A stretch of 64,000 bases of DNA from NCBI GenBank assembly GCA_024233115.1, contig JACKQB010000004.1, forward strand, positions 196,923 through 260,922. Direction: 5' to 3'. Below, in pieces: positions 1 through 64,000 of this stretch; the stretch's first letter is position 1; every line of letters starts with the position of its first letter. The notes under the pieces were generated by a model. It did not search any database, was not told where the DNA came from, and saw nothing but the letters and a program-made list of their open reading frames with translations. This DNA comes from Akkermansiaceae bacterium. Its GTDB lineage: Bacteria; Verrucomicrobiota; Verrucomicrobiia; Verrucomicrobiales; Akkermansiaceae. Made by a program: the position numbers and the translations under genes.

Positions 1-1297
1 AGAGCAAGGGAGTATTGACATCAACCCCCACCCCAAAGGTGAAGATACGGCGATGATGCCGGTTCGCCCTGGCAATGGCCTCGCGGATCCTTCCTTCGTG
101 GGTCTGGCCGATTGTTGGCACACCATCGGTTAGAAAAAGAATAATCGGCAGCATGCCCTGGGTTGCTTGTTGCTGGGTAGCCACCTGGAGGGCATCGTGG
201 ATATTGGTACCACCGCTGACACGCACGCTGGAGATGTATTTTCTGGCAGCCAGCAGGCTGTCCCGCGTTTTGATCACGGGCTTCTCCGCAAAGACCTCGA
301 CCGATTCATTGTAGACAATGATGTTAAATGCCTCCCCATCGTTGAGTCCTTCAATGACCTGGGTGGCGGCCTTCAGGGCTTGCTCCATTTTTTCTCCCGC
401 CATGCTTCCCGACTTGTCGATGACCAGGGTGACTTCACGTAACACGGGCTGTTTTTTCTCGACGGCAGGTGGAGAAAGCAGAAGCAGGAAATAGCCGCCA
501 TGTTTATCCTTTTCCTTACCGGGATAGGCCATGATGGAGGCGCTGGCTTGCTTGTTCTTGCGCTGCGTCGCAGATAGGCGGAATGAACCCGGCTGCATCT
601 TCCCCTGGTTGGTCAGCTTGATCCGGTTAGGGCCCACCCGACTTTCCCCGGTATGATGCGTGGGTGAGTAGACACCGGCGAGACCACCTTTGACGGTCCA
701 GTCGACAGCGACGTTCCATGGCACGTGATACTCGGGCGACTCGGTTCGGAGCAGCGTGTAATCGATCCGGTTGCCGTCGACCTCAAGCATTTCCTCGTAG
801 ACAAGGCGCACCCGGCAAGTCCCATGGGCAGTCACGGGGAAGACACTCGATTTAACCAGACCGCTGGCCGCGAATTCCAGCAGGGCAGGGTCGAGTGAGC
901 GGCGGACGATTTCATCGTAAATTTTGCGTGCCTCGTCGCGGGGAACGAGTTTGGCGGGGAACTTACCCTGGGCACCCTCGAGTCCGAACTCGCGTATTAC
1001 GGCATGGACCGAAACCGGGATGATGACGACGGACTCCTGCTGCCGGTTTCCCGGATTGTGCAGGGACATGGTCATGGTCGTGGTAGCCATCCTGCCAACG
1101 ATCCTCGCCGATACGTCCACGGAACTTACCTGCACTGGTGCGGGATGGTGGGGCCTGGGACGGACATGCGGCAAAATCGGAGGGTGCCAGTGGCGATGCG
1201 CTGGATGTTTTTCTTCATGGGCAAACAACTGCCGTGGACTCAAGGTACCGGCAATTACGGTGCCACCAAATATTTGAACTATTTTTCTGCGATTCAT
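1..1297 (-). CDS. VIT + von Willebrand factor A (vWA) domain protein; the C-terminus runs off the window edge
   Basis: I translated the minus strand by hand from the ATG at 1297 (MNRRKIVQIFGGTV...). The product has the vWA MIDAS-type motifs 'VIDKSGSMAG', 'SGGTNIHDAL' and 'LFLTDGVPT', preceded by a VIT-like N-terminal region. It is absent from the ORF track, presumably because it is open at the edge. Confidence 0.75.
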   Translation of the reverse strand, partial: MNRRKIVQIFGGTVIAGTLSPRQLFAHEEKHPAHRHWHPPILPHVRPRPHHPAPVQVSSVDVSARIVGRMATTTMTMSLHNPGNRQQESVVIIPVSVHAVIREFGLEGAQGKFPAKLVPRDEARKIYDEIVRRSLDPALLEFAASGLVKSSVFPVTAHGTCRVRLVYEEMLEVDGNRIDYTLLRTESPEYHVPWNVAVDWTVKGGLAGVYSPTHHTGESRVGPNRIKLTNQGKMQPGSFRLSATQRKNKQASASIMAYPGKEKDKHGGYFLLLLSPPAVEKKQPVLREVTLVIDKSGSMAGEKMEQALKAATQVIEGLNDGEAFNIIVYNESVEVFAEKPVIKTRDSLLAARKYISSVRVSGGTNIHDALQVATQQQATQGMLPIILFLTDGVPTIGQTHEGRIREAIARANRHHRRIFTFGVGVDVNTPLL

Positions 1298-1397
1298 GGG
1301 ATCATCTTTCGTTGATGATCGTAGAATAGGCGCATTTTCCCCGCCTGTGTGTAAATGCTCTGTAAATTATACAGCCGGGGAGCCAGAACCAGGCTGC

Positions 1398-2222
1398 TTA
1401 CATCATGGCGAAGATCTCTGCCGGTGTTTTCCCCTGCTCACGCAGGGTGCGGAGACTGAGGGAGTCGTCACGCTTGGCGAGGCGTTTTCCTTGATCATCG
1501 AGGATGAGCCGGTGGTGGTGGTAGGTGGGAATCGGCAGGCCTAACAATTTTTGCAACAACCGGTGCACATGGGTCGATGCAAGCAGATCCTCGCCACGGG
1601 TGACATCGGTGATTTTCTGAAAAGCATCATCGATCACAACCGCGAGATGGTAGGAGGTGGCGATGTCTTTTCGGGCAAGCACCACATCGCCTAACAAAAA
1701 AGGATCCACCTCCACCCGGCCTTTGATTTCGTCTTCAAAGCCCAGTGGCCCGGCGAGTCTGGCTGCGGAGCAGGTATCGAGTCGCCAACAGTGCCCCAGC
1801 CCGGCCGCGATCCGGTCAGCGCGTTCCATGGCTGACAATGACCGGCAGGTCCCAGGGTACAAGGTGCCTTCCGGACCATGGGGCGCGTTTCCCATCGATT
1901 CAATTTCCTGCTGGATCTCACGGCGGGTGCAGAAACAGGGATAGACCACCTCGAGCGACTTGAGTTTTTCCAAGGCTTCCAGATACGCAGGGAGTCGGTC
2001 GCTTTGACGGATCGGCGTTCCGTCCCATTGCAACCCGAGCCATGACAAGTCCCGCTCGATGGCGAGGTAGTAGTGATCCCTCACCCGCGTCACGTCGATA
2101 TCCTCGAACCGGAGTAGAAAACGTCCCCCGTTTTCCATGGCACAATCGTACGCATAGGCCGCCGCATAAGCATGCCCCAAATGAAGCATCCCTGTCGGTG
2201 ATGGCGCAAAGCGAGTGACCAT
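1398..2222 (-). CDS. gluQ: tRNA glutamyl-Q(34) synthetase (GluQRS)
   Basis: The product has the class I aaRS motif 'FAPSPTGMLHLGHA' and is a truncated GluRS-like protein of about 274 aa. I chose the start at MVTRFAPSPTG (ATG at 2222) rather than the longest ORF. Confidence 0.8.
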   Translation of the reverse strand: MVTRFAPSPTGMLHLGHAYAAAYAYDCAMENGGRFLLRFEDIDVTRVRDHYYLAIERDLSWLGLQWDGTPIRQSDRLPAYLEALEKLKSLEVVYPCFCTRREIQQEIESMGNAPHGPEGTLYPGTCRSLSAMERADRIAAGLGHCWRLDTCSAARLAGPLGFEDEIKGRVEVDPFLLGDVVLARKDIATSYHLAVVIDDAFQKITDVTRGEDLLASTHVHRLLQKLLGLPIPTYHHHRLILDDQGKRLAKRDDSLSLRTLREQGKTPAEIFAMM

Positions 2223-2287
2223 GGTTTGTCTTTTAAACCCGAGGAAACAAACGCCAAACACCAAATGGCCGGACTTAACAAAAAAAT

Positions 2288-2329
2288 GTTAACGCAAAAT
2301 ACTTGCAATAGTTTCTATCTTGCGTTAAC
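2288..2329. promoter_or_regulatory. Candidate operator: perfect 10-bp inverted repeat in the divergent gluQ / metal-ABC intergenic region
   Basis: 'gttaacgcaa' at 2288-2297 and 'ttgcgttaac' at 2320-2329 are separated by a 22-nt spacer. The repeat ends 13 nt upstream of the substrate-binding-protein ATG at 2342. Confidence 0.3.
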
Positions 2330-2341
2330 GCTCCTTCCGCC

Positions 2342-3235
2342 ATGAAAAAGATCTCTCTGCTCCTCGGAATTTCCATACTTGCGCTGGTTACGACAGCAAC
2401 GGAAGCTGCGCGGTTGAAAGTAGCCAGTTTGCACCCCCTGATCACGGATGTTGCCCGTCAGGTGGCGGGGCAGCACGCCGAGGTGGTGCAGCTGATCGCT
2501 CCCCATGAGGACCCGCATCATTTCAAGCCCACGCCGAAGGCCCTGCTCAGGGCGAAGGGGGCGAGCCTCTATCTGGCGAGTGGCAAAAACCTGGAAACCT
2601 ATCTGGACAAACTCAGGAGCACCCTGGGCAGCAGCGCCAAGGTGGTTGAGGTGGGAAGGACTATTCCGTCGCAGAAAATCAGTGGTCGCGACAGTCAGTA
2701 TGTGTGTTGTCCGCAGCACGCGCACGGTGCGATCGACCCCCACTGGTGGCACCGCGTCAGCAACATGCAGAAGGCCGCCCGTGTCATTGCCAAGGAGTAT
2801 GCCGAGGCCGACCCCGCGAACGCGGACGCCTACAAGGCCAATGCCGCCGCCTACTCAAAACGCCTGTCTGCCCTGCACTCCTGGATCAAGCGTGAGGTCA
2901 GTCGCATCCCGCGTCAAAACCGCATCCTCAGCACGGCGCACGCCGCGTTTGGATATTTTTGCAAGGAATACGGGTTCAAGGCTCTGCCGGTGAAAGGCCT
3001 CACCGCCCAGCAAAAGACCAGTGCCAGCTATCAAGCGCTGGCGATCAGCGAGCTGCGCAAAAACCATGTCAAAGCCATCTTCCCGGAGCAGCGGGCGAAC
3101 CCCAAGTCGCTGCAGATCATCGCCAGGGAAGCCGGTGTCCGCATCGGAGGCACGCTGGCGGCTGACGGATCGACAAACTACGAGAAGATGATGAGGGACA
3201 ACGTCAGTAAAATCGTCTCGGCACTCGCTCGCTAA
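2342..3235 (+). CDS. Metal ABC transporter substrate-binding protein (Znu/Mnt/Tro, cluster A-I type)
   Basis: It has a signal peptide and His-containing motifs ('PHEDPHHF', 'DPHWWH') typical of ZnuA/TroA-like binding proteins. It is followed by a cognate ATPase and permease. Confidence 0.85.
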   Translation: MKKISLLLGISILALVTTATEAARLKVASLHPLITDVARQVAGQHAEVVQLIAPHEDPHHFKPTPKALLRAKGASLYLASGKNLETYLDKLRSTLGSSAKVVEVGRTIPSQKISGRDSQYVCCPQHAHGAIDPHWWHRVSNMQKAARVIAKEYAEADPANADAYKANAAAYSKRLSALHSWIKREVSRIPRQNRILSTAHAAFGYFCKEYGFKALPVKGLTAQQKTSASYQALAISELRKNHVKAIFPEQRANPKSLQIIAREAGVRIGGTLAADGSTNYEKMMRDNVSKIVSALAR

Positions 3236-3279
3236 CACCCGGCGGTCACTGCCACGTAGCCCGATTTTTTTTCTAACGC

Positions 3280-3756
3280 ATGAAAGGCCAGCCACCGATC
3301 CAAGCCCTGCTGTTGCTCGTCGTTCTGGCGATTGTCGGATTTGCCGGCAGTCTCTACATCGACACCGGCGCGCCCGCCACCCCGGCTGCCCCACAACAGG
3401 CAAACGACGATGGCGAGCACACGGTGGAGGCCGAGATCGAGTTTACGTTTTCAACGCCACCGCAGTCCTACACCCTCAAGCGGCCATCGGAGAGCGGCGG
3501 GGAGGACGTGGTGCTTCTCAGCGTTGCCTCGCCTGCGGAAAACCCGGACTACCGCGACGTAAAACTCGTCGCCCACCGGGATGTCACCTACTGGCTCGAT
3601 GTCGTCTGGCCCGACGATGCCGTGGACGGCAGCCACCACTTCGTGCAGGTGAGCATTTCCCCGGACCATGGAGAAGGCCAGAAGTATTCCTTTTTCAGCA
3701 GCTCCAGGGAAATGAACGAAACCTTCGAATACAACACGGGAGGACATCATGAGTAA
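3280..3756 (+). CDS. Hypothetical membrane-anchored protein embedded in the metal ABC operon
   Basis: It has one N-terminal TM helix (LLLLVVLAIVGFAG), an acidic soluble domain and a C-terminal 'GGHHE'. Its stop overlaps the start of the ATPase gene by 8 nt. I recognise no family. Confidence 0.5.
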   Translation: MKGQPPIQALLLLVVLAIVGFAGSLYIDTGAPATPAAPQQANDDGEHTVEAEIEFTFSTPPQSYTLKRPSESGGEDVVLLSVASPAENPDYRDVKLVAHRDVTYWLDVVWPDDAVDGSHHFVQVSISPDHGEGQKYSFFSSSREMNETFEYNTGGHHE

Positions 3757-4507
3757 GTGCACCCATACCCACAACCGAGGTCAGACTCACGAGTTGATCA
3801 TCCGCGACCTGGAAGTCGCCTACCGCGATGTCAGTGTCCTGGAAAACATCAACCTTCAGGTCCGCTGCGGTAACAGCCTGGCATTGGTCGGGCCTAACGG
3901 CGCGGGCAAAAGCACGCTGCTCAAAGCCATCGCGGGACTGGTCAAGCGCAAGACCGGAAGCGTCTCCTGGTGCGGCGAGGACAACGTCCAGTGCCGTGGC
4001 GGCGAGTTCGCCTACCTTCCCCAGCACGAGGAAGTCAACTGGGACTTCCCGGTCACCGTCCGTGGCGTTGTGGAAATGGGGCGCTACTCCCAGCTCGGCG
4101 CGTGGGGGAAGTTCACTAAAAAAGATGAGCTCGCGGTCGAGCAAGCACTCCATCTGATGGAAATGGACGGCGAGCTCGCCAACCGCCAGATCAGTGAGCT
4201 ATCAGGAGGCCAGAAACAACGCGCGTTCATCGCCCGGGCGGTGGCGCAGGAGGCGCATGTCCTGTTGTTAGACGAGCCGTTTACGGGGCTTGATCGTGAC
4301 CATACGGCGAACCTGACCCGTCTGCTGCGCAAGCTTGCCATGGAACACCGGTTGGTGATCGCCTCCCACCACGACATCAACACGCTGGCGGATATCTTTG
4401 ATCACGTGTTGTTACTCAACCGCAACATTGTGGCCTACGGGGAGTGCCAGACCGTGCTCACCGAGGAAAACCTCAACCTCACCTTCAAAACAGCGGACAA
4501 TGAATGA
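3749..4507 (+). CDS. Metal ABC transporter ATP-binding protein
   Basis: It has Walker A 'GPNGAGKST', the ABC signature 'LSGGQKQR' and Walker B 'LLLDEP'. Confidence 0.9.
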   Translation: MSKCTHTHNRGQTHELIIRDLEVAYRDVSVLENINLQVRCGNSLALVGPNGAGKSTLLKAIAGLVKRKTGSVSWCGEDNVQCRGGEFAYLPQHEEVNWDFPVTVRGVVEMGRYSQLGAWGKFTKKDELAVEQALHLMEMDGELANRQISELSGGQKQRAFIARAVAQEAHVLLLDEPFTGLDRDHTANLTRLLRKLAMEHRLVIASHHDINTLADIFDHVLLLNRNIVAYGECQTVLTEENLNLTFKTADNE

Positions 4508-5378
4508 ACTTCTGCAAATGCTCGATATGCCGTTTTTTCGCCGCGCCCTGGTGGCGGCGGCGCTGATCGGATTTACCAACGGCTTTGTCAGTGGCTTTGT
4601 CCTGTTGCGGAAAAGCTCGCTGACCTTGAGCGCGCTTTGCCACACCCTGCTGCCGGGCATCGTTATTGTGGTGCTCATCACCGGCGCGCTGACCCAGGCG
4701 GGTGCGTTTACGGGAGCCTTGCTCGCCGCCCTGATTGTCGGGCTCGGCTCGATCTCGGTGACCCGCAACACCCGGCTGCCCCAGAGCACCGCGCTGGCGA
4801 TATTCTTTACCACCGCCTTCGCGCTGGGAATCGTTCTCATCCAGTACACCCACACGGTGCAGAATCTCGAGGACTGGCTGTTTGGAAACATCCTTTCTGT
4901 GAGTGACTCCGACTTGCAGGTGTTCTTTGGCATCTCCTGTTTCATCCTTCTGAGCGCGACCCTTTTCATGCGACCGCTCCTGCTGACCTTGTTTGAACCG
5001 AATGTCGCTGCCGTGCAGGGGGTGGGTGTGCGCTGGATGAATTACCTGCTCTACGCGCTGATGATTTTCGCCCTGATGGCAAGTTTCCAAGCGGTCGGCC
5101 CGATCCTCTCGATCGGTCTGCTCGTCGTCCCGGGTGCCATCGTCTCACTCTTCACCAACCAGACGCGGTGGTTGTTCTGGGGCGGAGGCATCGTCGGCTG
5201 CCTGAGCTCCATGCTGGCTGTGGTGATTTCCGTCCCCCTCAACATCCCGACCGGCCCGGCCATCGTCCTGGTGCTGGGTATCATCTTCCTCATCGCCTAT
5301 TTCGTAAACCCCAACTACGGGCCGTTGAAACGCCTGCAAACGAACAACAAAAACAACAAAAGTAAGAATGTACCATAA
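4500..5378 (+). CDS. Metal ABC transporter permease (ABC-3 family)
   Basis: It is polytopic and hydrophobic with ZnuB/MntB-like layout. I chose the start at MNELLQML (ATG 4500), which overlaps the ATPase stop. Confidence 0.85.
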   Translation: MNELLQMLDMPFFRRALVAAALIGFTNGFVSGFVLLRKSSLTLSALCHTLLPGIVIVVLITGALTQAGAFTGALLAALIVGLGSISVTRNTRLPQSTALAIFFTTAFALGIVLIQYTHTVQNLEDWLFGNILSVSDSDLQVFFGISCFILLSATLFMRPLLLTLFEPNVAAVQGVGVRWMNYLLYALMIFALMASFQAVGPILSIGLLVVPGAIVSLFTNQTRWLFWGGGIVGCLSSMLAVVISVPLNIPTGPAIVLVLGIIFLIAYFVNPNYGPLKRLQTNNKNNKSKNVP

Positions 5379-6537
5379 AAACACCCAATACCTAGTCGTT
5401 TCCTCGTTGCTTGGGGTCATGCCTCTCACCCTAACAGCAGAAGCAAATCCGGACACAGAAGCCACGGTGCCGCCGGTCAAAGAAGAAGCATCGATCCGGC
5501 TGGAGCCTACCTTGCATCTGCGGCTGACTCACGGAAACACCTCGCTTCCCGCTGATGAAGTCGCCTTTGCAGGTCATGATCCCTCGGAGGACGGCTTCAA
5601 TTTCCAGGGCTTTGAAATCGGCGGCAACATCTACCTCGGCGAATACGTCAGCGGCTTTACCACGGTGAATATTTTCAAAACAGACGGGGAAGAATTCGAC
5701 GCGGAATTTGAGGAAGGCTTTCTCAAACTGCACAACCTGCCCGGAGGCTTCGAGGTCCGTGGGGGCCGCATGCTGGCACGTTTCGGCGACCAGAACGCGC
5801 ACCATTTACACGCTTGGGATTTTGCCAACTCAAATATCGCCAACGTCAGATACCTCGGTGACGACGGCTTCGCCTATGACGGCGGTGAACTGACCTGGAT
5901 CGCGCCCACGCCGTGGACAGATTCTCTCAGCGTCGGATTTGGCTCACCGGTCGCCCATGAACATGAAGGTCATGACGAGGGGCACGTAGGTCACGACCAT
6001 CACGAGGAGGCGGAAATGGCTCGTCCCGTCGGGGATGTCATCGTGGTTCGCTATCAGGCGAAGTTCGGGCCAAACGATTTCCACCGCTTTAAGGTGGGCG
6101 GCAGTTTCCTAACAGGAGATAATGGATTCGACATGACCACTGATATCTACGGGGCTGATTTCACCTACACCTGGCGTGAAAACGGACTTGAACCCGGTGG
6201 TCGCCAGTTCCGCTGGCGCAGCGAGTGGATCATGCGCGATGTCGAGAACGACGAAGGTGGCTTCGAGGACAACGGCTACAACACCGCCCTGCTCTGGGAA
6301 TTCATCGAGAACTGGGAAGCCGGGTTACGCTACGAGTATCTTGAGGGTGTCGAGGACCCCGAGTTGTTAGAAAGAAAACGCACCTCACTGTCCATCGCCA
6401 GAAGGTTTGACCTCGGTAATGATCTCACGGGCCTCGTGCGTCTCCAGTACGACCACGATGACATCAAGGGACACGGCGACGAAGACAGTATCTGGCTGCA
6501 GTTTGGCTTCGACTGGGGCCCGGGCGAAGTACGCTAG
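5368..6537 (+). CDS. Secreted His-rich protein, putative outer-membrane beta-barrel (paralog 1)
   Basis: It has a signal peptide and the His cluster 'HEHEGHDEGHVGHDHHEE'. Its C-terminal part has an alternating pattern ending 'IWLQFGFDWG'. It overlaps the permease stop. The function is an inference. Confidence 0.6.
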   Translation: MYHKNTQYLVVSSLLGVMPLTLTAEANPDTEATVPPVKEEASIRLEPTLHLRLTHGNTSLPADEVAFAGHDPSEDGFNFQGFEIGGNIYLGEYVSGFTTVNIFKTDGEEFDAEFEEGFLKLHNLPGGFEVRGGRMLARFGDQNAHHLHAWDFANSNIANVRYLGDDGFAYDGGELTWIAPTPWTDSLSVGFGSPVAHEHEGHDEGHVGHDHHEEAEMARPVGDVIVVRYQAKFGPNDFHRFKVGGSFLTGDNGFDMTTDIYGADFTYTWRENGLEPGGRQFRWRSEWIMRDVENDEGGFEDNGYNTALLWEFIENWEAGLRYEYLEGVEDPELLERKRTSLSIARRFDLGNDLTGLVRLQYDHDDIKGHGDEDSIWLQFGFDWGPGEVR

Positions 6538-6636
6538 AATTCCATCTGCTCGATTTAGGGTTGGTCAGTGCCAATCTTAACGACTAATGTGTCGGGACGC
6601 GGTCATCCGCCATGTCCCGATATTTTTTCCAGCCCT

Positions 6637-7815
6637 ATGCCGTCGCTTTATTCTCACATCCCCGCCTGCATGATCCTATGCGCCCTCTTTTCACCGGCCA
6701 CGGGGAATGAAAGCGCCCCTGCGGACATTCCCTTTGGGGGTGTCGACTGCGATCACGATACGGGGCCTTCCTTGCTGATCGAGCCACGCGCGCACTTGCG
6801 GGCCGTCCTGGGAGATACGGATCTCGAGGACGCTGGCCTCGCCCACGGCGGACACGATCCCGTCCATTCCGGATTCAGCGTGCCCAGTCTCTCACTGGGT
6901 GCCGACATTCTTTATGGCGAGCACATCGCCGGTTTTACTGAAGGTATTATTTCGTGGAACGATGTTGACGGCTGGGATGCGGAGCTTGAAGAGTTTTATG
7001 CCAGGTTTTTAAACCTTCCCGGTGGCTTCGAGATGAAGGCAGGTCGGCTGTTGGCCACCGTCGGCACTCAAAACAACATCCATAACCATGCCTGGAAATT
7101 TGTCGATGCCAACCTCGGCAATGTGCGTTTCCTCGGTGACGATGGCCTGGTCATCGAGGGTGTGGAAATCACGTGGATGGCACCAAGCCATTGGAACGAC
7201 CGATTGACGCTGTCGTTTGGTAATGCTGTTAGCCATGATCACGAGGAAGCGGAACACGCCGGCGGTGCACACGATCACAGCGAGGAAGCTGGGCAAGCCC
7301 TTTGGGATAGGAACGTTCTCTCCGTGCATTACCAGGCAATCGTCTGGCCCAGTGATACCTGTCAGTTTATTTACGGCGCTAGTTATTTGCAGGGAGAAAA
7401 TTTCATGGCGAAAACCGGCCGACTCTTCGGGGTCGATCTCACCTACACCTGGCTGCAGGACGAGGACCATGGCAAACAATTCACCTGGAGAAACGAGGCC
7501 ATGCTGCGTAGGATTGGCACCGACGAAGGAAAATTCGAGGAGCTCGCCGTCACTTCAGCGGCTCTCTACAAGTTGAACCCCAAGTGGGAAATTGGTCTGC
7601 GCTATGATTATCTGGAGGGTGTCGATGATCCTGAACTTCCCGAACGCCACCGGGTCTCCCCCTCCCTTGCGTGTTATTTTTCCCTCGGAAAAATCGAGTC
7701 TGTCGCGCGACTGCAATACAACTTCGATCACTCTGATGAACGTGGCGGGGACCACAGCGTCTGGCTCCAGTTTGGATTCGAATGGGGAGCAGGTGGTGAC
7801 GCGCATGTGCATTGA
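6637..7815 (+). CDS. Secreted His-rich protein, putative outer-membrane beta-barrel (paralog 2)
   Basis: It is collinear with paralog 1 and shares 'LNLPGGFE', 'HAW.F', 'VRFLGDDG', 'GLRYDYLEGVDDPEL' and 'VWLQFGFEWG'. It has a His cluster 'HDHEEAEHAGGAHDH'. I chose the start at ATG 6637; the track's longest ORF starts at GTG 6568. Confidence 0.6.
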   Translation: MPSLYSHIPACMILCALFSPATGNESAPADIPFGGVDCDHDTGPSLLIEPRAHLRAVLGDTDLEDAGLAHGGHDPVHSGFSVPSLSLGADILYGEHIAGFTEGIISWNDVDGWDAELEEFYARFLNLPGGFEMKAGRLLATVGTQNNIHNHAWKFVDANLGNVRFLGDDGLVIEGVEITWMAPSHWNDRLTLSFGNAVSHDHEEAEHAGGAHDHSEEAGQALWDRNVLSVHYQAIVWPSDTCQFIYGASYLQGENFMAKTGRLFGVDLTYTWLQDEDHGKQFTWRNEAMLRRIGTDEGKFEELAVTSAALYKLNPKWEIGLRYDYLEGVDDPELPERHRVSPSLACYFSLGKIESVARLQYNFDHSDERGGDHSVWLQFGFEWGAGGDAHVH

Positions 7816-7840
7816 CACCCTTCTGAAGGTTGAATTTTGA

Positions 7841-8521
7841 ATGATGAATGTTGAAATCATTGGCCACGTTCGCACCTGTTATGGGGAAAAGTTTGGTGTC
7901 CCCCGACAGCCGGGACTCGTCGACGAAGCCTGGGGCGAGCTGGTTTTCGAGCCGGAGTTCCGGTCAGCTGATGCCGTCAAAGGACTTGAAGGGTTTTCCC
8001 ATGTCTGGCTGGTGTTTGTTTTTCATCAGGCGATTCGAGATGACTGGAAACCAACTGTCAGGCCGCCGCGACTCGGGGGAAACAAGAAAGTGGGTGTCTT
8101 CGCCAGCAGGTCTCCTTTCCGGCCGAATCCAATCGGGCTGTCATGCGTGAGGCTGGTAGGCATCGATCCGGATCACCCGGATGGCCCGGTCCTCAATTTG
8201 CGTGGCGTGGACCTGGTCGATGGCACACCCATTCTCGATATCAAACCCTACATCCCCTTCTCCGATTCGTTGCCTGATGCCCTGGCAGGCTTCGCTCAGG
8301 AGCCGCCGGCCCTGATGGCCGTCGAATGGCAGGATGGAGTCGGCGACTCCCTGGACACAGGAACAAAACACCTGATCGAAAAGACCCTGGCCAATGACCC
8401 CCGCCCCGCCTACCAGCATGACACGACTGACCGTGAATACGGTTGTCTGGTCGATGGCTGGAACATCCGGTGGCTGATCCGGTCGGGCAAGGTGTCGATC
8501 GTTTCATGTTTATCGGATTAA
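7841..8521 (+). CDS. trmO: tRNA (N6-threonylcarbamoyladenosine(37)-N6)-methyltransferase TrmO (TsaA/YaeB family)
   Basis: 'FGVPRQPG', 'HVWLVFVFH' and 'VFASRSPFRPNPIGLSCVRL' are typical of the TsaA/YaeB family. Confidence 0.8.
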   Translation: MMNVEIIGHVRTCYGEKFGVPRQPGLVDEAWGELVFEPEFRSADAVKGLEGFSHVWLVFVFHQAIRDDWKPTVRPPRLGGNKKVGVFASRSPFRPNPIGLSCVRLVGIDPDHPDGPVLNLRGVDLVDGTPILDIKPYIPFSDSLPDALAGFAQEPPALMAVEWQDGVGDSLDTGTKHLIEKTLANDPRPAYQHDTTDREYGCLVDGWNIRWLIRSGKVSIVSCLSD

Positions 8522-8610
8522 TCCGGTCGGACCGAACCATTGCGTGACACAATGCTCACCTTTTTTGCATCGCACGTTGAAGGAATTGCGCATAGTGTCA
8601 CAGTGAACTG

Positions 8611-9243
8611 ATGATGAAATACAGCACACTGGTTTTTGATTTTGATGGCACCATCGCCGACACCTTGGACGAGGGCTTGAAGATCTACAACCAGATGGCT
8701 GAAACGCATGGTCTGAAACCCATTGATGAGGACGAGGTTCATATTCTCCGTCACATGAAGCTCAATGACTTTCTTGACCATCTCGGGGTCCCCAGACTCC
8801 TCGTCCCCAAGCTCCTGTACAAGGGCACCCAGATGCTCAAGTCCCGGATTAGCCGATTACCTCTGATCGAGGGCATCGCCGACGCCCTCCCCCGCTTGCG
8901 CCAGAAGACCGAGCACTTCGGTATCCTGACATCCAACTCCACTGAAAACGTCCACCTCTTTCTTCAACACCATGGCTTGGAGGATATCTTTACCTTTGTT
9001 TCCTCCACCTCCAAACTAACCGGTAAATCAAAACACCTCCGCTCGATCTGCAGGACCTTTTCCATCAAGCCCGGAGATATGATCTACATCGGGGATGAGC
9101 TGCGCGATGTCAAAGCGGCTAAAAAGGCACAGATCCCAGTCGCGGCTGTCGGCTGGGGGTTTAACTCAGCCGCCGCCTTGGCGGAATCCAGACCCGATTA
9201 CCTGTTCCACCATCCCTCCGAGCTACACTCACTCGTCAGCTAA
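8611..9243 (+). CDS. HAD family hydrolase (phosphoglycolate phosphatase-like)
   Basis: It has HAD motif I 'VFDFDGTIADT', 'LTSNS', and a C-terminal 'IGDELRD'. Confidence 0.8.
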   Translation: MMKYSTLVFDFDGTIADTLDEGLKIYNQMAETHGLKPIDEDEVHILRHMKLNDFLDHLGVPRLLVPKLLYKGTQMLKSRISRLPLIEGIADALPRLRQKTEHFGILTSNSTENVHLFLQHHGLEDIFTFVSSTSKLTGKSKHLRSICRTFSIKPGDMIYIGDELRDVKAAKKAQIPVAAVGWGFNSAAALAESRPDYLFHHPSELHSLVS

Positions 9244-9257
9244 CAAGTCGGACTCCA

Positions 9258-9626
9258 CTACTTTCCAAGTAACATCTTTGTTCCGAAAACCAGCAGAACC
9301 ACCCCAAACATACGTGTCAGGTGTTGATTGCTCAGCTTGTGCATCAGGTCGGTGCCAAACCACGCAGCCAGTGCTGCAGCCACGGCAGTAAATGCCACCA
9401 CCCGCCAATCAATCAGCGACTCCCCTTTTCTCAGTGAGGTGTTCAGTGTCGAAACAAGCGCCACGATAATGATCACGGCCAGTGAGGTTGCCACCGCTTC
9501 TTTCTGCTTAAACCCGAGAACCGTCACAAAGGCAGGCACCATGACGATGCCGCCGCCAACCCCGCACAGAGCACCTAACAATCCTGCTACTATCCCGGTG
9601 ACTATGGCTATGGCGAGGGTTTTCAT
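9258..9626 (-). CDS. Sulfite exporter TauE/SafE (TSUP) family protein, half-size
   Basis: It has four hydrophobic helices and 'GALCGVGGGIVMVP', which is typical of the TSUP family. Confidence 0.65.
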   Translation of the reverse strand: MKTLAIAIVTGIVAGLLGALCGVGGGIVMVPAFVTVLGFKQKEAVATSLAVIIIVALVSTLNTSLRKGESLIDWRVVAFTAVAAALAAWFGTDLMHKLSNQHLTRMFGVVLLVFGTKMLLGK

Positions 9627-9644
9627 CGCTTGGACGGAAAGGAT

Positions 9645-10769
9645 TCAGGCAGCACAGATGGTGGCGATGAGCCGGTGCAACACCGTGCGATGGTCAAGGG
9701 CGGTGCTGACCAGGCATTTGTCGGCGTCAAGGCAGGCCTTCATCGCCTCACCCAGACGCTGCACGCCGAAGGCACCGGCGTTCTGACTCGCTAGAAATAA
9801 CGGGTAGGCATTCACCCCACCGTCTTTTTTTTGTGGCAGCCATGCCCGTTCGTTTTCAGGCAACTTGTTCAGTGCACTGGAAAACTGGTTGTAATTTCCG
9901 TTAGGGATACTCCTCCCGTGGCTCGCTGCCGCCGACATATAGAGGTTACGCACCGTCGGGATGATCGACGCCCGCAGGATTCCGATGGCCGACTCCTTGC
10001 GGGCGAGTTGTTGGTCGATCAGTTCAAAGGCACGGGCGGCGTTCTTCTTTTGCAAGGCGTTCCCTATTTCGAACACCACGCCGGCATGGCTGAGTGGCAC
10101 AATCTCACGGACATCATCCTCCGTGACTTCGCGTCGATCATCCAGATGGATATCGAGTTTTTCCAATTCATTGTCGATCTGGCGGGTGTCGACGCCTACC
10201 AGCATGATAAACAGGTGCAAGGCATCACCGGTCAATGTCAGGCCAAGATTCCGGGCCTTGGTTTTCACCACCGGCATGATCTTCTCCTGCCAGCCATCGC
10301 GGCTAATGTCCGGCTTATCAAAGGTTTTGACATCGGCCACCTTGTTAAGGAATTTATAGAGTCTCCGGCCCTTATGGATGGCCGTGCTGCTGATCAGAAA
10401 ATGCACATCACCCGGCAGTCCGTCTTCAAGGCAGGCGATCAACGCCTCGGTCCCCTCCTTCGCACGCTCCGCCTCGCTGGTGCGGTCGCTGCCGAGAAAG
10501 TTGGCATTTTTCAGCCACACCGTTTTACCCCCTCCGAAAAACGGCAAGGTCTGCAATGACTCTATCACTTTGCCACAGACCGCATACGCATCCTCGGCAT
10601 TACCCACCACCCCGTCGATCGTTTCCTGGGAAAAATCATCGCCGCCCTCCGGTTTCAGCTTAGTAAAAAGGCCAAGCGCCTGCTCGGACACAGTGCCCTC
10701 ATCGGAACCAAAGATAACATGGATTTGACTCACGCGGTTATGATGCGAGAGGAAAGAGGTAAGAAGCAA
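9645..10769 (-). CDS. holA: DNA polymerase III subunit delta
   Basis: The N-terminal 'IHVIFGSDEG', the length and the helical C-terminal domain are consistent with HolA. I recognised the family by overall pattern only. Confidence 0.6.
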   Translation of the reverse strand: MLLTSFLSHHNRVSQIHVIFGSDEGTVSEQALGLFTKLKPEGGDDFSQETIDGVVGNAEDAYAVCGKVIESLQTLPFFGGGKTVWLKNANFLGSDRTSEAERAKEGTEALIACLEDGLPGDVHFLISSTAIHKGRRLYKFLNKVADVKTFDKPDISRDGWQEKIMPVVKTKARNLGLTLTGDALHLFIMLVGVDTRQIDNELEKLDIHLDDRREVTEDDVREIVPLSHAGVVFEIGNALQKKNAARAFELIDQQLARKESAIGILRASIIPTVRNLYMSAAASHGRSIPNGNYNQFSSALNKLPENERAWLPQKKDGGVNAYPLFLASQNAGAFGVQRLGEAMKACLDADKCLVSTALDHRTVLHRLIATICAA

Positions 10770-10865
10770 GGGTTAAAAATCTGATTACCCCAGTATGTGG
10801 TGAAGTCGGAAAAACGGCAGGTCACAACGCTCCACCACCTGCCCACTGAACGGCCCACCAGCGAC

Positions 10866-11600
10866 TCACTTCGTACCATCGAACCGGTAATGGCCGATCA
10901 CTTGATACTCGAGCAACTTGTCCTCCCACTCGGGTCCTCCACCAATATTGTGGACAATCCATTTTTCATCCCTGTGCGAACCCGGTCCGGGAACCACCAC
11001 TCCAATATGGGTGGCGCCGTGTGGCAATCGCCATGCGACGATGTCACCAAAGGAAAAATCCTCGGCTGTCGACCCCTCCTCCGGAAGTTCTATTTCCTTT
11101 CCGAAACGACTGAAGAAGCGTTGCAAATTGGGCACCCGGCGGTGGTCGATATTGGTGTCCGGCCCCTTCAAGCTCCAGAGTTGTGGGTAAATCCTGAAAT
11201 TCCGCTCCATGTCCTCGTGGACGAGCTTCTGCAGGTCGATCCCGAGGGCTCGGTAACTGCGGACCACCACATCGGTGCATACCCCCTTGCCTGCCGGCAC
11301 ATCGCCGTTGGGGTAGGGAATCTTATAATAGGAATCGTCGTAGGTGACTTCCTCACGGGTGCGCTCCAGTGCCGCCGCGGCAAGCTGGTTGCCAAAGCCG
11401 TCCCCCTGGCCGAGCCAAGCAACGGTTTCCTCGACCTTGAGCTCGGTAACCTTATTATCCTGAGCGAGTAGCTGGGAAATAAACGGCTTGGCGACGATAC
11501 CCACTCCCACCACCACAAAGAGGATCATCAACCATCCACCCCCCCATGACTTGCGTACGGGTTTTTTCGGGCGTGGTCCGATATATTCGATGGTGTCCAT
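10866..11600 (-). CDS. DUF1287 domain-containing protein
   Basis: It has an N-terminal TM anchor, then 'YDDSYYKIPYPNGDVPAGKGVCTDVVVRSYRALGIDLQ' and 'NIDHRRVPNL', characteristic of DUF1287. Confidence 0.7.
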   Translation of the reverse strand: MDTIEYIGPRPKKPVRKSWGGGWLMILFVVVGVGIVAKPFISQLLAQDNKVTELKVEETVAWLGQGDGFGNQLAAAALERTREEVTYDDSYYKIPYPNGDVPAGKGVCTDVVVRSYRALGIDLQKLVHEDMERNFRIYPQLWSLKGPDTNIDHRRVPNLQRFFSRFGKEIELPEEGSTAEDFSFGDIVAWRLPHGATHIGVVVPGPGSHRDEKWIVHNIGGGPEWEDKLLEYQVIGHYRFDGTK

Positions 11601-11833
11601 GGTTATTGGTCTCTGGAAAGTCTAGGTTTTATCGTGGTTGCGCACTTATTGTGAGCGAGTTATTCACAACATAAATAAACCCAAAACGCCAGAATTTTTC
11701 ATCGAAGTGTGATAAAATGTCACATTTAAGCAAAATATGCGCAATATAGCCTCCAAAATTGCAAATATCCCCACAATTTGCCTGATTTTTAGCTTTGGCA
11801 AATTGTCATTACAGCCTCACAATTGGTGCACGC

Positions 11834-12451
11834 ATGCTGATCGAACACAAAAGCGCCCCTCTTCAGTGGGGGGCTCTCGACCTCGCCCTCTTCGGACTCG
11901 AAAACGACTGGTTTGGCCACAAGCTCGATGTGCCCGCCGCGTTTGGCCTGGCCATCGACCACGCCAGTTTCTGGTTTGTCGCCACACGCCGAAAGCCGGC
12001 CAGCCTCCACCCCCAGGCCCGACCCGGCATCTTCACCCCGGAACTCTGGAAATATGACGTCGCCGAGTTTTTCCTCAGTCATCCGACATCAGGCCGTTAC
12101 CTCGAATTCAATCTCGCTCCCAACGGTGCCTGGTGGAGTGCCGAGTTCACCGCCCCACGGGTGCGCGCTGACAAGCAGGATGTCGAGGTTCCCGGAGTGC
12201 AAACATTCTCTGATCTCGCTCCCGACGGCACTTGGGTGGCCGCCGCATCCATCCCGCTGGATGTGCTCAAGGCACGCCTGGACTTCGGTCCGGAAACACG
12301 GATGAATGTCACCTTCATCGTCGATTCCCCCGACCAGAAATTCCTCACCGCTACACCAGCCGACGGGGGGGCACCCGACTTCCATCGTCCCGATCTGTTT
12401 CAACAGGTCCGTATCCACGAAGGCGGTCTTACTTTCCACCAGCCTCAATGA
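11834..12451 (+). CDS. Hypothetical protein (possibly CBM9/DOMON-like fold)
   Basis: The ORF has plausible codon usage. 'YDVAEFFL' and 'YLEFNLAPNGAWW' are reminiscent of CBM9-like modules, but only weakly. I chose the start at ATG 11834. Confidence 0.45.
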   Translation: MLIEHKSAPLQWGALDLALFGLENDWFGHKLDVPAAFGLAIDHASFWFVATRRKPASLHPQARPGIFTPELWKYDVAEFFLSHPTSGRYLEFNLAPNGAWWSAEFTAPRVRADKQDVEVPGVQTFSDLAPDGTWVAAASIPLDVLKARLDFGPETRMNVTFIVDSPDQKFLTATPADGGAPDFHRPDLFQQVRIHEGGLTFHQPQ

Positions 12452-12463
12452 TTTTCTAACACT

Positions 12464-13360
12464 ATGCAACAATCACCACGCAATATCGCCGTCGTCGGTC
12501 TGGGCCGGATGGGCGCCAACATGGCACGGCGCCTGCACGACTGCGGCCACCGTATCACCTCGGTCTATGACATCCGCCGGGAAACCGCCCAGGCGCTTGC
12601 CGGGGAGCTGGGATGCCATGCGGCATCATCTCTAGCAGAAACAACACGCGATGCCGATCTTGTGCTCACGGTTGTCACCGATGACGATGCCATGCGTGGT
12701 ATATTTTTCAATGAACCCGACAACTTGTTAGTGCACGCAAGCGGCCGGATATTCATCAATTGCGCAACCGTATCACCGGAGGTGCATATGGAGATTGAAA
12801 ACGCAGCCAACACCCTGGGCGCCAGCTCACTGGAAGCCTGTATGGCCTCAAGCATCAGCCAGGCCCGCGACGGTAGCCTTTACCTGATGATCGGCGGTGA
12901 TGAAGCGGTATTCAACGGCTGTAAAGATGTGCTGGACCAGCTTTCCAGCAAGCTGCGCTACATCGGTCCGGCCGGCCAGGCGGCCAAGGTCAAAGCTCTC
13001 GTCAACATGGTGATGAATATCAACACCGCCGCCCTCGCCGAAGGCCTGGGACTTGGCGATGCCCTCGGCCTGGACACCAGGATGCTCTGTGAGGTCTTCT
13101 CCCAGACAGGGGCAAACTCCCGCGTCCTCGAAACCGATGGCGACGACATGATCAACCGCGACCACCAGTGCTGGTTCTCCGCCGCCCACGCCGCCAAGGA
13201 CAGCGGTATTGCCAACGCTCTCGGAGCCAGGGAAGGACTCGACCTGCCCCTGTCCCTCGCGACCCAGCACCAATACCAGCGCATGATCGAGCTCGGGCTC
13301 GGTGAGCTCGATAAATCGGGCATCGCCGAACTCACCTTCAAGGGGCGCACAAGTTCTTGA
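12464..13360 (+). CDS. NAD(P)-dependent oxidoreductase, 3-hydroxyisobutyrate/6-phosphogluconate dehydrogenase-like
   Basis: It has the Rossmann motif 'IAVVGLGRMGANMARRL' and a beta-hydroxyacid dehydrogenase-like C-terminal domain. Confidence 0.8.
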   Translation: MQQSPRNIAVVGLGRMGANMARRLHDCGHRITSVYDIRRETAQALAGELGCHAASSLAETTRDADLVLTVVTDDDAMRGIFFNEPDNLLVHASGRIFINCATVSPEVHMEIENAANTLGASSLEACMASSISQARDGSLYLMIGGDEAVFNGCKDVLDQLSSKLRYIGPAGQAAKVKALVNMVMNINTAALAEGLGLGDALGLDTRMLCEVFSQTGANSRVLETDGDDMINRDHQCWFSAAHAAKDSGIANALGAREGLDLPLSLATQHQYQRMIELGLGELDKSGIAELTFKGRTSS

Positions 13361-13390
13361 TCACCACAACCTCGACATCACTCATTTCTT

Positions 13391-14104
13391 ATGCTGACGA
13401 TTCGCAATGCACAAGGGGAACGACTCGATACCGCCTACCACGAAGGCAGCCGCGATGACGTGCTGGTTATTCTCGGCCATGGTGTCACGGGCAACAAAGA
13501 CCGGCCCCTGCTGTTCTGGTTGGCCCGTGCCCTGGCTGACCGCGGCTATCCGGGCCTGCGTGTCTCATGGTCCGGCAACGGTGACTCGGAAGGCTCGTTT
13601 GCCGATTCCAATATCACCAAGGAAATAGGTGACCTCACCGCCGTAATCGACCAACTCGGCGACGGCAGGAAAATCGTCTACATCGGTCACAGCATGGGCG
13701 CAGCCGTCGGCGCGCTCACAGCGGCACGCGACGAGCGTATCACCCTACTCGTTTCCCTCGCAGGCATGGTTTATACCAGGGAATTCTGTGAGCGAGAGTT
13801 TGGTGACGTCACCCCCGACGCAGACTTCATGTGGGAAGACGACTTCCCCCTGTCCCAAAGCTACGTCGACGACCTGCACCACATCAACAATACCCTCGAT
13901 GCGGCCCGAAGCCTGCGCTTGCCCTGGCTGCTCGTCCACGGCAGCGACGACGATGTCGTCCTGCCACGCGATAGCCAGGATCTCCACGATGCCCTCCGTG
14001 GTCCGGCCAGACTGGTAGCGGTCCCGGGTGCCGACCACTCGTTCGAGGGGCACTACGACACGGTTATCACCGAGACCATCGACTGGCTGGAAAAACATCT
14101 CTAA
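13391..14104 (+). CDS. Alpha/beta hydrolase
   Basis: It has the nucleophile elbow 'GHSMGA', a late 'HGSDDDVV', and a catalytic-His region 'GADHSF'. Confidence 0.75.
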   Translation: MLTIRNAQGERLDTAYHEGSRDDVLVILGHGVTGNKDRPLLFWLARALADRGYPGLRVSWSGNGDSEGSFADSNITKEIGDLTAVIDQLGDGRKIVYIGHSMGAAVGALTAARDERITLLVSLAGMVYTREFCEREFGDVTPDADFMWEDDFPLSQSYVDDLHHINNTLDAARSLRLPWLLVHGSDDDVVLPRDSQDLHDALRGPARLVAVPGADHSFEGHYDTVITETIDWLEKHL

Positions 14105-14158
14105 GCCCATCCTTCGGTGTTGATTCCCCCGCCCACCAGCGTCTAGGATCTGCAGGCA

Positions 14159-15745
14159 ATGAAATCCAACCCACAGGACCGGCTCGAGTTGGCACTCCTG
14201 GCATCCAACGAAGGTGTCTGGGACTGGTATGTGGGAGAAGAGGATATTTACTACTCGGACCGGGTGCTCGGTTTTCTGGGGTACTCCGCAGACCAAGCAC
14301 CTAACATCATCACTCACGCCAAGCAGTACTTCCACGAGGAAGAACTACCGGAGCTACGGGCCACCTTCAAAAAAACGCTGGCTCAAGGGGGTGAGGATAC
14401 TCTGGCCCTCGACTGCCGCTACAATCATCCCGACGGCACCTGGCACTGGCTCCGGATCAGAGGGATTTGTGTCCGGGGTGAGGATGGTGAGGCACAGCGG
14501 ATCGTGGGCTCCATCATCGATATCTCCCAGAGAAAATATGCTGAGATCAATCTTGAGGAAGAACGATACAAACTCCGCCAACTCATAGAAAACATACCAG
14601 TCAACGTCTACTACAAGGACAAGGAATCCAACTTCGTCCTGACCAACAGCTCGCTGGCCAAGAGGCTGGGTGCCAAATCCGCGGAGGACATGATTGGAAA
14701 ATCGGACCGGGACTACTTTGACAAGGCCCACGCCGACCTCGCACGGGCCAACGAACTGGAGGTCATGGAAACCCGCGTCCCCTTGATCAACGCCCTGCAG
14801 GAGGAAACCTACGAAGGAAAAGAAACCACCTGGGCTGAGGCAACCAAGCTGCCATGGCTCGATCGCAAAGGCCAGCTGTGCGGCACCTTTGGCATCAGCC
14901 ATGACATCACCGACCTGGTCAAGGTGCAACGCCAGCTCACCGCCACCGCGGAAGAGCTGCATCAACGCAATGTCGCTTTCGAAGAAGAGCTCCAGCTCGC
15001 CCGGGAGATCCAGCAGGCCCTGCTTCCCCAGAGCCTTGACGGCCTGGTTCTGCGCAGTCATGACCGGGAAGTCACCTTCGGCTGCCGGTACTCGCCCGCC
15101 TCCGCGATGGCAGGCGACTTCTTCGAGGTCATGCCCATTTCCCAACACTGTATCGGCATCTTTCTCTGCGATGTCATGGGTCATGGTGTTAGAGCCTCGC
15201 TGGTCGTTTCCATGCTCCGCGGGCTGATGGAAAAGGAACGTGATTCCGCCACCAGTCCCGAGTGGTTTCTCTACGGTATCAACGAGGGCCTGGTCTCCAT
15301 CTTCGAACGCGCCGGGGTCACGCTCTTCGCCACCGCGATCTACTGCGTGGTCAACCTCAAGGAGGGAACGCTTCGTTTCTCCTGCGCCGGCCACCCGTCA
15401 CCCATATCCGTCAGGCGCGGCAAGGGAAAACAAATCCAACCCGCGCACAAAAAACCCAATCCGGCCCTGGGACTGATTTCACAGGCACCCTACACCGCGG
15501 AAACCGTTTCCCTCAACAGCATCGACCGGCTTCTCATCTTCACCGACGGCCTCCATGAAGTCGAAGACTCCTCGGGTGAACAACTGGGGATTCCACATGT
15601 TGTCGCCACCATGGAAAAATGCATCAACGACGATCTCGAAACGTGCCTGGACAGCCTCATCGACCAGGCACGCCGACATGCCGCCGAGGCCAAGTTCGAC
15701 GATGACGTTTGCCTCTTTGCCATGGACGTCGGCTCTGGCTTGTAG
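14159..15745 (+). CDS. PAS domain-containing PP2C/SpoIIE-family serine phosphatase (RsbU-like)
   Basis: It has two PAS-like segments ('GVWDWYV', 'HPDGTWHWLRIRG') and a SpoIIE domain ('GDFFEV', 'FLCDVMGHG', 'LLIFTDGL'). Confidence 0.8.
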   Translation: MKSNPQDRLELALLASNEGVWDWYVGEEDIYYSDRVLGFLGYSADQAPNIITHAKQYFHEEELPELRATFKKTLAQGGEDTLALDCRYNHPDGTWHWLRIRGICVRGEDGEAQRIVGSIIDISQRKYAEINLEEERYKLRQLIENIPVNVYYKDKESNFVLTNSSLAKRLGAKSAEDMIGKSDRDYFDKAHADLARANELEVMETRVPLINALQEETYEGKETTWAEATKLPWLDRKGQLCGTFGISHDITDLVKVQRQLTATAEELHQRNVAFEEELQLAREIQQALLPQSLDGLVLRSHDREVTFGCRYSPASAMAGDFFEVMPISQHCIGIFLCDVMGHGVRASLVVSMLRGLMEKERDSATSPEWFLYGINEGLVSIFERAGVTLFATAIYCVVNLKEGTLRFSCAGHPSPISVRRGKGKQIQPAHKKPNPALGLISQAPYTAETVSLNSIDRLLIFTDGLHEVEDSSGEQLGIPHVVATMEKCINDDLETCLDSLIDQARRHAAEAKFDDDVCLFAMDVGSGL

Positions 15746-15772
15746 TTCCAGTGCATGGCGCCAACAGCCGGC

Positions 15773-17074
15773 TCACAGCTCTTCCAGGCTTACCCCGTCC
15801 ACAGCTGATGTAGAAAAGACATGCGGTTCTATTCCGGTCGCTTCGAAGTAACGTCTGCCCATCTCCTCCATCACGGCGTTCGCCTGGTCAGCACGCGCCA
15901 AGGTGACCGTCGAGCCGCCAAATCCGCCACCGGTCATCCTGCTGCCTAACACACCACCTTCCTCACCTATGGACCAGGCCGCTTCCACCATGATATCAAG
16001 CTCCCTGCATGACACCTCGAAATCATCACGTAACGACCTGTGACTCGCCGCCATGAGTTCACCCACCTCATCGGTTTTACCACGGGCCAGTGCCATCGCC
16101 GCCTTCTGGGTGCGGTCGATCTCAGTAACCACGTGCCGCGCCCGCCGGAACACCACCTCGCTCATCTCCCCTCTAGCAGATTCAAGGTCATCTATACTCA
16201 CCTCGCGCCAGGATTGCTTGCCAAGGATGGACAACGCTATCTCGGTCTGCTTCCTCCTATTGGCATAACTACCATCGCTGAGCTCATGCTGCACCTTGGT
16301 ATCAGCAATAATCACATTCACAGTGTCATCGGCAAACGGAATCAACTGCACCTCCTCAGACCGGCAGTCAATCAACACCAGGTGGTCCTTTTTAGCAAAG
16401 ACCGATGCAAACTGGTCCATGATACCACACGGCACACCGGCAAACCTCTGTTCAGCCGTCTGGCAGAGCAGCGCCTTGTTCTTCGGGTTGATGTCAATAC
16501 CCAACATACCCTCGACCACGGTCGCGGCGGCCACTTCAAGCGCCGCGGAACTGGATAGGCCCGCTCCGAGCGGCACGGTCGAATGAATCAGGGCGTCAAA
16601 GCCGGGCAAGGGCCAGAAGTCCTTCTGCCGGAATCCATCCAGCACACCACGGAAATAGTTTGCCCAGGCCGGCACACCCGCCACGGGTGGCTCATCGAGC
16701 ATCACGATCGCCGACTCGTTCGGGAACATCGTGGAGACCAGATTGGCCTGGGATGTGCCGTTAGGTGCCACGGCGATCATCACGTACCGGTTGATCGCCA
16801 GCGGTAGAACAAAACCATCACAATAATCGATATGCTCGCCAATCAGGTTAACCCGCGATGGGGAGGCCACCAGCCAGAACGGTATCATCCCGAAGTATTC
16901 CTCGAATTCCCTCAGCACGGTCTCTTTTTGATCCGCATAGGCTTTTTCGCTATCCGCTCCATCACCTGCACCATCCTCTTTGCGTTCAATCATATTCTTT
17001 CTTGCTTTTGCATACCGTCGCTTGACCTGCATCGACCAGTTCCGGTGCCTACTCCATAACTTATCCACCACCAT
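15773..17074 (-). CDS. galK: Galactokinase
   Basis: It has the galactokinase signature 'SPSRVNLIGEHIDYCDGFVLP' and the GHMP motif 'GAGLSSSAALEVA'. The true start may be the internal Met near 16993. Confidence 0.85.
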   Translation of the reverse strand: MVVDKLWSRHRNWSMQVKRRYAKARKNMIERKEDGAGDGADSEKAYADQKETVLREFEEYFGMIPFWLVASPSRVNLIGEHIDYCDGFVLPLAINRYVMIAVAPNGTSQANLVSTMFPNESAIVMLDEPPVAGVPAWANYFRGVLDGFRQKDFWPLPGFDALIHSTVPLGAGLSSSAALEVAAATVVEGMLGIDINPKNKALLCQTAEQRFAGVPCGIMDQFASVFAKKDHLVLIDCRSEEVQLIPFADDTVNVIIADTKVQHELSDGSYANRRKQTEIALSILGKQSWREVSIDDLESARGEMSEVVFRRARHVVTEIDRTQKAAMALARGKTDEVGELMAASHRSLRDDFEVSCRELDIMVEAAWSIGEEGGVLGSRMTGGGFGGSTVTLARADQANAVMEEMGRRYFEATGIEPHVFSTSAVDGVSLEEL

Positions 17075-17208
17075 CCGCCAGCCTCAAATGTCTTTCGTCG
17101 CTAAAAAAAAGCAACCCTCCATGATGAACATTGCCCCATCCGCACAGCACCCGTCGTGCCCGGCTCATTCTTGATTGAAACTTAGGAAATATAAAGTAGT
17201 ATGCCTTT

Positions 17209-18780
17209 ATGAAAATTTTCCTCTGTCTCGCCACGCTGACCGCCAGCCCGTTCCTGATCGTCTCGTGCAGTGACAAAAAAGAAAAGGCGGCACAGGAACT
17301 GGAGACATCCGGCTATCAGGCGACACCGGCGGATTTCCTCCGCGCTGCGGAAAATGGCGACATCCGCGCTCTCGAACTCTTTGTCAAACAAGGCATGGAC
17401 CTGGGCAGTAAAGACGACAACGGCTGGACCGCACTCCACCTCGCCGCCCGTAGCCAGCGACAGGAATCCGTCGCTTTCCTGTTAGAAAAAGGCATGGACA
17501 TCGAAACCCCCGGCCTCGACGGGGTCACACCCATGATGCTTGCCGCACGCGAGGGCAATCACACCATGGTCCGCTACCTGCTCAAACAAGGAGCCAAAAC
17601 CGAGATCAAGGATCAGAAAAACCGCTCCGCCCTGATCCTCGCCATCGATGGCGGCCACGCCGACTGTGTTGAGGAAATCGCCCCCTACTCGCGTAGCCAG
17701 CTCGATACCGCCCTGCTCTACGCCGCCGCCCAGGGAAAACACCAGGTCATCGAGACCCTCACCAGCTTCGGCGCCTCGGTCTACGTGCGCCACGAAGGCG
17801 GGATGACTCCATTGATGCTCGCCGCGGAAAACGGCCACACCGAGACCGTCCGCGCACTCCTCGAAAGCGGAGCCAACCGCTTTGCCGTCAATGAACACGG
17901 CTGGACCGCCGCCCAGGTCGCGGAGGCATCCAACCACACCAGCATCGCCAACCTGCTCAACCAGAACCCGGACGCCACCGAACTCACCATCACCGAACCC
18001 AGCGAGGAGGAGGGGGTCGACTGGACACCGCCTGTCATCGCCGCCGCCGACATGCCACAGACGGAACCCTCCCCCGATGGCCCCAGCACCGAAAACACAC
18101 CACCCGCCACCCCACCGCATACTCCCTCAGTGACTCCAGACACGCCAGGCGTGACACCTGACACTCCGGCAGTGACCAGCAACCCGCCGTCCAATTCACC
18201 GTCCAAGCCCTCGCCCACCCCCCCCGCTAAAAAACACCTGCCGTTTATCGCCGGAAAAACCATCGCCAGCAAGGGAACCACCCCCGACGACGTTGCCCGT
18301 GACCTTGCCATGCTCGACTACCAGGAAAAACCACTCCCTCTGATGGTTGAAAAAACCAACGCCGTCCAGTCGGGTGGCAGCGAAGCCCAGGTCCGGATGC
18401 TGTATGGGAAACAACAACAGGTCACCGTCAGGGAAGGCGACACCATCCCCGCCACCCGCTTCAAGGTCATCAGCATCCGCCGCATGCTGAACCACAGCAA
18501 GATCACCGATGGCAAACCGGCCGACGTCTCGGTGGTGGAGATCGAGGATACCGGCACCGGCAAACGCCGCAAAATGACCGCCCGCATCCCGGCCACCGCC
18601 GCCGAACCGTGGGCGGTGCTCCACAGCAAAACCAGCGGCCAGGCCTACGCCGCCCGCACCGGCCAACACTTCCGCACCGCCGATGGCCAGAGCTACACCA
18701 TCAGCGACGTCCGCCCCAACCAGATCGTGCTCACCCACGATGATACCGGTGAGGCGACGACAATTCCGTTAGGGCGATAA
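17209..18780 (+). CDS. Ankyrin-repeat lipoprotein with Pro/Thr-rich linker and a C-terminal domain of unknown function
   Basis: It has a lipobox 'LIVSC' and about 6 ankyrin repeats ('GWTALHLAA', 'GVTPMMLAAREGN', 'GMTPLMLAAENGH'). A PT-rich linker follows. The last ~110 codons are duplicated at 24407-24686. Confidence 0.8.
   Translation: MKIFLCLATLTASPFLIVSCSDKKEKAAQELETSGYQATPADFLRAAENGDIRALELFVKQGMDLGSKDDNGWTALHLAARSQRQESVAFLLEKGMDIETPGLDGVTPMMLAAREGNHTMVRYLLKQGAKTEIKDQKNRSALILAIDGGHADCVEEIAPYSRSQLDTALLYAAAQGKHQVIETLTSFGASVYVRHEGGMTPLMLAAENGHTETVRALLESGANRFAVNEHGWTAAQVAEASNHTSIANLLNQNPDATELTITEPSEEEGVDWTPPVIAAADMPQTEPSPDGPSTENTPPATPPHTPSVTPDTPGVTPDTPAVTSNPPSNSPSKPSPTPPAKKHLPFIAGKTIASKGTTPDDVARDLAMLDYQEKPLPLMVEKTNAVQSGGSEAQVRMLYGKQQQVTVREGDTIPATRFKVISIRRMLNHSKITDGKPADVSVVEIEDTGTGKRRKMTARIPATAAEPWAVLHSKTSGQAYAARTGQHFRTADGQSYTISDVRPNQIVLTHDDTGEATTIPLGR
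18130..18177 (+). repeat. 21-bp tandem repeat (about 2.3 copies) encoding VTPDTPG/VTPDTPA in the ankyrin-protein linker
   Basis: 'gtgactccagacacgccaggc' is followed by 'gtgacacctgacactccggca' and then 'gtgacc'. Confidence 0.6.
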
Positions 18781-19090
18781 CCCGGCGTTATCCCCCAAGC
18801 TCTTTCCCGCCCGCAAACCAGCCACCCAACCGAACCAGAGAAAGGCATAAATCCAAGGCGGATCAGCAATCAATGATCTGTGACCAAAGCCGAAACCGTC
18901 ATAAAACCTCCAGCAACAACAGAAATCCCGAAGATCTCGCGAAAACCTAACTATTATTTAGTTTGACCCCCCCCAACAGAACTTACTACCATCACAGCAA
19001 ATAGATCGGGTAAACACTCTCTGCTCAATCACCCTAAACGGTCAAGCATCTGTAAGCTCCTATTACCCGAGTCAACGAATAACAATGTTC
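18453..19090. repeat. Long direct repeat, copy A (3' end of the ankyrin gene plus a downstream non-coding module)
   Basis: By hand alignment to 24407-24831 I count about 9 mismatches. Copy A also carries a 48-nt block and a 165-nt block that copy B lacks. Confidence 0.85.
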
Positions 19091-19106
19091 GGTCAAGAAT
19101 ATACCG

Positions 19107-20003
19107 ATGATCTCGCGAAAAACAGCGCTTACGATTGCCGACGCATACGTGAAGAAGTTCTCTGGTGGTGGAGGGCAATACTCGAGCGCGAAGGTGTATG
19201 CGACAAATCTTTACGACTTCCTTTACGGGAACGACTTTCAGTCCTGGTTCTGTAATGCGATCCGGACTCTAAACTACCCAAGGAATCTCAAGGATTGGAT
19301 CCTTCGGCTACACACCGGCGAGTCCCAGGTCAATGCGACGAAGAATTGGACCTGGGAGCAACGTCAAGCCCTTGGCCAGCGCTATCTTCATGACATCGCT
19401 GAAGCGTTTTTACATTGGTATTACACTGAGGCCGAAGATTACTACAAGCGGTCTTATGAGAAGATCGTGACATCAATGAAGAGGGCGCTTGAGCTTGACG
19501 GCTATGTCTACCGCGATGGCACGCTTCTTTTCCCCGAAGAGGATGTTCTCGACGTTGAAGAGGAAGTAGGAGTCCTCAATCGTCTCCACAAGGATCTGAA
19601 TCTAGGTAATCGAGAAGTTGCTTTTGAAGCTCTTAGGCTCTCCGAAGATCACTACCGTGCCGGACGTTGGTCGGATTGCATAGCTAATAGCCGGAAGTTT
19701 CTTGAATCGGTATTGCAGGAGATCGCCTCAAACCATTCACGGTTGAGTTCTGGCGAGGATCTAGCAGGTCGCACTTATTCTCGCCCAGTTGCGGTTCGCG
19801 ATTATCTTGAGCGCGAAGACTTGCTTGAGAAGCGCGAGCGCGAGGCTATCGACAAGATTTATGGATTGCTCAGCCACACGGGAAGTCACCCCTACATGGC
19901 GGAGTCGGATCAGGCACGCCTCCTGAGGCAACTCAGCCTCACGACTGCCCAGTTTGCGATGCTCAGGTTCGAGGGCTTCAGTAACTCAAAAACCAAGGCC
20001 TAA
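19107..20003 (+). CDS. Hypothetical protein with a C-terminal HEPN/DUF4145-like helical domain (Abi-like)
   Basis: It is AT-richer than the flanks. 'ALRLSEDHYRAGRWSDCIANSRKFLESVLQEI' followed by 'IYGLLSHTGSHP' resembles the helix-pair plus R..H layout of HEPN/DUF4145 modules. The N-terminal half is unrecognised. Confidence 0.5.
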   Translation: MISRKTALTIADAYVKKFSGGGGQYSSAKVYATNLYDFLYGNDFQSWFCNAIRTLNYPRNLKDWILRLHTGESQVNATKNWTWEQRQALGQRYLHDIAEAFLHWYYTEAEDYYKRSYEKIVTSMKRALELDGYVYRDGTLLFPEEDVLDVEEEVGVLNRLHKDLNLGNREVAFEALRLSEDHYRAGRWSDCIANSRKFLESVLQEIASNHSRLSSGEDLAGRTYSRPVAVRDYLEREDLLEKREREAIDKIYGLLSHTGSHPYMAESDQARLLRQLSLTTAQFAMLRFEGFSNSKTKA

Positions 20004-20004
20004 T

Positions 20005-20345
20005 CGGGTCCCCGTGACTGACTAGCGTCAGCCACGAGTCCCACACCACCGGACATACGGCTTTGCCTTCGGCTATGCGGAAGTGGCTGCGCCGGAGGGA
20101 TCGTGCATTGTATTCGGCGGTTCCAATCAGACTTCCTGAACGCTTCTTTGTTCAGGGTAATGAAGAGCGACCCATATCTCCTTCATGTTAGGGACTCCTT
20201 GCTCATCTAACCAACGGTTATTAAGCAGCAGCCTTACAAGTGAGTTGTTACTCATTCTCCAGCCTGGCCTCCATAGCTTCAGCGACGGAGGGTAGCCTTT
20301 GCTACTCCTGCGCGCCATATGAACCCGCTCCGGGAACACTCCCAA
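20005..20345 (-). mobile_element. Group II intron 3' fragment (reverse transcriptase/maturase C-terminal remnant plus domain V/VI-like RNA)
   Basis: The 72-aa ORF 20127-20345 ends '...RRSSKGY..WRMSNNSLVRLLLNNRWLDEQGVPNMKEIW', which resembles intron-encoded protein C-termini. Downstream on the minus strand, 'AAGCCGTATGTCC...GGACTCGTGGCT' (about 20030-20063) has the domain V 'AGCCGTAT' motif. A hairpin 'CTGACGCTAGTCAG' follows at 20017-20030. Confidence 0.5.
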
Positions 20346-20601
20346 TGCGAGAGCGTTTACAGAAGGTCTGTCCCGTAGTAGCGTTCAATGGCGGATTGAG
20401 CTGTTCGCGTCCACCGGCAAGAACCGCTATGGCGACGGCGGCTGCGACGTGGTAGACTTGGAGTTTGTCGTAGATGCGACAGTTTCATGGTAATTCGCCG
20501 GGCTAATCAAGCAGGGAAAAAGCTGCCCTGCTTGATTGCTCTGCCTTTTTGCTACGCATTTATTTCTGGCATTCTAGGCGACTCTAAGAAATCATCCCAT
20601 C

Positions 20602-22725
20602 ATGGCCAGCCCCGGAAAGATGTTCGCTGGAGTTGTCCCAGTAGCAGGGCAGATGTGCCGGTTGTTGATGTGTTTTGTTGGGGGGCTGGTTTTATTCGGG
20701 AGCGTTGTGCAGGCGTACGAGGGCTACTCCGACCCGCTCCGGCCTCCGCCAGCGGATGAGGTGTCCATGGTGTCGGAGATTCCGTTCTATAAAATTGGCG
20801 CGCGATTAAAGCGGATTGAGGAGCTGATTGAGCAGGAAAAACAGGCACTGGATGCATTGGCGCCGCTGCAACCTGCGAAGCAGTTCGATGCATTCGGTTA
20901 TCACAGTGATTACATCCCGGCGGTTGAAGGGGTGCCGGAGGAGCCGTTGTGGACCCTGGATTTTGTTCCTGGGGCTTTTCCTACCAGGGCCTTTGTTATG
21001 GTGCCTGCTCTCGATCAACGATCATCAGACCTTCGGGGTTATGCATTTCCGAAACGTTTTCGAATCTGTTCGGTCGATGACGGGGGAAAGCGAGGCAAGG
21101 TTCATGTCGATTGGACGAAGCAGGATTTTCCTGACCCCGGCATGCGCCCGGTTTATTTTGCTTTTCCTCCGGAAGCGGAGCCGATGGGAGTATTGCGACT
21201 GGAGGTTTTTGGTGGACATGAGGAAAATGGCCTCGAGTTTTTTTCACTGGGCAGGATACATCCGATCCGCCAGGGCGAAAAACAGAAGACCGTTGTCATG
21301 TCGGTTTCATCGAGCTTTGAGTCCGCACCTTACTGGAGTCAGAATTATCTGAGTTCTCCGCGACAGGTTCTTGGCATGCCGCTCTCGGCGCAGGGCGGCG
21401 TTGGCGGCAATCTGGTCATGGAGTTGCCGGCAGCGAGGTTGAAGAAGCCATTGCTGATCAGGGTGGAATTGAACAAAACGGAGCAACTAGGCTGGGTCAA
21501 CCTGTTTCCCGGGCAGAGTCCTGACAGGATCGATGTTCCGGGGTATGGCTTTCCGAAAGAGATGAAAATCCATCGCATTGTCCGAAAGAGTCCGCAGGGC
21601 AAGGAGCAGCGGTTTCTCCTGGTGGATCGTGACATGCTGAAGAATCCCGGCAACAACATGCTGCGGATAGCCGGTGGTGGCAGTCTGATTGATGCCCTGG
21701 AGATCGAGTGTAACGATTTTCCGGTGTATCAGGGGCAGGCGGTGCTGTCTCTTGGTGAAATTGAGATCATCAAGTCAGGGCGCAATTTGTCGAGAGGCCG
21801 GCGTGTAACACTTCGGGGTATTGGGCTGAAAGAGAGATCTGCATTGGGGGCGCTGGTTGATGGAAAGGTTGGGGGGCGGGATATTTTGCATGTTTCAAGA
21901 TGGCTGCGGCAACTTGCGGCGGGCAAACCACATGAGGTCCGGCTTGAGGGGCTGGAAGCCGAGCGACTGCGGTTGACAGAGCGGTGGCAGCTCATGCGTG
22001 AACGGGCGCTGGTCGCGCTGGGGCTGCTGGTTTTGGCGGGAGGACTGGCGGTTATTGTTTTCATGCGCCGCAGTAGAAAACGGGCACAGGTCAGATTACG
22101 CCGACAGATTCATTCTGATCTGCATGATGATGTGGGCAGCAGTCTCGGCAGTATTTCGCTGATTGCCGAGCAGCTGCGGCATGCCGATGTGAATGAGGAG
22201 GTTCGGGAGGATCTTTCCGATCTGGCGCTGATCTCCCGCGAGGCCTGGGCTTCCCTTCGTGAAGTTGTGTGGGTCATCGACAAGGACACGGTCCGCCTGC
22301 CTGTGCTGATTCATAAGCTGACGGAGCGAGCCCAACGTGTGCTGGTCGGGGTGGATGTGTCCGTTGAAGTTCCGCAGGATTGTCCGGATCGTGTCGTGTC
22401 GCTGACCTTCAAACGCCATATGATCATGTTCTTCAAGGAAGTCGTGCACAATTGCGCCCGCCATGCGCACGCCACCCAGGTCTGGTTGGATTTCCGGATT
22501 GTCGCGCAACAGCTGCAGGTGTCTGTCTGCGACAATGGCTGCGGTTTTGATTTGGCGGCAGCATCAACAGGGCAGGGGCTGGAAAGCATCAGAAACCGTG
22601 CGCAGGAAATGGGTGGCGACCTTGATCTGGACGCGTCCCCCGGCGAGGGCACCCGGGTGGTTCTGAGGGTTCCCTTAAAGGCATTGTTGAATCAAACAGA
22701 TCACTCCTATAAAACATCGAACTGA
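20602..22725 (+). CDS. Sensor histidine kinase (HisKA_3/NarX-type) with a large N-terminal extracytoplasmic domain
   Basis: It has a signal/TM segment, a periplasmic region of about 430 aa with no recognised family, and a TM helix 'ALVALGLLVLAGGLAVIVFM'. It has the H-box 'IHSDLHDDVGSSLGSI' and the ATPase motifs 'DNGCGF' and 'GQGLESIRNRAQEMGG'. Confidence 0.85.
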   Translation: MASPGKMFAGVVPVAGQMCRLLMCFVGGLVLFGSVVQAYEGYSDPLRPPPADEVSMVSEIPFYKIGARLKRIEELIEQEKQALDALAPLQPAKQFDAFGYHSDYIPAVEGVPEEPLWTLDFVPGAFPTRAFVMVPALDQRSSDLRGYAFPKRFRICSVDDGGKRGKVHVDWTKQDFPDPGMRPVYFAFPPEAEPMGVLRLEVFGGHEENGLEFFSLGRIHPIRQGEKQKTVVMSVSSSFESAPYWSQNYLSSPRQVLGMPLSAQGGVGGNLVMELPAARLKKPLLIRVELNKTEQLGWVNLFPGQSPDRIDVPGYGFPKEMKIHRIVRKSPQGKEQRFLLVDRDMLKNPGNNMLRIAGGGSLIDALEIECNDFPVYQGQAVLSLGEIEIIKSGRNLSRGRRVTLRGIGLKERSALGALVDGKVGGRDILHVSRWLRQLAAGKPHEVRLEGLEAERLRLTERWQLMRERALVALGLLVLAGGLAVIVFMRRSRKRAQVRLRRQIHSDLHDDVGSSLGSISLIAEQLRHADVNEEVREDLSDLALISREAWASLREVVWVIDKDTVRLPVLIHKLTERAQRVLVGVDVSVEVPQDCPDRVVSLTFKRHMIMFFKEVVHNCARHAHATQVWLDFRIVAQQLQVSVCDNGCGFDLAAASTGQGLESIRNRAQEMGGDLDLDASPGEGTRVVLRVPLKALLNQTDHSYKTSN

Positions 22726-22726
22726 C

Positions 22727-23365
22727 ATGACGAATATGAACATTTGGTTAGTTGAAGACGATTCCGGCTATCGTCGGACTTTGCAGCGCCTTTTGAACCG
22801 GGAGGAAAAGATGGCTTGTGGTCAGGTCTTTTCGTCATGCAACACCCTCTTTGAAGCCCTTGCGACTGAGTCGCATCCGGATCTGGTCATGATGGATCTC
22901 GGCTTGCCGGGGATGGGTGGTGTAGAAGGTATCCAAAAACTGGCGGAGCTAGCGCCGGATGTGGCCGTGGTGGTTTTGACGGTTTTTTCAGAAAAGGAAA
23001 AGGTGCTCGACGCCTTGGATGCGGGGGCTGCCGGGTATCTTTTGAAATCGGCGACGCCCAAGGAAATCATCCGTGGCTTGAAAGATGTCTTCGAGGGCGG
23101 GGCAGCGTTGAGCCCCGCCGTTGCGAAAACGGTAATCCGTGAAATGCACATATCCAAACCAACGGAGCAATTTGGTTTGTCGCAGAGGGAAATGGAGGTG
23201 ATCAAGCTTTTGGCCGAGGGGCTTGCGGTCAAGCAAATCGCTGACGAGCTGGGTGTCAGCTACTTCACGGTCAATTTTCATGTCAAAAATCTCTATAAAA
23301 AACTGCACGTCCAATCACAGTCCGGTGCAGTGGCCAAGGCGTTCCGCTCCGGGCTGCTTGAGTAG
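22727..23365 (+). CDS. NarL/FixJ-family response regulator (REC + LuxR-type HTH)
   Basis: It has 'IWLVEDD', 'DLVMMDLGLPGMGG', and the HTH segment 'LSQREMEVIKLLAEGLAVKQIADELGVSYFTVNFHVKNLYKKL'. It starts 2 nt after the kinase stop. Confidence 0.9.
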   Translation: MTNMNIWLVEDDSGYRRTLQRLLNREEKMACGQVFSSCNTLFEALATESHPDLVMMDLGLPGMGGVEGIQKLAELAPDVAVVVLTVFSEKEKVLDALDAGAAGYLLKSATPKEIIRGLKDVFEGGAALSPAVAKTVIREMHISKPTEQFGLSQREMEVIKLLAEGLAVKQIADELGVSYFTVNFHVKNLYKKLHVQSQSGAVAKAFRSGLLE

Positions 23366-23505
23366 GCAGATGGTCAACAGGCTGACCTACTAATATTAGC
23401 AGGTAGCCGCCAAGGGAGGATTTCGCTATTCTCAACAACAATCGGCCATCCCAACTGAACCGAGATGGGTTGGTTGATTCCATTAACACTTAACACAATA
23501 CTCAT

Positions 23506-24321
23506 ATGAAAACCCACCTAGTCACCATCAGCAGCGTTGCTGCAATCATCGCTTGTTCGCCCGTTCAAGCCGCTCTAGTCGATTTCACAGCTGGAGGAAC
23601 CTCAAACACCCTTCTTAGCTGGCGTAGAACAAATACTAACGGTGGAACTCCTACCATTGTTGTTGGTTCTACGAGCTTGTTGGAACGGACAAATGTTGCA
23701 CTTGGCAATAACGTCACCGCAAATATCTCGGTTACCACCGGGAATTCGAATGCTTATGTGACCTCAGGCAACGCAGGCTTGGGACTCGGTACCAGCCTTC
23801 CCACTACTGCTCAACAGTTGGGTGAGAACCAGTTGTTGATTTTCACATTCTCAAACGTTCAACTTAATGGTGGAGCTCTACCAGGAGGAGTAACAGTCAA
23901 TTTTGATCTAAATCATCTTCTCTGGACCGATGCGACTGGTCGGGGCTTTGTTTTTGACGGGAGTAACAATCGCCCCAGCTTTGCAGGCATTGGGGTTAAT
24001 GGCGCTGCCGATAGTACCACCGACGGTTTTTTAGATGATTCCTCTACCAATGCCACTTTAGGATCCGTTTCTAGCCATGATCTTGCTTTCTCGACAAGTG
24101 AAACGGCAGACACTTATGAACTTGCACCAAGCCAAACGTACAACTTCACAACCGAATTTCAATTGAGAAACAGAATTCATCCAACTATTACCCCCATCGA
24201 CGGCTCCGATACCTACTATGTTCAGGGTTTTGACATCACTGCGAACGTGGTTCCAGAACCGACGTCAACGGCACTGCTCGGTTTAGGAAGCGTTTTCTTA
24301 ATGCTTCGTCGCCGCAAGTAA
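23506..24321 (+). CDS. PEP-CTERM sorting domain-containing secreted protein
   Basis: It has a signal peptide and a C-terminal 'VPEPTSTALLGLGSVFLMLRRRK'. It is AT-richer than the window average. Confidence 0.8.
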   Translation: MKTHLVTISSVAAIIACSPVQAALVDFTAGGTSNTLLSWRRTNTNGGTPTIVVGSTSLLERTNVALGNNVTANISVTTGNSNAYVTSGNAGLGLGTSLPTTAQQLGENQLLIFTFSNVQLNGGALPGGVTVNFDLNHLLWTDATGRGFVFDGSNNRPSFAGIGVNGAADSTTDGFLDDSSTNATLGSVSSHDLAFSTSETADTYELAPSQTYNFTTEFQLRNRIHPTITPIDGSDTYYVQGFDITANVVPEPTSTALLGLGSVFLMLRRRK

Positions 24322-24353
24322 TTCCTGCAAATCAGGCTCATCGCTTCGGCTCG

Positions 24354-24686
24354 GTGATCGCTGATGTGCACCTGGCGTTCACCAATTCAGGGACAGACCT
24401 GAATGGCACCCGCTTCAAGGTCATCAGCATCCGCCGCATGCTGAACCACAGCAAGATCACCGATGCTAAACCGGCCGACGTCTCGGTGGTGGAGATCGAG
24501 GATACCGGCACCGGCAAACGCCGCAAAATGACCGCCCGCATCCCGGCCACCGCCGCCGAACCGTGGGCGGTGCTCCACAGCAAAACCAGCGGCCAGAGCT
24601 ACACCATCAGCGACGTCCGCCCCAACCAGATCGTGCTCACCCACGATGATACCGGTGAGGCGACGACAATTCCGTTAGGGCGATAA
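24354..24686 (+). pseudogene. Truncated duplicate of the ankyrin-lipoprotein C-terminal domain (gene fragment)
   Basis: From 'TRFKVISIRRMLNHSKITD' onward it matches the last ~110 codons of 17209-18780, apart from G->A and a clean 16-codon deletion. Ankyrin repeats, signal peptide and an ATG start are all absent. Confidence 0.6.
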
Positions 24687-24831
24687 CCTAACTATTATTT
24701 AGTTTGACCCACCCCAACAGAACTTACTACCCTCACAGCAAATAGATCGGGTAAACACTCTCTGCTTAATCATCCTAAACGGTCAAGCATCTGTAAGTTC
24801 CTATTACCCGAGTCAACGAATAGCAATGTTC
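24407..24831. repeat. Long direct repeat, copy B
   Basis: See copy A. The coding remnant runs straight into the module 'cctaactattatttagtttgac...caatgttc' with no 165-nt spacer. Confidence 0.85.
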
Positions 24832-24856
24832 TGCTAAAAATAAACAACATATAACT

Positions 24857-25219
24857 ATGAGTAACTACATTGACGGATTTCTATTACCTCTATCTAAAGA
24901 CAAGCTAAACGAATATTCCGCCATGGCTGACAAGGCTGGTGACATTTGGAAGGAATATGGTGCACTTGCTTACTGGGAGTGTGTTGCTGACGACCTAGAA
25001 GTTAAGGACATGATTTCATTCAAACAGTCAGCCAATGCTGGACCCGATGATACCGTTATCTTTGCTTGGGCAGTGTTCAAATCGCGTGAACATCGCGATG
25101 AAGTGAACGCCAAGATATTTGCAGATCCACGATTGCAAAATATGTGTGACCATGCAAACCCACCATTTGACCACCATAAAATGGCATATGGAGGATTTAG
25201 AACTCTAGTCAAAAAATAA
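24857..25219 (+). CDS. DUF1428 domain-containing protein
   Basis: 'YIDGFLLPLSKDKLNEY', 'WKEYGAL', 'ECVADD' and the 120-aa length fit DUF1428 (YbaA-like). The gene is markedly AT-rich. Confidence 0.7.
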   Translation: MSNYIDGFLLPLSKDKLNEYSAMADKAGDIWKEYGALAYWECVADDLEVKDMISFKQSANAGPDDTVIFAWAVFKSREHRDEVNAKIFADPRLQNMCDHANPPFDHHKMAYGGFRTLVKK

Positions 25220-25428
25220 AAATGCAGAACAAACCGCTGCATCCCGAAACTTCAAGCGCATCGAGTTCATCAGTTAGACCATTTAGACGGATCATTTGGC
25301 TAAATAACATGTAGTTTCCTGTAGCGAAGAGTCTACACCCTTCGTCAGTGAACGGATCATCGAAGCGCTCACCGACGAAGGATGAAAATCCTTCGCTACA
25401 CGAGCTGCGCCCCTGCAGATACTCGCAC
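25220..25428 (-). mobile_element. Group II intron 5' fragment (GUGCG start plus structured domain I-like RNA)
   Basis: The minus strand reads 'GTGCGAGTATCTGCAGGGGCGCAGCTCGTGTAGCGAAGG...CTTCGCTACAGG'. It contains nested helices: GTAGCGAAG/CTTCGCTAC, CGAAGGA/TCCTTCG and CGTCGGTGA/TCACTGACG. No coding potential is evident. Confidence 0.4.
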
Positions 25429-25508
25429 GGTGTGGTCCGTTTACTAAAGGTCTGTCCCGTAGTAGCGGTCCCGTAGTAGCGTGAGCGGCGGCGCACCTGT
25501 ATCCGCTA

Positions 25509-26237
25509 CTAGCGGCGGCGGCGCAGAACCAGTGCCATACCCGCAAGACCAAGCAGCGCGGAGGATGATGGCTCGGGGACTGTGTCGATGGTGAAACTTC
25601 CCGTACCAACATAGTAACTCGTATCCATTCCCATCTGGAGGCCGTCCGCATTGTTTGCAACGTAGGCCGCTGTCAGCGTCGGATCGAGTGCGTAATCATT
25701 GATGAGTTTGGTTGCGCCATGCATGAGATCCACCGTGCCAGCACCGTAATCAACAACAAGGCTAACATAGTTGGTTCCGTTAGACGCGCTAACGAATCCC
25801 CCTTTGGTGGTGGATACAATACCGTTCTGAACAATTTCCCAGTCGAGGCCATTCTTTTGGATACCCAACAGCATGGTGGTGCCATCGGCAATACCAGACG
25901 ACCACTTATAGTTGGCATCACCATCAATCCGAACTTTGATGTCGAGTGTGAGTGAGGTATTGGACGCATTCAGGACAGAAGACAGGTCCCTGGCAAGCGT
26001 TCTGACATGGGGGGTTCCAGCGACGTTAGAACCGTTGGTAAGGGTTGCAAAATAATAGCCGTCAAACGCACGAGTTTGCCAAGTGCCGTTACCTTCCCAT
26101 CCAGCATCGGTGATGGCGGTGTTATTAATGCCTGCACCAAGATCATTCTGGATGTCATAGACATAACTGGCAGCGGATGCCGTGGACATGAATGCAGCCG
26201 AGAAAATCAGCGCGGGGAGAAGTGTGTGTGTTTTCAT
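25509..26237 (-). CDS. PEP-CTERM sorting domain-containing secreted protein
   Basis: It has a signal peptide 'LIFSAAFMSTASA' and a C-terminal 'VPEPSSSALLGLAGMALVLRRRR'. Confidence 0.8.
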   Translation of the reverse strand: MKTHTLLPALIFSAAFMSTASAASYVYDIQNDLGAGINNTAITDAGWEGNGTWQTRAFDGYYFATLTNGSNVAGTPHVRTLARDLSSVLNASNTSLTLDIKVRIDGDANYKWSSGIADGTTMLLGIQKNGLDWEIVQNGIVSTTKGGFVSASNGTNYVSLVVDYGAGTVDLMHGATKLINDYALDPTLTAAYVANNADGLQMGMDTSYYVGTGSFTIDTVPEPSSSALLGLAGMALVLRRRR

Positions 26238-26414
26238 TGTTAAGTTGATGGTTCAATTTGTATTTTCGCACAGAGCCAGATACAATATCTCTGGCCTGAA
26301 CTTGTGTCTATACCAGATCTCCGACTTCCCTGTCTATGTCTCACGGAGTCAAAAGTATGACGTATCGTCTCAATTTGCTCGACTCGGTGCGGGGAGCTGT
26401 TTACACGGAGTACC

Positions 26415-27560
26415 GTGAATAGTAGCTGCGCGGAAAGATCCCATGCGCTCTGGATATATGCACCTATCGCGTATGAGTCGGAGGTTCACCGTGGAATCTC
26501 TCGCTGTGCCAGCCAAACCGGTGCCAAGGTCACGGTGGTGTTGCCAAACACATTCCGCCATATTGATGTTTCCGGCGCGGTGGGGGTCATCAGCGCGTTA
26601 GAACCCCCGGGGCTTCTATCCGGACTCAATGCCTTTGTGCTGCAGTTGGGGGTGCCCGTCGTGGACCTCGGACTGAATGAACCCCAGCTATCACTTCCTA
26701 GGGTGCTGCTCGATTACAAGGCTGCGGGCAAGCTCGCCGCAGAGCAGTTCGTGGCACACGGTGTCCGCAATTTGCACTACATGGGATGGTGCGGTGGCCG
26801 ATGGCATGATGATCTGCGTATCGACGGCTATCAGCAGGCCGCACGGGCAGCAGGTCTGAAGGTTCATGTCACCGCCTTCGCCGATGCCGGGTCGCCTGTT
26901 TCCGAACATATCGACCGGGCACTGGCGCAGATGGCGCTGCCAGCCGGAGTGTTCTGTTCCTACGACCGGGTGGCTGCGGATGTGCTCAGGGCGGTGAAAA
27001 AGCGCGGCCTGAGGGTGCCCCAGGACGTGGAGCTCATCGGAGGGCAGCACAGCGAGGTTGATTCTGCCTATACCGACCCGCCATTGACGAGCATTGACCT
27101 GAATCTGGAGCAGCAAGGATTCACTGCTGCCGAGCTCTTACATGCCCTGGTATGCAAACACCCCCATACACCCGACCGCGTGGTGGTCCCTGGCATCAGC
27201 CTGGTGGAGCGCCATACAACCTACCGCGAGCAACCCGAGATGAGGGAGGCATTGCAATACATTGAAAGAAACCTCGGTACCGATCTCTCCCTGGATGACG
27301 TGTGTCGGGCCGCTGCCGCCTCCCGGTCCACATTACAGCGGCGCTTCAAACAATACCTGGGTCACGGCGTCATGACCGAGGTGAAGCTCCGGAGAGTCGA
27401 GAAAGCCAAAAGACTTCTGCTCCAGACCACATGGAGCGCCACGGAAATAGCCGGCAAGGTGGGCTACGAGACGGCGGCGCATTTTTACCGCACCTTCAAG
27501 GAAGTAGAAGGCATCAGCACAGGCCAGTTCCGCAAACGGTCACGCGAACAACAGTCCTAG
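26415..27560 (+). CDS. XylR-like transcriptional regulator (periplasmic-binding-protein-like sensor + AraC HTH)
   Basis: It has an N-terminal PBP/LacI-like fold and a C-terminal AraC HTH region ('LSLDDVCRAAAASRSTLQRRFK', 'ATEIAGKVGYETAAHFYRTFK'). The start is GTG. Confidence 0.8.
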   Translation: MNSSCAERSHALWIYAPIAYESEVHRGISRCASQTGAKVTVVLPNTFRHIDVSGAVGVISALEPPGLLSGLNAFVLQLGVPVVDLGLNEPQLSLPRVLLDYKAAGKLAAEQFVAHGVRNLHYMGWCGGRWHDDLRIDGYQQAARAAGLKVHVTAFADAGSPVSEHIDRALAQMALPAGVFCSYDRVAADVLRAVKKRGLRVPQDVELIGGQHSEVDSAYTDPPLTSIDLNLEQQGFTAAELLHALVCKHPHTPDRVVVPGISLVERHTTYREQPEMREALQYIERNLGTDLSLDDVCRAAAASRSTLQRRFKQYLGHGVMTEVKLRRVEKAKRLLLQTTWSATEIAGKVGYETAAHFYRTFKEVEGISTGQFRKRSREQQS

Positions 27561-27628
27561 CCCGCCCCTGACGCAACACGCCCCTGGAGGAGGCTCGCTT
27601 TAGCTGGTTTTGCCAGCAGCCCGACAAG

Positions 27629-30600
27629 CTACTCAGTCCACTCAGCGAGAGCCTCGGCCAGGGCCGCTGATTTTTTAACATGGAGGTTTTCACCGACCTC
27701 GATGGTCGCCCGTTTGCCGGTGCCGCTCTGGAGGTGGATCTCGACAGGAGTGTCACCGGGGTGCTGCCTGAGCACATCCCTGATCGCCTGAAGGTCCTTG
27801 TCATGATGACGGGCCACCCAGAGCGTGATCTGGACCGCGCCGTTGTTCGTGTTTTTCCGGGGCTTGAGCTCCTTGATCTGGGAGCCTGTCAGCCTGAGGG
27901 TCTCGGTCCGGTCATCGACTTGCACACTTGCCTGGAGCCGGATCACATTCCCGGACATCAGCAGATTCGCCTCACGGGCCGGGCTATAACTCTCCGACCA
28001 GCACAAGACCTCACAGCTCCCGGTAAAATCCTCGATATGGAGCACACCGAAGGGTTTTCCATTGCGGGTCACCTTGTGTTCGACGTGTTTGATCATGCCG
28101 GCGAAGGGGTAACGGGCACGCTTGTCCTTGGTGTCAAGTTCGTCAAGCAGGCCGATTTTCTCAAACCGGTCCGAGTCGATCACGCCACGGTACTTGTCAA
28201 GCGGGTGGCCGCTGGTGTAGCACCCTAACAGTTCTTTTTCATTGGCGAGTCTTTCATCCTTGCTCCACTCCTCGATTTCCCCGTTAGCGGTCGACTGCTC
28301 GGGATCGGGCGCGCCGCCGGCAAAATCCATGGTATCAAACAAGGACACCTGGCCTTGCGCGCGGTCGCGCTGGGCGGAGCTGGCGGAAGCCACCACTTGT
28401 TCAACGCGGGCAAACATTCCGGCGCGGGTTTCGCCGGTCCAGTCGAGCGCCCCGGCCCTGATCAGGTTTTCGAGAATACGCTTGTTGACGCTACGGGAGT
28501 CGAGTCGATTGGAAAAGTCATCCAGGCTTGCAAACGGTCCGTTTTCATTGCGTTCGGCGACGGCGGTGGCCATGGCACCTTCACCGACGTTTTTGATCGC
28601 GGCCAGCCCGTAGCGGATCGCCATTTTCCCGGACGGGGTTTCCTCGGGTGCGAAACGGAGCTGGGATTTGTTAATGTCCGGCGGCAGGATCTCGATATCC
28701 ATGCGGTGGCACTCCGATACGAAGATACCGAGTTTGTCGGTATTGTTCAGCTCGTTGGAGAGCAGGCCCGACATGAACTCGACCGGGTGGTTGGCCTTCA
28801 GGTAGGCGGTCCAGTAGGAAATGTGGCCGTAACAGGCGGAGTGGGATTTGTTAAACCCGTAGCCGGCGAACATCTCGATTTTATCGAAGAGTTTGTTGGC
28901 AAGCTCCGGCTCGATGTCATTGGTCTCCTTGGCTCCCTTGACGAAATTAACACGCTCTTTCGCCATCTTCCCCGGGTCTTTCTTACCCATCGCACGGCGC
29001 AACAGGTCGGCACCACCGAGTGTGTATCCAGCCAGCACCTTGGCGGCGTTCTGCACCTGCTCCTGATAGATCATCACGCCGTAGGTGTCGCTGCATATTT
29101 TTTCTAACAACGGATGCTCATACTGGATTTCACTCTTACCCTTTTTGACCTCGATCATTTGATCGATAAACTGCATGGCACCCGGTCGGTAGAGCGCGAG
29201 CAGGTCGATGATGTCGTCGATTTTATCGATGCCATACTTCCGGCAGGTTTCCACCATTCCGCCGGATTCCAGCTGGAACACCCCCATGGTTTCGCCGCGG
29301 TTCAGGAGTGCAAGCGTGGGTTTGTCTTCGAGGGAGACATTGTTGATATCAAAGTCGGGTGTGTGCTTCCTGATATGGTTGACCGCGTCCTGGATGACGG
29401 TCATGTTCTTCAGTCCGAGGAAGTCCATTTTCAACAGACCCAGCTCGGTGATGGCATTCATATCACACTGGGTGACCACCTCGCCCTCGTTTCCCCGGGT
29501 CAGGGCACAGTGGTCGTCGAGCGCACGGTCACCGATCACGACACCGGCGGCGTGGACACCGGTGTTCCGTTTCAGGCCTTCAAGTTTGAGGGCAAAGTTC
29601 CAGAGTTCCTGCCAGGTGGTGCTGTTCTGGATGATTTCGCGCAGCTCCTCTTTCTCATCGTACTCCTTCTGGAGTTTCACCTTGGGTTTGACCTCGATCA
29701 TCTTGGCCAGCATATCGGCGTCACTGTAGCTGATACCCATGACGCGGGAGACATCGCGGATGACACTCTTGGCACCGAGGGTTCCGTAGGTGATGATGTG
29801 GGAAACGGAGCGCTCGCCGTATTTCCGGCGGACGTATTCGATGACCTCGGGTCGGCGGGTCTGGCAGAAATCGATATCGACGTCGGGGGGACTCACCCGC
29901 TCCGGGTTGAGGAATCGCTCGAAGAGCAGGCCGAAGCGCATCGGGCAGATATCGGTGATGCCCATGGTGTAGGCGACGAGTGAGCCGGCCGCCGAGCCAC
30001 GGCCCGGCCCCACGGGGATGCCGTGGTCGCGTGCCCACTGGATGAAGTCGGCGGTGATCAGGAAGTAGGAGGCGAAACCGAGATCGTTGATGGTTTTGAT
30101 CTCGTAGTTGAGCCGGTCATCCAGGGTTTTCTGCATCACCTCGACGCTGACTCCTTCGGTTTCCGCGAGTTTTTCCAGTTTTCCATCGGCATAGCGGTGC
30201 GCCAGCCCCTCGAAGCAGACCCGGCGGAAATACTCCTCCCGCGGCGAGCCGTCGGGTGAGTCAAACTGGGGGTATTTGTCCGAACTGGTCGGGTCCAATA
30301 CCAGCTCGACATTACATTTTTCTGCAATCTCGAGGGTGTTGTCACACGCGCCTGGAAAATCAGCAAACAAGGCGCGCATTTCCTCAGCCGTTTTGAAGTA
30401 GTGGTCCTCGGGGTAGCGTTTCCTGTTTTCATCTAACAGAAGTCGTCCCTGGCCGATACAAATCAGCACATCCTGCGCCTCGGCATCCTCTTTGTGCAGG
30501 AAGTGGACGTCATTGGTGGCTACCATTTTCACGCCCAGCTCTTCGGAGAATGACTTTAACTGTGTGTTGATCTCCTGTTGGATTTCAAGGCTCTGGTCAT

Positions 30601-31129
30601 TGAGTTCGAGGTAGAGGTCTTCGGCGCCGAAGATATCGCGCAAGCCGATGATCTCCTTGCGCGCACCATCCACATCATGGGCATGCAGCCACTCGTTGAC
30701 CGCGCCGTTGACACAACCGCTCAGGCAGACCAGGCCTTCGGCAAACTTGGCGAGGTGTTCGCGGTCGACCCTTGGTTCGCCAAGGTAATCACCCTCGAGG
30801 TGGCCAATGGAGACGAGTTTGACGAGGTTTTCCCAGCCTGTCTTGTTTTTCGCCAGCAGTGTCAGGTGACTGGAGTTCTTCCTGCCGGGGACTTCTTTTT
30901 TATGATGGAGTGATGCCGGTGCCAGGTAGACTTCACAGCCCAGGATCGGTTTGACACCGGCATTGCGGGCATTCTGATAGAACTCGACGGCGGCGTATAG
31001 ATTACCGTGATCGGTCATCGCGACCGCAGGCATACCGAGCTCCGCAGCACGGGCTACGAGCTCCTTGGTACGGACGGTGGAATCAAGGGTGGAGTATTCC
31101 GTGTGGACGTGAAGGTGGACAAATGACAT
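27629..31129 (-). CDS. dnaE: DNA polymerase III subunit alpha
   Basis: The 1166-aa product has the PHP domain 'FVHLHVHTEYSTLDS', a palm/fingers region ('GRGSAAGSLVAYTMGIT', 'PDVDIDF') and a C-terminal OB fold. Confidence 0.95.
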   Translation of the reverse strand: MSFVHLHVHTEYSTLDSTVRTKELVARAAELGMPAVAMTDHGNLYAAVEFYQNARNAGVKPILGCEVYLAPASLHHKKEVPGRKNSSHLTLLAKNKTGWENLVKLVSIGHLEGDYLGEPRVDREHLAKFAEGLVCLSGCVNGAVNEWLHAHDVDGARKEIIGLRDIFGAEDLYLELNDQSLEIQQEINTQLKSFSEELGVKMVATNDVHFLHKEDAEAQDVLICIGQGRLLLDENRKRYPEDHYFKTAEEMRALFADFPGACDNTLEIAEKCNVELVLDPTSSDKYPQFDSPDGSPREEYFRRVCFEGLAHRYADGKLEKLAETEGVSVEVMQKTLDDRLNYEIKTINDLGFASYFLITADFIQWARDHGIPVGPGRGSAAGSLVAYTMGITDICPMRFGLLFERFLNPERVSPPDVDIDFCQTRRPEVIEYVRRKYGERSVSHIITYGTLGAKSVIRDVSRVMGISYSDADMLAKMIEVKPKVKLQKEYDEKEELREIIQNSTTWQELWNFALKLEGLKRNTGVHAAGVVIGDRALDDHCALTRGNEGEVVTQCDMNAITELGLLKMDFLGLKNMTVIQDAVNHIRKHTPDFDINNVSLEDKPTLALLNRGETMGVFQLESGGMVETCRKYGIDKIDDIIDLLALYRPGAMQFIDQMIEVKKGKSEIQYEHPLLEKICSDTYGVMIYQEQVQNAAKVLAGYTLGGADLLRRAMGKKDPGKMAKERVNFVKGAKETNDIEPELANKLFDKIEMFAGYGFNKSHSACYGHISYWTAYLKANHPVEFMSGLLSNELNNTDKLGIFVSECHRMDIEILPPDINKSQLRFAPEETPSGKMAIRYGLAAIKNVGEGAMATAVAERNENGPFASLDDFSNRLDSRSVNKRILENLIRAGALDWTGETRAGMFARVEQVVASASSAQRDRAQGQVSLFDTMDFAGGAPDPEQSTANGEIEEWSKDERLANEKELLGCYTSGHPLDKYRGVIDSDRFEKIGLLDELDTKDKRARYPFAGMIKHVEHKVTRNGKPFGVLHIEDFTGSCEVLCWSESYSPAREANLLMSGNVIRLQASVQVDDRTETLRLTGSQIKELKPRKNTNNGAVQITLWVARHHDKDLQAIRDVLRQHPGDTPVEIHLQSGTGKRATIEVGENLHVKKSAALAEALAEWTE

Positions 31130-31418
31130 CGGGCTGCGCCAGCATAGGGAGACGTGGCGCGGCTTGGCAATGCGTGAGTGAGATCCGGGGATATTATTTT
31201 CCGCCCCACGTAAATAAGGATTCTACGTAGGGATAGATCTAGAGTGGACTCGTAATGTAGACCACGGATTGCGCGGATCCCGCAGCTGCGGGACTGATTG
31301 CACATCCTCCGCATTCAGGATGGTGAATTCTCAACCTAAGCTCAGTTTAAAATCTGCGTAATCAGCGGTAGAATCAATTGTTTCTCAAAACCACTCTCCC
31401 ATTATGAGCGCCGGATGA

Positions 31419-32597
31419 TTACAAATCCTCCCGGTTCCGCTCGGGCGTACACCAGTCGGTGTTCCAGAAACGGTGCATTTCCTCGGCGCTGGGGATCTTG
31501 ACAGGCCGCACGATGCGGAAGCCGACGTGTTGGCTATCGGTGTGATACCAGACACTTTTGGGGATCTGCGGGTCTTTGCTCTTCCAGCCTTTGTCCGACG
31601 GCATGCGTGCGGCACTCCGGGTGGTGGCCGGGGAATCGTCCCAGCTGCCACCGCGGACCACACGTGGATAGCGGGTGGTGGGCACGTTCCATGGGTTGAT
31701 GGCGCCCTCTTTGATCTGCTGGTAAAAATCCGTGCTGTATTGATCGAGCACCCACTCGGCGACGTTGCCGTGCATATCGTGGAAACCCCACGGATTGGGC
31801 TCCTTGAGGCCCACTTCCTGGTAGGTGAAATTCGAGTTGTCCTCATACCAGGCGTAATCGCCCAGCTTCTCCTCATCGTCACCAAACGACCAGCGGGTGG
31901 TGGTGCCGGCGCGGCAGGCGTATTCCCATTCGGCTTCGGTGGGGAGCCGGTAAAAATGACCCGTTTGCGCGCTGAGCCACTGACAGAACATGCTGGCGGC
32001 GTGGTGGGTCATATCCATCGCTGGATGATCACCATCATTGACAAAGGCGTTATTCAAAAACATGTCATGGTACTGCGGAGTCGGCTGGCAGACGATGGTG
32101 GCGAGATCCTCCTTGCCGGTGGGGTTCATCAACGTGCCGTCCTTCTCGCGCGCCACGCCATTTTGATAGAACGGCGTATAGAACTTCCAGCTGATCTCGT
32201 GTTTGGACATCCAGAACGGCTCGATTTTGACCTTTTTCTGCGGCCCCTCGTCGGCGTTGCGCTCCTCCTCGTCCTCCGGTGAGCCGAGTAGGAACTCACC
32301 ACCTGCCACCGGCAACATCGCGAGCTTGGCACCACCCGCCTTGGGAACAAGTTCGGTATAGGCGTCCAGGCTTGTTTGGGCTTGGGAGTTTTTGACAACC
32401 AATGCGTGCACCTTTTTGGTCACCTCGAAGTACTTCGGTGCCGGGATATCGACCGCGGCAGGTTTTGCCTCCTCGGCACACAGCGATGTGGCCATAAACG
32501 ACAAGATCAGTCCGGCTGTCCTAACGGGCATGGTGGCTGCTGGTGAGTTGTGGGACATAGTGAAAATGAGTAGGTTCTTGCGGTAGGTTTGATGCAC
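31419..32597 (-). CDS. Formylglycine-generating enzyme family protein (SUMF1/FGE-sulfatase domain)
   Basis: It has a signal peptide plus 'YRLPTEAEWEYACRAGT', 'NPWGFHDMHGNVAEWV', 'RVVRGGSW' and 'GFRIVR'. Confidence 0.8.
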   Translation of the reverse strand: MHQTYRKNLLIFTMSHNSPAATMPVRTAGLILSFMATSLCAEEAKPAAVDIPAPKYFEVTKKVHALVVKNSQAQTSLDAYTELVPKAGGAKLAMLPVAGGEFLLGSPEDEEERNADEGPQKKVKIEPFWMSKHEISWKFYTPFYQNGVAREKDGTLMNPTGKEDLATIVCQPTPQYHDMFLNNAFVNDGDHPAMDMTHHAASMFCQWLSAQTGHFYRLPTEAEWEYACRAGTTTRWSFGDDEEKLGDYAWYEDNSNFTYQEVGLKEPNPWGFHDMHGNVAEWVLDQYSTDFYQQIKEGAINPWNVPTTRYPRVVRGGSWDDSPATTRSAARMPSDKGWKSKDPQIPKSVWYHTDSQHVGFRIVRPVKIPSAEEMHRFWNTDWCTPERNREDL

Positions 32598-32804
32598 CGT
32601 AAATACCGTTGCGAGCTAGTATTCTTTCAGAAAATGGACGCCTAAACCGCTCAAAACCAGTGCATATTCCGCCATCGACCGGTGGAGGATTTTTTAAACA
32701 AAACATTAAACCTTAGCGATGTTTTAACCTTCCTAGATTGACAACGCAAGCTGAGTTGCTAGAATGTGCGCCCGGAATAGCGACCGGAAACAACCCAGAC
32801 AGGA

Positions 32805-34427
32805 TTGATGCAAAACCCCGAAATGATCACCTTTCATTGCCCGAGTTGCGGCATGAAACTCCAAGTCCCGGCCCAGATGGCGGGGGTAAGCGGACCCTGC
32901 CCGGAATGCTCCGCCACCATCACGGCACCTACCCCCGGTGCTCCGGCTGCCCCTGTCTCGACTTTTCCCACGGCACCCGTCCCCCAACATGCTCAGCAGC
33001 AGCCTGTTCCGCAAGGTATGCCACAGGGTGCAGCCGTGCAATCAGCCCAGGCCGCCCAGATGGCCCAGCCCAGCAGGCCCGCGGCACCCAATCCACTTCA
33101 GCCGAACTCGACCAACCAAGCCCGCGAGGCGATGGCAAGGCAACCTGATCGCCAGGCGGCCCATGCCCCACCAAGGGAGCGTATGATGCCCCGGGCGGAA
33201 CAGCCCAGACCCAGGGCTCGCTGGATGCGGGTGATTTTCCCCCTGGCTTTCCTGATCGTTGCCACCGCCCTCGTCCTGGCTGTGCTCCAGGCCGTAGGGA
33301 TCTTTAACGTATGGGACTTCAATAACAACAAAGGTGAACTCATCAGCACGAAACCCAACGGAGAGCGCCCGGGTGACACCGTAGGCGGAACCGGCCGGGC
33401 AGGAGAAACGAAGGATGGAAGTGGCGGCGGAAGCCGTGGCGGCAGTGCCGACAACCCGGCAGCTAAGACCGGCACAGGCGAAGGCGCCACCACACCATCC
33501 GTCCCGGTGATGAAGGATACCCACGAAGATGGAGAGTTTCCTGAGCTTCAACTTCCACCATCACCTACAGATGGCCCTGGCACAGACACCGGCAAAGGAT
33601 CAACGGATACTACCGGAGGGGGTGCAGGTATCGACACCGCTTTGGACCCGCCCGGCGAGCCAGCTCCTCCCGCCAATCCATCCGACAGCCCACCGATCCC
33701 GTCCACAGCCGATACAACCCCTGCGGGCACCAACGAGGACAGCAACCCATCAAGCCCGCCCAAAGCGGGCTTTCTTGCCAACCAGAATCTCAAATTATTC
33801 CTGGATGCGACAACACTCGACGAGAGGATGGCGCTGATGTCCAAAAGCAAACACAGCCGTGAAACCCTGATGGCCAGCTGCCTCGCCGGCCCGCTCAAAC
33901 CCGTCAAATCCATCCGCATGGTGGAAATGGTGCCCAGAATGGAAGATAACATGACCCAGTATCTCTATTTTGTCAGCTTTGAGGACCCGGATGAAGACCA
34001 GCAGCGACACCGCATTGTGATGCAAGTCGTTGAGCGCCCCGGCATCCATCCACCCAGGATCCATGGGGACGCCTTTATCGAGCACTACGAAAAAAAATTC
34101 ACCAGGTATGCCAAGCACCCTAACAACGAGGTCACCACATTCCACTGTATCGCTGAAGCACGCACCGCCGACCTGGCCCGGGATATCCCCAAGGAGCTGA
34201 AAGCCAACATGGTCAGGCTCGTCATCAAGAGCCACCCGTCCGGTGCCTCCATCTTTGATGCCTACCTGAATAAAAACTCGCCCCTGATGGAAAAAATAGG
34301 GTCGCGCAAGGACTTTCCCTACACCGAGCCCCGCTTCTGCGTGCTGTCTTTCCGGTGGAACACCACCGACCCCAACCACCCATACATCGAGCTGAACGAT
34401 ATCATCAGCCAAGGGTGGGAACACTAG
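32805..34427 (+). CDS. Zinc-ribbon / Pro-rich / single-TM protein with a conserved-looking C-terminal domain (hypothetical)
   Basis: It has an N-terminal 'FHCPSCGMKLQVPAQMAGVSGPCPECSATI', long P/A/Q- and G/T/P-rich tracts, the TM helix 'VIFPLAFLIVATALVLAVL', and a globular C-terminal region of about 210 aa. Confidence 0.55.
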   Translation: MMQNPEMITFHCPSCGMKLQVPAQMAGVSGPCPECSATITAPTPGAPAAPVSTFPTAPVPQHAQQQPVPQGMPQGAAVQSAQAAQMAQPSRPAAPNPLQPNSTNQAREAMARQPDRQAAHAPPRERMMPRAEQPRPRARWMRVIFPLAFLIVATALVLAVLQAVGIFNVWDFNNNKGELISTKPNGERPGDTVGGTGRAGETKDGSGGGSRGGSADNPAAKTGTGEGATTPSVPVMKDTHEDGEFPELQLPPSPTDGPGTDTGKGSTDTTGGGAGIDTALDPPGEPAPPANPSDSPPIPSTADTTPAGTNEDSNPSSPPKAGFLANQNLKLFLDATTLDERMALMSKSKHSRETLMASCLAGPLKPVKSIRMVEMVPRMEDNMTQYLYFVSFEDPDEDQQRHRIVMQVVERPGIHPPRIHGDAFIEHYEKKFTRYAKHPNNEVTTFHCIAEARTADLARDIPKELKANMVRLVIKSHPSGASIFDAYLNKNSPLMEKIGSRKDFPYTEPRFCVLSFRWNTTDPNHPYIELNDIISQGWEH

Positions 34428-34676
34428 CGTCCTGCACGTTTTTGATGGACGCGATGAGCCCCCTCCGGATGCCGGGCGTCCCGGCCCGGTCTCATGGCGG
34501 CCCCCTGTGATCGTTGCACCCCGCACCCGCCATCATGCAGGCGGTAAAATCAGCGGTGTGTCTCAATTGACACGTATGAAGGAACGGCTGGCATGGCACA
34601 TGCTTAGACCCGAGTTGATTGATCCGTCGACATCCCATGGATCCATTCACTCTTACTGAACGAACAAGCATCAGCC

Positions 34677-35216
34677 ATGAAAGCCCACCCTAACTACAGA
34701 AAAGAAAAAACACCAGGTTTTGCGTTGCGAGAAATGATCACCTCACTCGTCATTATCATCCCCCTCGCCTCGATTGCCATTCCCACCTTTAACTACATCC
34801 AAAAAGCAAGCAGGGAAAACAAAACCCTCGTTCTTGTCAGGCTCATTTCCCATGGACTGGAGGATTACCGCCGTGATTACGGAACCTATCCTGTTGCTGA
34901 CGGCAAGGCGGGCAGTAGTGGGGAACTCTACATCGCCCTCTACGGGGATGCGGACGGCGATGGCTATGTTGATAACGAAACGAATAACTACCTCCCGTCA
35001 CTCAACCCTCATTCAGCTAAAAGCAAGACGCCAACCCGTGCATCCAACGAGGGTTACCTCATCACCGACAGCTGGAACAACGAGATTTACTATCGCAGCC
35101 CGGGATTAATCAACCCTCGTGACGACTTCGACCTTTGGTCACTGGGGGTCGATGCCAAAGGCGGGCCGGAATCAAACAACCGGAATGCCACGTCCAACGA
35201 CATCTGCAACTGGTAG
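34677..35216 (+). CDS. Type II secretion GspG-like pseudopilin
   Basis: It has a prepilin-like N-terminus 'GFALREMITSLVIIIPLASIAIP' (Glu at +5). The C-terminal 'DSWNNEIYYRSPG...DFDLWSLGVDAKGG' resembles a T2SS_G domain. Confidence 0.7.
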   Translation: MKAHPNYRKEKTPGFALREMITSLVIIIPLASIAIPTFNYIQKASRENKTLVLVRLISHGLEDYRRDYGTYPVADGKAGSSGELYIALYGDADGDGYVDNETNNYLPSLNPHSAKSKTPTRASNEGYLITDSWNNEIYYRSPGLINPRDDFDLWSLGVDAKGGPESNNRNATSNDICNW

Positions 35217-35254
35217 AAACCACCTGCCACCCCACACTGTCGGCTAACAGGAAT

Positions 35255-36076
35255 CTAGGGCGCGGGAGGGGTTGCAGCCTCCTCCGCCTGCCTCTTGATA
35301 CAGACAAACGCCATCTGTCGCTGGTAACGCGGGATCGATGAATCCGTTGACAGCTTGATCATACCGAAGGCAGGCAGGGACACATCCTTGGGGCTTACCA
35401 CCAGCTCATACTCCCATCCATCGCGGATGGTTTTGAGTTCATAGGAAAAATTGTCGTTGGTGCCCGAGTGATTGAGGATACGGATCGGCTGGCTGTTGTT
35501 GACCTTGAGCTTCACCACTTTGGCCTGTTTGCCGCCATTCTGATCCCAGAACACAGTCTTCGGCGTCACCTCGAACAACACCGGGATCGTCAGCGCCACC
35601 GTCAGCACGGAGGATGGCGTTTCCTCCCCGTCTTCAGCCGTCCAGAGAAGCACGGTTTTCTCCACCAGGCCGGAGAAGGAGCCGAGTGCAAAATCGACTT
35701 TCAGCTCACCCTTCTCACCGGGTTTGTATTCCAGCTTGCCGCCCTTGACCTTGGCACTGAGACAGGAGCAGGCGGAGTCATAACGCGCGATGGTGATGGT
35801 GCGATCCGTTTTGTTTTCGAAGGTGTATGGCACGGTGACCTGTTTGGCATCCGGGGCTGCCGTGATCTCGATACGGGTTTTTTCGAATGTCAGTCCGGCG
35901 CGCGCAGGTTCCGCTGCCGGCGCCCCGGCCTTTTCACCACCGGCATCCGCCACCTCGGCCTGAAGCCGCTTGGTCTGGTCGACGGGCGGGGTGGCACGGA
36001 CCTCCTGGTTTGAAATCAAGACAGAGCCAGCAATGAGGGTAACCAGCAGGACTGCGAGAGCTATGAGTGGGCGCAT
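35255..36076 (-). CDS. DUF1573 domain-containing protein
   Basis: It has a signal/TM anchor and 'VPYTFENKTDRTITIARYDSACSCLSA', which is typical of DUF1573. I chose the ATG at 36076, which overlaps the upstream stop by 1 nt (TAATG). Confidence 0.7.
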   Translation of the reverse strand: MRPLIALAVLLVTLIAGSVLISNQEVRATPPVDQTKRLQAEVADAGGEKAGAPAAEPARAGLTFEKTRIEITAAPDAKQVTVPYTFENKTDRTITIARYDSACSCLSAKVKGGKLEYKPGEKGELKVDFALGSFSGLVEKTVLLWTAEDGEETPSSVLTVALTIPVLFEVTPKTVFWDQNGGKQAKVVKLKVNNSQPIRILNHSGTNDNFSYELKTIRDGWEYELVVSPKDVSLPAFGMIKLSTDSSIPRYQRQMAFVCIKRQAEEAATPPAP

Positions 36077-36597
36077 TATTCTTTCAGTGAGATTTGAATG
36101 AGTTCGACGGCGATGATCAGCGTGCCTCCACGCCATTTAGGGCCAAGGATCAACAGGGGGCGGCCCTTTTGCAGGACGGGATCGCTTTTCATCACTTTAC
36201 GGCGGTGTTGCCAGAACTCAAGGTCGAGTCGCAGACCACCATCAGAGGAACGTCCGCGCGACTCAAAACTTAGTAATATTTCCTCCGATGGCTTCAGCGG
36301 CGTCAGCCAGTTTTCATAACTCCGGTAAACGGGTTGCGTATCGGTGCCGAGCTTGCGGTAGTGTTTGAAGCTCATTTTGTCCACACTCCGCAATCGGTTG
36401 GCGGTGGCATCGGCGACGGCCGGCAGCTTGTCACCCAAGGTTGCAGGATCGGCATCCGTGCCGATAAAAAGCGTGGCCCTGATCTTGCCGACCACCTCCT
36501 TCCCCCTGTCAACCCCTCCCTCATCGGCGCGGGCAGAAACGGCCAGTAGAGCAACGTGCAGACAGAGGACAGTGAGCAGGCCGGGTATCTTGTTCAT
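36076..36597 (-). CDS. Hypothetical secreted protein
   Basis: It has a signal peptide 'LLTVLCLHVALLAVSARA'. It lies in an operon with the ECF sigma and anti-sigma genes. Confidence 0.5.
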   Translation of the reverse strand: MNKIPGLLTVLCLHVALLAVSARADEGGVDRGKEVVGKIRATLFIGTDADPATLGDKLPAVADATANRLRSVDKMSFKHYRKLGTDTQPVYRSYENWLTPLKPSEEILLSFESRGRSSDGGLRLDLEFWQHRRKVMKSDPVLQKGRPLLILGPKWRGGTLIIAVELIQISLKE

Positions 36598-36630
36598 CTT
36601 GGTTTACGCTTGGTTGGTCGGGGTGGAAAA

Positions 36631-37215
36631 TCAGAAGACCATCTCGCTGTTCACCATCACAGCACCGGCTTGACCCGGTTTTCCCCGTGTGGGCTCACCC
36701 ACCATTTCCAAGTCGTCGGGGATATCCTCGAGGCCCTCCAGGACGATGACAGTGGCGCCGGCATCGTCGGACTTGAACATATCGGCACTCACATCACCGT
36801 CCGGGGTATAGACCGTGGGTGCTGCGGCAACGGTGTAGACGGGAGAAGCCGGCGTAGGATTTTCACCCACTTGGGTGCCCACGTAAAAACAAAGCGCCAT
36901 CGCGGCCGCCGTCACAGGAAGGGCAAGCCACCTGCCAAAGTTCTGCCAAACTCCGGCTTTCCGGGGCGCCACGGTAACAGGCGGCTCATCGTCAATGTGA
37001 CGGAGAATCCTCTGGTTAAAAAAATCGGCGTAGGGTGGCTCGACGCTGGAGGGAATGCTCGCCTTGATACGGGCGCTGATCGCCTGGACGGCGTCGCGCT
37101 CGGCCAGGATTTCCGGGTGTTCCTGGGCCCATGCTTCGATCCGGGTGAGTTCATCACCTTCCAGCTCACCGTCCATCCAGAGGGTGAGTGTGGTTTCATC
37201 GGGTTGTTTTTTCAT
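36631..37215 (-). CDS. Anti-sigma factor (single-pass membrane protein)
   Basis: It has an N-terminal 'LTLWMDGELEGDELTRIEAWAQEHPE' and a central TM helix 'WLALPVTAAAMALCFYVG'. It sits directly downstream of the ECF sigma gene. Confidence 0.65.
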   Translation of the reverse strand: MKKQPDETTLTLWMDGELEGDELTRIEAWAQEHPEILAERDAVQAISARIKASIPSSVEPPYADFFNQRILRHIDDEPPVTVAPRKAGVWQNFGRWLALPVTAAAMALCFYVGTQVGENPTPASPVYTVAAAPTVYTPDGDVSADMFKSDDAGATVIVLEGLEDIPDDLEMVGEPTRGKPGQAGAVMVNSEMVF

Positions 37216-37251
37216 GGCATTCGTTGGTTTTTTGAGTTCTAAATTGGGAGT

Positions 37252-38004
37252 TTACCCCCGCTGGGGGCCAAGATAGGCCTGAAGATTTTTGCGTGCGTAG
37301 TGGAGTCGGCTCATCACGGTTCCGACCGAATTTTCGGTGATTTCCGCGATTTCCTTGTAGTCGAGCCCTTGCACCTCACGCAGCAGGATGACCTCGCGGT
37401 GCTCCTCGGATAGTTTGGCGATGGCCGCTGCAATCTGTTGCTGCAGCTCGCTCTGCTCGAGCGCTTCGTCCGGGCGAATGTTGTGGGGTGGTGCCGTCGC
37501 CGCCCCGGCGTCGATCCTGTTGGCGTCAAACACCTCGTCATTGAGCTCCCCGTCACCCTCGATCCTCCGTTTCCGGAGCCAGTCATAGACGACGTTGTGG
37601 CTGATACGAAACAGCCAGGTGGAAAAACGGGCACGCGCCTCGAAGCCGGGCAGGGCTTTCCACGCCTTGATAAAGGCCTCCTGGGAGAGGTCCCATGCGT
37701 CGGCGTCGTTTTTGACCATATTGAAGATCATGGCATAGATTTTTCCACGGTGTTTGGTGACCAGCCGGTCAAACGCACGGGTATCGCCTAGCTGGGCTTT
37801 TTTTACCCACTCGGCATCCTCGTTCGACGTTGATTCCGGTGCCACATCACTGTCACTGACGGGGCCTCCACCGGGGACTGGGTCCGGCGGCACGGGTCCT
37901 TTTAATGGGTTGGACGCAATGTGTCTGAAAATATTCATGGAAATGACAAAGATCGTCAGCTTGGCGATACCGCAAACCATGACGGGGAATCCGGGTCTTG
38001 GCAA
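37252..38004 (-). CDS. RNA polymerase ECF-type sigma-70 factor
   Basis: It has region 2 ('FDRLVTKHRGKIYAMIFNMV', 'DLSQEAFIKAWK', 'FSTWLFRISHN') and region 4 ('REVQGLDYKEIAEITENSVGTVMSRLHYARKNL'). The true start may be the internal Met near 37938. Confidence 0.85.
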   Translation of the reverse strand: MPRPGFPVMVCGIAKLTIFVISMNIFRHIASNPLKGPVPPDPVPGGGPVSDSDVAPESTSNEDAEWVKKAQLGDTRAFDRLVTKHRGKIYAMIFNMVKNDADAWDLSQEAFIKAWKALPGFEARARFSTWLFRISHNVVYDWLRKRRIEGDGELNDEVFDANRIDAGAATAPPHNIRPDEALEQSELQQQIAAAIAKLSEEHREVILLREVQGLDYKEIAEITENSVGTVMSRLHYARKNLQAYLGPQRG

Positions 38005-38139
38005 GACGGTGTTTTTCCATCCTTCCCGTGCTTCTCCGACCCTATTTACACCCGATTATGCCCGGTTCTGAAAAAATGACATCATTGCACACTTTTCCTT
38101 TCGCATTTCCTCACGTCGGGTCTAGGATTTCCACCAGCG

Positions 38140-38703
38140 ATGCAATGTGACTACTGCGACAGTAAGGCGACCGTCTTTTTCACCCAGATTATCGACGGCA
38201 ACAGCAACAAAACATGCCTGTGTGAGGCCTGTGCCGCCAAACACGGTGTCACCGATCCGGAAGGTTTTTTGCTGGGTAACATGGATGCCTCCCACGACGA
38301 CGCCAAGCCCGCCCCCAAGGCTCCCAAGTTTAACGTCCCGATGGGCAATGAAACCATTGAACTTCCCTTGACCTCCGCCCATCCCACCAACAAGGCGGTC
38401 TGCCCCGGGTGCGGGTTCGCCTTTGACGACCTGAAAAAGACTGGCCGGCTCGGCTGCAGCCAGTGTTACCAGTTTTTCCGTGATGCCATCAAAAACAACC
38501 TCGTCGGTATGCACAAGGGGACCTGCCACACAGGCCGGGTGCCCGAGGGCATGCTCGAGGCCTTCGAAAAACGCCAACGGCTCGAGCAACTCCAGCTTGA
38601 GATGAACGAGGCGATTGACGCCGAAGACTACGAAACAGCCGCCGCGCTACGCGATGAAATCCAAAACCTATCCAAAGAGACATCCCTGGCTCCCGAAGCC
38701 TGA
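38140..38703 (+). CDS. mcsA: McsA-like protein arginine kinase activator (zinc-finger + UVR motif protein)
   Basis: It has Cys pairs ('CDYCDS...CLCEAC', 'CPGCG...CSQCY') and a C-terminal UVR-like 'AIDAEDYETAAALRDEI'. It lies immediately upstream of mcsB. Confidence 0.75.
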   Translation: MQCDYCDSKATVFFTQIIDGNSNKTCLCEACAAKHGVTDPEGFLLGNMDASHDDAKPAPKAPKFNVPMGNETIELPLTSAHPTNKAVCPGCGFAFDDLKKTGRLGCSQCYQFFRDAIKNNLVGMHKGTCHTGRVPEGMLEAFEKRQRLEQLQLEMNEAIDAEDYETAAALRDEIQNLSKETSLAPEA

Positions 38704-38723
38704 ACCCCGGTGCCCGTATTGAA

Positions 38724-39866
38724 ATGATGCGATTCTCAACACTCCTGAAACATCCCGCCGACTGGATGACCGGCACGGACGCCGACAGCGCGATCGTACT
38801 CACCAGCCGTATCCGCTTGGCGCGTAATATCACCGGCGCCCCCTTCCCCGGCTGGGCGCGCAAGGAGGAGCGTATCGAGATCCTACCCATGCTGCGCGAA
38901 AAGATCGAGGCTCTCCCGGAGATGAAAGATGCCTTTTCCCACCAGCTCAGCGAGCTTTCATCCGTGCAGAAACAGGTGCTGGTCGAGCGCCACCTGATCA
39001 GCCGGGAGCAGGCCGCCCGCAGTGACGGCAGTGCCGCGGTGGTCAACCGTAACCAGACACTGAGTGTCATGATCAACGAGGAAGACCATCTCCGCCTGCA
39101 GTCCATCCACTCCGGACTGCACCTTCGCGAAGCCTACGAGCTTATTTCCCAGGTGGACACGCAGCTTGAAAAAACCCTGCCGTATGCCTTCGACCACGAA
39201 CTTGGATACCTAACAGCCTGCCCCACCAATGTCGGGACCGGACTACGGGCATCCGCCATGCTTCATCTTCCCGGCCTTGTCATCAGCGACCATATCGGCC
39301 AGGTGATCCAGGCCGTCGGCAAGCTCGGCCTGGCCGTGCGCGGCATCTTTGGTGAGGGCACCGAGTCCCTCGGCCACCTGTTCCAGATTTCCAACCAGTC
39401 GACCCTGGGAGAATCGGAGGATGACATCATCAGCAGGCTGGAACGGGTCATCCAAAGGGTTCGCGACCAGGAACGCAATGCGCGCACCAAGCTTGTCGAG
39501 GATGACCCGCAGATGATCGCGGACAAGATCTCGCGCGCCTACGGTCTGTTGAAATTCGCCTACGTCATCGATTCCAAGGAAGCGCTGACGCACTTGTCAT
39601 TGATCCGGCTGGGCAGCGACATGGGTTGTTTTCCAAAAGATGTCATCCAGCTATGTGACACGTTGCTCATGGACATCGAGCCCGCCCACCTGCAGAATCT
39701 GGCCAATCGAAAACTTTCGCCGGAGGAAAGGGATGCCATTCGTGCGGAAATTATCCGTAGCAGGTTGCAAAACCTTCCAACACCTGTTATTGGTTTCATC
39801 GATAGCCATTCTGATTTCATCAACACACAGCCCGACACGCCACCCAGTTCACCCCCATCCGCATAA
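38724..39866 (+). CDS. mcsB: Protein arginine kinase (ATP:guanido phosphotransferase family)
   Basis: 'NEEDHLRLQ', 'GYLTACPTNVGTGLRASAMLHLPGL' and 'GLAVRGIFGEGTE' are hallmarks of the phosphagen-kinase fold. Confidence 0.85.
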   Translation: MMRFSTLLKHPADWMTGTDADSAIVLTSRIRLARNITGAPFPGWARKEERIEILPMLREKIEALPEMKDAFSHQLSELSSVQKQVLVERHLISREQAARSDGSAAVVNRNQTLSVMINEEDHLRLQSIHSGLHLREAYELISQVDTQLEKTLPYAFDHELGYLTACPTNVGTGLRASAMLHLPGLVISDHIGQVIQAVGKLGLAVRGIFGEGTESLGHLFQISNQSTLGESEDDIISRLERVIQRVRDQERNARTKLVEDDPQMIADKISRAYGLLKFAYVIDSKEALTHLSLIRLGSDMGCFPKDVIQLCDTLLMDIEPAHLQNLANRKLSPEERDAIRAEIIRSRLQNLPTPVIGFIDSHSDFINTQPDTPPSSPPSA

Positions 39867-39884
39867 TTTGCCGTTTCACATCCT

Positions 39885-42404
<2,520 letters not shown>

Positions 42405-42461
42405 CCAGGCCGGACGCATTGCGAACTTGAACAGCCCCTCTCAACAACTACCCTGCGAATC

Positions 42462-43034
42462 ATGGCATTGCAATTGACAGATGATCTGGTCTCCGTCGAG
42501 GACTACCTCGCAGGAGAGCTGGTCTCCGAGGTGAAGCATGAATACCTCGGAGGCATCGTGCATGCCATGGCAGGAGCAAAGATGGGGCATAACAGGGCCG
42601 TGACAAATGCCACGGCCTCTCTCCACGGCTCTCTCAAAGGCAAACCCTGCCAACCCTACAACAGCGACACCAAGGTCAGAATCCAGTTGCCAAACCAAAT
42701 CCGCTTTTACTATCCCGACCTCCAGGTCATTTGTGAACCTGTCGACGAGGAAGCTTCGTTTACGGACTCACCTGTCGTTGTCGTTGAAGTATTCAGCCAA
42801 TCGACACGGCGCATTGACGCCGGGGAAAAACGTGATGCCTACCTCACGATTCCCTCACTCAAAGTGCTGATCCTGGTCGACCCCACAAAGGTGAGCGTCA
42901 ACGTCGACCGACGACACCCGAACGGCGGCTTCATGCAGGAAAATTATCGTAACCTCGCCGACACCGTCGACCTTCCGGAAATAGAGGCGCAGCTTCCGCT
43001 TGCCGACATCTATCAGGGCCTGTCCGCTGACTAG
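42462..43034 (+). CDS. Uma2 family endonuclease (DUF820)
   Basis: 'KHEYLGGIVHAMAGA', 'YYPDLQVIC' and 'VVVVEVFSQSTRRIDAGEKRDAY' match the PD-(D/E)xK Uma2 pattern. Confidence 0.75.
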   Translation: MALQLTDDLVSVEDYLAGELVSEVKHEYLGGIVHAMAGAKMGHNRAVTNATASLHGSLKGKPCQPYNSDTKVRIQLPNQIRFYYPDLQVICEPVDEEASFTDSPVVVVEVFSQSTRRIDAGEKRDAYLTIPSLKVLILVDPTKVSVNVDRRHPNGGFMQENYRNLADTVDLPEIEAQLPLADIYQGLSAD

Positions 43035-43259
43035 GATGGAACTGCGCAACGGGTTTCCCTGTCCGAGGCACCCGCCCGATATGGTGCCATGGCCACGAAG
43101 ACCAGGAATCCGCGCACCGTTGACCACATCCGCTTTCCGACTTGTGCCCTATCACCATTTGTGCGCATTGTAGCCTGAACCCTGGCGTCTGAATGATGCA
43201 CCAGGGTGCACCCTTGCATACCCTCGAAGTCATATTACAACCGCACAACAACCACCGTT

Positions 43260-43712
43260 ATGGATATTAAAGAAGAAACCGCAAAGATCAGTGGCAATCC
43301 GCTGATTCGTTATGCCATCCTGTTTATCGGACTCTGCATCCTGTTCCTCAGTGAAGGTATACTCACCTGGAAAAGGACCGCCGAGCGCGATGCCGCAGGC
43401 AACGTCGACGCAATCCAGTTCAAAATTGGCAAACTCGAAAAGGATATCGCCGATAAAGACAGCTCGTCAGACGACAAAAAAGCCTGGCGTGAAGAAGTCA
43501 AGGACCTCAAGGAAAACGACCTTGATGAGGCTCGCATGGAGGCCGCCTCGGAAAGCGTGGATGCTAAAAATGGCATCTGGCTCTGGAGTATGGCCCGCCT
43601 GAAAGGACTCGCCATTGTCTCCATCGGCCTGCTGATCATCGCCGCCACGGGTGGAACCCACGAAAAAATAGGTGCCCTCGTCGCTCTCGGCCTCGTCGTG
43701 GCCCGACTATAG
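43260..43712 (+). CDS. Hypothetical membrane protein
   Basis: It has two TM segments flanking a charged coiled region. I chose the ATG at 43260. A canonical terminator follows. Confidence 0.5.
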   Translation: MDIKEETAKISGNPLIRYAILFIGLCILFLSEGILTWKRTAERDAAGNVDAIQFKIGKLEKDIADKDSSSDDKKAWREEVKDLKENDLDEARMEAASESVDAKNGIWLWSMARLKGLAIVSIGLLIIAATGGTHEKIGALVALGLVVARL

Positions 43713-43738
43713 ATCCGAGCCTCCATCAATCCATTCAA

Positions 43739-43769
43739 GCGGACAGCAGCCATGTTGTCCGCTTTTTTT
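43739..43769 (+). terminator. Rho-independent terminator
   Basis: The stem GCGGACA/TGTCCGC is followed by 'ttttttt'. Confidence 0.6.
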
Positions 43770-43797
43770 ATTACACTTTTTTATTACACCCGCCCCA

Positions 43798-44952
43798 TCA
43801 GATCCGGTTCCTATCCCGGAATGCGGTCGGTGTGGTTCCCGCTTCACGTTTGAAGAATACGACAAATGCCCGGCGGTCTTTGAAACCAACCAGGGGAGCC
43901 AGTTGCGACATGGGTAAGTCGGTTGTTAGAAGTAACTCGCGCGCCCAGTCGAGTCGCACCTGACGGATCTCCTGGGCAGGCGAGTGTCCAGTCAGGGCAA
44001 TAAAACGTTTTTCAAACGTGCTGCGGGAAACATTCATCTCGTTGACCAGCATATCCACGGTAATACCCTCGCGGGCCCGCGCACGGATGATGCTTCTGGC
44101 GCGGAGAATCTCCAGATCGCCCTCAGACTGTCCAAGGGTGGAGCCCCGCACCCGGACACCGCGCACCGGGACTTTTTCATGCTCCGTCAGCAAGGCTTCA
44201 CCGTTCATCAGCTTCTCGAGTTTCTGAATACCACGCGCACCGGTTTCGATGTCACGCAGTACAATACTCGACAAGGGCGGATCACAAAGTTTGGCTTCAA
44301 ATGAATCAAAACATGCCAGCACCCCCACTTCATCCGGTATCGAGTAGCCTTCGCGAACCAGGTAATCGACCACTAACCGGCCCCGGCGGTCGTGGCGGGT
44401 ATAGATGCCGAGTGGTTTGTTCATCGTGTTAAGGGCCCTGACAAACTCGGGACAGATTTCATTCAACTCACCGACATTGGTGCAGTCGATGCCATCACGG
44501 ATCGATACACTCATAAATTCTATCCCGCGGGCAGCGCAGAGGGGACGAATGAGGGGATCGAGTAACAGCTTTTGGTCAATCCCCTCGGTTTCCAGGTTGA
44601 GGATATTCCTGTACCCAAGCGCATCAAAGTGTTCGACCACGGTTTGCGCCAATGACCGGTAGTCGGTGCCGACGGATGCATGGATTCCATCCTCCGTTCC
44701 CACGAGGTTGACCACGGGGATTTCCACATCGCGCAGCCATAATTCCGCATTTTCATCGTAACAGGCGATGATGCCGTCAGGCTTCCACTCCTCGGTAAAC
44801 AGATCGTCATAACCGGCCTCGTAGAGTAAAAAACTACGGAAAGCACAGCGGTCCCTCACCCCGGGAACAGACAGTAGGCCGTCTATCAACCGGAACGGCC
44901 GCTCGTAGTTGTTCTCCAACAAGATGGCTACATTTTTACGTCCTTCGCTCAC
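43798..44952 (-). CDS. XylR-like transcriptional regulator (PBP-like sensor + AraC HTH)
   Basis: It has the same architecture as 26415-27560. The C-terminal HTH region reads 'ITVDMLVNEMNVSRSTFEKRF' and 'QLAPLVGFKDRRAFVVFFKR'. Confidence 0.8.
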   Translation of the reverse strand: MSEGRKNVAILLENNYERPFRLIDGLLSVPGVRDRCAFRSFLLYEAGYDDLFTEEWKPDGIIACYDENAELWLRDVEIPVVNLVGTEDGIHASVGTDYRSLAQTVVEHFDALGYRNILNLETEGIDQKLLLDPLIRPLCAARGIEFMSVSIRDGIDCTNVGELNEICPEFVRALNTMNKPLGIYTRHDRRGRLVVDYLVREGYSIPDEVGVLACFDSFEAKLCDPPLSSIVLRDIETGARGIQKLEKLMNGEALLTEHEKVPVRGVRVRGSTLGQSEGDLEILRARSIIRARAREGITVDMLVNEMNVSRSTFEKRFIALTGHSPAQEIRQVRLDWARELLLTTDLPMSQLAPLVGFKDRRAFVVFFKREAGTTPTAFRDRNRI

Positions 44953-45109
44953 GACACTGTCAATATCCTAGTTTACCGGACGATGCAACCACCAGAAAAC
45001 AATATCACTTGATTGCCTCACCACAGTACACCCGAAAGCCGGGGGGCATGGAACAACATCCCCCTCCACACCTCCAGGTCCCGCGCCTGCGATCGACCAG
45101 CCCTGGCAA

Positions 45110-45247
45110 CTACTGCTGGGCCTTGTCATTAATCGCTTCGCCGGCACTCTGCATGTCGCGGCCAAATCCAGCCATGGTGTTGCATGAACTCAGTGCCATG
45201 GCGGCAAGTCCGAGGAGGGCGAGGATGATTTTTACGGAGTTTTTCAT
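45110..45247 (-). CDS. Entericidin A/B family small lipoprotein
   Basis: The 45-aa product 'MKNSVKIILALLGLAAMALSSCNTMAGFGRDMQSAGEAINDKAQ' has a lipobox LSSC and the entericidin 'NT..G.G.D....G' pattern. Confidence 0.6.
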   Translation of the reverse strand: MKNSVKIILALLGLAAMALSSCNTMAGFGRDMQSAGEAINDKAQQ

Positions 45248-45388
45248 GGTTTCAAATGAGGTTCTTCTATTGAGGTTTGGTTGTAACGCTATCAAGCCGT
45301 TGATAGTGGCGGTATATTAAAACCTCTCCCGGAGGTTGCCAATCATTTTTCATGCACAACTTGACGCAGGGTCCTGTGCCGTTCAGAA

Positions 45389-45769
45389 ATGGGCATGATC
45401 AAATTCCTCCACACCCGTATCAGGGTCTCCCATCCCGAAGCCAGCATCGCTTTCTACCAGAAACTCGGTTTTGAGCTCGGCGAACAAAAAACATCGCCCC
45501 AGGGAAACCAACTGGCATTTCTCCACCTTCCCGGAAACGAGCACTTTCTCGAGCTGACCTACTCACCGGATTTTCAGGTCACGTTTCCAGAGGACCTGAT
45601 GCACACCGCTGTCGGGGTCCCCGACATCATCGACTACTGCGATCAGCTTGAGCAGGACGGCATCGAAATCTGGCCGGGTGATTGGAGGGAAAAATTCTCC
45701 TCGGGCGACCGGAAAATGGCCTTCGTCACCGATCCCGATGGCTACGAGGTTGAGATTCTTGAGTGTTAG
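45389..45769 (+). CDS. VOC family protein / lactoylglutathione lyase-like (glyoxalase I)
   Basis: 'HTRIRV', 'FYQKLGF', 'LELTY' and 'AFVTDPDGYEVEI' match the glyoxalase fold pattern. Confidence 0.8.
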   Translation: MGMIKFLHTRIRVSHPEASIAFYQKLGFELGEQKTSPQGNQLAFLHLPGNEHFLELTYSPDFQVTFPEDLMHTAVGVPDIIDYCDQLEQDGIEIWPGDWREKFSSGDRKMAFVTDPDGYEVEILEC

Positions 45770-45798
45770 ACCTGCTAACACCTGTCGCGGGTAATGCA

Positions 45799-47838
45799 CT
45801 AACCCACCTCCACCTCACCATCATGGATAAGCTCGAGGAGGTGGGGGGATTTTTCCAAAAGCGGGTCATCCGCCAGCACCTTATCGGCCAGCGCGCGTGC
45901 TTCGCGGATGAGTTCTGTGTCGGCCAGAAAATCAATAAAGCGCAGGTCGGCCAAGCCGCTTTGGGCAGTACCGAGCACATCCCCCGGACCACGCAGACGG
46001 AGATCGGCTTCAGCGATTTTAAATCCGTCCGAGGTGTCTACCAGGACTTGCAGCTTTTCCATCGCGTCAGCTGACTTGCCATCGGTTGTCAGGATACAAT
46101 AGCTTTTGTGTTCACCTCGACCGATGCGGCCCCTGAGTTGGTGCAGCTGGGCCAGGCCAAATCGTTCCGCATTGTGGATGACCATGATATTGGCATTGGG
46201 CACGTCCACCCCCACCTCGATGACAGTGGTGGCCACCAGCACATCCAGCTCGCCATCCCTGAATGCGGTCATCACGGCATCTTTTTCCTCAGGCGCAACT
46301 TTTCCGTGTAGGAGTCCCACCTTGAACCGGGATAATCGCTTCACCCACTTTTCATATTCCACCGTGGCCGCCTCGGCCTTGAGTTCATCGCTTTCCTCGA
46401 CCAGTGGATACACGAGATAGGCCTGGCGTCCTGCGGCGAGCTGTTCCTGGATGAATTTGGTGATGTCGCTTACCTTGGGTTTCTTTCTAACCGCGGTGAT
46501 GATCCCGCCCCTGCCCGCCGGTCGTTCATCGAGTATGGACACATCCAGATCACCATAGATGGTCAGTGTCAGTGTGCGCGGGATCGGCGTCGCCGTCATC
46601 ACCAGGACATCCGGCATCACACCCTGGCCTATCAGCATGGCCCTTTGGCCGACCCCGAACTTATGTTGTTCATCAATCACCACGAGACCCAGGTCATTGA
46701 ACTTCACACCCTCGTAAAGCAAGGCGTGGGTACCGATGATAATTTGTGTCTCACCGTCCAGCTCCAGATGGTTGTCTTCCTGGCGCGATCCTGTCCTCAA
46801 GGCTATTCTAACACCAAGCGGCTCAAGCCATTTTTTAAAGGTCAGGTAATGCTGTTCCGCAAGGATCTGGGTAGGTGCCATCAGCGCTGTCTGCACACCG
46901 GAATCCACCGCCAGCAGCATCGCACACATGGCGACAAAGGTTTTTCCCGAACCGACGTCACCTTGCAGCAAGCGACCCATGGGCCGGGGCAGGCGCATAT
47001 CAGCGACCACCTCCTTGACACTGCGTTTTTGCGCCCCTGTTAGATCAAAGGGAAGACTGTGATAGAACTCGGTAAGAAGCTTGGTTTTTCTGCCTAGCAC
47101 CCTGCCTTGCAGCTCGTGATACCGGGCCCGTTTCCAGACGACACTCAGCTGCAGGGAAAAGAATTCCTCAAGGGCGAAGTATCGACGTGCCGCCTCGGCC
47201 TGCTCCAGGCTTTCAGGAAAATGGACTTCTCGCATCGCCTCGTGACGCGGGTAGGTGGGGTCGACATCATAGACCGCCGCCAGGCTCGCCGCATCCACCA
47301 TATCCAGCAACTTGTAGGCATACTCACGCTGGCGGCGTTGGGCGATACCACTGACACCTTTGTAAATGGGCACAATCCGCTCAAGATGGATCGACGCTTC
47401 GTCGTCATCCCCCACGATTTCAAAATCCGGATGGTCGATGATGATCCGTCCCTGATACTCTTTGGGTTTACCAAAAAGAACCACCTCATGGCCGGCGGCG
47501 AGCATGTTTTTCATCCATGGCATGTTGAACCAGCGGCAGGTTATCTTGTTAGACGCGAAGACACCCTCACCCGATTCGATCACAACCGCCTCGTAGAACT
47601 GTTTTCTCCCCCCGAAACGTTTTACCTGGGTATCAATGACCGTGCCCTTCAGGCAGCGTGAACCGCCGCCGGCTTGCACCGGAAAGGCATCAAACCTTCT
47701 CCGGTCCTCGTAACGCCTGGGCAGGCGATCGAGCAGGTCGCTGACCGTTGCCACCCCCGCCGAGCCATAGGCGAGCACGTCCTTGGCGGAGATCATTTCC
47801 ACCGACGACAGGGCATCACTGGCCTTGAATCGACTCAT
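45799..47838 (-). CDS. recG: ATP-dependent DNA helicase RecG
   Basis: It has a wedge domain and SF2 helicase motifs ('GDVGSGKT', 'DEQHKFG', 'MTATPIPRT', 'QLRGRIGRG'). Confidence 0.9.
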   Translation of the reverse strand: MSRFKASDALSSVEMISAKDVLAYGSAGVATVSDLLDRLPRRYEDRRRFDAFPVQAGGGSRCLKGTVIDTQVKRFGGRKQFYEAVVIESGEGVFASNKITCRWFNMPWMKNMLAAGHEVVLFGKPKEYQGRIIIDHPDFEIVGDDDEASIHLERIVPIYKGVSGIAQRRQREYAYKLLDMVDAASLAAVYDVDPTYPRHEAMREVHFPESLEQAEAARRYFALEEFFSLQLSVVWKRARYHELQGRVLGRKTKLLTEFYHSLPFDLTGAQKRSVKEVVADMRLPRPMGRLLQGDVGSGKTFVAMCAMLLAVDSGVQTALMAPTQILAEQHYLTFKKWLEPLGVRIALRTGSRQEDNHLELDGETQIIIGTHALLYEGVKFNDLGLVVIDEQHKFGVGQRAMLIGQGVMPDVLVMTATPIPRTLTLTIYGDLDVSILDERPAGRGGIITAVRKKPKVSDITKFIQEQLAAGRQAYLVYPLVEESDELKAEAATVEYEKWVKRLSRFKVGLLHGKVAPEEKDAVMTAFRDGELDVLVATTVIEVGVDVPNANIMVIHNAERFGLAQLHQLRGRIGRGEHKSYCILTTDGKSADAMEKLQVLVDTSDGFKIAEADLRLRGPGDVLGTAQSGLADLRFIDFLADTELIREARALADKVLADDPLLEKSPHLLELIHDGEVEVG

Positions 47839-47855
47839 CGTTTGTTGTCCGGTAT

Positions 47856-49577
47856 CTAGGTATCCGTTTGGTCTTTCTGGTGAGGCCGCACATCCTGGAT
47901 GACAATCTGCAGACTGGTCCTTCCCCGGAAAACGTTCCGGTTAATGGTAAAGACGATATCCCACGGCTCTTCCGGGTCGGGGAGCTCGCGCTGGCCGGCA
48001 CCGAAAAACATGGCGTCGTGCCAGCACTCGCCCTGTTTCATGGAAATCTTCAAGTGATGGTTTTTCATCTCCCGCGGTGGCTCGGTCAGATAAACCTCCC
48101 GGCTCATAAACAGAGGCTCGGGGTTACAGGAGCCAAAGGGCTGAAGCAGCTCGTAGCTTTTCAAGAACTCCAGGGATAACTCGGGGAAGGTAATTTCGGC
48201 ATCGATGTAGAGCCTCGGCAAACGGTCGTCCGCGCTCACGTTTTCCTCGACGTATCTTGCAAAGCCCTTGCGGAAGGCTTCGATGTTATTCTCGTCGACG
48301 CTGATCCCGGCGGCCATGGCATGGCCGCCGCCGGCAACCAGCAGATCGCGGTTGGCGTTGATTGCTTCCATCAGGGATACGCCGCCGATACTACGCCCGC
48401 TTCCCTTGCCCAGTCCCTGGTCATCGATGGCGATGATAAACGCCGGTTTGTGAAAGCGCCGCATCATCCTGGAAGCGACGATGCCCACCACCCCCGGGTG
48501 CCAGTCACGCGAGCCTAACGCAATCACGGGATCAGACGGATCGCACTCGGTTTTCAAACGATGGAGGGCATCCTTGTGGATACGCATTTCCTCTGCTTGC
48601 CGGTCCTTGTTATGGGCGTCCAGCAAATCTGCCAGACGTTCGGCTTCGCTAACATCATCCGTGGTCAAGGCTGCCAATGCGTCTTCAGGGCGATCCATTC
48701 TACCCGCAGCGTTGATCCTGGGGCCAATCCTAAAACCGACATCCGCACTGGTTATCTTCCCCTTCACCTGGGCGACCTGCATCAGTGCCTTGAGACCTGG
48801 GTTGCGGGTGTTTGCCATACGCTTCAGGCCATGCCTGACAAGGAGCCTGTTTTCCTCGACCAGCGGCACAATGTCCGAGACGGTGGCGAGGGCCACAAGG
48901 TCGAGATAATCCTTGAGGTCGAAACTCTCAAGCGGTCGTTGTTTGAGCAAGGCATGGGCCAGCTTGAACACCACCCCGGCGGCACAGAGATATTGAAATT
49001 CCTGGTCGGCCTCATCCACGCACTTGGGGTTGACCACGGCTATGCAGTCGGGTTTTCCCATCGGGGGCAGCTCGTGGTGATCCACGACAATCACATCCAC
49101 GCCCTGGGCCTTTAATGCCGCGATTTCATCCAGTGAAGCTGTGCCACAATCCACGGTGATCAATAAATCCGGCTTTACCCCTTCCGCCATGCATCTCGCC
49201 AGCGCCGCATCGTTCAGGCCGTAGCCTTCCGGCCCCCTACGGGGAATAAAGCTCCTAACAGACACGCCATAGGTTCCGAGGATGGCGGTCATCAGGGTCA
49301 CCGAGGTAATGCCGTCCACATCGTAGTCTCCATAGACACATACCTGCTCACCCAGGTCCACTGCCGAGAGGATACGCGCCACGGCCGCATCCATGTCGGG
49401 CAGGAGAAACGGGTCCTGAAGGTGCATCAACCGCGGATGGAGAAAGCGGTCCATGTGCGCGACATCCACCCCTCTCTGGAGCAGCATACGCACAAGGATC
49501 CCCGGCAAGGCGCTATCCACATCCGGCGGAACCTCCGGGATCTCTGCAACGATCCATTGTGATTGCTTCTGACTCAT
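47856..49577 (-). CDS. recJ: Single-stranded-DNA-specific exonuclease RecJ
   Basis: It has the DHH motifs ('VYGDYDVDGITS', 'ITVDCG', 'VVDHH') and the DHHA1 motif 'GGGHAMAAG'. Confidence 0.9.
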   Translation of the reverse strand: MSQKQSQWIVAEIPEVPPDVDSALPGILVRMLLQRGVDVAHMDRFLHPRLMHLQDPFLLPDMDAAVARILSAVDLGEQVCVYGDYDVDGITSVTLMTAILGTYGVSVRSFIPRRGPEGYGLNDAALARCMAEGVKPDLLITVDCGTASLDEIAALKAQGVDVIVVDHHELPPMGKPDCIAVVNPKCVDEADQEFQYLCAAGVVFKLAHALLKQRPLESFDLKDYLDLVALATVSDIVPLVEENRLLVRHGLKRMANTRNPGLKALMQVAQVKGKITSADVGFRIGPRINAAGRMDRPEDALAALTTDDVSEAERLADLLDAHNKDRQAEEMRIHKDALHRLKTECDPSDPVIALGSRDWHPGVVGIVASRMMRRFHKPAFIIAIDDQGLGKGSGRSIGGVSLMEAINANRDLLVAGGGHAMAAGISVDENNIEAFRKGFARYVEENVSADDRLPRLYIDAEITFPELSLEFLKSYELLQPFGSCNPEPLFMSREVYLTEPPREMKNHHLKISMKQGECWHDAMFFGAGQRELPDPEEPWDIVFTINRNVFRGRTSLQIVIQDVRPHQKDQTDT

Positions 49578-49689
49578 GCATGGTACGCTATGGATCTATG
49601 CAGCCCTTCACAAGGAAAGAAGATGAATTCGCCTGATAAGTTCAAAAATCCGCCACCGGGGGGGCAAACCCTGACCCTGACCCTGTGCG

Positions 49690-50898
49690 TCAGCCGGCCA
49701 GCTCGCGCAGCAGCAGGTGATCGGTCGCGGGTTTTTCTCCGCAGATACGCTCGACCAGTGTGTTCCAGACTTCCCGGCCCTTGAGTATATCCACCTCAAT
49801 CCGGAGAAAATAAACCGGCACGTCCAGCTCGGTGGGTTTCAGAAAGCGCACGGCGTCCTTTTCCGTGGTAATGATCAGCTCAATATCGCGCTCAACACAG
49901 CGGCGCATGAAGCGGTCGATCTCTTTTTGATTAAACGGGTGGTGATCGGAGAACACACGGTGGAATTCCACCTGGGCACCGAGTTTTTCCAGGATTTTCT
50001 CAAAACTCCTTGGCACGGCGATACCACTTATCGCGGCCACATATTTATCAGCCAGGAAATCAAGCGGCATCCGCTCACCGGTGTACAAATTTTCCAAATG
50101 CTTCGGCCCATGGGTGCACTCGATGATTTCCGCATACTTGTTATAGCGACGCATTTTCTGGATCAGCTCTTCGTTCGAGCTGCCATCGCATTTGGTAATA
50201 AAGATGTAATCCGCGCGGATCAGGTTTTTCGCAGGTTCGCGCAAGGTCCCTCTCGGCAGCATCTGGCCGGTGCCAAACGGGGCACTCTGGTCGACCAGGA
50301 TAACATCCGTCGAATGGGCGAGATCAAGGTACTGCAGGCCATCATCCAGGATCAGCGTATCCGCCTCCAGTTCGCCCACCGCAAAGCTGCCGCCCTTGAC
50401 CCGGTTTTTATCCACCACCACGGACACACCGGGGAGGTTTTTGGCCAGCATCCACGGTTCGTCACCGGCATAGGAGACGGCGATCAATGGCTCGCCGCCG
50501 TCGCTGACCACCTTCGGCATTTCGTCGGCCGGTATCGCCCCCCCTCCCTCCCGACGGCTCCACGTCTGGGGTTTACTCATTTTTTTGCTCTTATAACCGC
50601 GGCTGAGGATGGCGGGTTTACGCCCCCGGTCGCGCAGCGTGCGGGCAAACAGCTCCACCACCGGGGTCTTGCCCGTGCCTCCCACAGTCAGGTTGCCGAT
50701 GCTGACCACCTGGATCCCCAGATAATGCTGGGTCTTTTTCCCATTGCGGTATCTCCCCAGACGTTTGGCCACACCGAAACGGTAAAGACCCGACAAACTC
50801 CACAGGAAAATCCGCATGATCGTCGCACGGAACCCGCGGGCCCTCCCGAAAATAACTTCGGTGCCCCATTGTTCCAGCTCGTCCAGCGTTTCTCTCAT
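49690..50898 (-). CDS. lpxK: Tetraacyldisaccharide 4'-kinase
   Basis: It has the P-loop '[12 protein letters not shown]', 'ILSRGY' and 'ILDDGLQ'. Confidence 0.85.
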
Positions 50899-50960
50899 CC
50901 CTGCACAGGCTTATACACTCTGCACTTGAAACTTGGAACTTGAAACTTAACACTTCTGCC

Positions 50961-51743
50961 ATGACCAGACCCGACGGACGCCAGAACGATGAATTACGCC
51001 CTATCACTTTCGAACCCGGCATAGCGCCCCACGCCACCGGCTCCGTGCTGGTCTCATTTGGAAACACCCGCGTCATCTGCGCCGCCACCATCCAGGAGGA
51101 TGTGCCACGCTGGATGAAGTATCAAAAAATAGGCGGCGGCTGGCTCACGGCGGAATACAATATGCTGCCCTACTCCACACTCGACAGAAAACAGCGGGAT
51201 ATATCCACGGGCCGACTCGATGGCCGGTCATCCGAGATCCAGCGGCTCATCGGCCGGTCACTGCGTGCCGTGGTTGACCTGAAGGCCCTCGGACCACGCA
51301 CAGTTTGGCTCGATTGTGATGTCCTCCAGGCCGACGGCGGCACTCGCACCGCCTCCATCACAGGTGGCTGCGTCGCCATTGCCATTGCCCTGAACAAACT
51401 GATGGCTGCTGGGAAACTGAAGTCTTTCCCCATGAAAAAACTGGTCACCGGCATCAGCTCCGGCGTTTACCAGAACACCCCGGTCCTTGATCTCAACTAC
51501 CCCGAGGACAAGGACGCCAGCGTCGACTTCAATGTGGTGATGACCGAGGACCTCGAATTCGTCGAACTCCAGGGAAGTGGCGAGGAAAGCACCTTCACCA
51601 GCGAACAAATGACCGCCATGCTGGATCTTGCCAAAAAGGGCGTGATCGAAATCACCGCACTGCAAAAGCAGGCTATACTTGACGCGGATCAGGCATCATC
51701 AACAGACCTTAAAGATCTCGCCGATTGTTTTAAACGCCCGTAG
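50961..51743 (+). CDS. rph: Ribonuclease PH
   Basis: 'RPDGRQNDELRPI', 'GSVLVSFGNTRVICAA' and 'DCDVLQADGGTRTASITG' are RNase PH motifs. I chose ATG 50961 over the TTG at 50940. Confidence 0.9.
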   Translation: MTRPDGRQNDELRPITFEPGIAPHATGSVLVSFGNTRVICAATIQEDVPRWMKYQKIGGGWLTAEYNMLPYSTLDRKQRDISTGRLDGRSSEIQRLIGRSLRAVVDLKALGPRTVWLDCDVLQADGGTRTASITGGCVAIAIALNKLMAAGKLKSFPMKKLVTGISSGVYQNTPVLDLNYPEDKDASVDFNVVMTEDLEFVELQGSGEESTFTSEQMTAMLDLAKKGVIEITALQKQAILDADQASSTDLKDLADCFKRP

Positions 51744-51893
51744 GTTATTTTCCCCATCCAAGCTTGTTTTTTGCCTTGCGGGAACGGCCAGACGTAGTAG
51801 CTTGCAGTGTCAGTTGTGCCTTCACGTACGTGGCGGCCTGGCTGAGTACAAAAACAAGTGTATAAAACACATACAAAACAAAAAATAAATACC

Positions 51894-52565
51894 ATGAAAA
51901 TAACAAGCAAAAATAGAGCATTAGGTTTCACCCTCGTGGAACTCCTCGTTGTTATCGCCATTATTGCTGCTCTCGCAGCCATGGCGACCCCCGTTATCAT
52001 GAAGCAGAACAAAAAAGCTGCCATGACCGAAGCCACCAGTAACGCCAAGCAGATCTTCTACCTGCTCATCGAGTTTGACCAAGACTACGGTGAGTTTCCT
52101 GGAGACGATACCGCGGTAGACGAACTCGCCGGCTACACCGGCTCCAACTCCAACGACTACCTGGCCCAGTTCATCGCTGGCGGCTATACCAAGTCCGAGG
52201 AAATCTTCTACGCCAAGGGCGGTGCTTCCACAAACAAGAAGCCCGACAACGTGGTTACCAACAAAACCGACCAACTCGCAGAAGGTGAGTGCGGATTTGC
52301 ATACATCAAGGGTATGTCCACCAGCGTGAACAGTGGACGCCCTGTCATCATGGCACCATTTGATACCGGCGAGGCATTCAAGCCAGACCCCTATGACGGC
52401 AAGGCCGTTGTGCTCCGTATCGATGGCGCTTGCAAACAACTCCTGCTTAACAAAAACGACAACAAAGCCAAGCTCGGCGGTGGCAAGACACTGTTCGACA
52501 CGGGTAATGATACCGTTTGGGGAACCGATGGATACGTCAGCTCAGACCTAGTCGAAGCCAAGTAA
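51894..52565 (+). CDS. Prepilin-type N-terminal cleavage/methylation domain protein (type II secretion/pilin-like)
   Basis: 'GFTLVELLVVIAIIAALAAMA' lies directly after a short leader. I chose the ATG at 51894. Confidence 0.75.
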   Translation: MKITSKNRALGFTLVELLVVIAIIAALAAMATPVIMKQNKKAAMTEATSNAKQIFYLLIEFDQDYGEFPGDDTAVDELAGYTGSNSNDYLAQFIAGGYTKSEEIFYAKGGASTNKKPDNVVTNKTDQLAEGECGFAYIKGMSTSVNSGRPVIMAPFDTGEAFKPDPYDGKAVVLRIDGACKQLLLNKNDNKAKLGGGKTLFDTGNDTVWGTDGYVSSDLVEAK

Positions 52566-52598
52566 CCCCTGTTAAACAAACAAACTAACAATCAACCT

Positions 52599-52627
52599 GC
52601 CGGAGAGGGAAACCTCTCCGGCTTTTT
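52599..52627 (+). terminator. Rho-independent terminator
   Basis: The 10-bp stem GCCGGAGAGG/CCTCTCCGGC has a GAAA loop and is followed by 'ttttt'. Confidence 0.7.
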
Positions 52628-52647
52628 CGTATCCGCCCTCTAACACA

Positions 52648-53172
52648 TCAGATCCAGAATACGTCCACCACAAACCACACAATCATCATCACGCCCACCA
52701 CCACCTTGACGATGAGGCCGGCCACCGTTCCCAGCACAGAGCCGACTCCCGATACGGTGGCGGGACGGACCTCTTTTTTTGCAAAGACAAACTCACATAA
52801 GGTCGAGCCAATCAGTGGGCCAAGGATCAGGCCAAAGGGCATGAAAAACATCCCGACAACCCCACCGATCAAGGCACCGGCCGCCCCCCATCGGGTCCCT
52901 CCAAACCAGCGGGTGCCAACCGCTCCGCTCATGAATTCGAAAACCTGGGAGAGCGTCAGCAATAAGCCAAGCACGACAAAGGTCCACCACTCCACCCCCG
53001 ACTCATCCCGCAACATCAACCAGTGGGCCACAGCCGCGAAAAACAAGATCAGATGGCCGGGAAGAAAGGGAACCAAGGTGCCGATGAACCCGACGATCAA
53101 CAAACACACCGTCACCACCCACGCCACAGCGGTGCCGATAGCGGGCAGGATATCAACCAAAAAACCAAGCAT
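52648..53172 (-). CDS. DUF456 domain-containing membrane protein
   Basis: It has four hydrophobic helices and 'GTLVPFLPGHLILF', which is typical of DUF456. I chose the start at MLGFLVD (ATG at 53172). Confidence 0.65.
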   Translation of the reverse strand: MLGFLVDILPAIGTAVAWVVTVCLLIVGFIGTLVPFLPGHLILFFAAVAHWLMLRDESGVEWWTFVVLGLLLTLSQVFEFMSGAVGTRWFGGTRWGAAGALIGGVVGMFFMPFGLILGPLIGSTLCEFVFAKKEVRPATVSGVGSVLGTVAGLIVKVVVGVMMIVWFVVDVFWI

Positions 53173-53296
53173 ACGCCACCTGTAATCGACCCAGCCAAAC
53201 ACGCAAGCAAAGGCTGCATGTTTTTTCGCAAATACCGCCTCCCATTTACCCCACATTACCCTTTCCATCCGCTATGGGCAGTGCTTGTATGCAGTC

Positions 53297-53487
53297 ATGA
53301 AAAAGGAATTGTTGGAAAACCCCGTTTTCCATATGGCAGCCAGCCAGTTCGACCGCACGGCGGACTTTCTCGATCTGGCCCCTCTGTTCGTAAACAGAGT
53401 AAATGGCCCGAGCGATTAATACACTCACGGTTCCCATTCAGCGGGGAAACGGCAATAACCGAGGCCTTTTCCAGCTATCGTGTTTAG
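53297..53487 (+). pseudogene. Remnant of a Glu/Leu/Phe/Val (glutamate) dehydrogenase N-terminus, frameshifted and truncated
   Basis: Frame 1 reads 'MKKELLENPVFHMAASQFDRTADFLDLAPLF...' and stops at 53417. The +1 frame continues 'PERLIHSRFPFSGETAITEAFSSYRV*'. This parallels the GDH N-terminal pattern NP.F.MA..QF..AA..L.L......L..P.R.L.V..PV.MD.G....F.GYRVQH. No catalytic domain follows. Confidence 0.5.
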
Positions 53488-53668
53488 CGGCGCTTGAACG
53501 GGTCATTACCACGGACAATGCAGCCAAACTCGAAAAAGAGTTTGAGCAAGTCGTGCATTTCTCCCAAGATGCAGACGCCTCCCATCGGCTTTAATCAAGT
53601 CACCAAAACCAGAGCTGTCCGTGGTCTCTTTCCTTGAAATATCCAACTCACAACCCATCATTTTACAT

Positions 53669-54649
53669 ATGCCTATCAGTACAACCTTTGCATCCTTTGG
53701 ACAACCACCTGAAGTCATCGATCTTACAGAAACCCGTCGTCGTGAACTTCAAGCAGATGAAATACGGCTACGCATGCTGGTCTCGCCGATCAATCCGGCC
53801 GACATCAATTATATCCAGGGTGTTTACGGTCTCAAACCCGCGCTACCTGCTACCGCCGGTCTCGAAGGCTGCGGCATGGTCATCGAATCCCGGGCTGATG
53901 ATTTTCAGGTAGGCGATCTTGTCATCACCATCCAACCCGTCGGAACATGGTCCGAAGAAGTCACCTGCACATCCAGGGATGTCTTGAAAATACCGCGCGA
54001 AACACCGGTCGAGCAGGCATCCATGCTCAAAGTCAACCCGCTCACAGCGTGGTGCATGCTCACACAGTTCGTCAATCTCCCCCAGGGATCATGGGTCATT
54101 CAGAATGCAGCCAACTCCGGTGTCGGCACCTGTGTGATCCAGATTGCCAGGCTTCTCGGGCTGCGTACCATCAACCTGGTGCGCCGCGAGCAACCTATCG
54201 CTGGTCTTCTCAAGCTGGGTGCCGATCATGTGTTGTTAGATAATCAGGAGTCGATCGATCAAATCAAGGATCTCACCGCCGGTGCCCCTCCCGTCCTGGC
54301 TCTTAACGCCGTTGGTGGCGACAGTGCCTTGCGGCTGATGGACGCGCTCGCCACCAAGGGTATCCACGTCACCTACGGAGCAATGAGCATGCGCAGCCTG
54401 AAGGTTCCTAACAAATTCCTCATTTTCAAACGCATCCAGCTACACGGATTCTGGGTCACCGAATGGATGAAGGAAAATGATTCCGATACCCTCAAACAAT
54501 GCTATGCACAACTTGCCCGATGGATCATTGAAGGCAATCTAACACAGCCTGTCGATTCCACCTACCCACTTGCAGATATCACCGCTGCCGTTACCCGTGC
54601 GATGGAGAATAAGCGGAATGGCAAGGTGCTGGTCACGTGCAGTTCTTGA
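53669..54649 (+). CDS. Zinc-type alcohol dehydrogenase-like / NADPH:quinone (enoyl) reductase (MDR superfamily)
   Basis: 'SPINPADINYIQGVYG' and the nucleotide-binding loop 'QNAANSGVGTCVIQIA' point to an MDR protein with MECR/Qor-like layout. I chose the ATG at 53669. Confidence 0.8.
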   Translation: MPISTTFASFGQPPEVIDLTETRRRELQADEIRLRMLVSPINPADINYIQGVYGLKPALPATAGLEGCGMVIESRADDFQVGDLVITIQPVGTWSEEVTCTSRDVLKIPRETPVEQASMLKVNPLTAWCMLTQFVNLPQGSWVIQNAANSGVGTCVIQIARLLGLRTINLVRREQPIAGLLKLGADHVLLDNQESIDQIKDLTAGAPPVLALNAVGGDSALRLMDALATKGIHVTYGAMSMRSLKVPNKFLIFKRIQLHGFWVTEWMKENDSDTLKQCYAQLARWIIEGNLTQPVDSTYPLADITAAVTRAMENKRNGKVLVTCSS

Positions 54650-54724
54650 GAAAGAAATTATTTTTTCTGAATAAGTTTCATATTCCTGTCGTCGAAGTAA
54701 GCGAACACCAAAAACCACAATAAT

Positions 54725-55093
54725 ATGAAAACAATACTAGCAACACTTGTCACCATCATCGTCGGATTGGTAGCTCTTCCCGGCACAGCTGAAGCCCGTC
54801 CACACGACAACTGCAGCTCCAGCTACACCTACCTGAGCGGCAATACAGCATGCGGATGCCCCGTCTATACCAAGCGTGTCTTCGTAGGATACGATTGTTA
54901 CCACCGTCCGATCTACCGCTACTACAGTGTTCCGGTCGTGCACCGCTGCAGAAGCCATTACCGGCCTACATACCATAACCACCCGGGACATGGTAGCCGC
55001 TATTACAATAACAGCCGCTACCCAAGCCACCGCGGACACAGCAGCCACATCAGCTTGCGCACACGCTATGGTAATGTGAGTATCTGCCGCTAA
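54725..55093 (+). CDS. Small secreted Cys/His/Tyr/Arg-rich protein (hypothetical)
   Basis: It has a signal peptide 'LVALPGTAEA'. The mature ~98 aa contain 7 Cys plus many His, Tyr and Arg. A terminator follows. Confidence 0.5.
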   Translation: MKTILATLVTIIVGLVALPGTAEARPHDNCSSSYTYLSGNTACGCPVYTKRVFVGYDCYHRPIYRYYSVPVVHRCRSHYRPTYHNHPGHGSRYYNNSRYPSHRGHSSHISLRTRYGNVSICR

Positions 55094-55117
55094 TCACCAT
55101 CATTCAAAAAACACCAA

Positions 55118-55152
55118 CAAGGAGGGCCCGCATGGCTCTCCTTGTTTTTTTT
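55118..55152 (+). terminator. Rho-independent terminator
   Basis: The stem CAAGGAG/CTCCTTG is followed by 'tttttttt'. Confidence 0.65.
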
Positions 55153-55194
55153 GATAAAAGCGCTACCCTGGCTTCGCTCCCAGAGTAAGCACCC

Positions 55195-56205
55195 ATGAAC
55201 GCATTATCCATCAGTCTCCTATTGTCAGTTGTTTCCCTGCTTCCGATCCGGGCGGCATCCTCAGGCAGCGAACTGCTCGCAGCCCTGCAGGCACGGATTG
55301 ATCGAGGAGGGGACTACGCCGATGTCTATGATGCCGTTGACGACCTTCCCGACTCTGAAGTCAAGGAACTCTACAAACAAGTCGAGCGTGCATGGCCAAG
55401 ACTCCAGGAAAAATACATCTCCAATTTCCAACGCACCGCAAGAAGCTCCAGCGGCAAGGCGGGGGAACACAAAAGCCGGGTTCGCGATTTACGCAAGGAG
55501 CTTGCCGCCATGAAGTCACTCGGGGATGGCCCAATGAAGGATGCTCTCAAAAAACGCGGTATGCCCATCCTGGATGAACTACGTGATTTATTGCTGCCCA
55601 GCGCAAAAACAATCCTGGCAACAAGCGATGAAACCCTGAAAAAAGAACGGCGGGGCCTGCTAGCCATTGCGGGACTGCGGGACGCGCTGATCGAAGCCGC
55701 AATTATTCCAGGTAAAGAAAACTCGGTCTCCCAGGTTGAAACCCTGGAAAATTCCGTCACCCAGGCCCTCTCCGGCCTCGATCGCAAAGGACTCAAGCTC
55801 ATGGAACAAAACCGCAAAACTGCGGAAAAAGCCAAGGTCCCGGAGGCGGAAAGGCTCGGTGTGGCCGATGCCAACCTGATGCGTCTGCTCGCAGGCTACA
55901 ACGCTCTGGAAATCGACCCCAAACTCTGCGCCGCCGGTCGTGACCACTCCAAGGACATGGCAACCCTCGGTTTTTTTGCCCACGAATCTCCGGTGGCTGG
56001 AAAAAAAACTCCCTTTATCCGCGCCAATAACTTTGGCACCTCGGCCTCCGGCGAGAACATCTACATGGGCTCCACCGACCCCAAGGGTGCCAACAAAGCC
56101 TGGTTCTACTCACCCGGCCACCACAGGAATATGTTCAACGGCAGTCACCGCCGCATCGGCCTCGGCCAGCACGACCGCCACTGGACGCAGCTCTTCGGCA
56201 GCTAG
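55195..56205 (+). CDS. CAP (SCP/PR1-like) domain-containing secreted protein
   Basis: It has a signal peptide and a helical N-terminal region. The C-terminal part reads 'HSKDMATLGFFAHESP', 'GENIYMG', 'W..SPGHHRNM' and 'IGLG'. Confidence 0.7.
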   Translation: MNALSISLLLSVVSLLPIRAASSGSELLAALQARIDRGGDYADVYDAVDDLPDSEVKELYKQVERAWPRLQEKYISNFQRTARSSSGKAGEHKSRVRDLRKELAAMKSLGDGPMKDALKKRGMPILDELRDLLLPSAKTILATSDETLKKERRGLLAIAGLRDALIEAAIIPGKENSVSQVETLENSVTQALSGLDRKGLKLMEQNRKTAEKAKVPEAERLGVADANLMRLLAGYNALEIDPKLCAAGRDHSKDMATLGFFAHESPVAGKKTPFIRANNFGTSASGENIYMGSTDPKGANKAWFYSPGHHRNMFNGSHRRIGLGQHDRHWTQLFGS

Positions 56206-56240
56206 GAGGGAAATAGCTTGTTAAGGAGGTTTGGATTCAC

Positions 56241-56744
56241 CTACTCACTTCTCAACTTCTTCTTCCTCTCCCGCGCCTCGCGGAAAAAACCCTGTAGCAA
56301 CGCGAGACACTCATCCTGCATGACCCCAGAGACAATATCACAGCGATGATTCAATGGCGGGTTGGACTCCAGCAAATTAATCCATCCTCCCGCCGCCCCC
56401 GCCTTGGGGTCCGGCACTCCGAATACCACACGGTCGGGCCTACAGTGCACAATGGCTCCCGCACACATCGGGCACGGCTCCTTGGTGACATACAAAGTGC
56501 ACCCCTCCAGCCGCCAATCACCCACCGCATCCTGGGCCGATGTCAGCGATAACATCTCAGCATGCGCCGTGGCGTCCTTCAGTGTTTCCACCTGGTTCCA
56601 CGCCCGCGCAATCACCGAACCATTGCTGACGATCACCGCACCCACCGGCACTTCACCCGCCTCATACGCCTTGCGCGCCTCACGCAACGCCAGCTGCATA
56701 AAGTAGTCGTCACTCCGGAAATCCATCATCAAATCGTCACTCAC
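56241..56744 (-). CDS. tadA: tRNA adenosine(34) deaminase
   Basis: It has the CDA zinc motifs 'HAEM' and 'PCPMCAGA', and is 167 aa long. Confidence 0.85.
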   Translation of the reverse strand: MSDDLMMDFRSDDYFMQLALREARKAYEAGEVPVGAVIVSNGSVIARAWNQVETLKDATAHAEMLSLTSAQDAVGDWRLEGCTLYVTKEPCPMCAGAIVHCRPDRVVFGVPDPKAGAAGGWINLLESNPPLNHRCDIVSGVMQDECLALLQGFFREARERKKKLRSE

Positions 56745-56801
56745 GCACAGAACCTGTCAAAAAAACTTCAAACTTCAAACTGAATACTTCAAACTAATGC
56801 C

Positions 56802-57470
56802 ATGAGCACTTGGCAGCATACCGACCGCATCATCGCCCCCTCGCTTCTGGCGGCGGATTTTTCCAGGATCAAAGAGGAGACCGACCGCGCCATGGCCAGC
56901 GGCGGCGACTGGATGCACCTCGATGTCATGGACGGTCACTTTGTAAACAACATCTCCTTCGGCCCGGCCATCATCCAAGCCATCGATGGTGTCAGCGACG
57001 CCTTCCTCGACGTGCACCTGATGATTGCTCGACCCGACCATTTTCTCCCGGAATTCATCAAAGCGGGCGCTGACATGATCACGGTGCATGTGGAGGCCGA
57101 CCACGATGTCGCGGAAACGCTCACCCGTATCCGCGAGGCGGGGTGTTTGGCGGGGCTCGCGCTTAATCCCGCCACGGCGATGTCCGCGGTGGAACCCCAT
57201 CTCGACATGATTGACATGCTGCTCTGCATGACCGTGGTTCCCGGCTTTGGGGGGCAGTCATTTATGCACGAAGTCATGCCCAAGGTGGAACAAGCCGCCG
57301 CATGGAGAACGCAACGCGGGCTTTCCTATCACATCGAGGTTGACGGCGGTATCGATCCTGAAACAGCTCCCATCGCCGCCGCCGCCGGTGCCAATGTGAT
57401 GGTCGCGGGCTCATCCACTTTCAAGGCGCCGGATATGGCAGCAGCAATCCGGACGATCCGCAACGCTTGA
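56802..57470 (+). CDS. rpe: Ribulose-phosphate 3-epimerase
   Basis: 'IAPSLLAADF', 'HLDVMDGHFV', 'DVHLM' and 'VDGGI' are Rpe motifs. Confidence 0.9.
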   Translation: MSTWQHTDRIIAPSLLAADFSRIKEETDRAMASGGDWMHLDVMDGHFVNNISFGPAIIQAIDGVSDAFLDVHLMIARPDHFLPEFIKAGADMITVHVEADHDVAETLTRIREAGCLAGLALNPATAMSAVEPHLDMIDMLLCMTVVPGFGGQSFMHEVMPKVEQAAAWRTQRGLSYHIEVDGGIDPETAPIAAAAGANVMVAGSSTFKAPDMAAAIRTIRNA

Positions 57471-57513
57471 TACCGGGCGAAAGATAATCAGAGCAATCGT
57501 TGTATACCAGGCC

Positions 57514-59337
57514 ATGAAGTTTTCCATAATTGCCACAGCCTTGATCTTTGGGGGGTGCCTGTCCGCCCAGGCGTTGACGCCCGATGAGGAAATCGCCCAA
57601 AAGGTTCCACAAGCACGCGCCATCCTCGAAGCATGGAAAAAAGGCGAGCCCACTGACATCAACCGCACCCTGCATATCATTTATTGGACACCGTCGGATC
57701 GTCAACCCGCCGACCAATACCGTGAGCGGCTGACCCGCTGCATGACGCACATCCAGCGCTTTTACGCAGCCGAGATGACACGCCTCGGCTTTGGCGGCCA
57801 GACCATTAACCTTGATTTCGACCAGGACAAGCTTCTGAAAATCCACCTCGTCAAGGCTCCCCAACCCTACGCTCAATACCAGCCGGGCGATGGTAACAAG
57901 ATCCGCCAGGAATGCCTCCCCGTCCTGAAAAAGGCCGGCATCGACGCCGATAAGGAAACCATTGTGATCTTTTGCAATATGTCCAACTGGGACCCCACCC
58001 AGCAACGTATGACCCAGAACAGCCCCTACTACGCAGGCGGCACCCACCGCGGCGGCACCGCATGGCAGGTCGATTCTCCGTTGTTAGACCCGGTTTATCT
58101 CGATAAAAAACAACCCATGCTCCACGACGGCCAATACGGCCACATCTCGGTGGGAAAATACAACTCCATTTTCGTAGGCGGCGTCGCCCACGAGCTTGGC
58201 CACGCTCTCGGCCTCCCGCATAACTGCGAAAGGGCAGACGAACGCGCCGCCCTGGGTATAGCATTGATGGGGGGCGGCAACCGCACTTATGGCCGCGAGC
58301 TCAGAGGTGAAGGGGCAGGCTCGTTCCTGACTCTTGCCAGCGGCCTCAGGCTGGCATCCCACCCGATGTTCACCGGCTCGATCAAAGGCATGCAACTTGC
58401 CGGCAACTCCAACCTGACCAACCTCAAAATCATCCCCGGCAACCAATCATTTACCATGACAGGAAAAGTGGAGCTTGCCCCGGGCTCCCCACCGGTCCAT
58501 GCCATCCTCGCCTACACCGATCCCAATGGCGGCAGCAACTACGACGCCACAACCGCCACCGCCATACCCGACGCCAACGGTCACTTTTCACTCAACTGCA
58601 CGGACCTCCGTAATGGCCACCCTGCCAGCCTCCGCTTGATCGTCCTTTATGCCAATGGCGACGCCACTTCCCACGTCGGCACCTTCAGCCCCTATACCTA
58701 TTTCTACTCTGTCGGCCGCGACGGACAACCTGAGCTCAGCGACATCGATCTAACACTCCTGTTCGATCCCTGTTGCCAGGCAATCCGGAAAGCTGACCAC
58801 CAGGGTGTCACAGAAGCCCTGCAAGCCGTCGCCCAGTCCCAAAACCCCAAAGCGGCGGAAATCGCCAAACGATTACTCAGGCAGGCACCCTTGCACCCGT
58901 CACCTGATCAAGTAGCTCCCACCATCACCTCCATCGCCATCGGCGACGCCACCCCCACGACCGCTGAAGTCGGTTACGGCAAACCTACTTACAATCGCCT
59001 CCCTGCTAGGGACCCCCTGTTGCGTGCAGGCGACCATATCTTCACCAGCGGCATCTACGCCCACGCTCCCGCCAAACACACCTACCAACTCGGCGGCCAT
59101 TGGAAAAAACTCACGGGTAGCTGCGGGTTGGCACAACATGCCGACGGCTCGGTTGTTTTCATCATCAAGGCTGATGGCCAACAGCTCTGGTCATCCGGTC
59201 ACGCCAAAACCGGCCAGATCCACCGTTTCAACCTGGATGTCACCGGCAAACAGAACCTGGAATTCATCGTCGACGACAATAACGATAGCACCCGCTCCGA
59301 CTGGGGCCTGTGGCTGGATCCTACCCTGAGCCGATAG
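57514..59337 (+). CDS. Secreted zinc metalloprotease-like protein with a C-terminal NPCBM-like carbohydrate-binding domain
   Basis: It has a signal peptide and the zincin motif 'HELGHALGLPH'. The last ~130 aa ('GYGKPTYNRL...IYAHAPAKHTYQLGG...FIVDDNNDSTRSDWGLW') resemble NPCBM modules. Confidence 0.65.
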   Translation: MKFSIIATALIFGGCLSAQALTPDEEIAQKVPQARAILEAWKKGEPTDINRTLHIIYWTPSDRQPADQYRERLTRCMTHIQRFYAAEMTRLGFGGQTINLDFDQDKLLKIHLVKAPQPYAQYQPGDGNKIRQECLPVLKKAGIDADKETIVIFCNMSNWDPTQQRMTQNSPYYAGGTHRGGTAWQVDSPLLDPVYLDKKQPMLHDGQYGHISVGKYNSIFVGGVAHELGHALGLPHNCERADERAALGIALMGGGNRTYGRELRGEGAGSFLTLASGLRLASHPMFTGSIKGMQLAGNSNLTNLKIIPGNQSFTMTGKVELAPGSPPVHAILAYTDPNGGSNYDATTATAIPDANGHFSLNCTDLRNGHPASLRLIVLYANGDATSHVGTFSPYTYFYSVGRDGQPELSDIDLTLLFDPCCQAIRKADHQGVTEALQAVAQSQNPKAAEIAKRLLRQAPLHPSPDQVAPTITSIAIGDATPTTAEVGYGKPTYNRLPARDPLLRAGDHIFTSGIYAHAPAKHTYQLGGHWKKLTGSCGLAQHADGSVVFIIKADGQQLWSSGHAKTGQIHRFNLDVTGKQNLEFIVDDNNDSTRSDWGLWLDPTLSR

Positions 59338-59402
59338 GTCGATTGACCGAATCAACTCATTTCTTCCGTGCCATCCGCGCCTTCCGTGCTTAAAACTCCG
59401 GC

Positions 59403-60782
59403 GTGACCAGCACCGATCTCACCACCGGACTTGGCTCGTTATTACGCGCTGAGCAGATATCCACCGCCGAAGACGTCCTCGCAGAACACGCCTCCGACAA
59501 ATGGCACGCCTCCGCGCTGGCGGACGTGGTCGTTTTCCCCGAGACCACCGAGGATGTCTCCAAAGTCATCCGTTTCGCTTCGGCAAAAAACATCCCGGTT
59601 TACACCCGCGCCGCCGGCACCGGCCACATCGGCGGCTGCGTCCCGGTCAAGGGCGGCATCCTCGTCTCCATGATGCGCATGAACCGCATCCTGGAAGTCA
59701 ACCCCGCCGATGGTGTCTGCGTCACCCAGCCGGGTGTCATCACCGGCGAGCTCCAGAATGCCGTTAGAAAACACGGATGGTATTACCCACCCGATCCCGC
59801 GTCCCTGAAGGAGTGCACCATCGGCGGCAACATCGCCACCAACGCCGGCGGCCCGCGCTGCCTGAAATACGGTGTTACCAAACAGTATGTGTTAGGCCTC
59901 GAGGTCGTGCTCGCGTCGGGCGAGGTCCTGCGCACCGGTGGCCGCTGCCACAAAAACTCCACCGGCTTCGATCTCACCTCGCTCATGGTCGGCTCCGAGG
60001 GCATGCTGGGCATCGTCACCGAGATCACCGTCCGACTCATCCCGCACCCGCAGACCCGCGCCATGCTCGGCGCCTCCTTCCCCGACTTCGCGGCCGCCGC
60101 CGCCGCCGTGCAGGCAATCCTCGATTCCGGCACCCTGCCGTCCGCCCTGGAAATCACCGACGGATTCACCATGGCCGCAGCCCGCGATTACCTCGGCGCC
60201 GATAAACTCCCCCCCGGCGACGCCTACCTGATGATCGAAATCGACGGCAACACCGAGACCGTCGCCCGCGAACTCCCCGCCCTACGCGACTTCTTGTTAG
60301 AACACAGGGCACTGCGCATCGATGAGGCACCGGACGAGCCGGCCTGCGAGCAAATCTGGCAGCTCCGCCGCGATTTCTCCTACTCACTCAAACACACCGG
60401 CCTGACCAAACTCAACGAGGACATCGTCGTCCCCCGCTCCAAACTGGTCGATCTCGTCAACTTCGCCAGCCAGCTCCAGCAGGAAACCGGCATCCCGGTC
60501 GCCTGCTTCGGCCACGCCGGCGACGGCAACATCCACACCAACATCATGGTGGAAAACTACGCCGACCCCGAGATTAAAAAGAAAGCCGACACCGCCCTCG
60601 ACCGACTCTTCACCTGGGTCATCGAAAACAACGGCGTCATCTCCGGCGAACACGGCATCGGCCTCGCCAAAAAACCCTGGATCCGCCAGGCCCTCGGCGA
60701 CCTGTCCATGGATACTCATCAAGCGATCAAAAAAGCCCTCGACCCCCAAAATATCCTCAACCCGGGAAAATTTCTAGATTAA
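59403..60782 (+). CDS. FAD-binding oxidoreductase (GlcD / D-lactate dehydrogenase family)
   Basis: It has an FAD_binding_4 region ('VVFPETTEDVSKVIRFA', 'RAAGTGHIGG') and the C-terminal 'ISGEHGIGLAK' and 'DPQNILNPGK'. The start is GTG. Confidence 0.85.
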   Translation: MTSTDLTTGLGSLLRAEQISTAEDVLAEHASDKWHASALADVVVFPETTEDVSKVIRFASAKNIPVYTRAAGTGHIGGCVPVKGGILVSMMRMNRILEVNPADGVCVTQPGVITGELQNAVRKHGWYYPPDPASLKECTIGGNIATNAGGPRCLKYGVTKQYVLGLEVVLASGEVLRTGGRCHKNSTGFDLTSLMVGSEGMLGIVTEITVRLIPHPQTRAMLGASFPDFAAAAAAVQAILDSGTLPSALEITDGFTMAAARDYLGADKLPPGDAYLMIEIDGNTETVARELPALRDFLLEHRALRIDEAPDEPACEQIWQLRRDFSYSLKHTGLTKLNEDIVVPRSKLVDLVNFASQLQQETGIPVACFGHAGDGNIHTNIMVENYADPEIKKKADTALDRLFTWVIENNGVISGEHGIGLAKKPWIRQALGDLSMDTHQAIKKALDPQNILNPGKFLD

Positions 60783-60868
60783 CCCATAAGTCCTACCGTG
60801 TCCTGCGTAGCCTCGGCGAAGTAGGATAGGACCCATCAGACCTATTCTTCACCATCCACCCCCACCCC

Positions 60869-61186
60869 ATGAACCTCCAAGTATCCGTCGAAATCCCGGA
60901 ATCCCCGGCCGGGGACCCACCTGCCGACCCATACTGGCTCGACCGCATCTCCAACACCTTCCCCCAGGTCGACCCCGGAACAATCACCACCCTCACCCAG
61001 ACCCAAGCGGTCTCCTTCTACTACAGCATGCTCAATGGCGAAACAATCATGCAGGACACCATCAACCGAATCGCCGACATGATCGCCGGGAACAACCAGC
61101 TGATCGACGACTTGCTGGAAAAAAACAACTCCAACACCGGAATCGCCGTCGCCCTCGGCGCCCTGCTCGGCATCACCCTCTCCTGA
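60869..61186 (+). CDS. Hypothetical protein with a C-terminal hydrophobic tail
   Basis: Only the ORF and a C-terminal 'IAVALGALLGITLS' support it. I recognise no family, so coding status is uncertain. Confidence 0.35.
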   Translation: MNLQVSVEIPESPAGDPPADPYWLDRISNTFPQVDPGTITTLTQTQAVSFYYSMLNGETIMQDTINRIADMIAGNNQLIDDLLEKNNSNTGIAVALGALLGITLS

Positions 61187-61365
61187 TCACCCACCATCCT
61201 AACGAACCTCATTTTACAACAATTTCAGGCTTCATTCCAGCTCACTCACCAGACAAACTCGATATCCGCGTAGGCCCCTACACCTGAAACCCACCACCGT
61301 CCGCACCCAAGCACCGCCACAGCCCGTCCCTCCATCTTTTAATCCTTCATCGCTTCATTCTAAAC

Positions 61366-62994
61366 ATGCCCACACTCAATTGGATCGGTAAAGACGCCGT
61401 CATTCGCCACCACAAGGACGTTCCCTTCCGCCTGCTGGAAGCCGATGCAAAACTTTCCCACAGCTCCGGCGGCGACGACGACGGAAACCTCATCGTCCAG
61501 GGCGATAACCTGCACGCCCTCAAGGCCCTGCTGCCAAAGTACGCCGGCAAGGTGAAGTGCATCTACATCGATCCCCCGTATAACACCGGCAACGAGGGCT
61601 GGGTCTATAACGACAAGGTCAACGCCCCCGAGATCAAGAAATGGCTCGGCGAAACCGTTGGAAAAGAGGCCGAGGATCTGTCGCGCCACGATAAATGGCT
61701 GTGCATGATGTACCCTAGAATGGTTTTGCTGAAACAATTCCTAACAGAGGATGGCGCGATCTTTGTGAGTATTGATGATAATGAAGTGGCGAGTTTGAGG
61801 CTGCTGATGGATGAGATTTTTGGGAAAAAGAATTTTATCACAACCGCAATATGGCAAAAAGTGTTTGCTCCTAAAAACTCCGCTAGGCACCTCTCCGAAG
61901 ATCATGATTATGTAGTTGTTTACGCAACCAGTAGTGAGAAGTGGACTCTCAATCTACTACCTAGAAGTGAAGAAGCCCAAAAGCGTTATAAAAATCCAGA
62001 TGACGATGTGAGAGGAGCATGGACATCTGGTGATATTCAAGCACGCAACTATTATTCAGAAGGAACCTATTCTATAAAATGTCCTAGTGGCCGCATAATA
62101 TCGGGACCGGGCAAAGGAATGTATTGGCGAGTTTCTAAGCAAAAATTCAATGAGCTAGACAACGACAATCGTATTTGGTGGGGTGAGAACGGTGATAATA
62201 TGCCTCGCTTAAAAAGATTCTTATCGGAAGTAAAAGACGGGGTGACGCCTCAAACCCTCTGGTTGCATAAAGAAGTTGGGCACACGCAAGAAGCAAAGAA
62301 GGAACTCTTGGAAGCGGTTCAGTTTGACCACTCGGATGATGTATTCATCACCCCCAAACCAACGCGCCTTATCGAACGCATTCTCCAAATCGCCACCGAC
62401 AAAGACTCCATCATCCTCGACTCCTTCGCCGGCTCCGGCACCACTGGCCATGCCGTGCTGAAGCAGAACGCGGAGGACGGCGGCAATCGCAAGTTCATCC
62501 TCGTCGAGATGGAGGAAAACATCGCCCAGACGATCACCGCCGAGCGCGTGAAACGTGTTGCACAAGGTTACAAAGACGCCAAGGGCAAGAAGGTGACCGG
62601 ACTCGGCGGCGGTTTCCAGTTTTGCCACCTCAGCGACGAGCCATTGTTCAATGAGTTTGGCGATATCCGTGATGACGTCAGCTTTGCCCAGCTGGCGGAC
62701 TTCGTCTGGTTCAGCGAGACCGGGCTAGGTAGGGACGGCTGTCCCAGCCGTCCGGCAGAGGGAACCCCCCTCCTAGGCATCCACGATGGCCGCGCGATCT
62801 ATCTCCTGTTCAACGGCATCCTAGGCGACCGCCGACCCGACGGCGGCAACATCCTCACCCGTCCGATCCTCGACGAACTCCCCGCCCACGATGGCCCCAA
62901 AACCATCTACGCCGCCGCCACCCGTCTCGGCGAACAAAGCCTCCAACGCGAACAAATCACCTTCAAACAAACCCCCTACGCCATCGAAGTCTAA
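61366..62994 (+). CDS. Site-specific DNA methyltransferase, type III Mod-like (beta-class N6A/N4C)
   Basis: The catalytic motif IV 'IDPPYNTGN' is near the N-terminus and the AdoMet motif I 'DSFAGSGTTGHA' is in the C-terminal third. This IV->TRD->I order is as in Mod subunits. The product is 542 aa. Confidence 0.85.
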   Translation: MPTLNWIGKDAVIRHHKDVPFRLLEADAKLSHSSGGDDDGNLIVQGDNLHALKALLPKYAGKVKCIYIDPPYNTGNEGWVYNDKVNAPEIKKWLGETVGKEAEDLSRHDKWLCMMYPRMVLLKQFLTEDGAIFVSIDDNEVASLRLLMDEIFGKKNFITTAIWQKVFAPKNSARHLSEDHDYVVVYATSSEKWTLNLLPRSEEAQKRYKNPDDDVRGAWTSGDIQARNYYSEGTYSIKCPSGRIISGPGKGMYWRVSKQKFNELDNDNRIWWGENGDNMPRLKRFLSEVKDGVTPQTLWLHKEVGHTQEAKKELLEAVQFDHSDDVFITPKPTRLIERILQIATDKDSIILDSFAGSGTTGHAVLKQNAEDGGNRKFILVEMEENIAQTITAERVKRVAQGYKDAKGKKVTGLGGGFQFCHLSDEPLFNEFGDIRDDVSFAQLADFVWFSETGLGRDGCPSRPAEGTPLLGIHDGRAIYLLFNGILGDRRPDGGNILTRPILDELPAHDGPKTIYAAATRLGEQSLQREQITFKQTPYAIEV

Positions 62995-63872
62995 TGTCAG
63001 ATAGAGATAAAGAATACATCCTTTTCTGTGATGAATCTGAAAAGAAGGGGAGCTTCTTCTCCAACTTTTATGGAGGCGTGATGGTGGGTAGCAGCCAATG
63101 GGATGCTGTTGTTTCCAGACTGCAAAAAACGGCGCAGGCTGCTGGAATCCGTTCTGAGGTGAAGTGGTCCAAAGTTGGCCCAATGGAACTTGAGGCATAC
63201 AAAGAGCTGCTGGCGGCGTATTTTGATGAAATCCAAGCCGGAGTTCTCAAGATGCGCGTCATGTTCCGACAAAATGCCCAGGTGCCACAAAACCTCACTT
63301 CCGAGCAACGCAAGGATGAGTATTTCCTCCTCTACTATCAGTTCCTAAAACATGGCTTCGGACTGCATCACATGCCGGATCATTCGCCGGAGGGAGTTAG
63401 CTTGCGCCTCTACCTCGACAAACTCCCAAACCAGAATCGCGAAAGCAAAGAGAGGTTTCGTGGCCACATCGCGGCTCTATCTCAGAATGCGAGACTCCGC
63501 AGAAAGGGGCTTACCATACTTCCGGAAAACATCACGGATGTTGATTCCAAAAGCCACGTCCTCCTGCAATGCATGGATGTGGTTCTTGGCTCCGTCGCCT
63601 TCCGTCTGAACGACAAACACAAAATCAAGCCCGAGGGCAGCTATTACCGGGGTAAACGCACGGTGGCCAAGGAAGACCTCTACAATTTCATCCGAAAGCA
63701 AATTATCCGGGTGACTGGCAAGGCGAATTTCAATGTTGGCGTAACAACGTCACCAAGCAGTTACCCAGACGGCAGGTGGCAAGATGGCTATTTGCACTGG
63801 AAATTTAAATCCAAAGACCACGAATTTGACTCAACCCGGACAAAAAACCACAAAAAGAAAGGCCCCATCTGA
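62994..63872 (+). CDS. DUF3800-like protein (unknown function), translationally coupled to the methyltransferase
   Basis: Its ATG overlaps the Mod stop (TAATG). 'YILFCDESEKKG', 'EVKWSKV' and 'LLQCMDVVLGSVAFRL' resemble the DES / E.KW / Q..D motifs of DUF3800. There are no helicase or Res motifs. It is AT-richer than the host genes. Confidence 0.55.
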   Translation: MSDRDKEYILFCDESEKKGSFFSNFYGGVMVGSSQWDAVVSRLQKTAQAAGIRSEVKWSKVGPMELEAYKELLAAYFDEIQAGVLKMRVMFRQNAQVPQNLTSEQRKDEYFLLYYQFLKHGFGLHHMPDHSPEGVSLRLYLDKLPNQNRESKERFRGHIAALSQNARLRRKGLTILPENITDVDSKSHVLLQCMDVVLGSVAFRLNDKHKIKPEGSYYRGKRTVAKEDLYNFIRKQIIRVTGKANFNVGVTTSPSSYPDGRWQDGYLHWKFKSKDHEFDSTRTKNHKKKGPI

Positions 63873-64000
63873 CCTAATGAGTCTCTGACGCGCCGCGTCA
63901 GGATTCGGTCAAGACAGAGCCTTGTGCGCGTAATAAACCACATACTCGGACTGTAATCAACCTGTTTTTCCATTTCAGTCTATCCTACTGCATAGAACCA

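What the first reader, a model, noticed from the sequence alone, without database searches (positions are those of the whole stretch)
61366..63872. Type III Mod-like methyltransferase translationally coupled to a DUF3800-like protein instead of a Res subunit: candidate new two-gene defence module
The methyltransferase has the beta-class order typical of type III Mod subunits: 'DPPYNTGN' comes early and 'FAGSGTTGHA' comes late, with a long variable region between them. In type III systems the next gene is res, encoding an SF2 helicase-nuclease of roughly 900 aa. Here the next gene starts on the Mod stop codon (TAATG at 62992-62996). It encodes only 292 aa with no Walker or helicase motifs. It does carry 'FCDESEKKG', 'EVKWSKV' and 'LLQCMDVVLGSVAFRL', which resemble the conserved acidic motifs of DUF3800, a family with no assigned function. 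Both genes are AT-richer than the surrounding chromosome, and the pair sits downstream of a housekeeping oxidase gene. One hypothesis is that the DUF3800-like protein is the effector (a nuclease or other toxin) whose action is prevented by Mod-dependent methylation, or which partners physically with Mod for target recognition. The window ends 128 bp after this gene, so further components may lie beyond it.
Basis: partly seen in the sequence, partly recalled or inferred. Interest (0 to 1): 0.7.

Follow-up and report, generated by a model that had tools for sequence, protein, structure and literature searches.

The report
Nuclease-plus-RNA cassette inside restriction operon
The methyltransferase belongs to an ordinary, complete type III restriction system whose cutting-enzyme gene lies just past the window's edge, and between the two genes sits a widespread, still unexplained pair (an RNase H-like DUF3800 protein and its own 65-nt structured RNA) that repeatedly turns up inside restriction operons.

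Summary
Both ORFs and all quoted motifs are real. The 542-aa protein is a full-length type III Mod. The 292-aa protein is a DUF3800 member with a confident RNase HII-like predicted fold.

The headline claim, "DUF3800 instead of Res", fails. The window comes from an Akkermansiaceae MAG contig in which Mod, DUF3800 and a full-length type III Res (889 aa) carry consecutive GenBank protein accessions (MCP5536965, MCP5536966, MCP5536967). Res is therefore the next annotated gene, just beyond position 64000.

It is a 65-nt structured sRNA (Rfam RF03075, DUF3800-VIII) on the opposite strand at 63923→63859, abutting the gene's 3' end. The pairing has identical geometry in 72 of 80 other species, and six more have weak matches at the same site. 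Covariation is strong, and the RNA has its own promoter and U-tract.

Homologues of this Mod lie near the DUF3800 gene in only 3 of 80 loci. However, 24 of 80 cassettes sit inside type I, IIG, III or Dnd operons, in at least 14 separate places on the protein tree.

My reading is a known but uncharacterised protein–RNA cassette inserted into a canonical type III operon. It is probably an RNA-controlled accessory nuclease, but that function is untested.

The parts
61366..62994 (+). mod: type III restriction-modification methyltransferase (beta-class N6-adenine, motif IV before motif I), 542 aa. It is identical to GenBank MCP5536965.1.
   Evidence: PF01555 E 9e-41. PADLOC MTase_III PDLC03644 matches 1-541 to 1-540/542 at 729 bits. 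Zero differences from P0121. Relatives 72-80% identical sit in mod-res operons.
61711..62330 (+). Low-GC central segment of mod (42.6% GC against 58-60% at both ends). It lies between the two catalytic motifs, where the target-recognition region of beta-class enzymes sits.
   Evidence: Composition. Assigning it to target recognition is an inference from the motif positions.
62992..62996 (+). TAATG stop/start overlap coupling mod to the DUF3800 gene.
   Evidence: Read from the sequence. About a third of related loci show the same tight junction with whatever gene lies upstream.
62994..63872 (+). DUF3800-family gene, 292 aa (MCP5536966.1). Residues ~7-205 form an RNase HII-like core with invariant D13, E14, E55, D142, H188, Q192 and D195. 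Residues ~206-290 form a basic C-terminal extension.
   Evidence: PF12686 at 31.8 bits. Invariant columns in alignment A1. AF2 model pLDDT 93, pTM 0.91. The 28 best Foldseek PDB hits are all RNase HII/H2/HIII, with E down to 3e-5.
63859..63923 (-). DUF3800-VIII small RNA (Rfam RF03075). It is a 65-nt three-helix hairpin with conserved internal-loop bases (CCGAA ... GUAGG). It is convergent with the DUF3800 ORF and overlaps its last 14 nt.
   Evidence: Rfam 53.9 bits against a cut-off of 40.2. My own covariance model gives 67.5 bits. Across 70 distinct sequences 93.5% of cells are paired and 14 of 20 pairs show compensatory changes. MFE is -35.3 kcal/mol, z -5.2.
63842..63858 (-). U-rich tail (UCUUUUUGUGGUUUUUU) directly after the RNA's outer stem. 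It is the likely intrinsic terminator of the sRNA. Its complement encodes the Lys-rich C-terminus of the DUF3800 protein.
   Evidence: Terminator-like site with tail TTCTTTTTGT. A U-tract follows the motif in 78% of loci against 3% of control positions.
63932..63960 (-). Putative sRNA promoter (TTGATT, 17 nt, TTTATT, ending 8 nt before the motif). It is weak in this window.
   Evidence: Read from the sequence; it did not pass the simple scan. In relatives a promoter match of 9/12 or better lies at this position in 42% of loci against 2% of controls.

Best explanation
Shown:
- The locus is a complete type III restriction-modification operon, mod then res.
- A self-contained two-part cassette sits between the two genes.
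- Part one is a DUF3800-family gene encoding an RNase HII-like protein. It carries an invariant acidic set (D13-E14 ... D142 ... Q192xxD195) and a basic C-terminal extension. Its start codon overlaps the mod stop codon.
- Part two is a 65-nt structured small RNA (Rfam DUF3800-VIII). It is transcribed towards the gene from its own promoter and ends in a U-tract inside the gene's last codons.
- The conserved unit is protein plus RNA, not Mod plus protein.

Inferred:
- The RNA is a dedicated ligand of the nuclease. Most likely it holds the enzyme in check, in the way the RNA antitoxin of a type III toxin-antitoxin pair restrains its toxin.
- The pair would then act as an accessory, second-line or abortive-infection type defence.
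- Placement inside operons for DNA-modification-based defence (type I, IIG, III, Dnd) gives co-expression with the modification subunits. It may also let the nuclease act when the restriction system is disabled, as PrrC does for EcoprrI and RonA for its HsdMS.
- The substrate and the trigger are unknown.
For: Anatomy:
- Res follows the cassette. The FAD-binding protein, Mod, DUF3800 and Res carry accessions MCP5536963, MCP5536965, MCP5536966 and MCP5536967 on one 667,366-bp contig. Res matches PADLOC REase_III end to end.
- Close Mod relatives show the same variable slot: mod-105aa-res, mod-AlbA_2-res, mod-res-DUF3800(PDC-M04A)-PDC-M04B and mod-res-CHAT.

Protein-RNA unit:
- The RNA is on the opposite strand abutting the gene's 3' end in 19 of 20 loci by Rfam.
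- My own model finds it in 72 of 80 loci. Six of the other eight have weak hits at the same site.
- No copy lies away from a DUF3800 gene in about 1 Mb searched.
- Covariation: 14 of 20 pairs have compensatory changes; none of 500 shuffles reached the observed values; shifted-register (slid-partner) controls pair only 32-47% of cells.
- Near-invariant U-G and G-U pairs, and 80.8 against 19.9 bits on the two strands, fix the transcribed strand.
- Promoter and U-tract enrichment.

Defence link:
- Restriction-gene hits make up 19.8% of immediate neighbours. They fall to 5.9%, 2.0% and 1.1% with distance.
- 24 of 80 loci lie inside RM or Dnd operons, in at least 14 separate places on the protein tree.
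- The three closest relatives with context all sit in type III-like loci with non-orthologous Mods and different gene orders.
- The literature places DUF3800 nucleases in retron type VII and in Cas12a2/a3 and Cas13 loci (PMC7736814, PMC10910872, PMC12669027).
- PrrC and Ronin are precedents for effectors embedded in RM operons (PMC2610378; bioRxiv 10.1101/2023.04.06.535777).
Against: - No experiment bears on function. Weinberg et al. (PMC5737381) found no specific hypothesis for these RNAs.
- About 70% of cassettes sit next to housekeeping genes. A physical dependence on a restriction complex therefore cannot be general.
- The geometry differs from known type III toxin-antitoxin loci. Those have tandem RNA repeats upstream of the toxin in the same orientation. 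Here the RNA is single-copy and convergent.
- The strictly convergent, overlapping layout would also suit an antisense mechanism.
- The position of res rests on consecutive accession numbers and one contig length, not on sequence I could read. Its strand and exact distance are unknown. It does not start within 391 nt of the DUF3800 stop.
Confidence: 0.6

Rival explanations
1. Mod and the DUF3800 protein form a new two-gene defence system in which DUF3800 replaces Res as the effector and is held in check by Mod-dependent methylation.
For: The TAATG coupling is real. No res gene lies in the window or in the 391 nt after the gene.
Against: A full-length type III Res is the next numbered protein on the same contig. 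A homologue of this Mod lies near the DUF3800 gene in only 3 of 80 other loci. The same DUF3800 subfamily is coupled just as tightly to hsdS, hsdM, dndC or housekeeping genes.
Confidence: 0.03
2. Antisense control. The small RNA acts by base-pairing with the 3' end of the mod-DUF3800(-res) transcript, which is necessarily complementary to it. This would trigger cleavage or block read-through, setting the level of DUF3800 or of res, like the convergent 3'-overlapping antitoxin RNAs of Bacillus type I toxin-antitoxin loci (my own knowledge).
For: The convergent, abutting or overlapping geometry is the same in all 72 strong matches among the 80 loci. The RNA has its own promoter and its terminator lies inside the ORF's end.
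Against: Compensatory changes that preserve helices, and invariant unpaired bases, are not needed for perfect cis-antisense pairing. Other DUF3800-associated RNA motifs occur on either side and in either orientation of their genes (PMC5737381). In about 70% of loci no downstream restriction gene is there to be regulated.
Confidence: 0.2
3. RNA as cofactor rather than inhibitor. The RNA forms a working ribonucleoprotein with the RNase H-like enzyme, as a scaffold, substrate mimic or specificity element.
For: RNase H-fold enzymes often act with nucleic-acid partners. DUF3800 domains accompany ncRNA-based systems such as retron type VII, Cas12a2/a3 and Cas13 (PMC7736814, PMC10910872, bioRxiv 10.64898/2026.08.25.746378). 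The basic C-terminal extension is conserved.
Against: Promoter and terminator bracket the 65-nt motif tightly. The variable positions lie in helices and change in a compensatory way. That leaves no room for a variable guide segment.
Confidence: 0.15
4. Selfish addiction cassette. The pair is a mobile toxin-antitoxin-like element with no defence role. It accumulates in restriction operons and other tolerant sites.
For: The distribution is patchy across many phyla. Flanks are very diverse, including housekeeping genes. The DUF3800 gene is 49.4% GC against 56.1% for the window.
Against: Restriction-gene neighbours are concentrated at the immediately adjacent position and fall off steeply, with repeated independent associations. 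No transposase, integrase or terminal repeats were seen at the cassette ends in the window.
Confidence: 0.12

Closest known systems
DUF3800 genes with DUF3800-associated RNA motifs (Weinberg et al. 2017, PMC5737381; Rfam RF03075 DUF3800-VIII)
   Same: This is the same thing. The protein passes the Pfam cut-off and the RNA passes the Rfam cut-off, and they are adjacent.
   Different: Nothing differs structurally. What is added here: the fixed convergent geometry, the promoter and terminator, the RNase HII-like model for this subfamily, and the frequent residence inside RM and Dnd operons. Function remains unknown in the literature.
Canonical type III restriction-modification systems (mod-res, EcoP15I-like)
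   Same: Beta-class Mod with a full-length MTase_III profile match. A full-length REase_III Res is the next annotated protein-coding gene after the DUF3800 gene.
   Different: mod and res are separated by an inserted cassette of at least 1.3 kb instead of being adjacent or overlapping.
PADLOC candidate system PDC-M04 (DUF3800-like A plus a ~150-aa B protein)
   Same: The window protein is distantly related to PDC-M04A (65.9 bits). A true PDC-M04 pair sits directly after res in the closest Mod relative (L095; A 215.7 bits, B 166.9 bits).
   Different: The window protein shares 24% identity with that A protein. It has an extra C-terminal extension of about 90 aa, has no B gene, and has an RNA partner instead.
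PrrC/EcoprrI and Ronin (RonA with HsdMS): abortive-infection effectors embedded in restriction operons
   Same: An unrelated effector gene sits inside a restriction operon next to the modification or specificity genes (PMC2610378; bioRxiv 10.1101/2023.04.06.535777).
   Different: The effector family differs: an RNase H fold, not an ABC-ATPase anticodon nuclease or a 61-aa membrane peptide. An RNA partner is present. Most family members are not next to restriction genes. No trigger is known.
Type III toxin-antitoxin systems (ToxIN-like)
   Same: The proposed logic is the same: a structured RNA partner dedicated to one nuclease.
   Different: The RNA is single-copy and convergent downstream of the gene, not a tandem repeat array upstream in the same orientation. 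The nuclease fold is different.
Retron type VII and the DUF3800 accessory proteins of Cas12a2/a3 and Cas13 loci
   Same: The same protein family is attached to a defence system that also uses a structured ncRNA (PMC7736814, PMC10910872, PMC12669027).
   Different: The genes on either side of the cassette are mod and res, not a reverse transcriptase or a Cas gene, and no TPR domain is fused to the protein.

Membership tests
Type III restriction-modification system | Mod subunit: beta-class N6/N4 methyltransferase with motif IV (DPPY) before motif I (FxGxG) | tested here: met
   DPPYNTGN lies early and FAGSGTTGHA late. PF01555 E 9e-41. PADLOC MTase_III PDLC03644 matches end to end at 729 bits.
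Type III restriction-modification system | Res subunit (SF2 helicase-nuclease, ~870-990 aa) encoded in the same operon | tested here: met
   Res is not in the window. P0272 (889 aa) matches REase_III PDLC03650 over 4-876 of 898 positions at 424 bits. Its accession MCP5536967.1 follows Mod (MCP5536965.1) and DUF3800 (MCP5536966.1) on one 667,366-bp contig. Strand and distance were not seen.
Type III restriction-modification system | Methylation of one strand of an asymmetric site, and ATP-dependent cleavage | not testable with these tools
   Needs methylome sequencing and enzymology.
Pfam DUF3800 (PF12686) | Profile score above the gathering cut-off | tested here: met
   31.8 bits against 21, residues 9-203 covering profile positions 1-148 of 149.
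Pfam DUF3800 (PF12686) | N-terminal DE motif and C-terminal QxxD motif (as described in PMC7736814) | tested here: met
   D13-E14 and Q192-C-M-D195 are invariant in 30 diverse relatives.
Pfam DUF3800 (PF12686) | RNase H-like fold | tested here: met
   AF2 model pLDDT 93. The 28 best PDB matches are RNase HII/H2/HIII, with probability 1.00 for the top 19, E down to 3e-5 and TM 0.34-0.54 on target length. No match by sequence to any solved structure.
Rfam RF03075 DUF3800-VIII RNA | Covariance-model score above the gathering cut-off, over the full model | tested here: met
   53.9 bits against 40.2, model positions 1-64 of 64, E 2.7e-8.
Rfam RF03075 DUF3800-VIII RNA | Next to a DUF3800 gene, with a structure supported by covariation | tested here: met
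   It abuts the gene in the window and in 72 of 80 other loci. 14 of 20 pairs have compensatory changes, and none of 500 shuffles reached the observed values.
PADLOC PDC-M04 | Full-length match to the A component | tested here: not met
   Only 65.9 bits over profile positions 3-189 of 232. A true member scores 215.7 bits end to end. Identity between the two is 24%.
PADLOC PDC-M04 | B component (~150 aa) encoded directly downstream | tested here: not met
   No ORF follows within the window or within 391 nt. The next annotated protein is Res.
Type III toxin-antitoxin | Antitoxin RNA as tandem repeats upstream of the toxin gene in the same orientation | tested here: not met
   There is one RNA copy, convergent and downstream. 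No tandem repeats lie in 61000-64000.
Type III toxin-antitoxin | The RNA binds and neutralises the protein toxin | not testable with these tools
   Needs co-expression toxicity tests and binding assays.
Retron type VII | Reverse transcriptase fused to, or adjacent to, the DUF3800 domain | tested here: not met
   The protein has a DUF3800 hit only. The flanking genes are mod and res.
PrrC-like RM-embedded anticodon nuclease | Effector gene located inside a restriction operon | tested here: met
   The window has mod-DUF3800-res. 24 of 80 related loci lie inside RM or Dnd operons.
PrrC-like RM-embedded anticodon nuclease | ABC-ATPase N-domain plus anticodon-nuclease C-domain | tested here: not met
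   No such family hits the protein. The predicted fold is RNase HII-like.

The most novel reading that the evidence does not exclude
The DUF3800 protein and its DUF3800-VIII RNA form a new class of RNA-gated RNase H-like suicide or backup nuclease. It guards DNA-modification-based immunity (type I, IIG, III RM and Dnd). The RNA keeps the nuclease latent. Phage interference with host transcription or with the restriction complex releases it. This would give a first function to an orphan RNA class described in 2017 and, by extension, to the other ten DUF3800 RNA motifs.
Probability: 0.25. Interest if true: 0.75.

Novelty: new member of a known kind. Interest (0 to 1): 0.4.

Why it matters
As originally posed, a Res-less Mod+DUF3800 system, the finding does not hold, and that removes a false lead. 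What remains is a clean example of a protein–RNA pair that is widespread and extremely well conserved. Relatives occur in at least 552 GTDB species representatives across many phyla, and nobody has assigned the pair a function.

Two observations here make it more testable. First, the RNA is a discrete 65-nt transcript with its own promoter and terminator. Its geometry relative to the gene is invariant. Second, the cassette sits inside restriction or Dnd operons in 24 of 80 loci (30%), immediately next to the modification or specificity genes, and it has arrived there independently many times.

That points to direct experiments: express the nuclease with and without the RNA, and challenge with phage with and without anti-restriction proteins. 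The results could also inform the roles of DUF3800 proteins in retron type VII and in Cas12a2/a3 and Cas13 loci.

Tried and rejected
1. Reading past position 64000:
- Exact-protein look-ups for Mod, P0121 and Res P0272 found nothing on record.
- Look-ups for the DUF3800 protein and for the 607-aa upstream protein returned only short Logan contigs.
- The metagenome scan found no contig from the same species.
- The question was settled indirectly through accession numbers.

2. A res gene inside the window or in the 391-nt Logan extension: none found.

3. Mod as the conserved partner: rejected, 3 of 80 loci.

4. The hairpin as a plus-strand terminator of the DUF3800 gene: rejected. The near-invariant U-G and G-U pairs would be mismatches on the plus strand. 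The plus strand scores 19.9 bits against 80.8. The promoter and U-tract lie on the minus strand.

5. An RNA-guide model: judged unlikely, because promoter and terminator leave no variable segment.

6. Searches that added nothing:
- NCBIfam has no model for the 292-aa protein.
- PDB sequence search found nothing.
- PHROGs gives only a weak hit to a family of unknown function.
- The PADLOC census of neighbours was swamped by redundant HsdS models.
- The supplement of Weinberg et al. is not held.
- Literature searches for PDC-M04 and for functional work on the DUF3800 RNAs found nothing.

7. Two calls produced nothing: an empty script and a wrong-frame reference.
Full report
**1. Observation**

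One runs 61366..62994 (+, 542 aa) and the other 62994..63872 (+, 292 aa). The second ATG overlaps the first TAA (TAATG, 62992-62996). All quoted peptide motifs are present in the stated order.

Profile searches confirm both identities:
- The first protein hits PF01555 N6_N4_Mtase at E 9e-41. It aligns end to end with PADLOC's type III methyltransferase model PDLC03644 at 729 bits.
- The second protein passes the Pfam cut-off for DUF3800 (31.8 against 21 bits). It also hits PADLOC PDC-M04A weakly and partially (65.9 bits).

The composition claim holds for the DUF3800 gene (49.4% GC against 56.1% for the window). In mod the drop is confined to the central 61711-62330 (42.6%), while both ends are 58-60%.

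**2.

An Rfam scan of the region gave one hit: RF03075, DUF3800-VIII RNA. It lies on the minus strand at 63923→63859, scores 53.9 bits (cut-off 40.2, E 3e-8) and covers the full model. It overlaps the last 14 nt of the DUF3800 ORF.

The sequence folds at -35.3 kcal/mol (z -5.2) and is followed by UCUUUUUGUGGUUUUUU.

Weinberg et al. (PMC5737381) described eleven unrelated RNA motifs linked to DUF3800 genes. They could offer no specific hypothesis for their function. I found no later functional work in the library.

**3. The conserved unit is protein plus RNA**

The 292-aa protein belongs to a large, tightly conserved subfamily. There are 977 clusters at E ≤ 1e-5, and the best 120 are mostly 280-300 aa long and 47-89% identical. 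Invariant residues include D13, E14, E55, D142, H188, Q192 and D195. The C-terminal region is conserved and basic.

They span Verrucomicrobiota, Planctomycetota, Chloroflexota, Bacilli, Acidobacteriota and others. I kept the 80 best loci.

Evidence that the RNA is the constant partner:
- Rfam found the RNA in 19 of 20 short loci.
- A covariance model built from those hits found it in 72 of 80 loci plus the window. It is always on the strand opposite the gene and always abuts or overlaps the gene's 3' end. No copy occurs anywhere else in about 1 Mb.
- Six of the eight remaining loci have weaker, slightly longer matches at exactly that site. All further close relatives have it too.

Evidence for the structure and the strand:
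- Across 70 distinct sequences, 93.5% of cells are paired and 14 of 20 pairs carry compensatory changes. None of 500 shuffles reached the observed values, and shifted-register controls give 32-47% pairing.
- Near-invariant U-G and G-U pairs, and 80.8 against 19.9 bits on the two strands, show the minus strand is the functional one.
- A sigma-70-like promoter ends 6-12 nt before the motif in many loci (a match of 9/12 or better in 42% against 2% of controls). A U-tract follows the motif in 78% against 3%.

The RNA is therefore a discrete transcript of about 65-85 nt. Its terminator is the complement of the codons for the protein's Lys-rich tail.

**4. Mod is not the conserved partner, and Res is present**

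A homologue of the window's Mod lies near the DUF3800 gene in only 3 of the 80 loci, and never in the same arrangement.

The window's Mod is identical to GenBank MCP5536965.1 from an Akkermansiaceae MAG, on a contig of 667,366 bp. I could not retrieve that contig.

An exact-sequence look-up gave the accessions instead, all on a contig of that length:
- FAD-binding protein (window 59403-60782): MCP5536963.1
- Mod: MCP5536965.1
- DUF3800: MCP5536966.1
- an 889-aa 'DEAD/DEAH box helicase family protein': MCP5536967.1

That last protein is 71% identical to the Res that accompanies the closest Mod relative. It aligns end to end with PADLOC REase_III PDLC03650 at 424 bits. The gene order is therefore mod – DUF3800 – (sRNA, antisense) – res.

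Res is not in the window and does not start within 391 nt of the DUF3800 stop.

**5. The mod-res operon of this family is a landing site for accessory genes**

Contexts of the closest Mod relatives:

| Locus | Mod identity | Gene order |
|---|---|---|
| L086 | 80% | mod – 105-aa ORF – res |
| L087 (Pontiella) | 76% | mod – AlbA_2/HATPase_c_4 protein – res |
| L095/L096 | 80% | mod – res – DUF3800 (233 aa) – 150-aa protein |
| L097 | 72% | mod – res – CHAT-domain protein, in an integrase island |

In L095/L096 the last two proteins are full-length PDC-M04A (215.7 bits) and PDC-M04B (166.9 bits). The 233-aa protein is only 24% identical to the window's protein.

**6. The cassette favours operons for DNA-modification-based defence**

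The closest relatives of the window's DUF3800 protein that have context also lie in type III-like loci, but with non-orthologous Mods and different gene orders:
- L083-L085 (68% identity): res – DUF3800+RNA – mod (PDLC03632).
- L082 (74% identity): DrmD-like SNF2 – mod (PDLC03646) – GmrSD – DUF3800+RNA – REase_III.

Across the 80 loci, the commonest Pfam families among 101 immediate neighbours are ResIII (9), Methylase_S (8), Eco57I (7), SWI2_SNF2 (5), DEAD (5), N6_Mtase (4) and HSDR_N (4). Representatives were confirmed as type I M, S and R subunits, type IIG enzymes and type III Mod. One locus sits between dndC and a dndD-like gene.

With HMMs built from these neighbours, restriction-gene hits fall off steeply with distance (Fisher p 3e-5 for the first against the last row):

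| Position relative to the DUF3800 gene | Share of ORFs with a restriction-gene hit |
|---|---|
| ±1 | 19.8% |
| ±2-3 | 5.9% |
| ±4-6 | 2.0% |
| ≥7 | 1.1% |

One caveat applies: the models come from the near neighbours themselves.

In all, 24 of 80 loci lie inside RM or Dnd operons, in at least 14 separate places on a neighbour-joining tree of the proteins. The other ~70% flank unrelated housekeeping genes.

In about a third of loci the DUF3800 start codon overlaps, or lies within 20 nt of, the end of the upstream gene, whatever that gene is.

**7. The protein**

AlphaFold2 with the 30-sequence alignment gives a confident model (pLDDT 93, pTM 0.91). The 28 best Foldseek PDB matches are all RNase HII, H2 or HIII, with E down to 3e-5, probability 1.00 for the top 19 and TM 0.34-0.54 on target length. 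No solved structure matches by sequence.

This agrees with published descriptions of DUF3800:
- an RNase H-fold nuclease with a DE motif and a QxxD motif;
- fused or adjacent to retron type VII reverse transcriptases (PMC7736814);
- adjacent to Cas12a2/a3 (PMC10910872, PMC13594972);
- present in some type VI and V-A2 loci (PMC12669027; Csx32 in bioRxiv 10.64898/2026.08.25.746378).

**8. How it most likely works**

Shown: a complete type III operon split by a protein-plus-RNA cassette. The protein has the fold and the invariant acidic residues of an RNase H-type nuclease. The RNA is a separately transcribed, structurally constrained molecule found only beside this gene.

Inferred: the RNA is a ligand of the protein. 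Helices kept by compensatory change, and invariant unpaired bases (CCGAA, GUAGG), are what recognition by a protein needs. Perfect cis-antisense pairing does not need them. Other DUF3800 RNAs lie on either side and in either orientation of their genes (PMC5737381).

My preferred model is an RNA-restrained nuclease acting as an accessory or backup defence. Its logic is that of a type III toxin-antitoxin pair, though it is not a member of that class: the RNA is single-copy, convergent and not a tandem array.

Residence next to modification and specificity genes recalls two precedents. PrrC is silenced by EcoprrI and released by a phage anti-restriction peptide (PMC2610378). RonA is restrained by its HsdMS (bioRxiv 10.1101/2023.04.06.535777). 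Because most cassettes have no restriction neighbour, a physical latch to a restriction complex cannot be the general mechanism.

I put about 0.9 on the anatomy and about 0.35 on the RNA-inhibitor model. Antisense control (0.2), an RNA cofactor (0.15) and a purely selfish addiction cassette (0.12) remain open.

**9. Verdict**

The feature is a new member of a known but functionally uncharacterised kind, inside an ordinary type III system. Interest is moderate. The RM-embedding pattern and the defined sRNA make an orphan RNA class from 2017 directly testable.

Noticed in passing
window 61366-62994: The GC content of mod is mosaic: 57.7% (61366-61710), 42.6% (61711-62330) and 59.9% (62331-62994). 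Protein identity to relatives from other phyla stays at 62-78% in the low-GC middle. This could reflect a recombined target-recognition segment or a family-wide composition bias.
   Followed up: partly
L001 1611-1626 and 1745-1760 (234-383 nt after the DUF3800 stop, beyond window position 64000): A perfect 16-nt inverted repeat (GGCTTGCCTCCGCTTT / AAAGCGGAGGCAAGCC), with a nested 12-nt one, lies between the cassette and the expected res gene. The Logan contig ends just after it. It may be a REP-like or MITE-like element.
   Followed up: no
window 63842-63872 and the same site in L007, L012, L050 and others: tblastn alignments of the DUF3800 protein run through the stop codon in many loci. The apparently conserved Lys-rich and Pro-Thr/Ile C-terminal tail is the complement of the sRNA's outer stem and U-tract. 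RNA constraints therefore shape the protein's end.
   Followed up: partly
L005 8001-8861: The DUF3800 ORF of this Opitutales MAG has an in-frame stop codon, while the adjacent RNA is intact at 66.4 bits. This could be a pseudogene, a recoding event or an assembly error.
   Followed up: no
L095 11281-12421 and L096 4774-5914: A full-length PADLOC PDC-M04 pair (DUF3800-like A of 233 aa, B of 150 aa) overlaps the end of res in the closest relative of the window's Mod. This is a second, independent DUF3800 association with this type III family. No Rfam RNA was found there.
   Followed up: partly
L008 3649-8186: The DUF3800+RNA cassette sits between a DndC-like gene (PAPS_reduct plus Sp-DndD) and a DndD-like AAA_23 ATPase. 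That places it inside a phosphorothioate-modification operon.
   Followed up: no
L087 9827-11293; L097 3325-13561: Other cargo occurs in the same mod-res family. Pontiella has an AlbA_2/HATPase_c_4 protein between mod and res, which hits a PADLOC pAgo-associated model. In L097 a CHAT-domain (BovA-like) protein follows res, in an island with an integrase and a DUF3987 protein.
   Followed up: no
L043, L047, L052, L055, L059, L066 (just after each DUF3800 gene): These loci carry a longer RNA variant of 72-75 nt. It scores only 15-24 bits with my model and falls below the Rfam cut-off where tested (L055), yet it sits at exactly the expected position and strand. It is probably a divergent sub-type of the motif.
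   Followed up: partly
window 60869-61186: A 105-aa ORF lies between the FAD-binding oxidase gene and mod. It probably corresponds to the unseen accession MCP5536964. I did not examine it.
   Followed up: no
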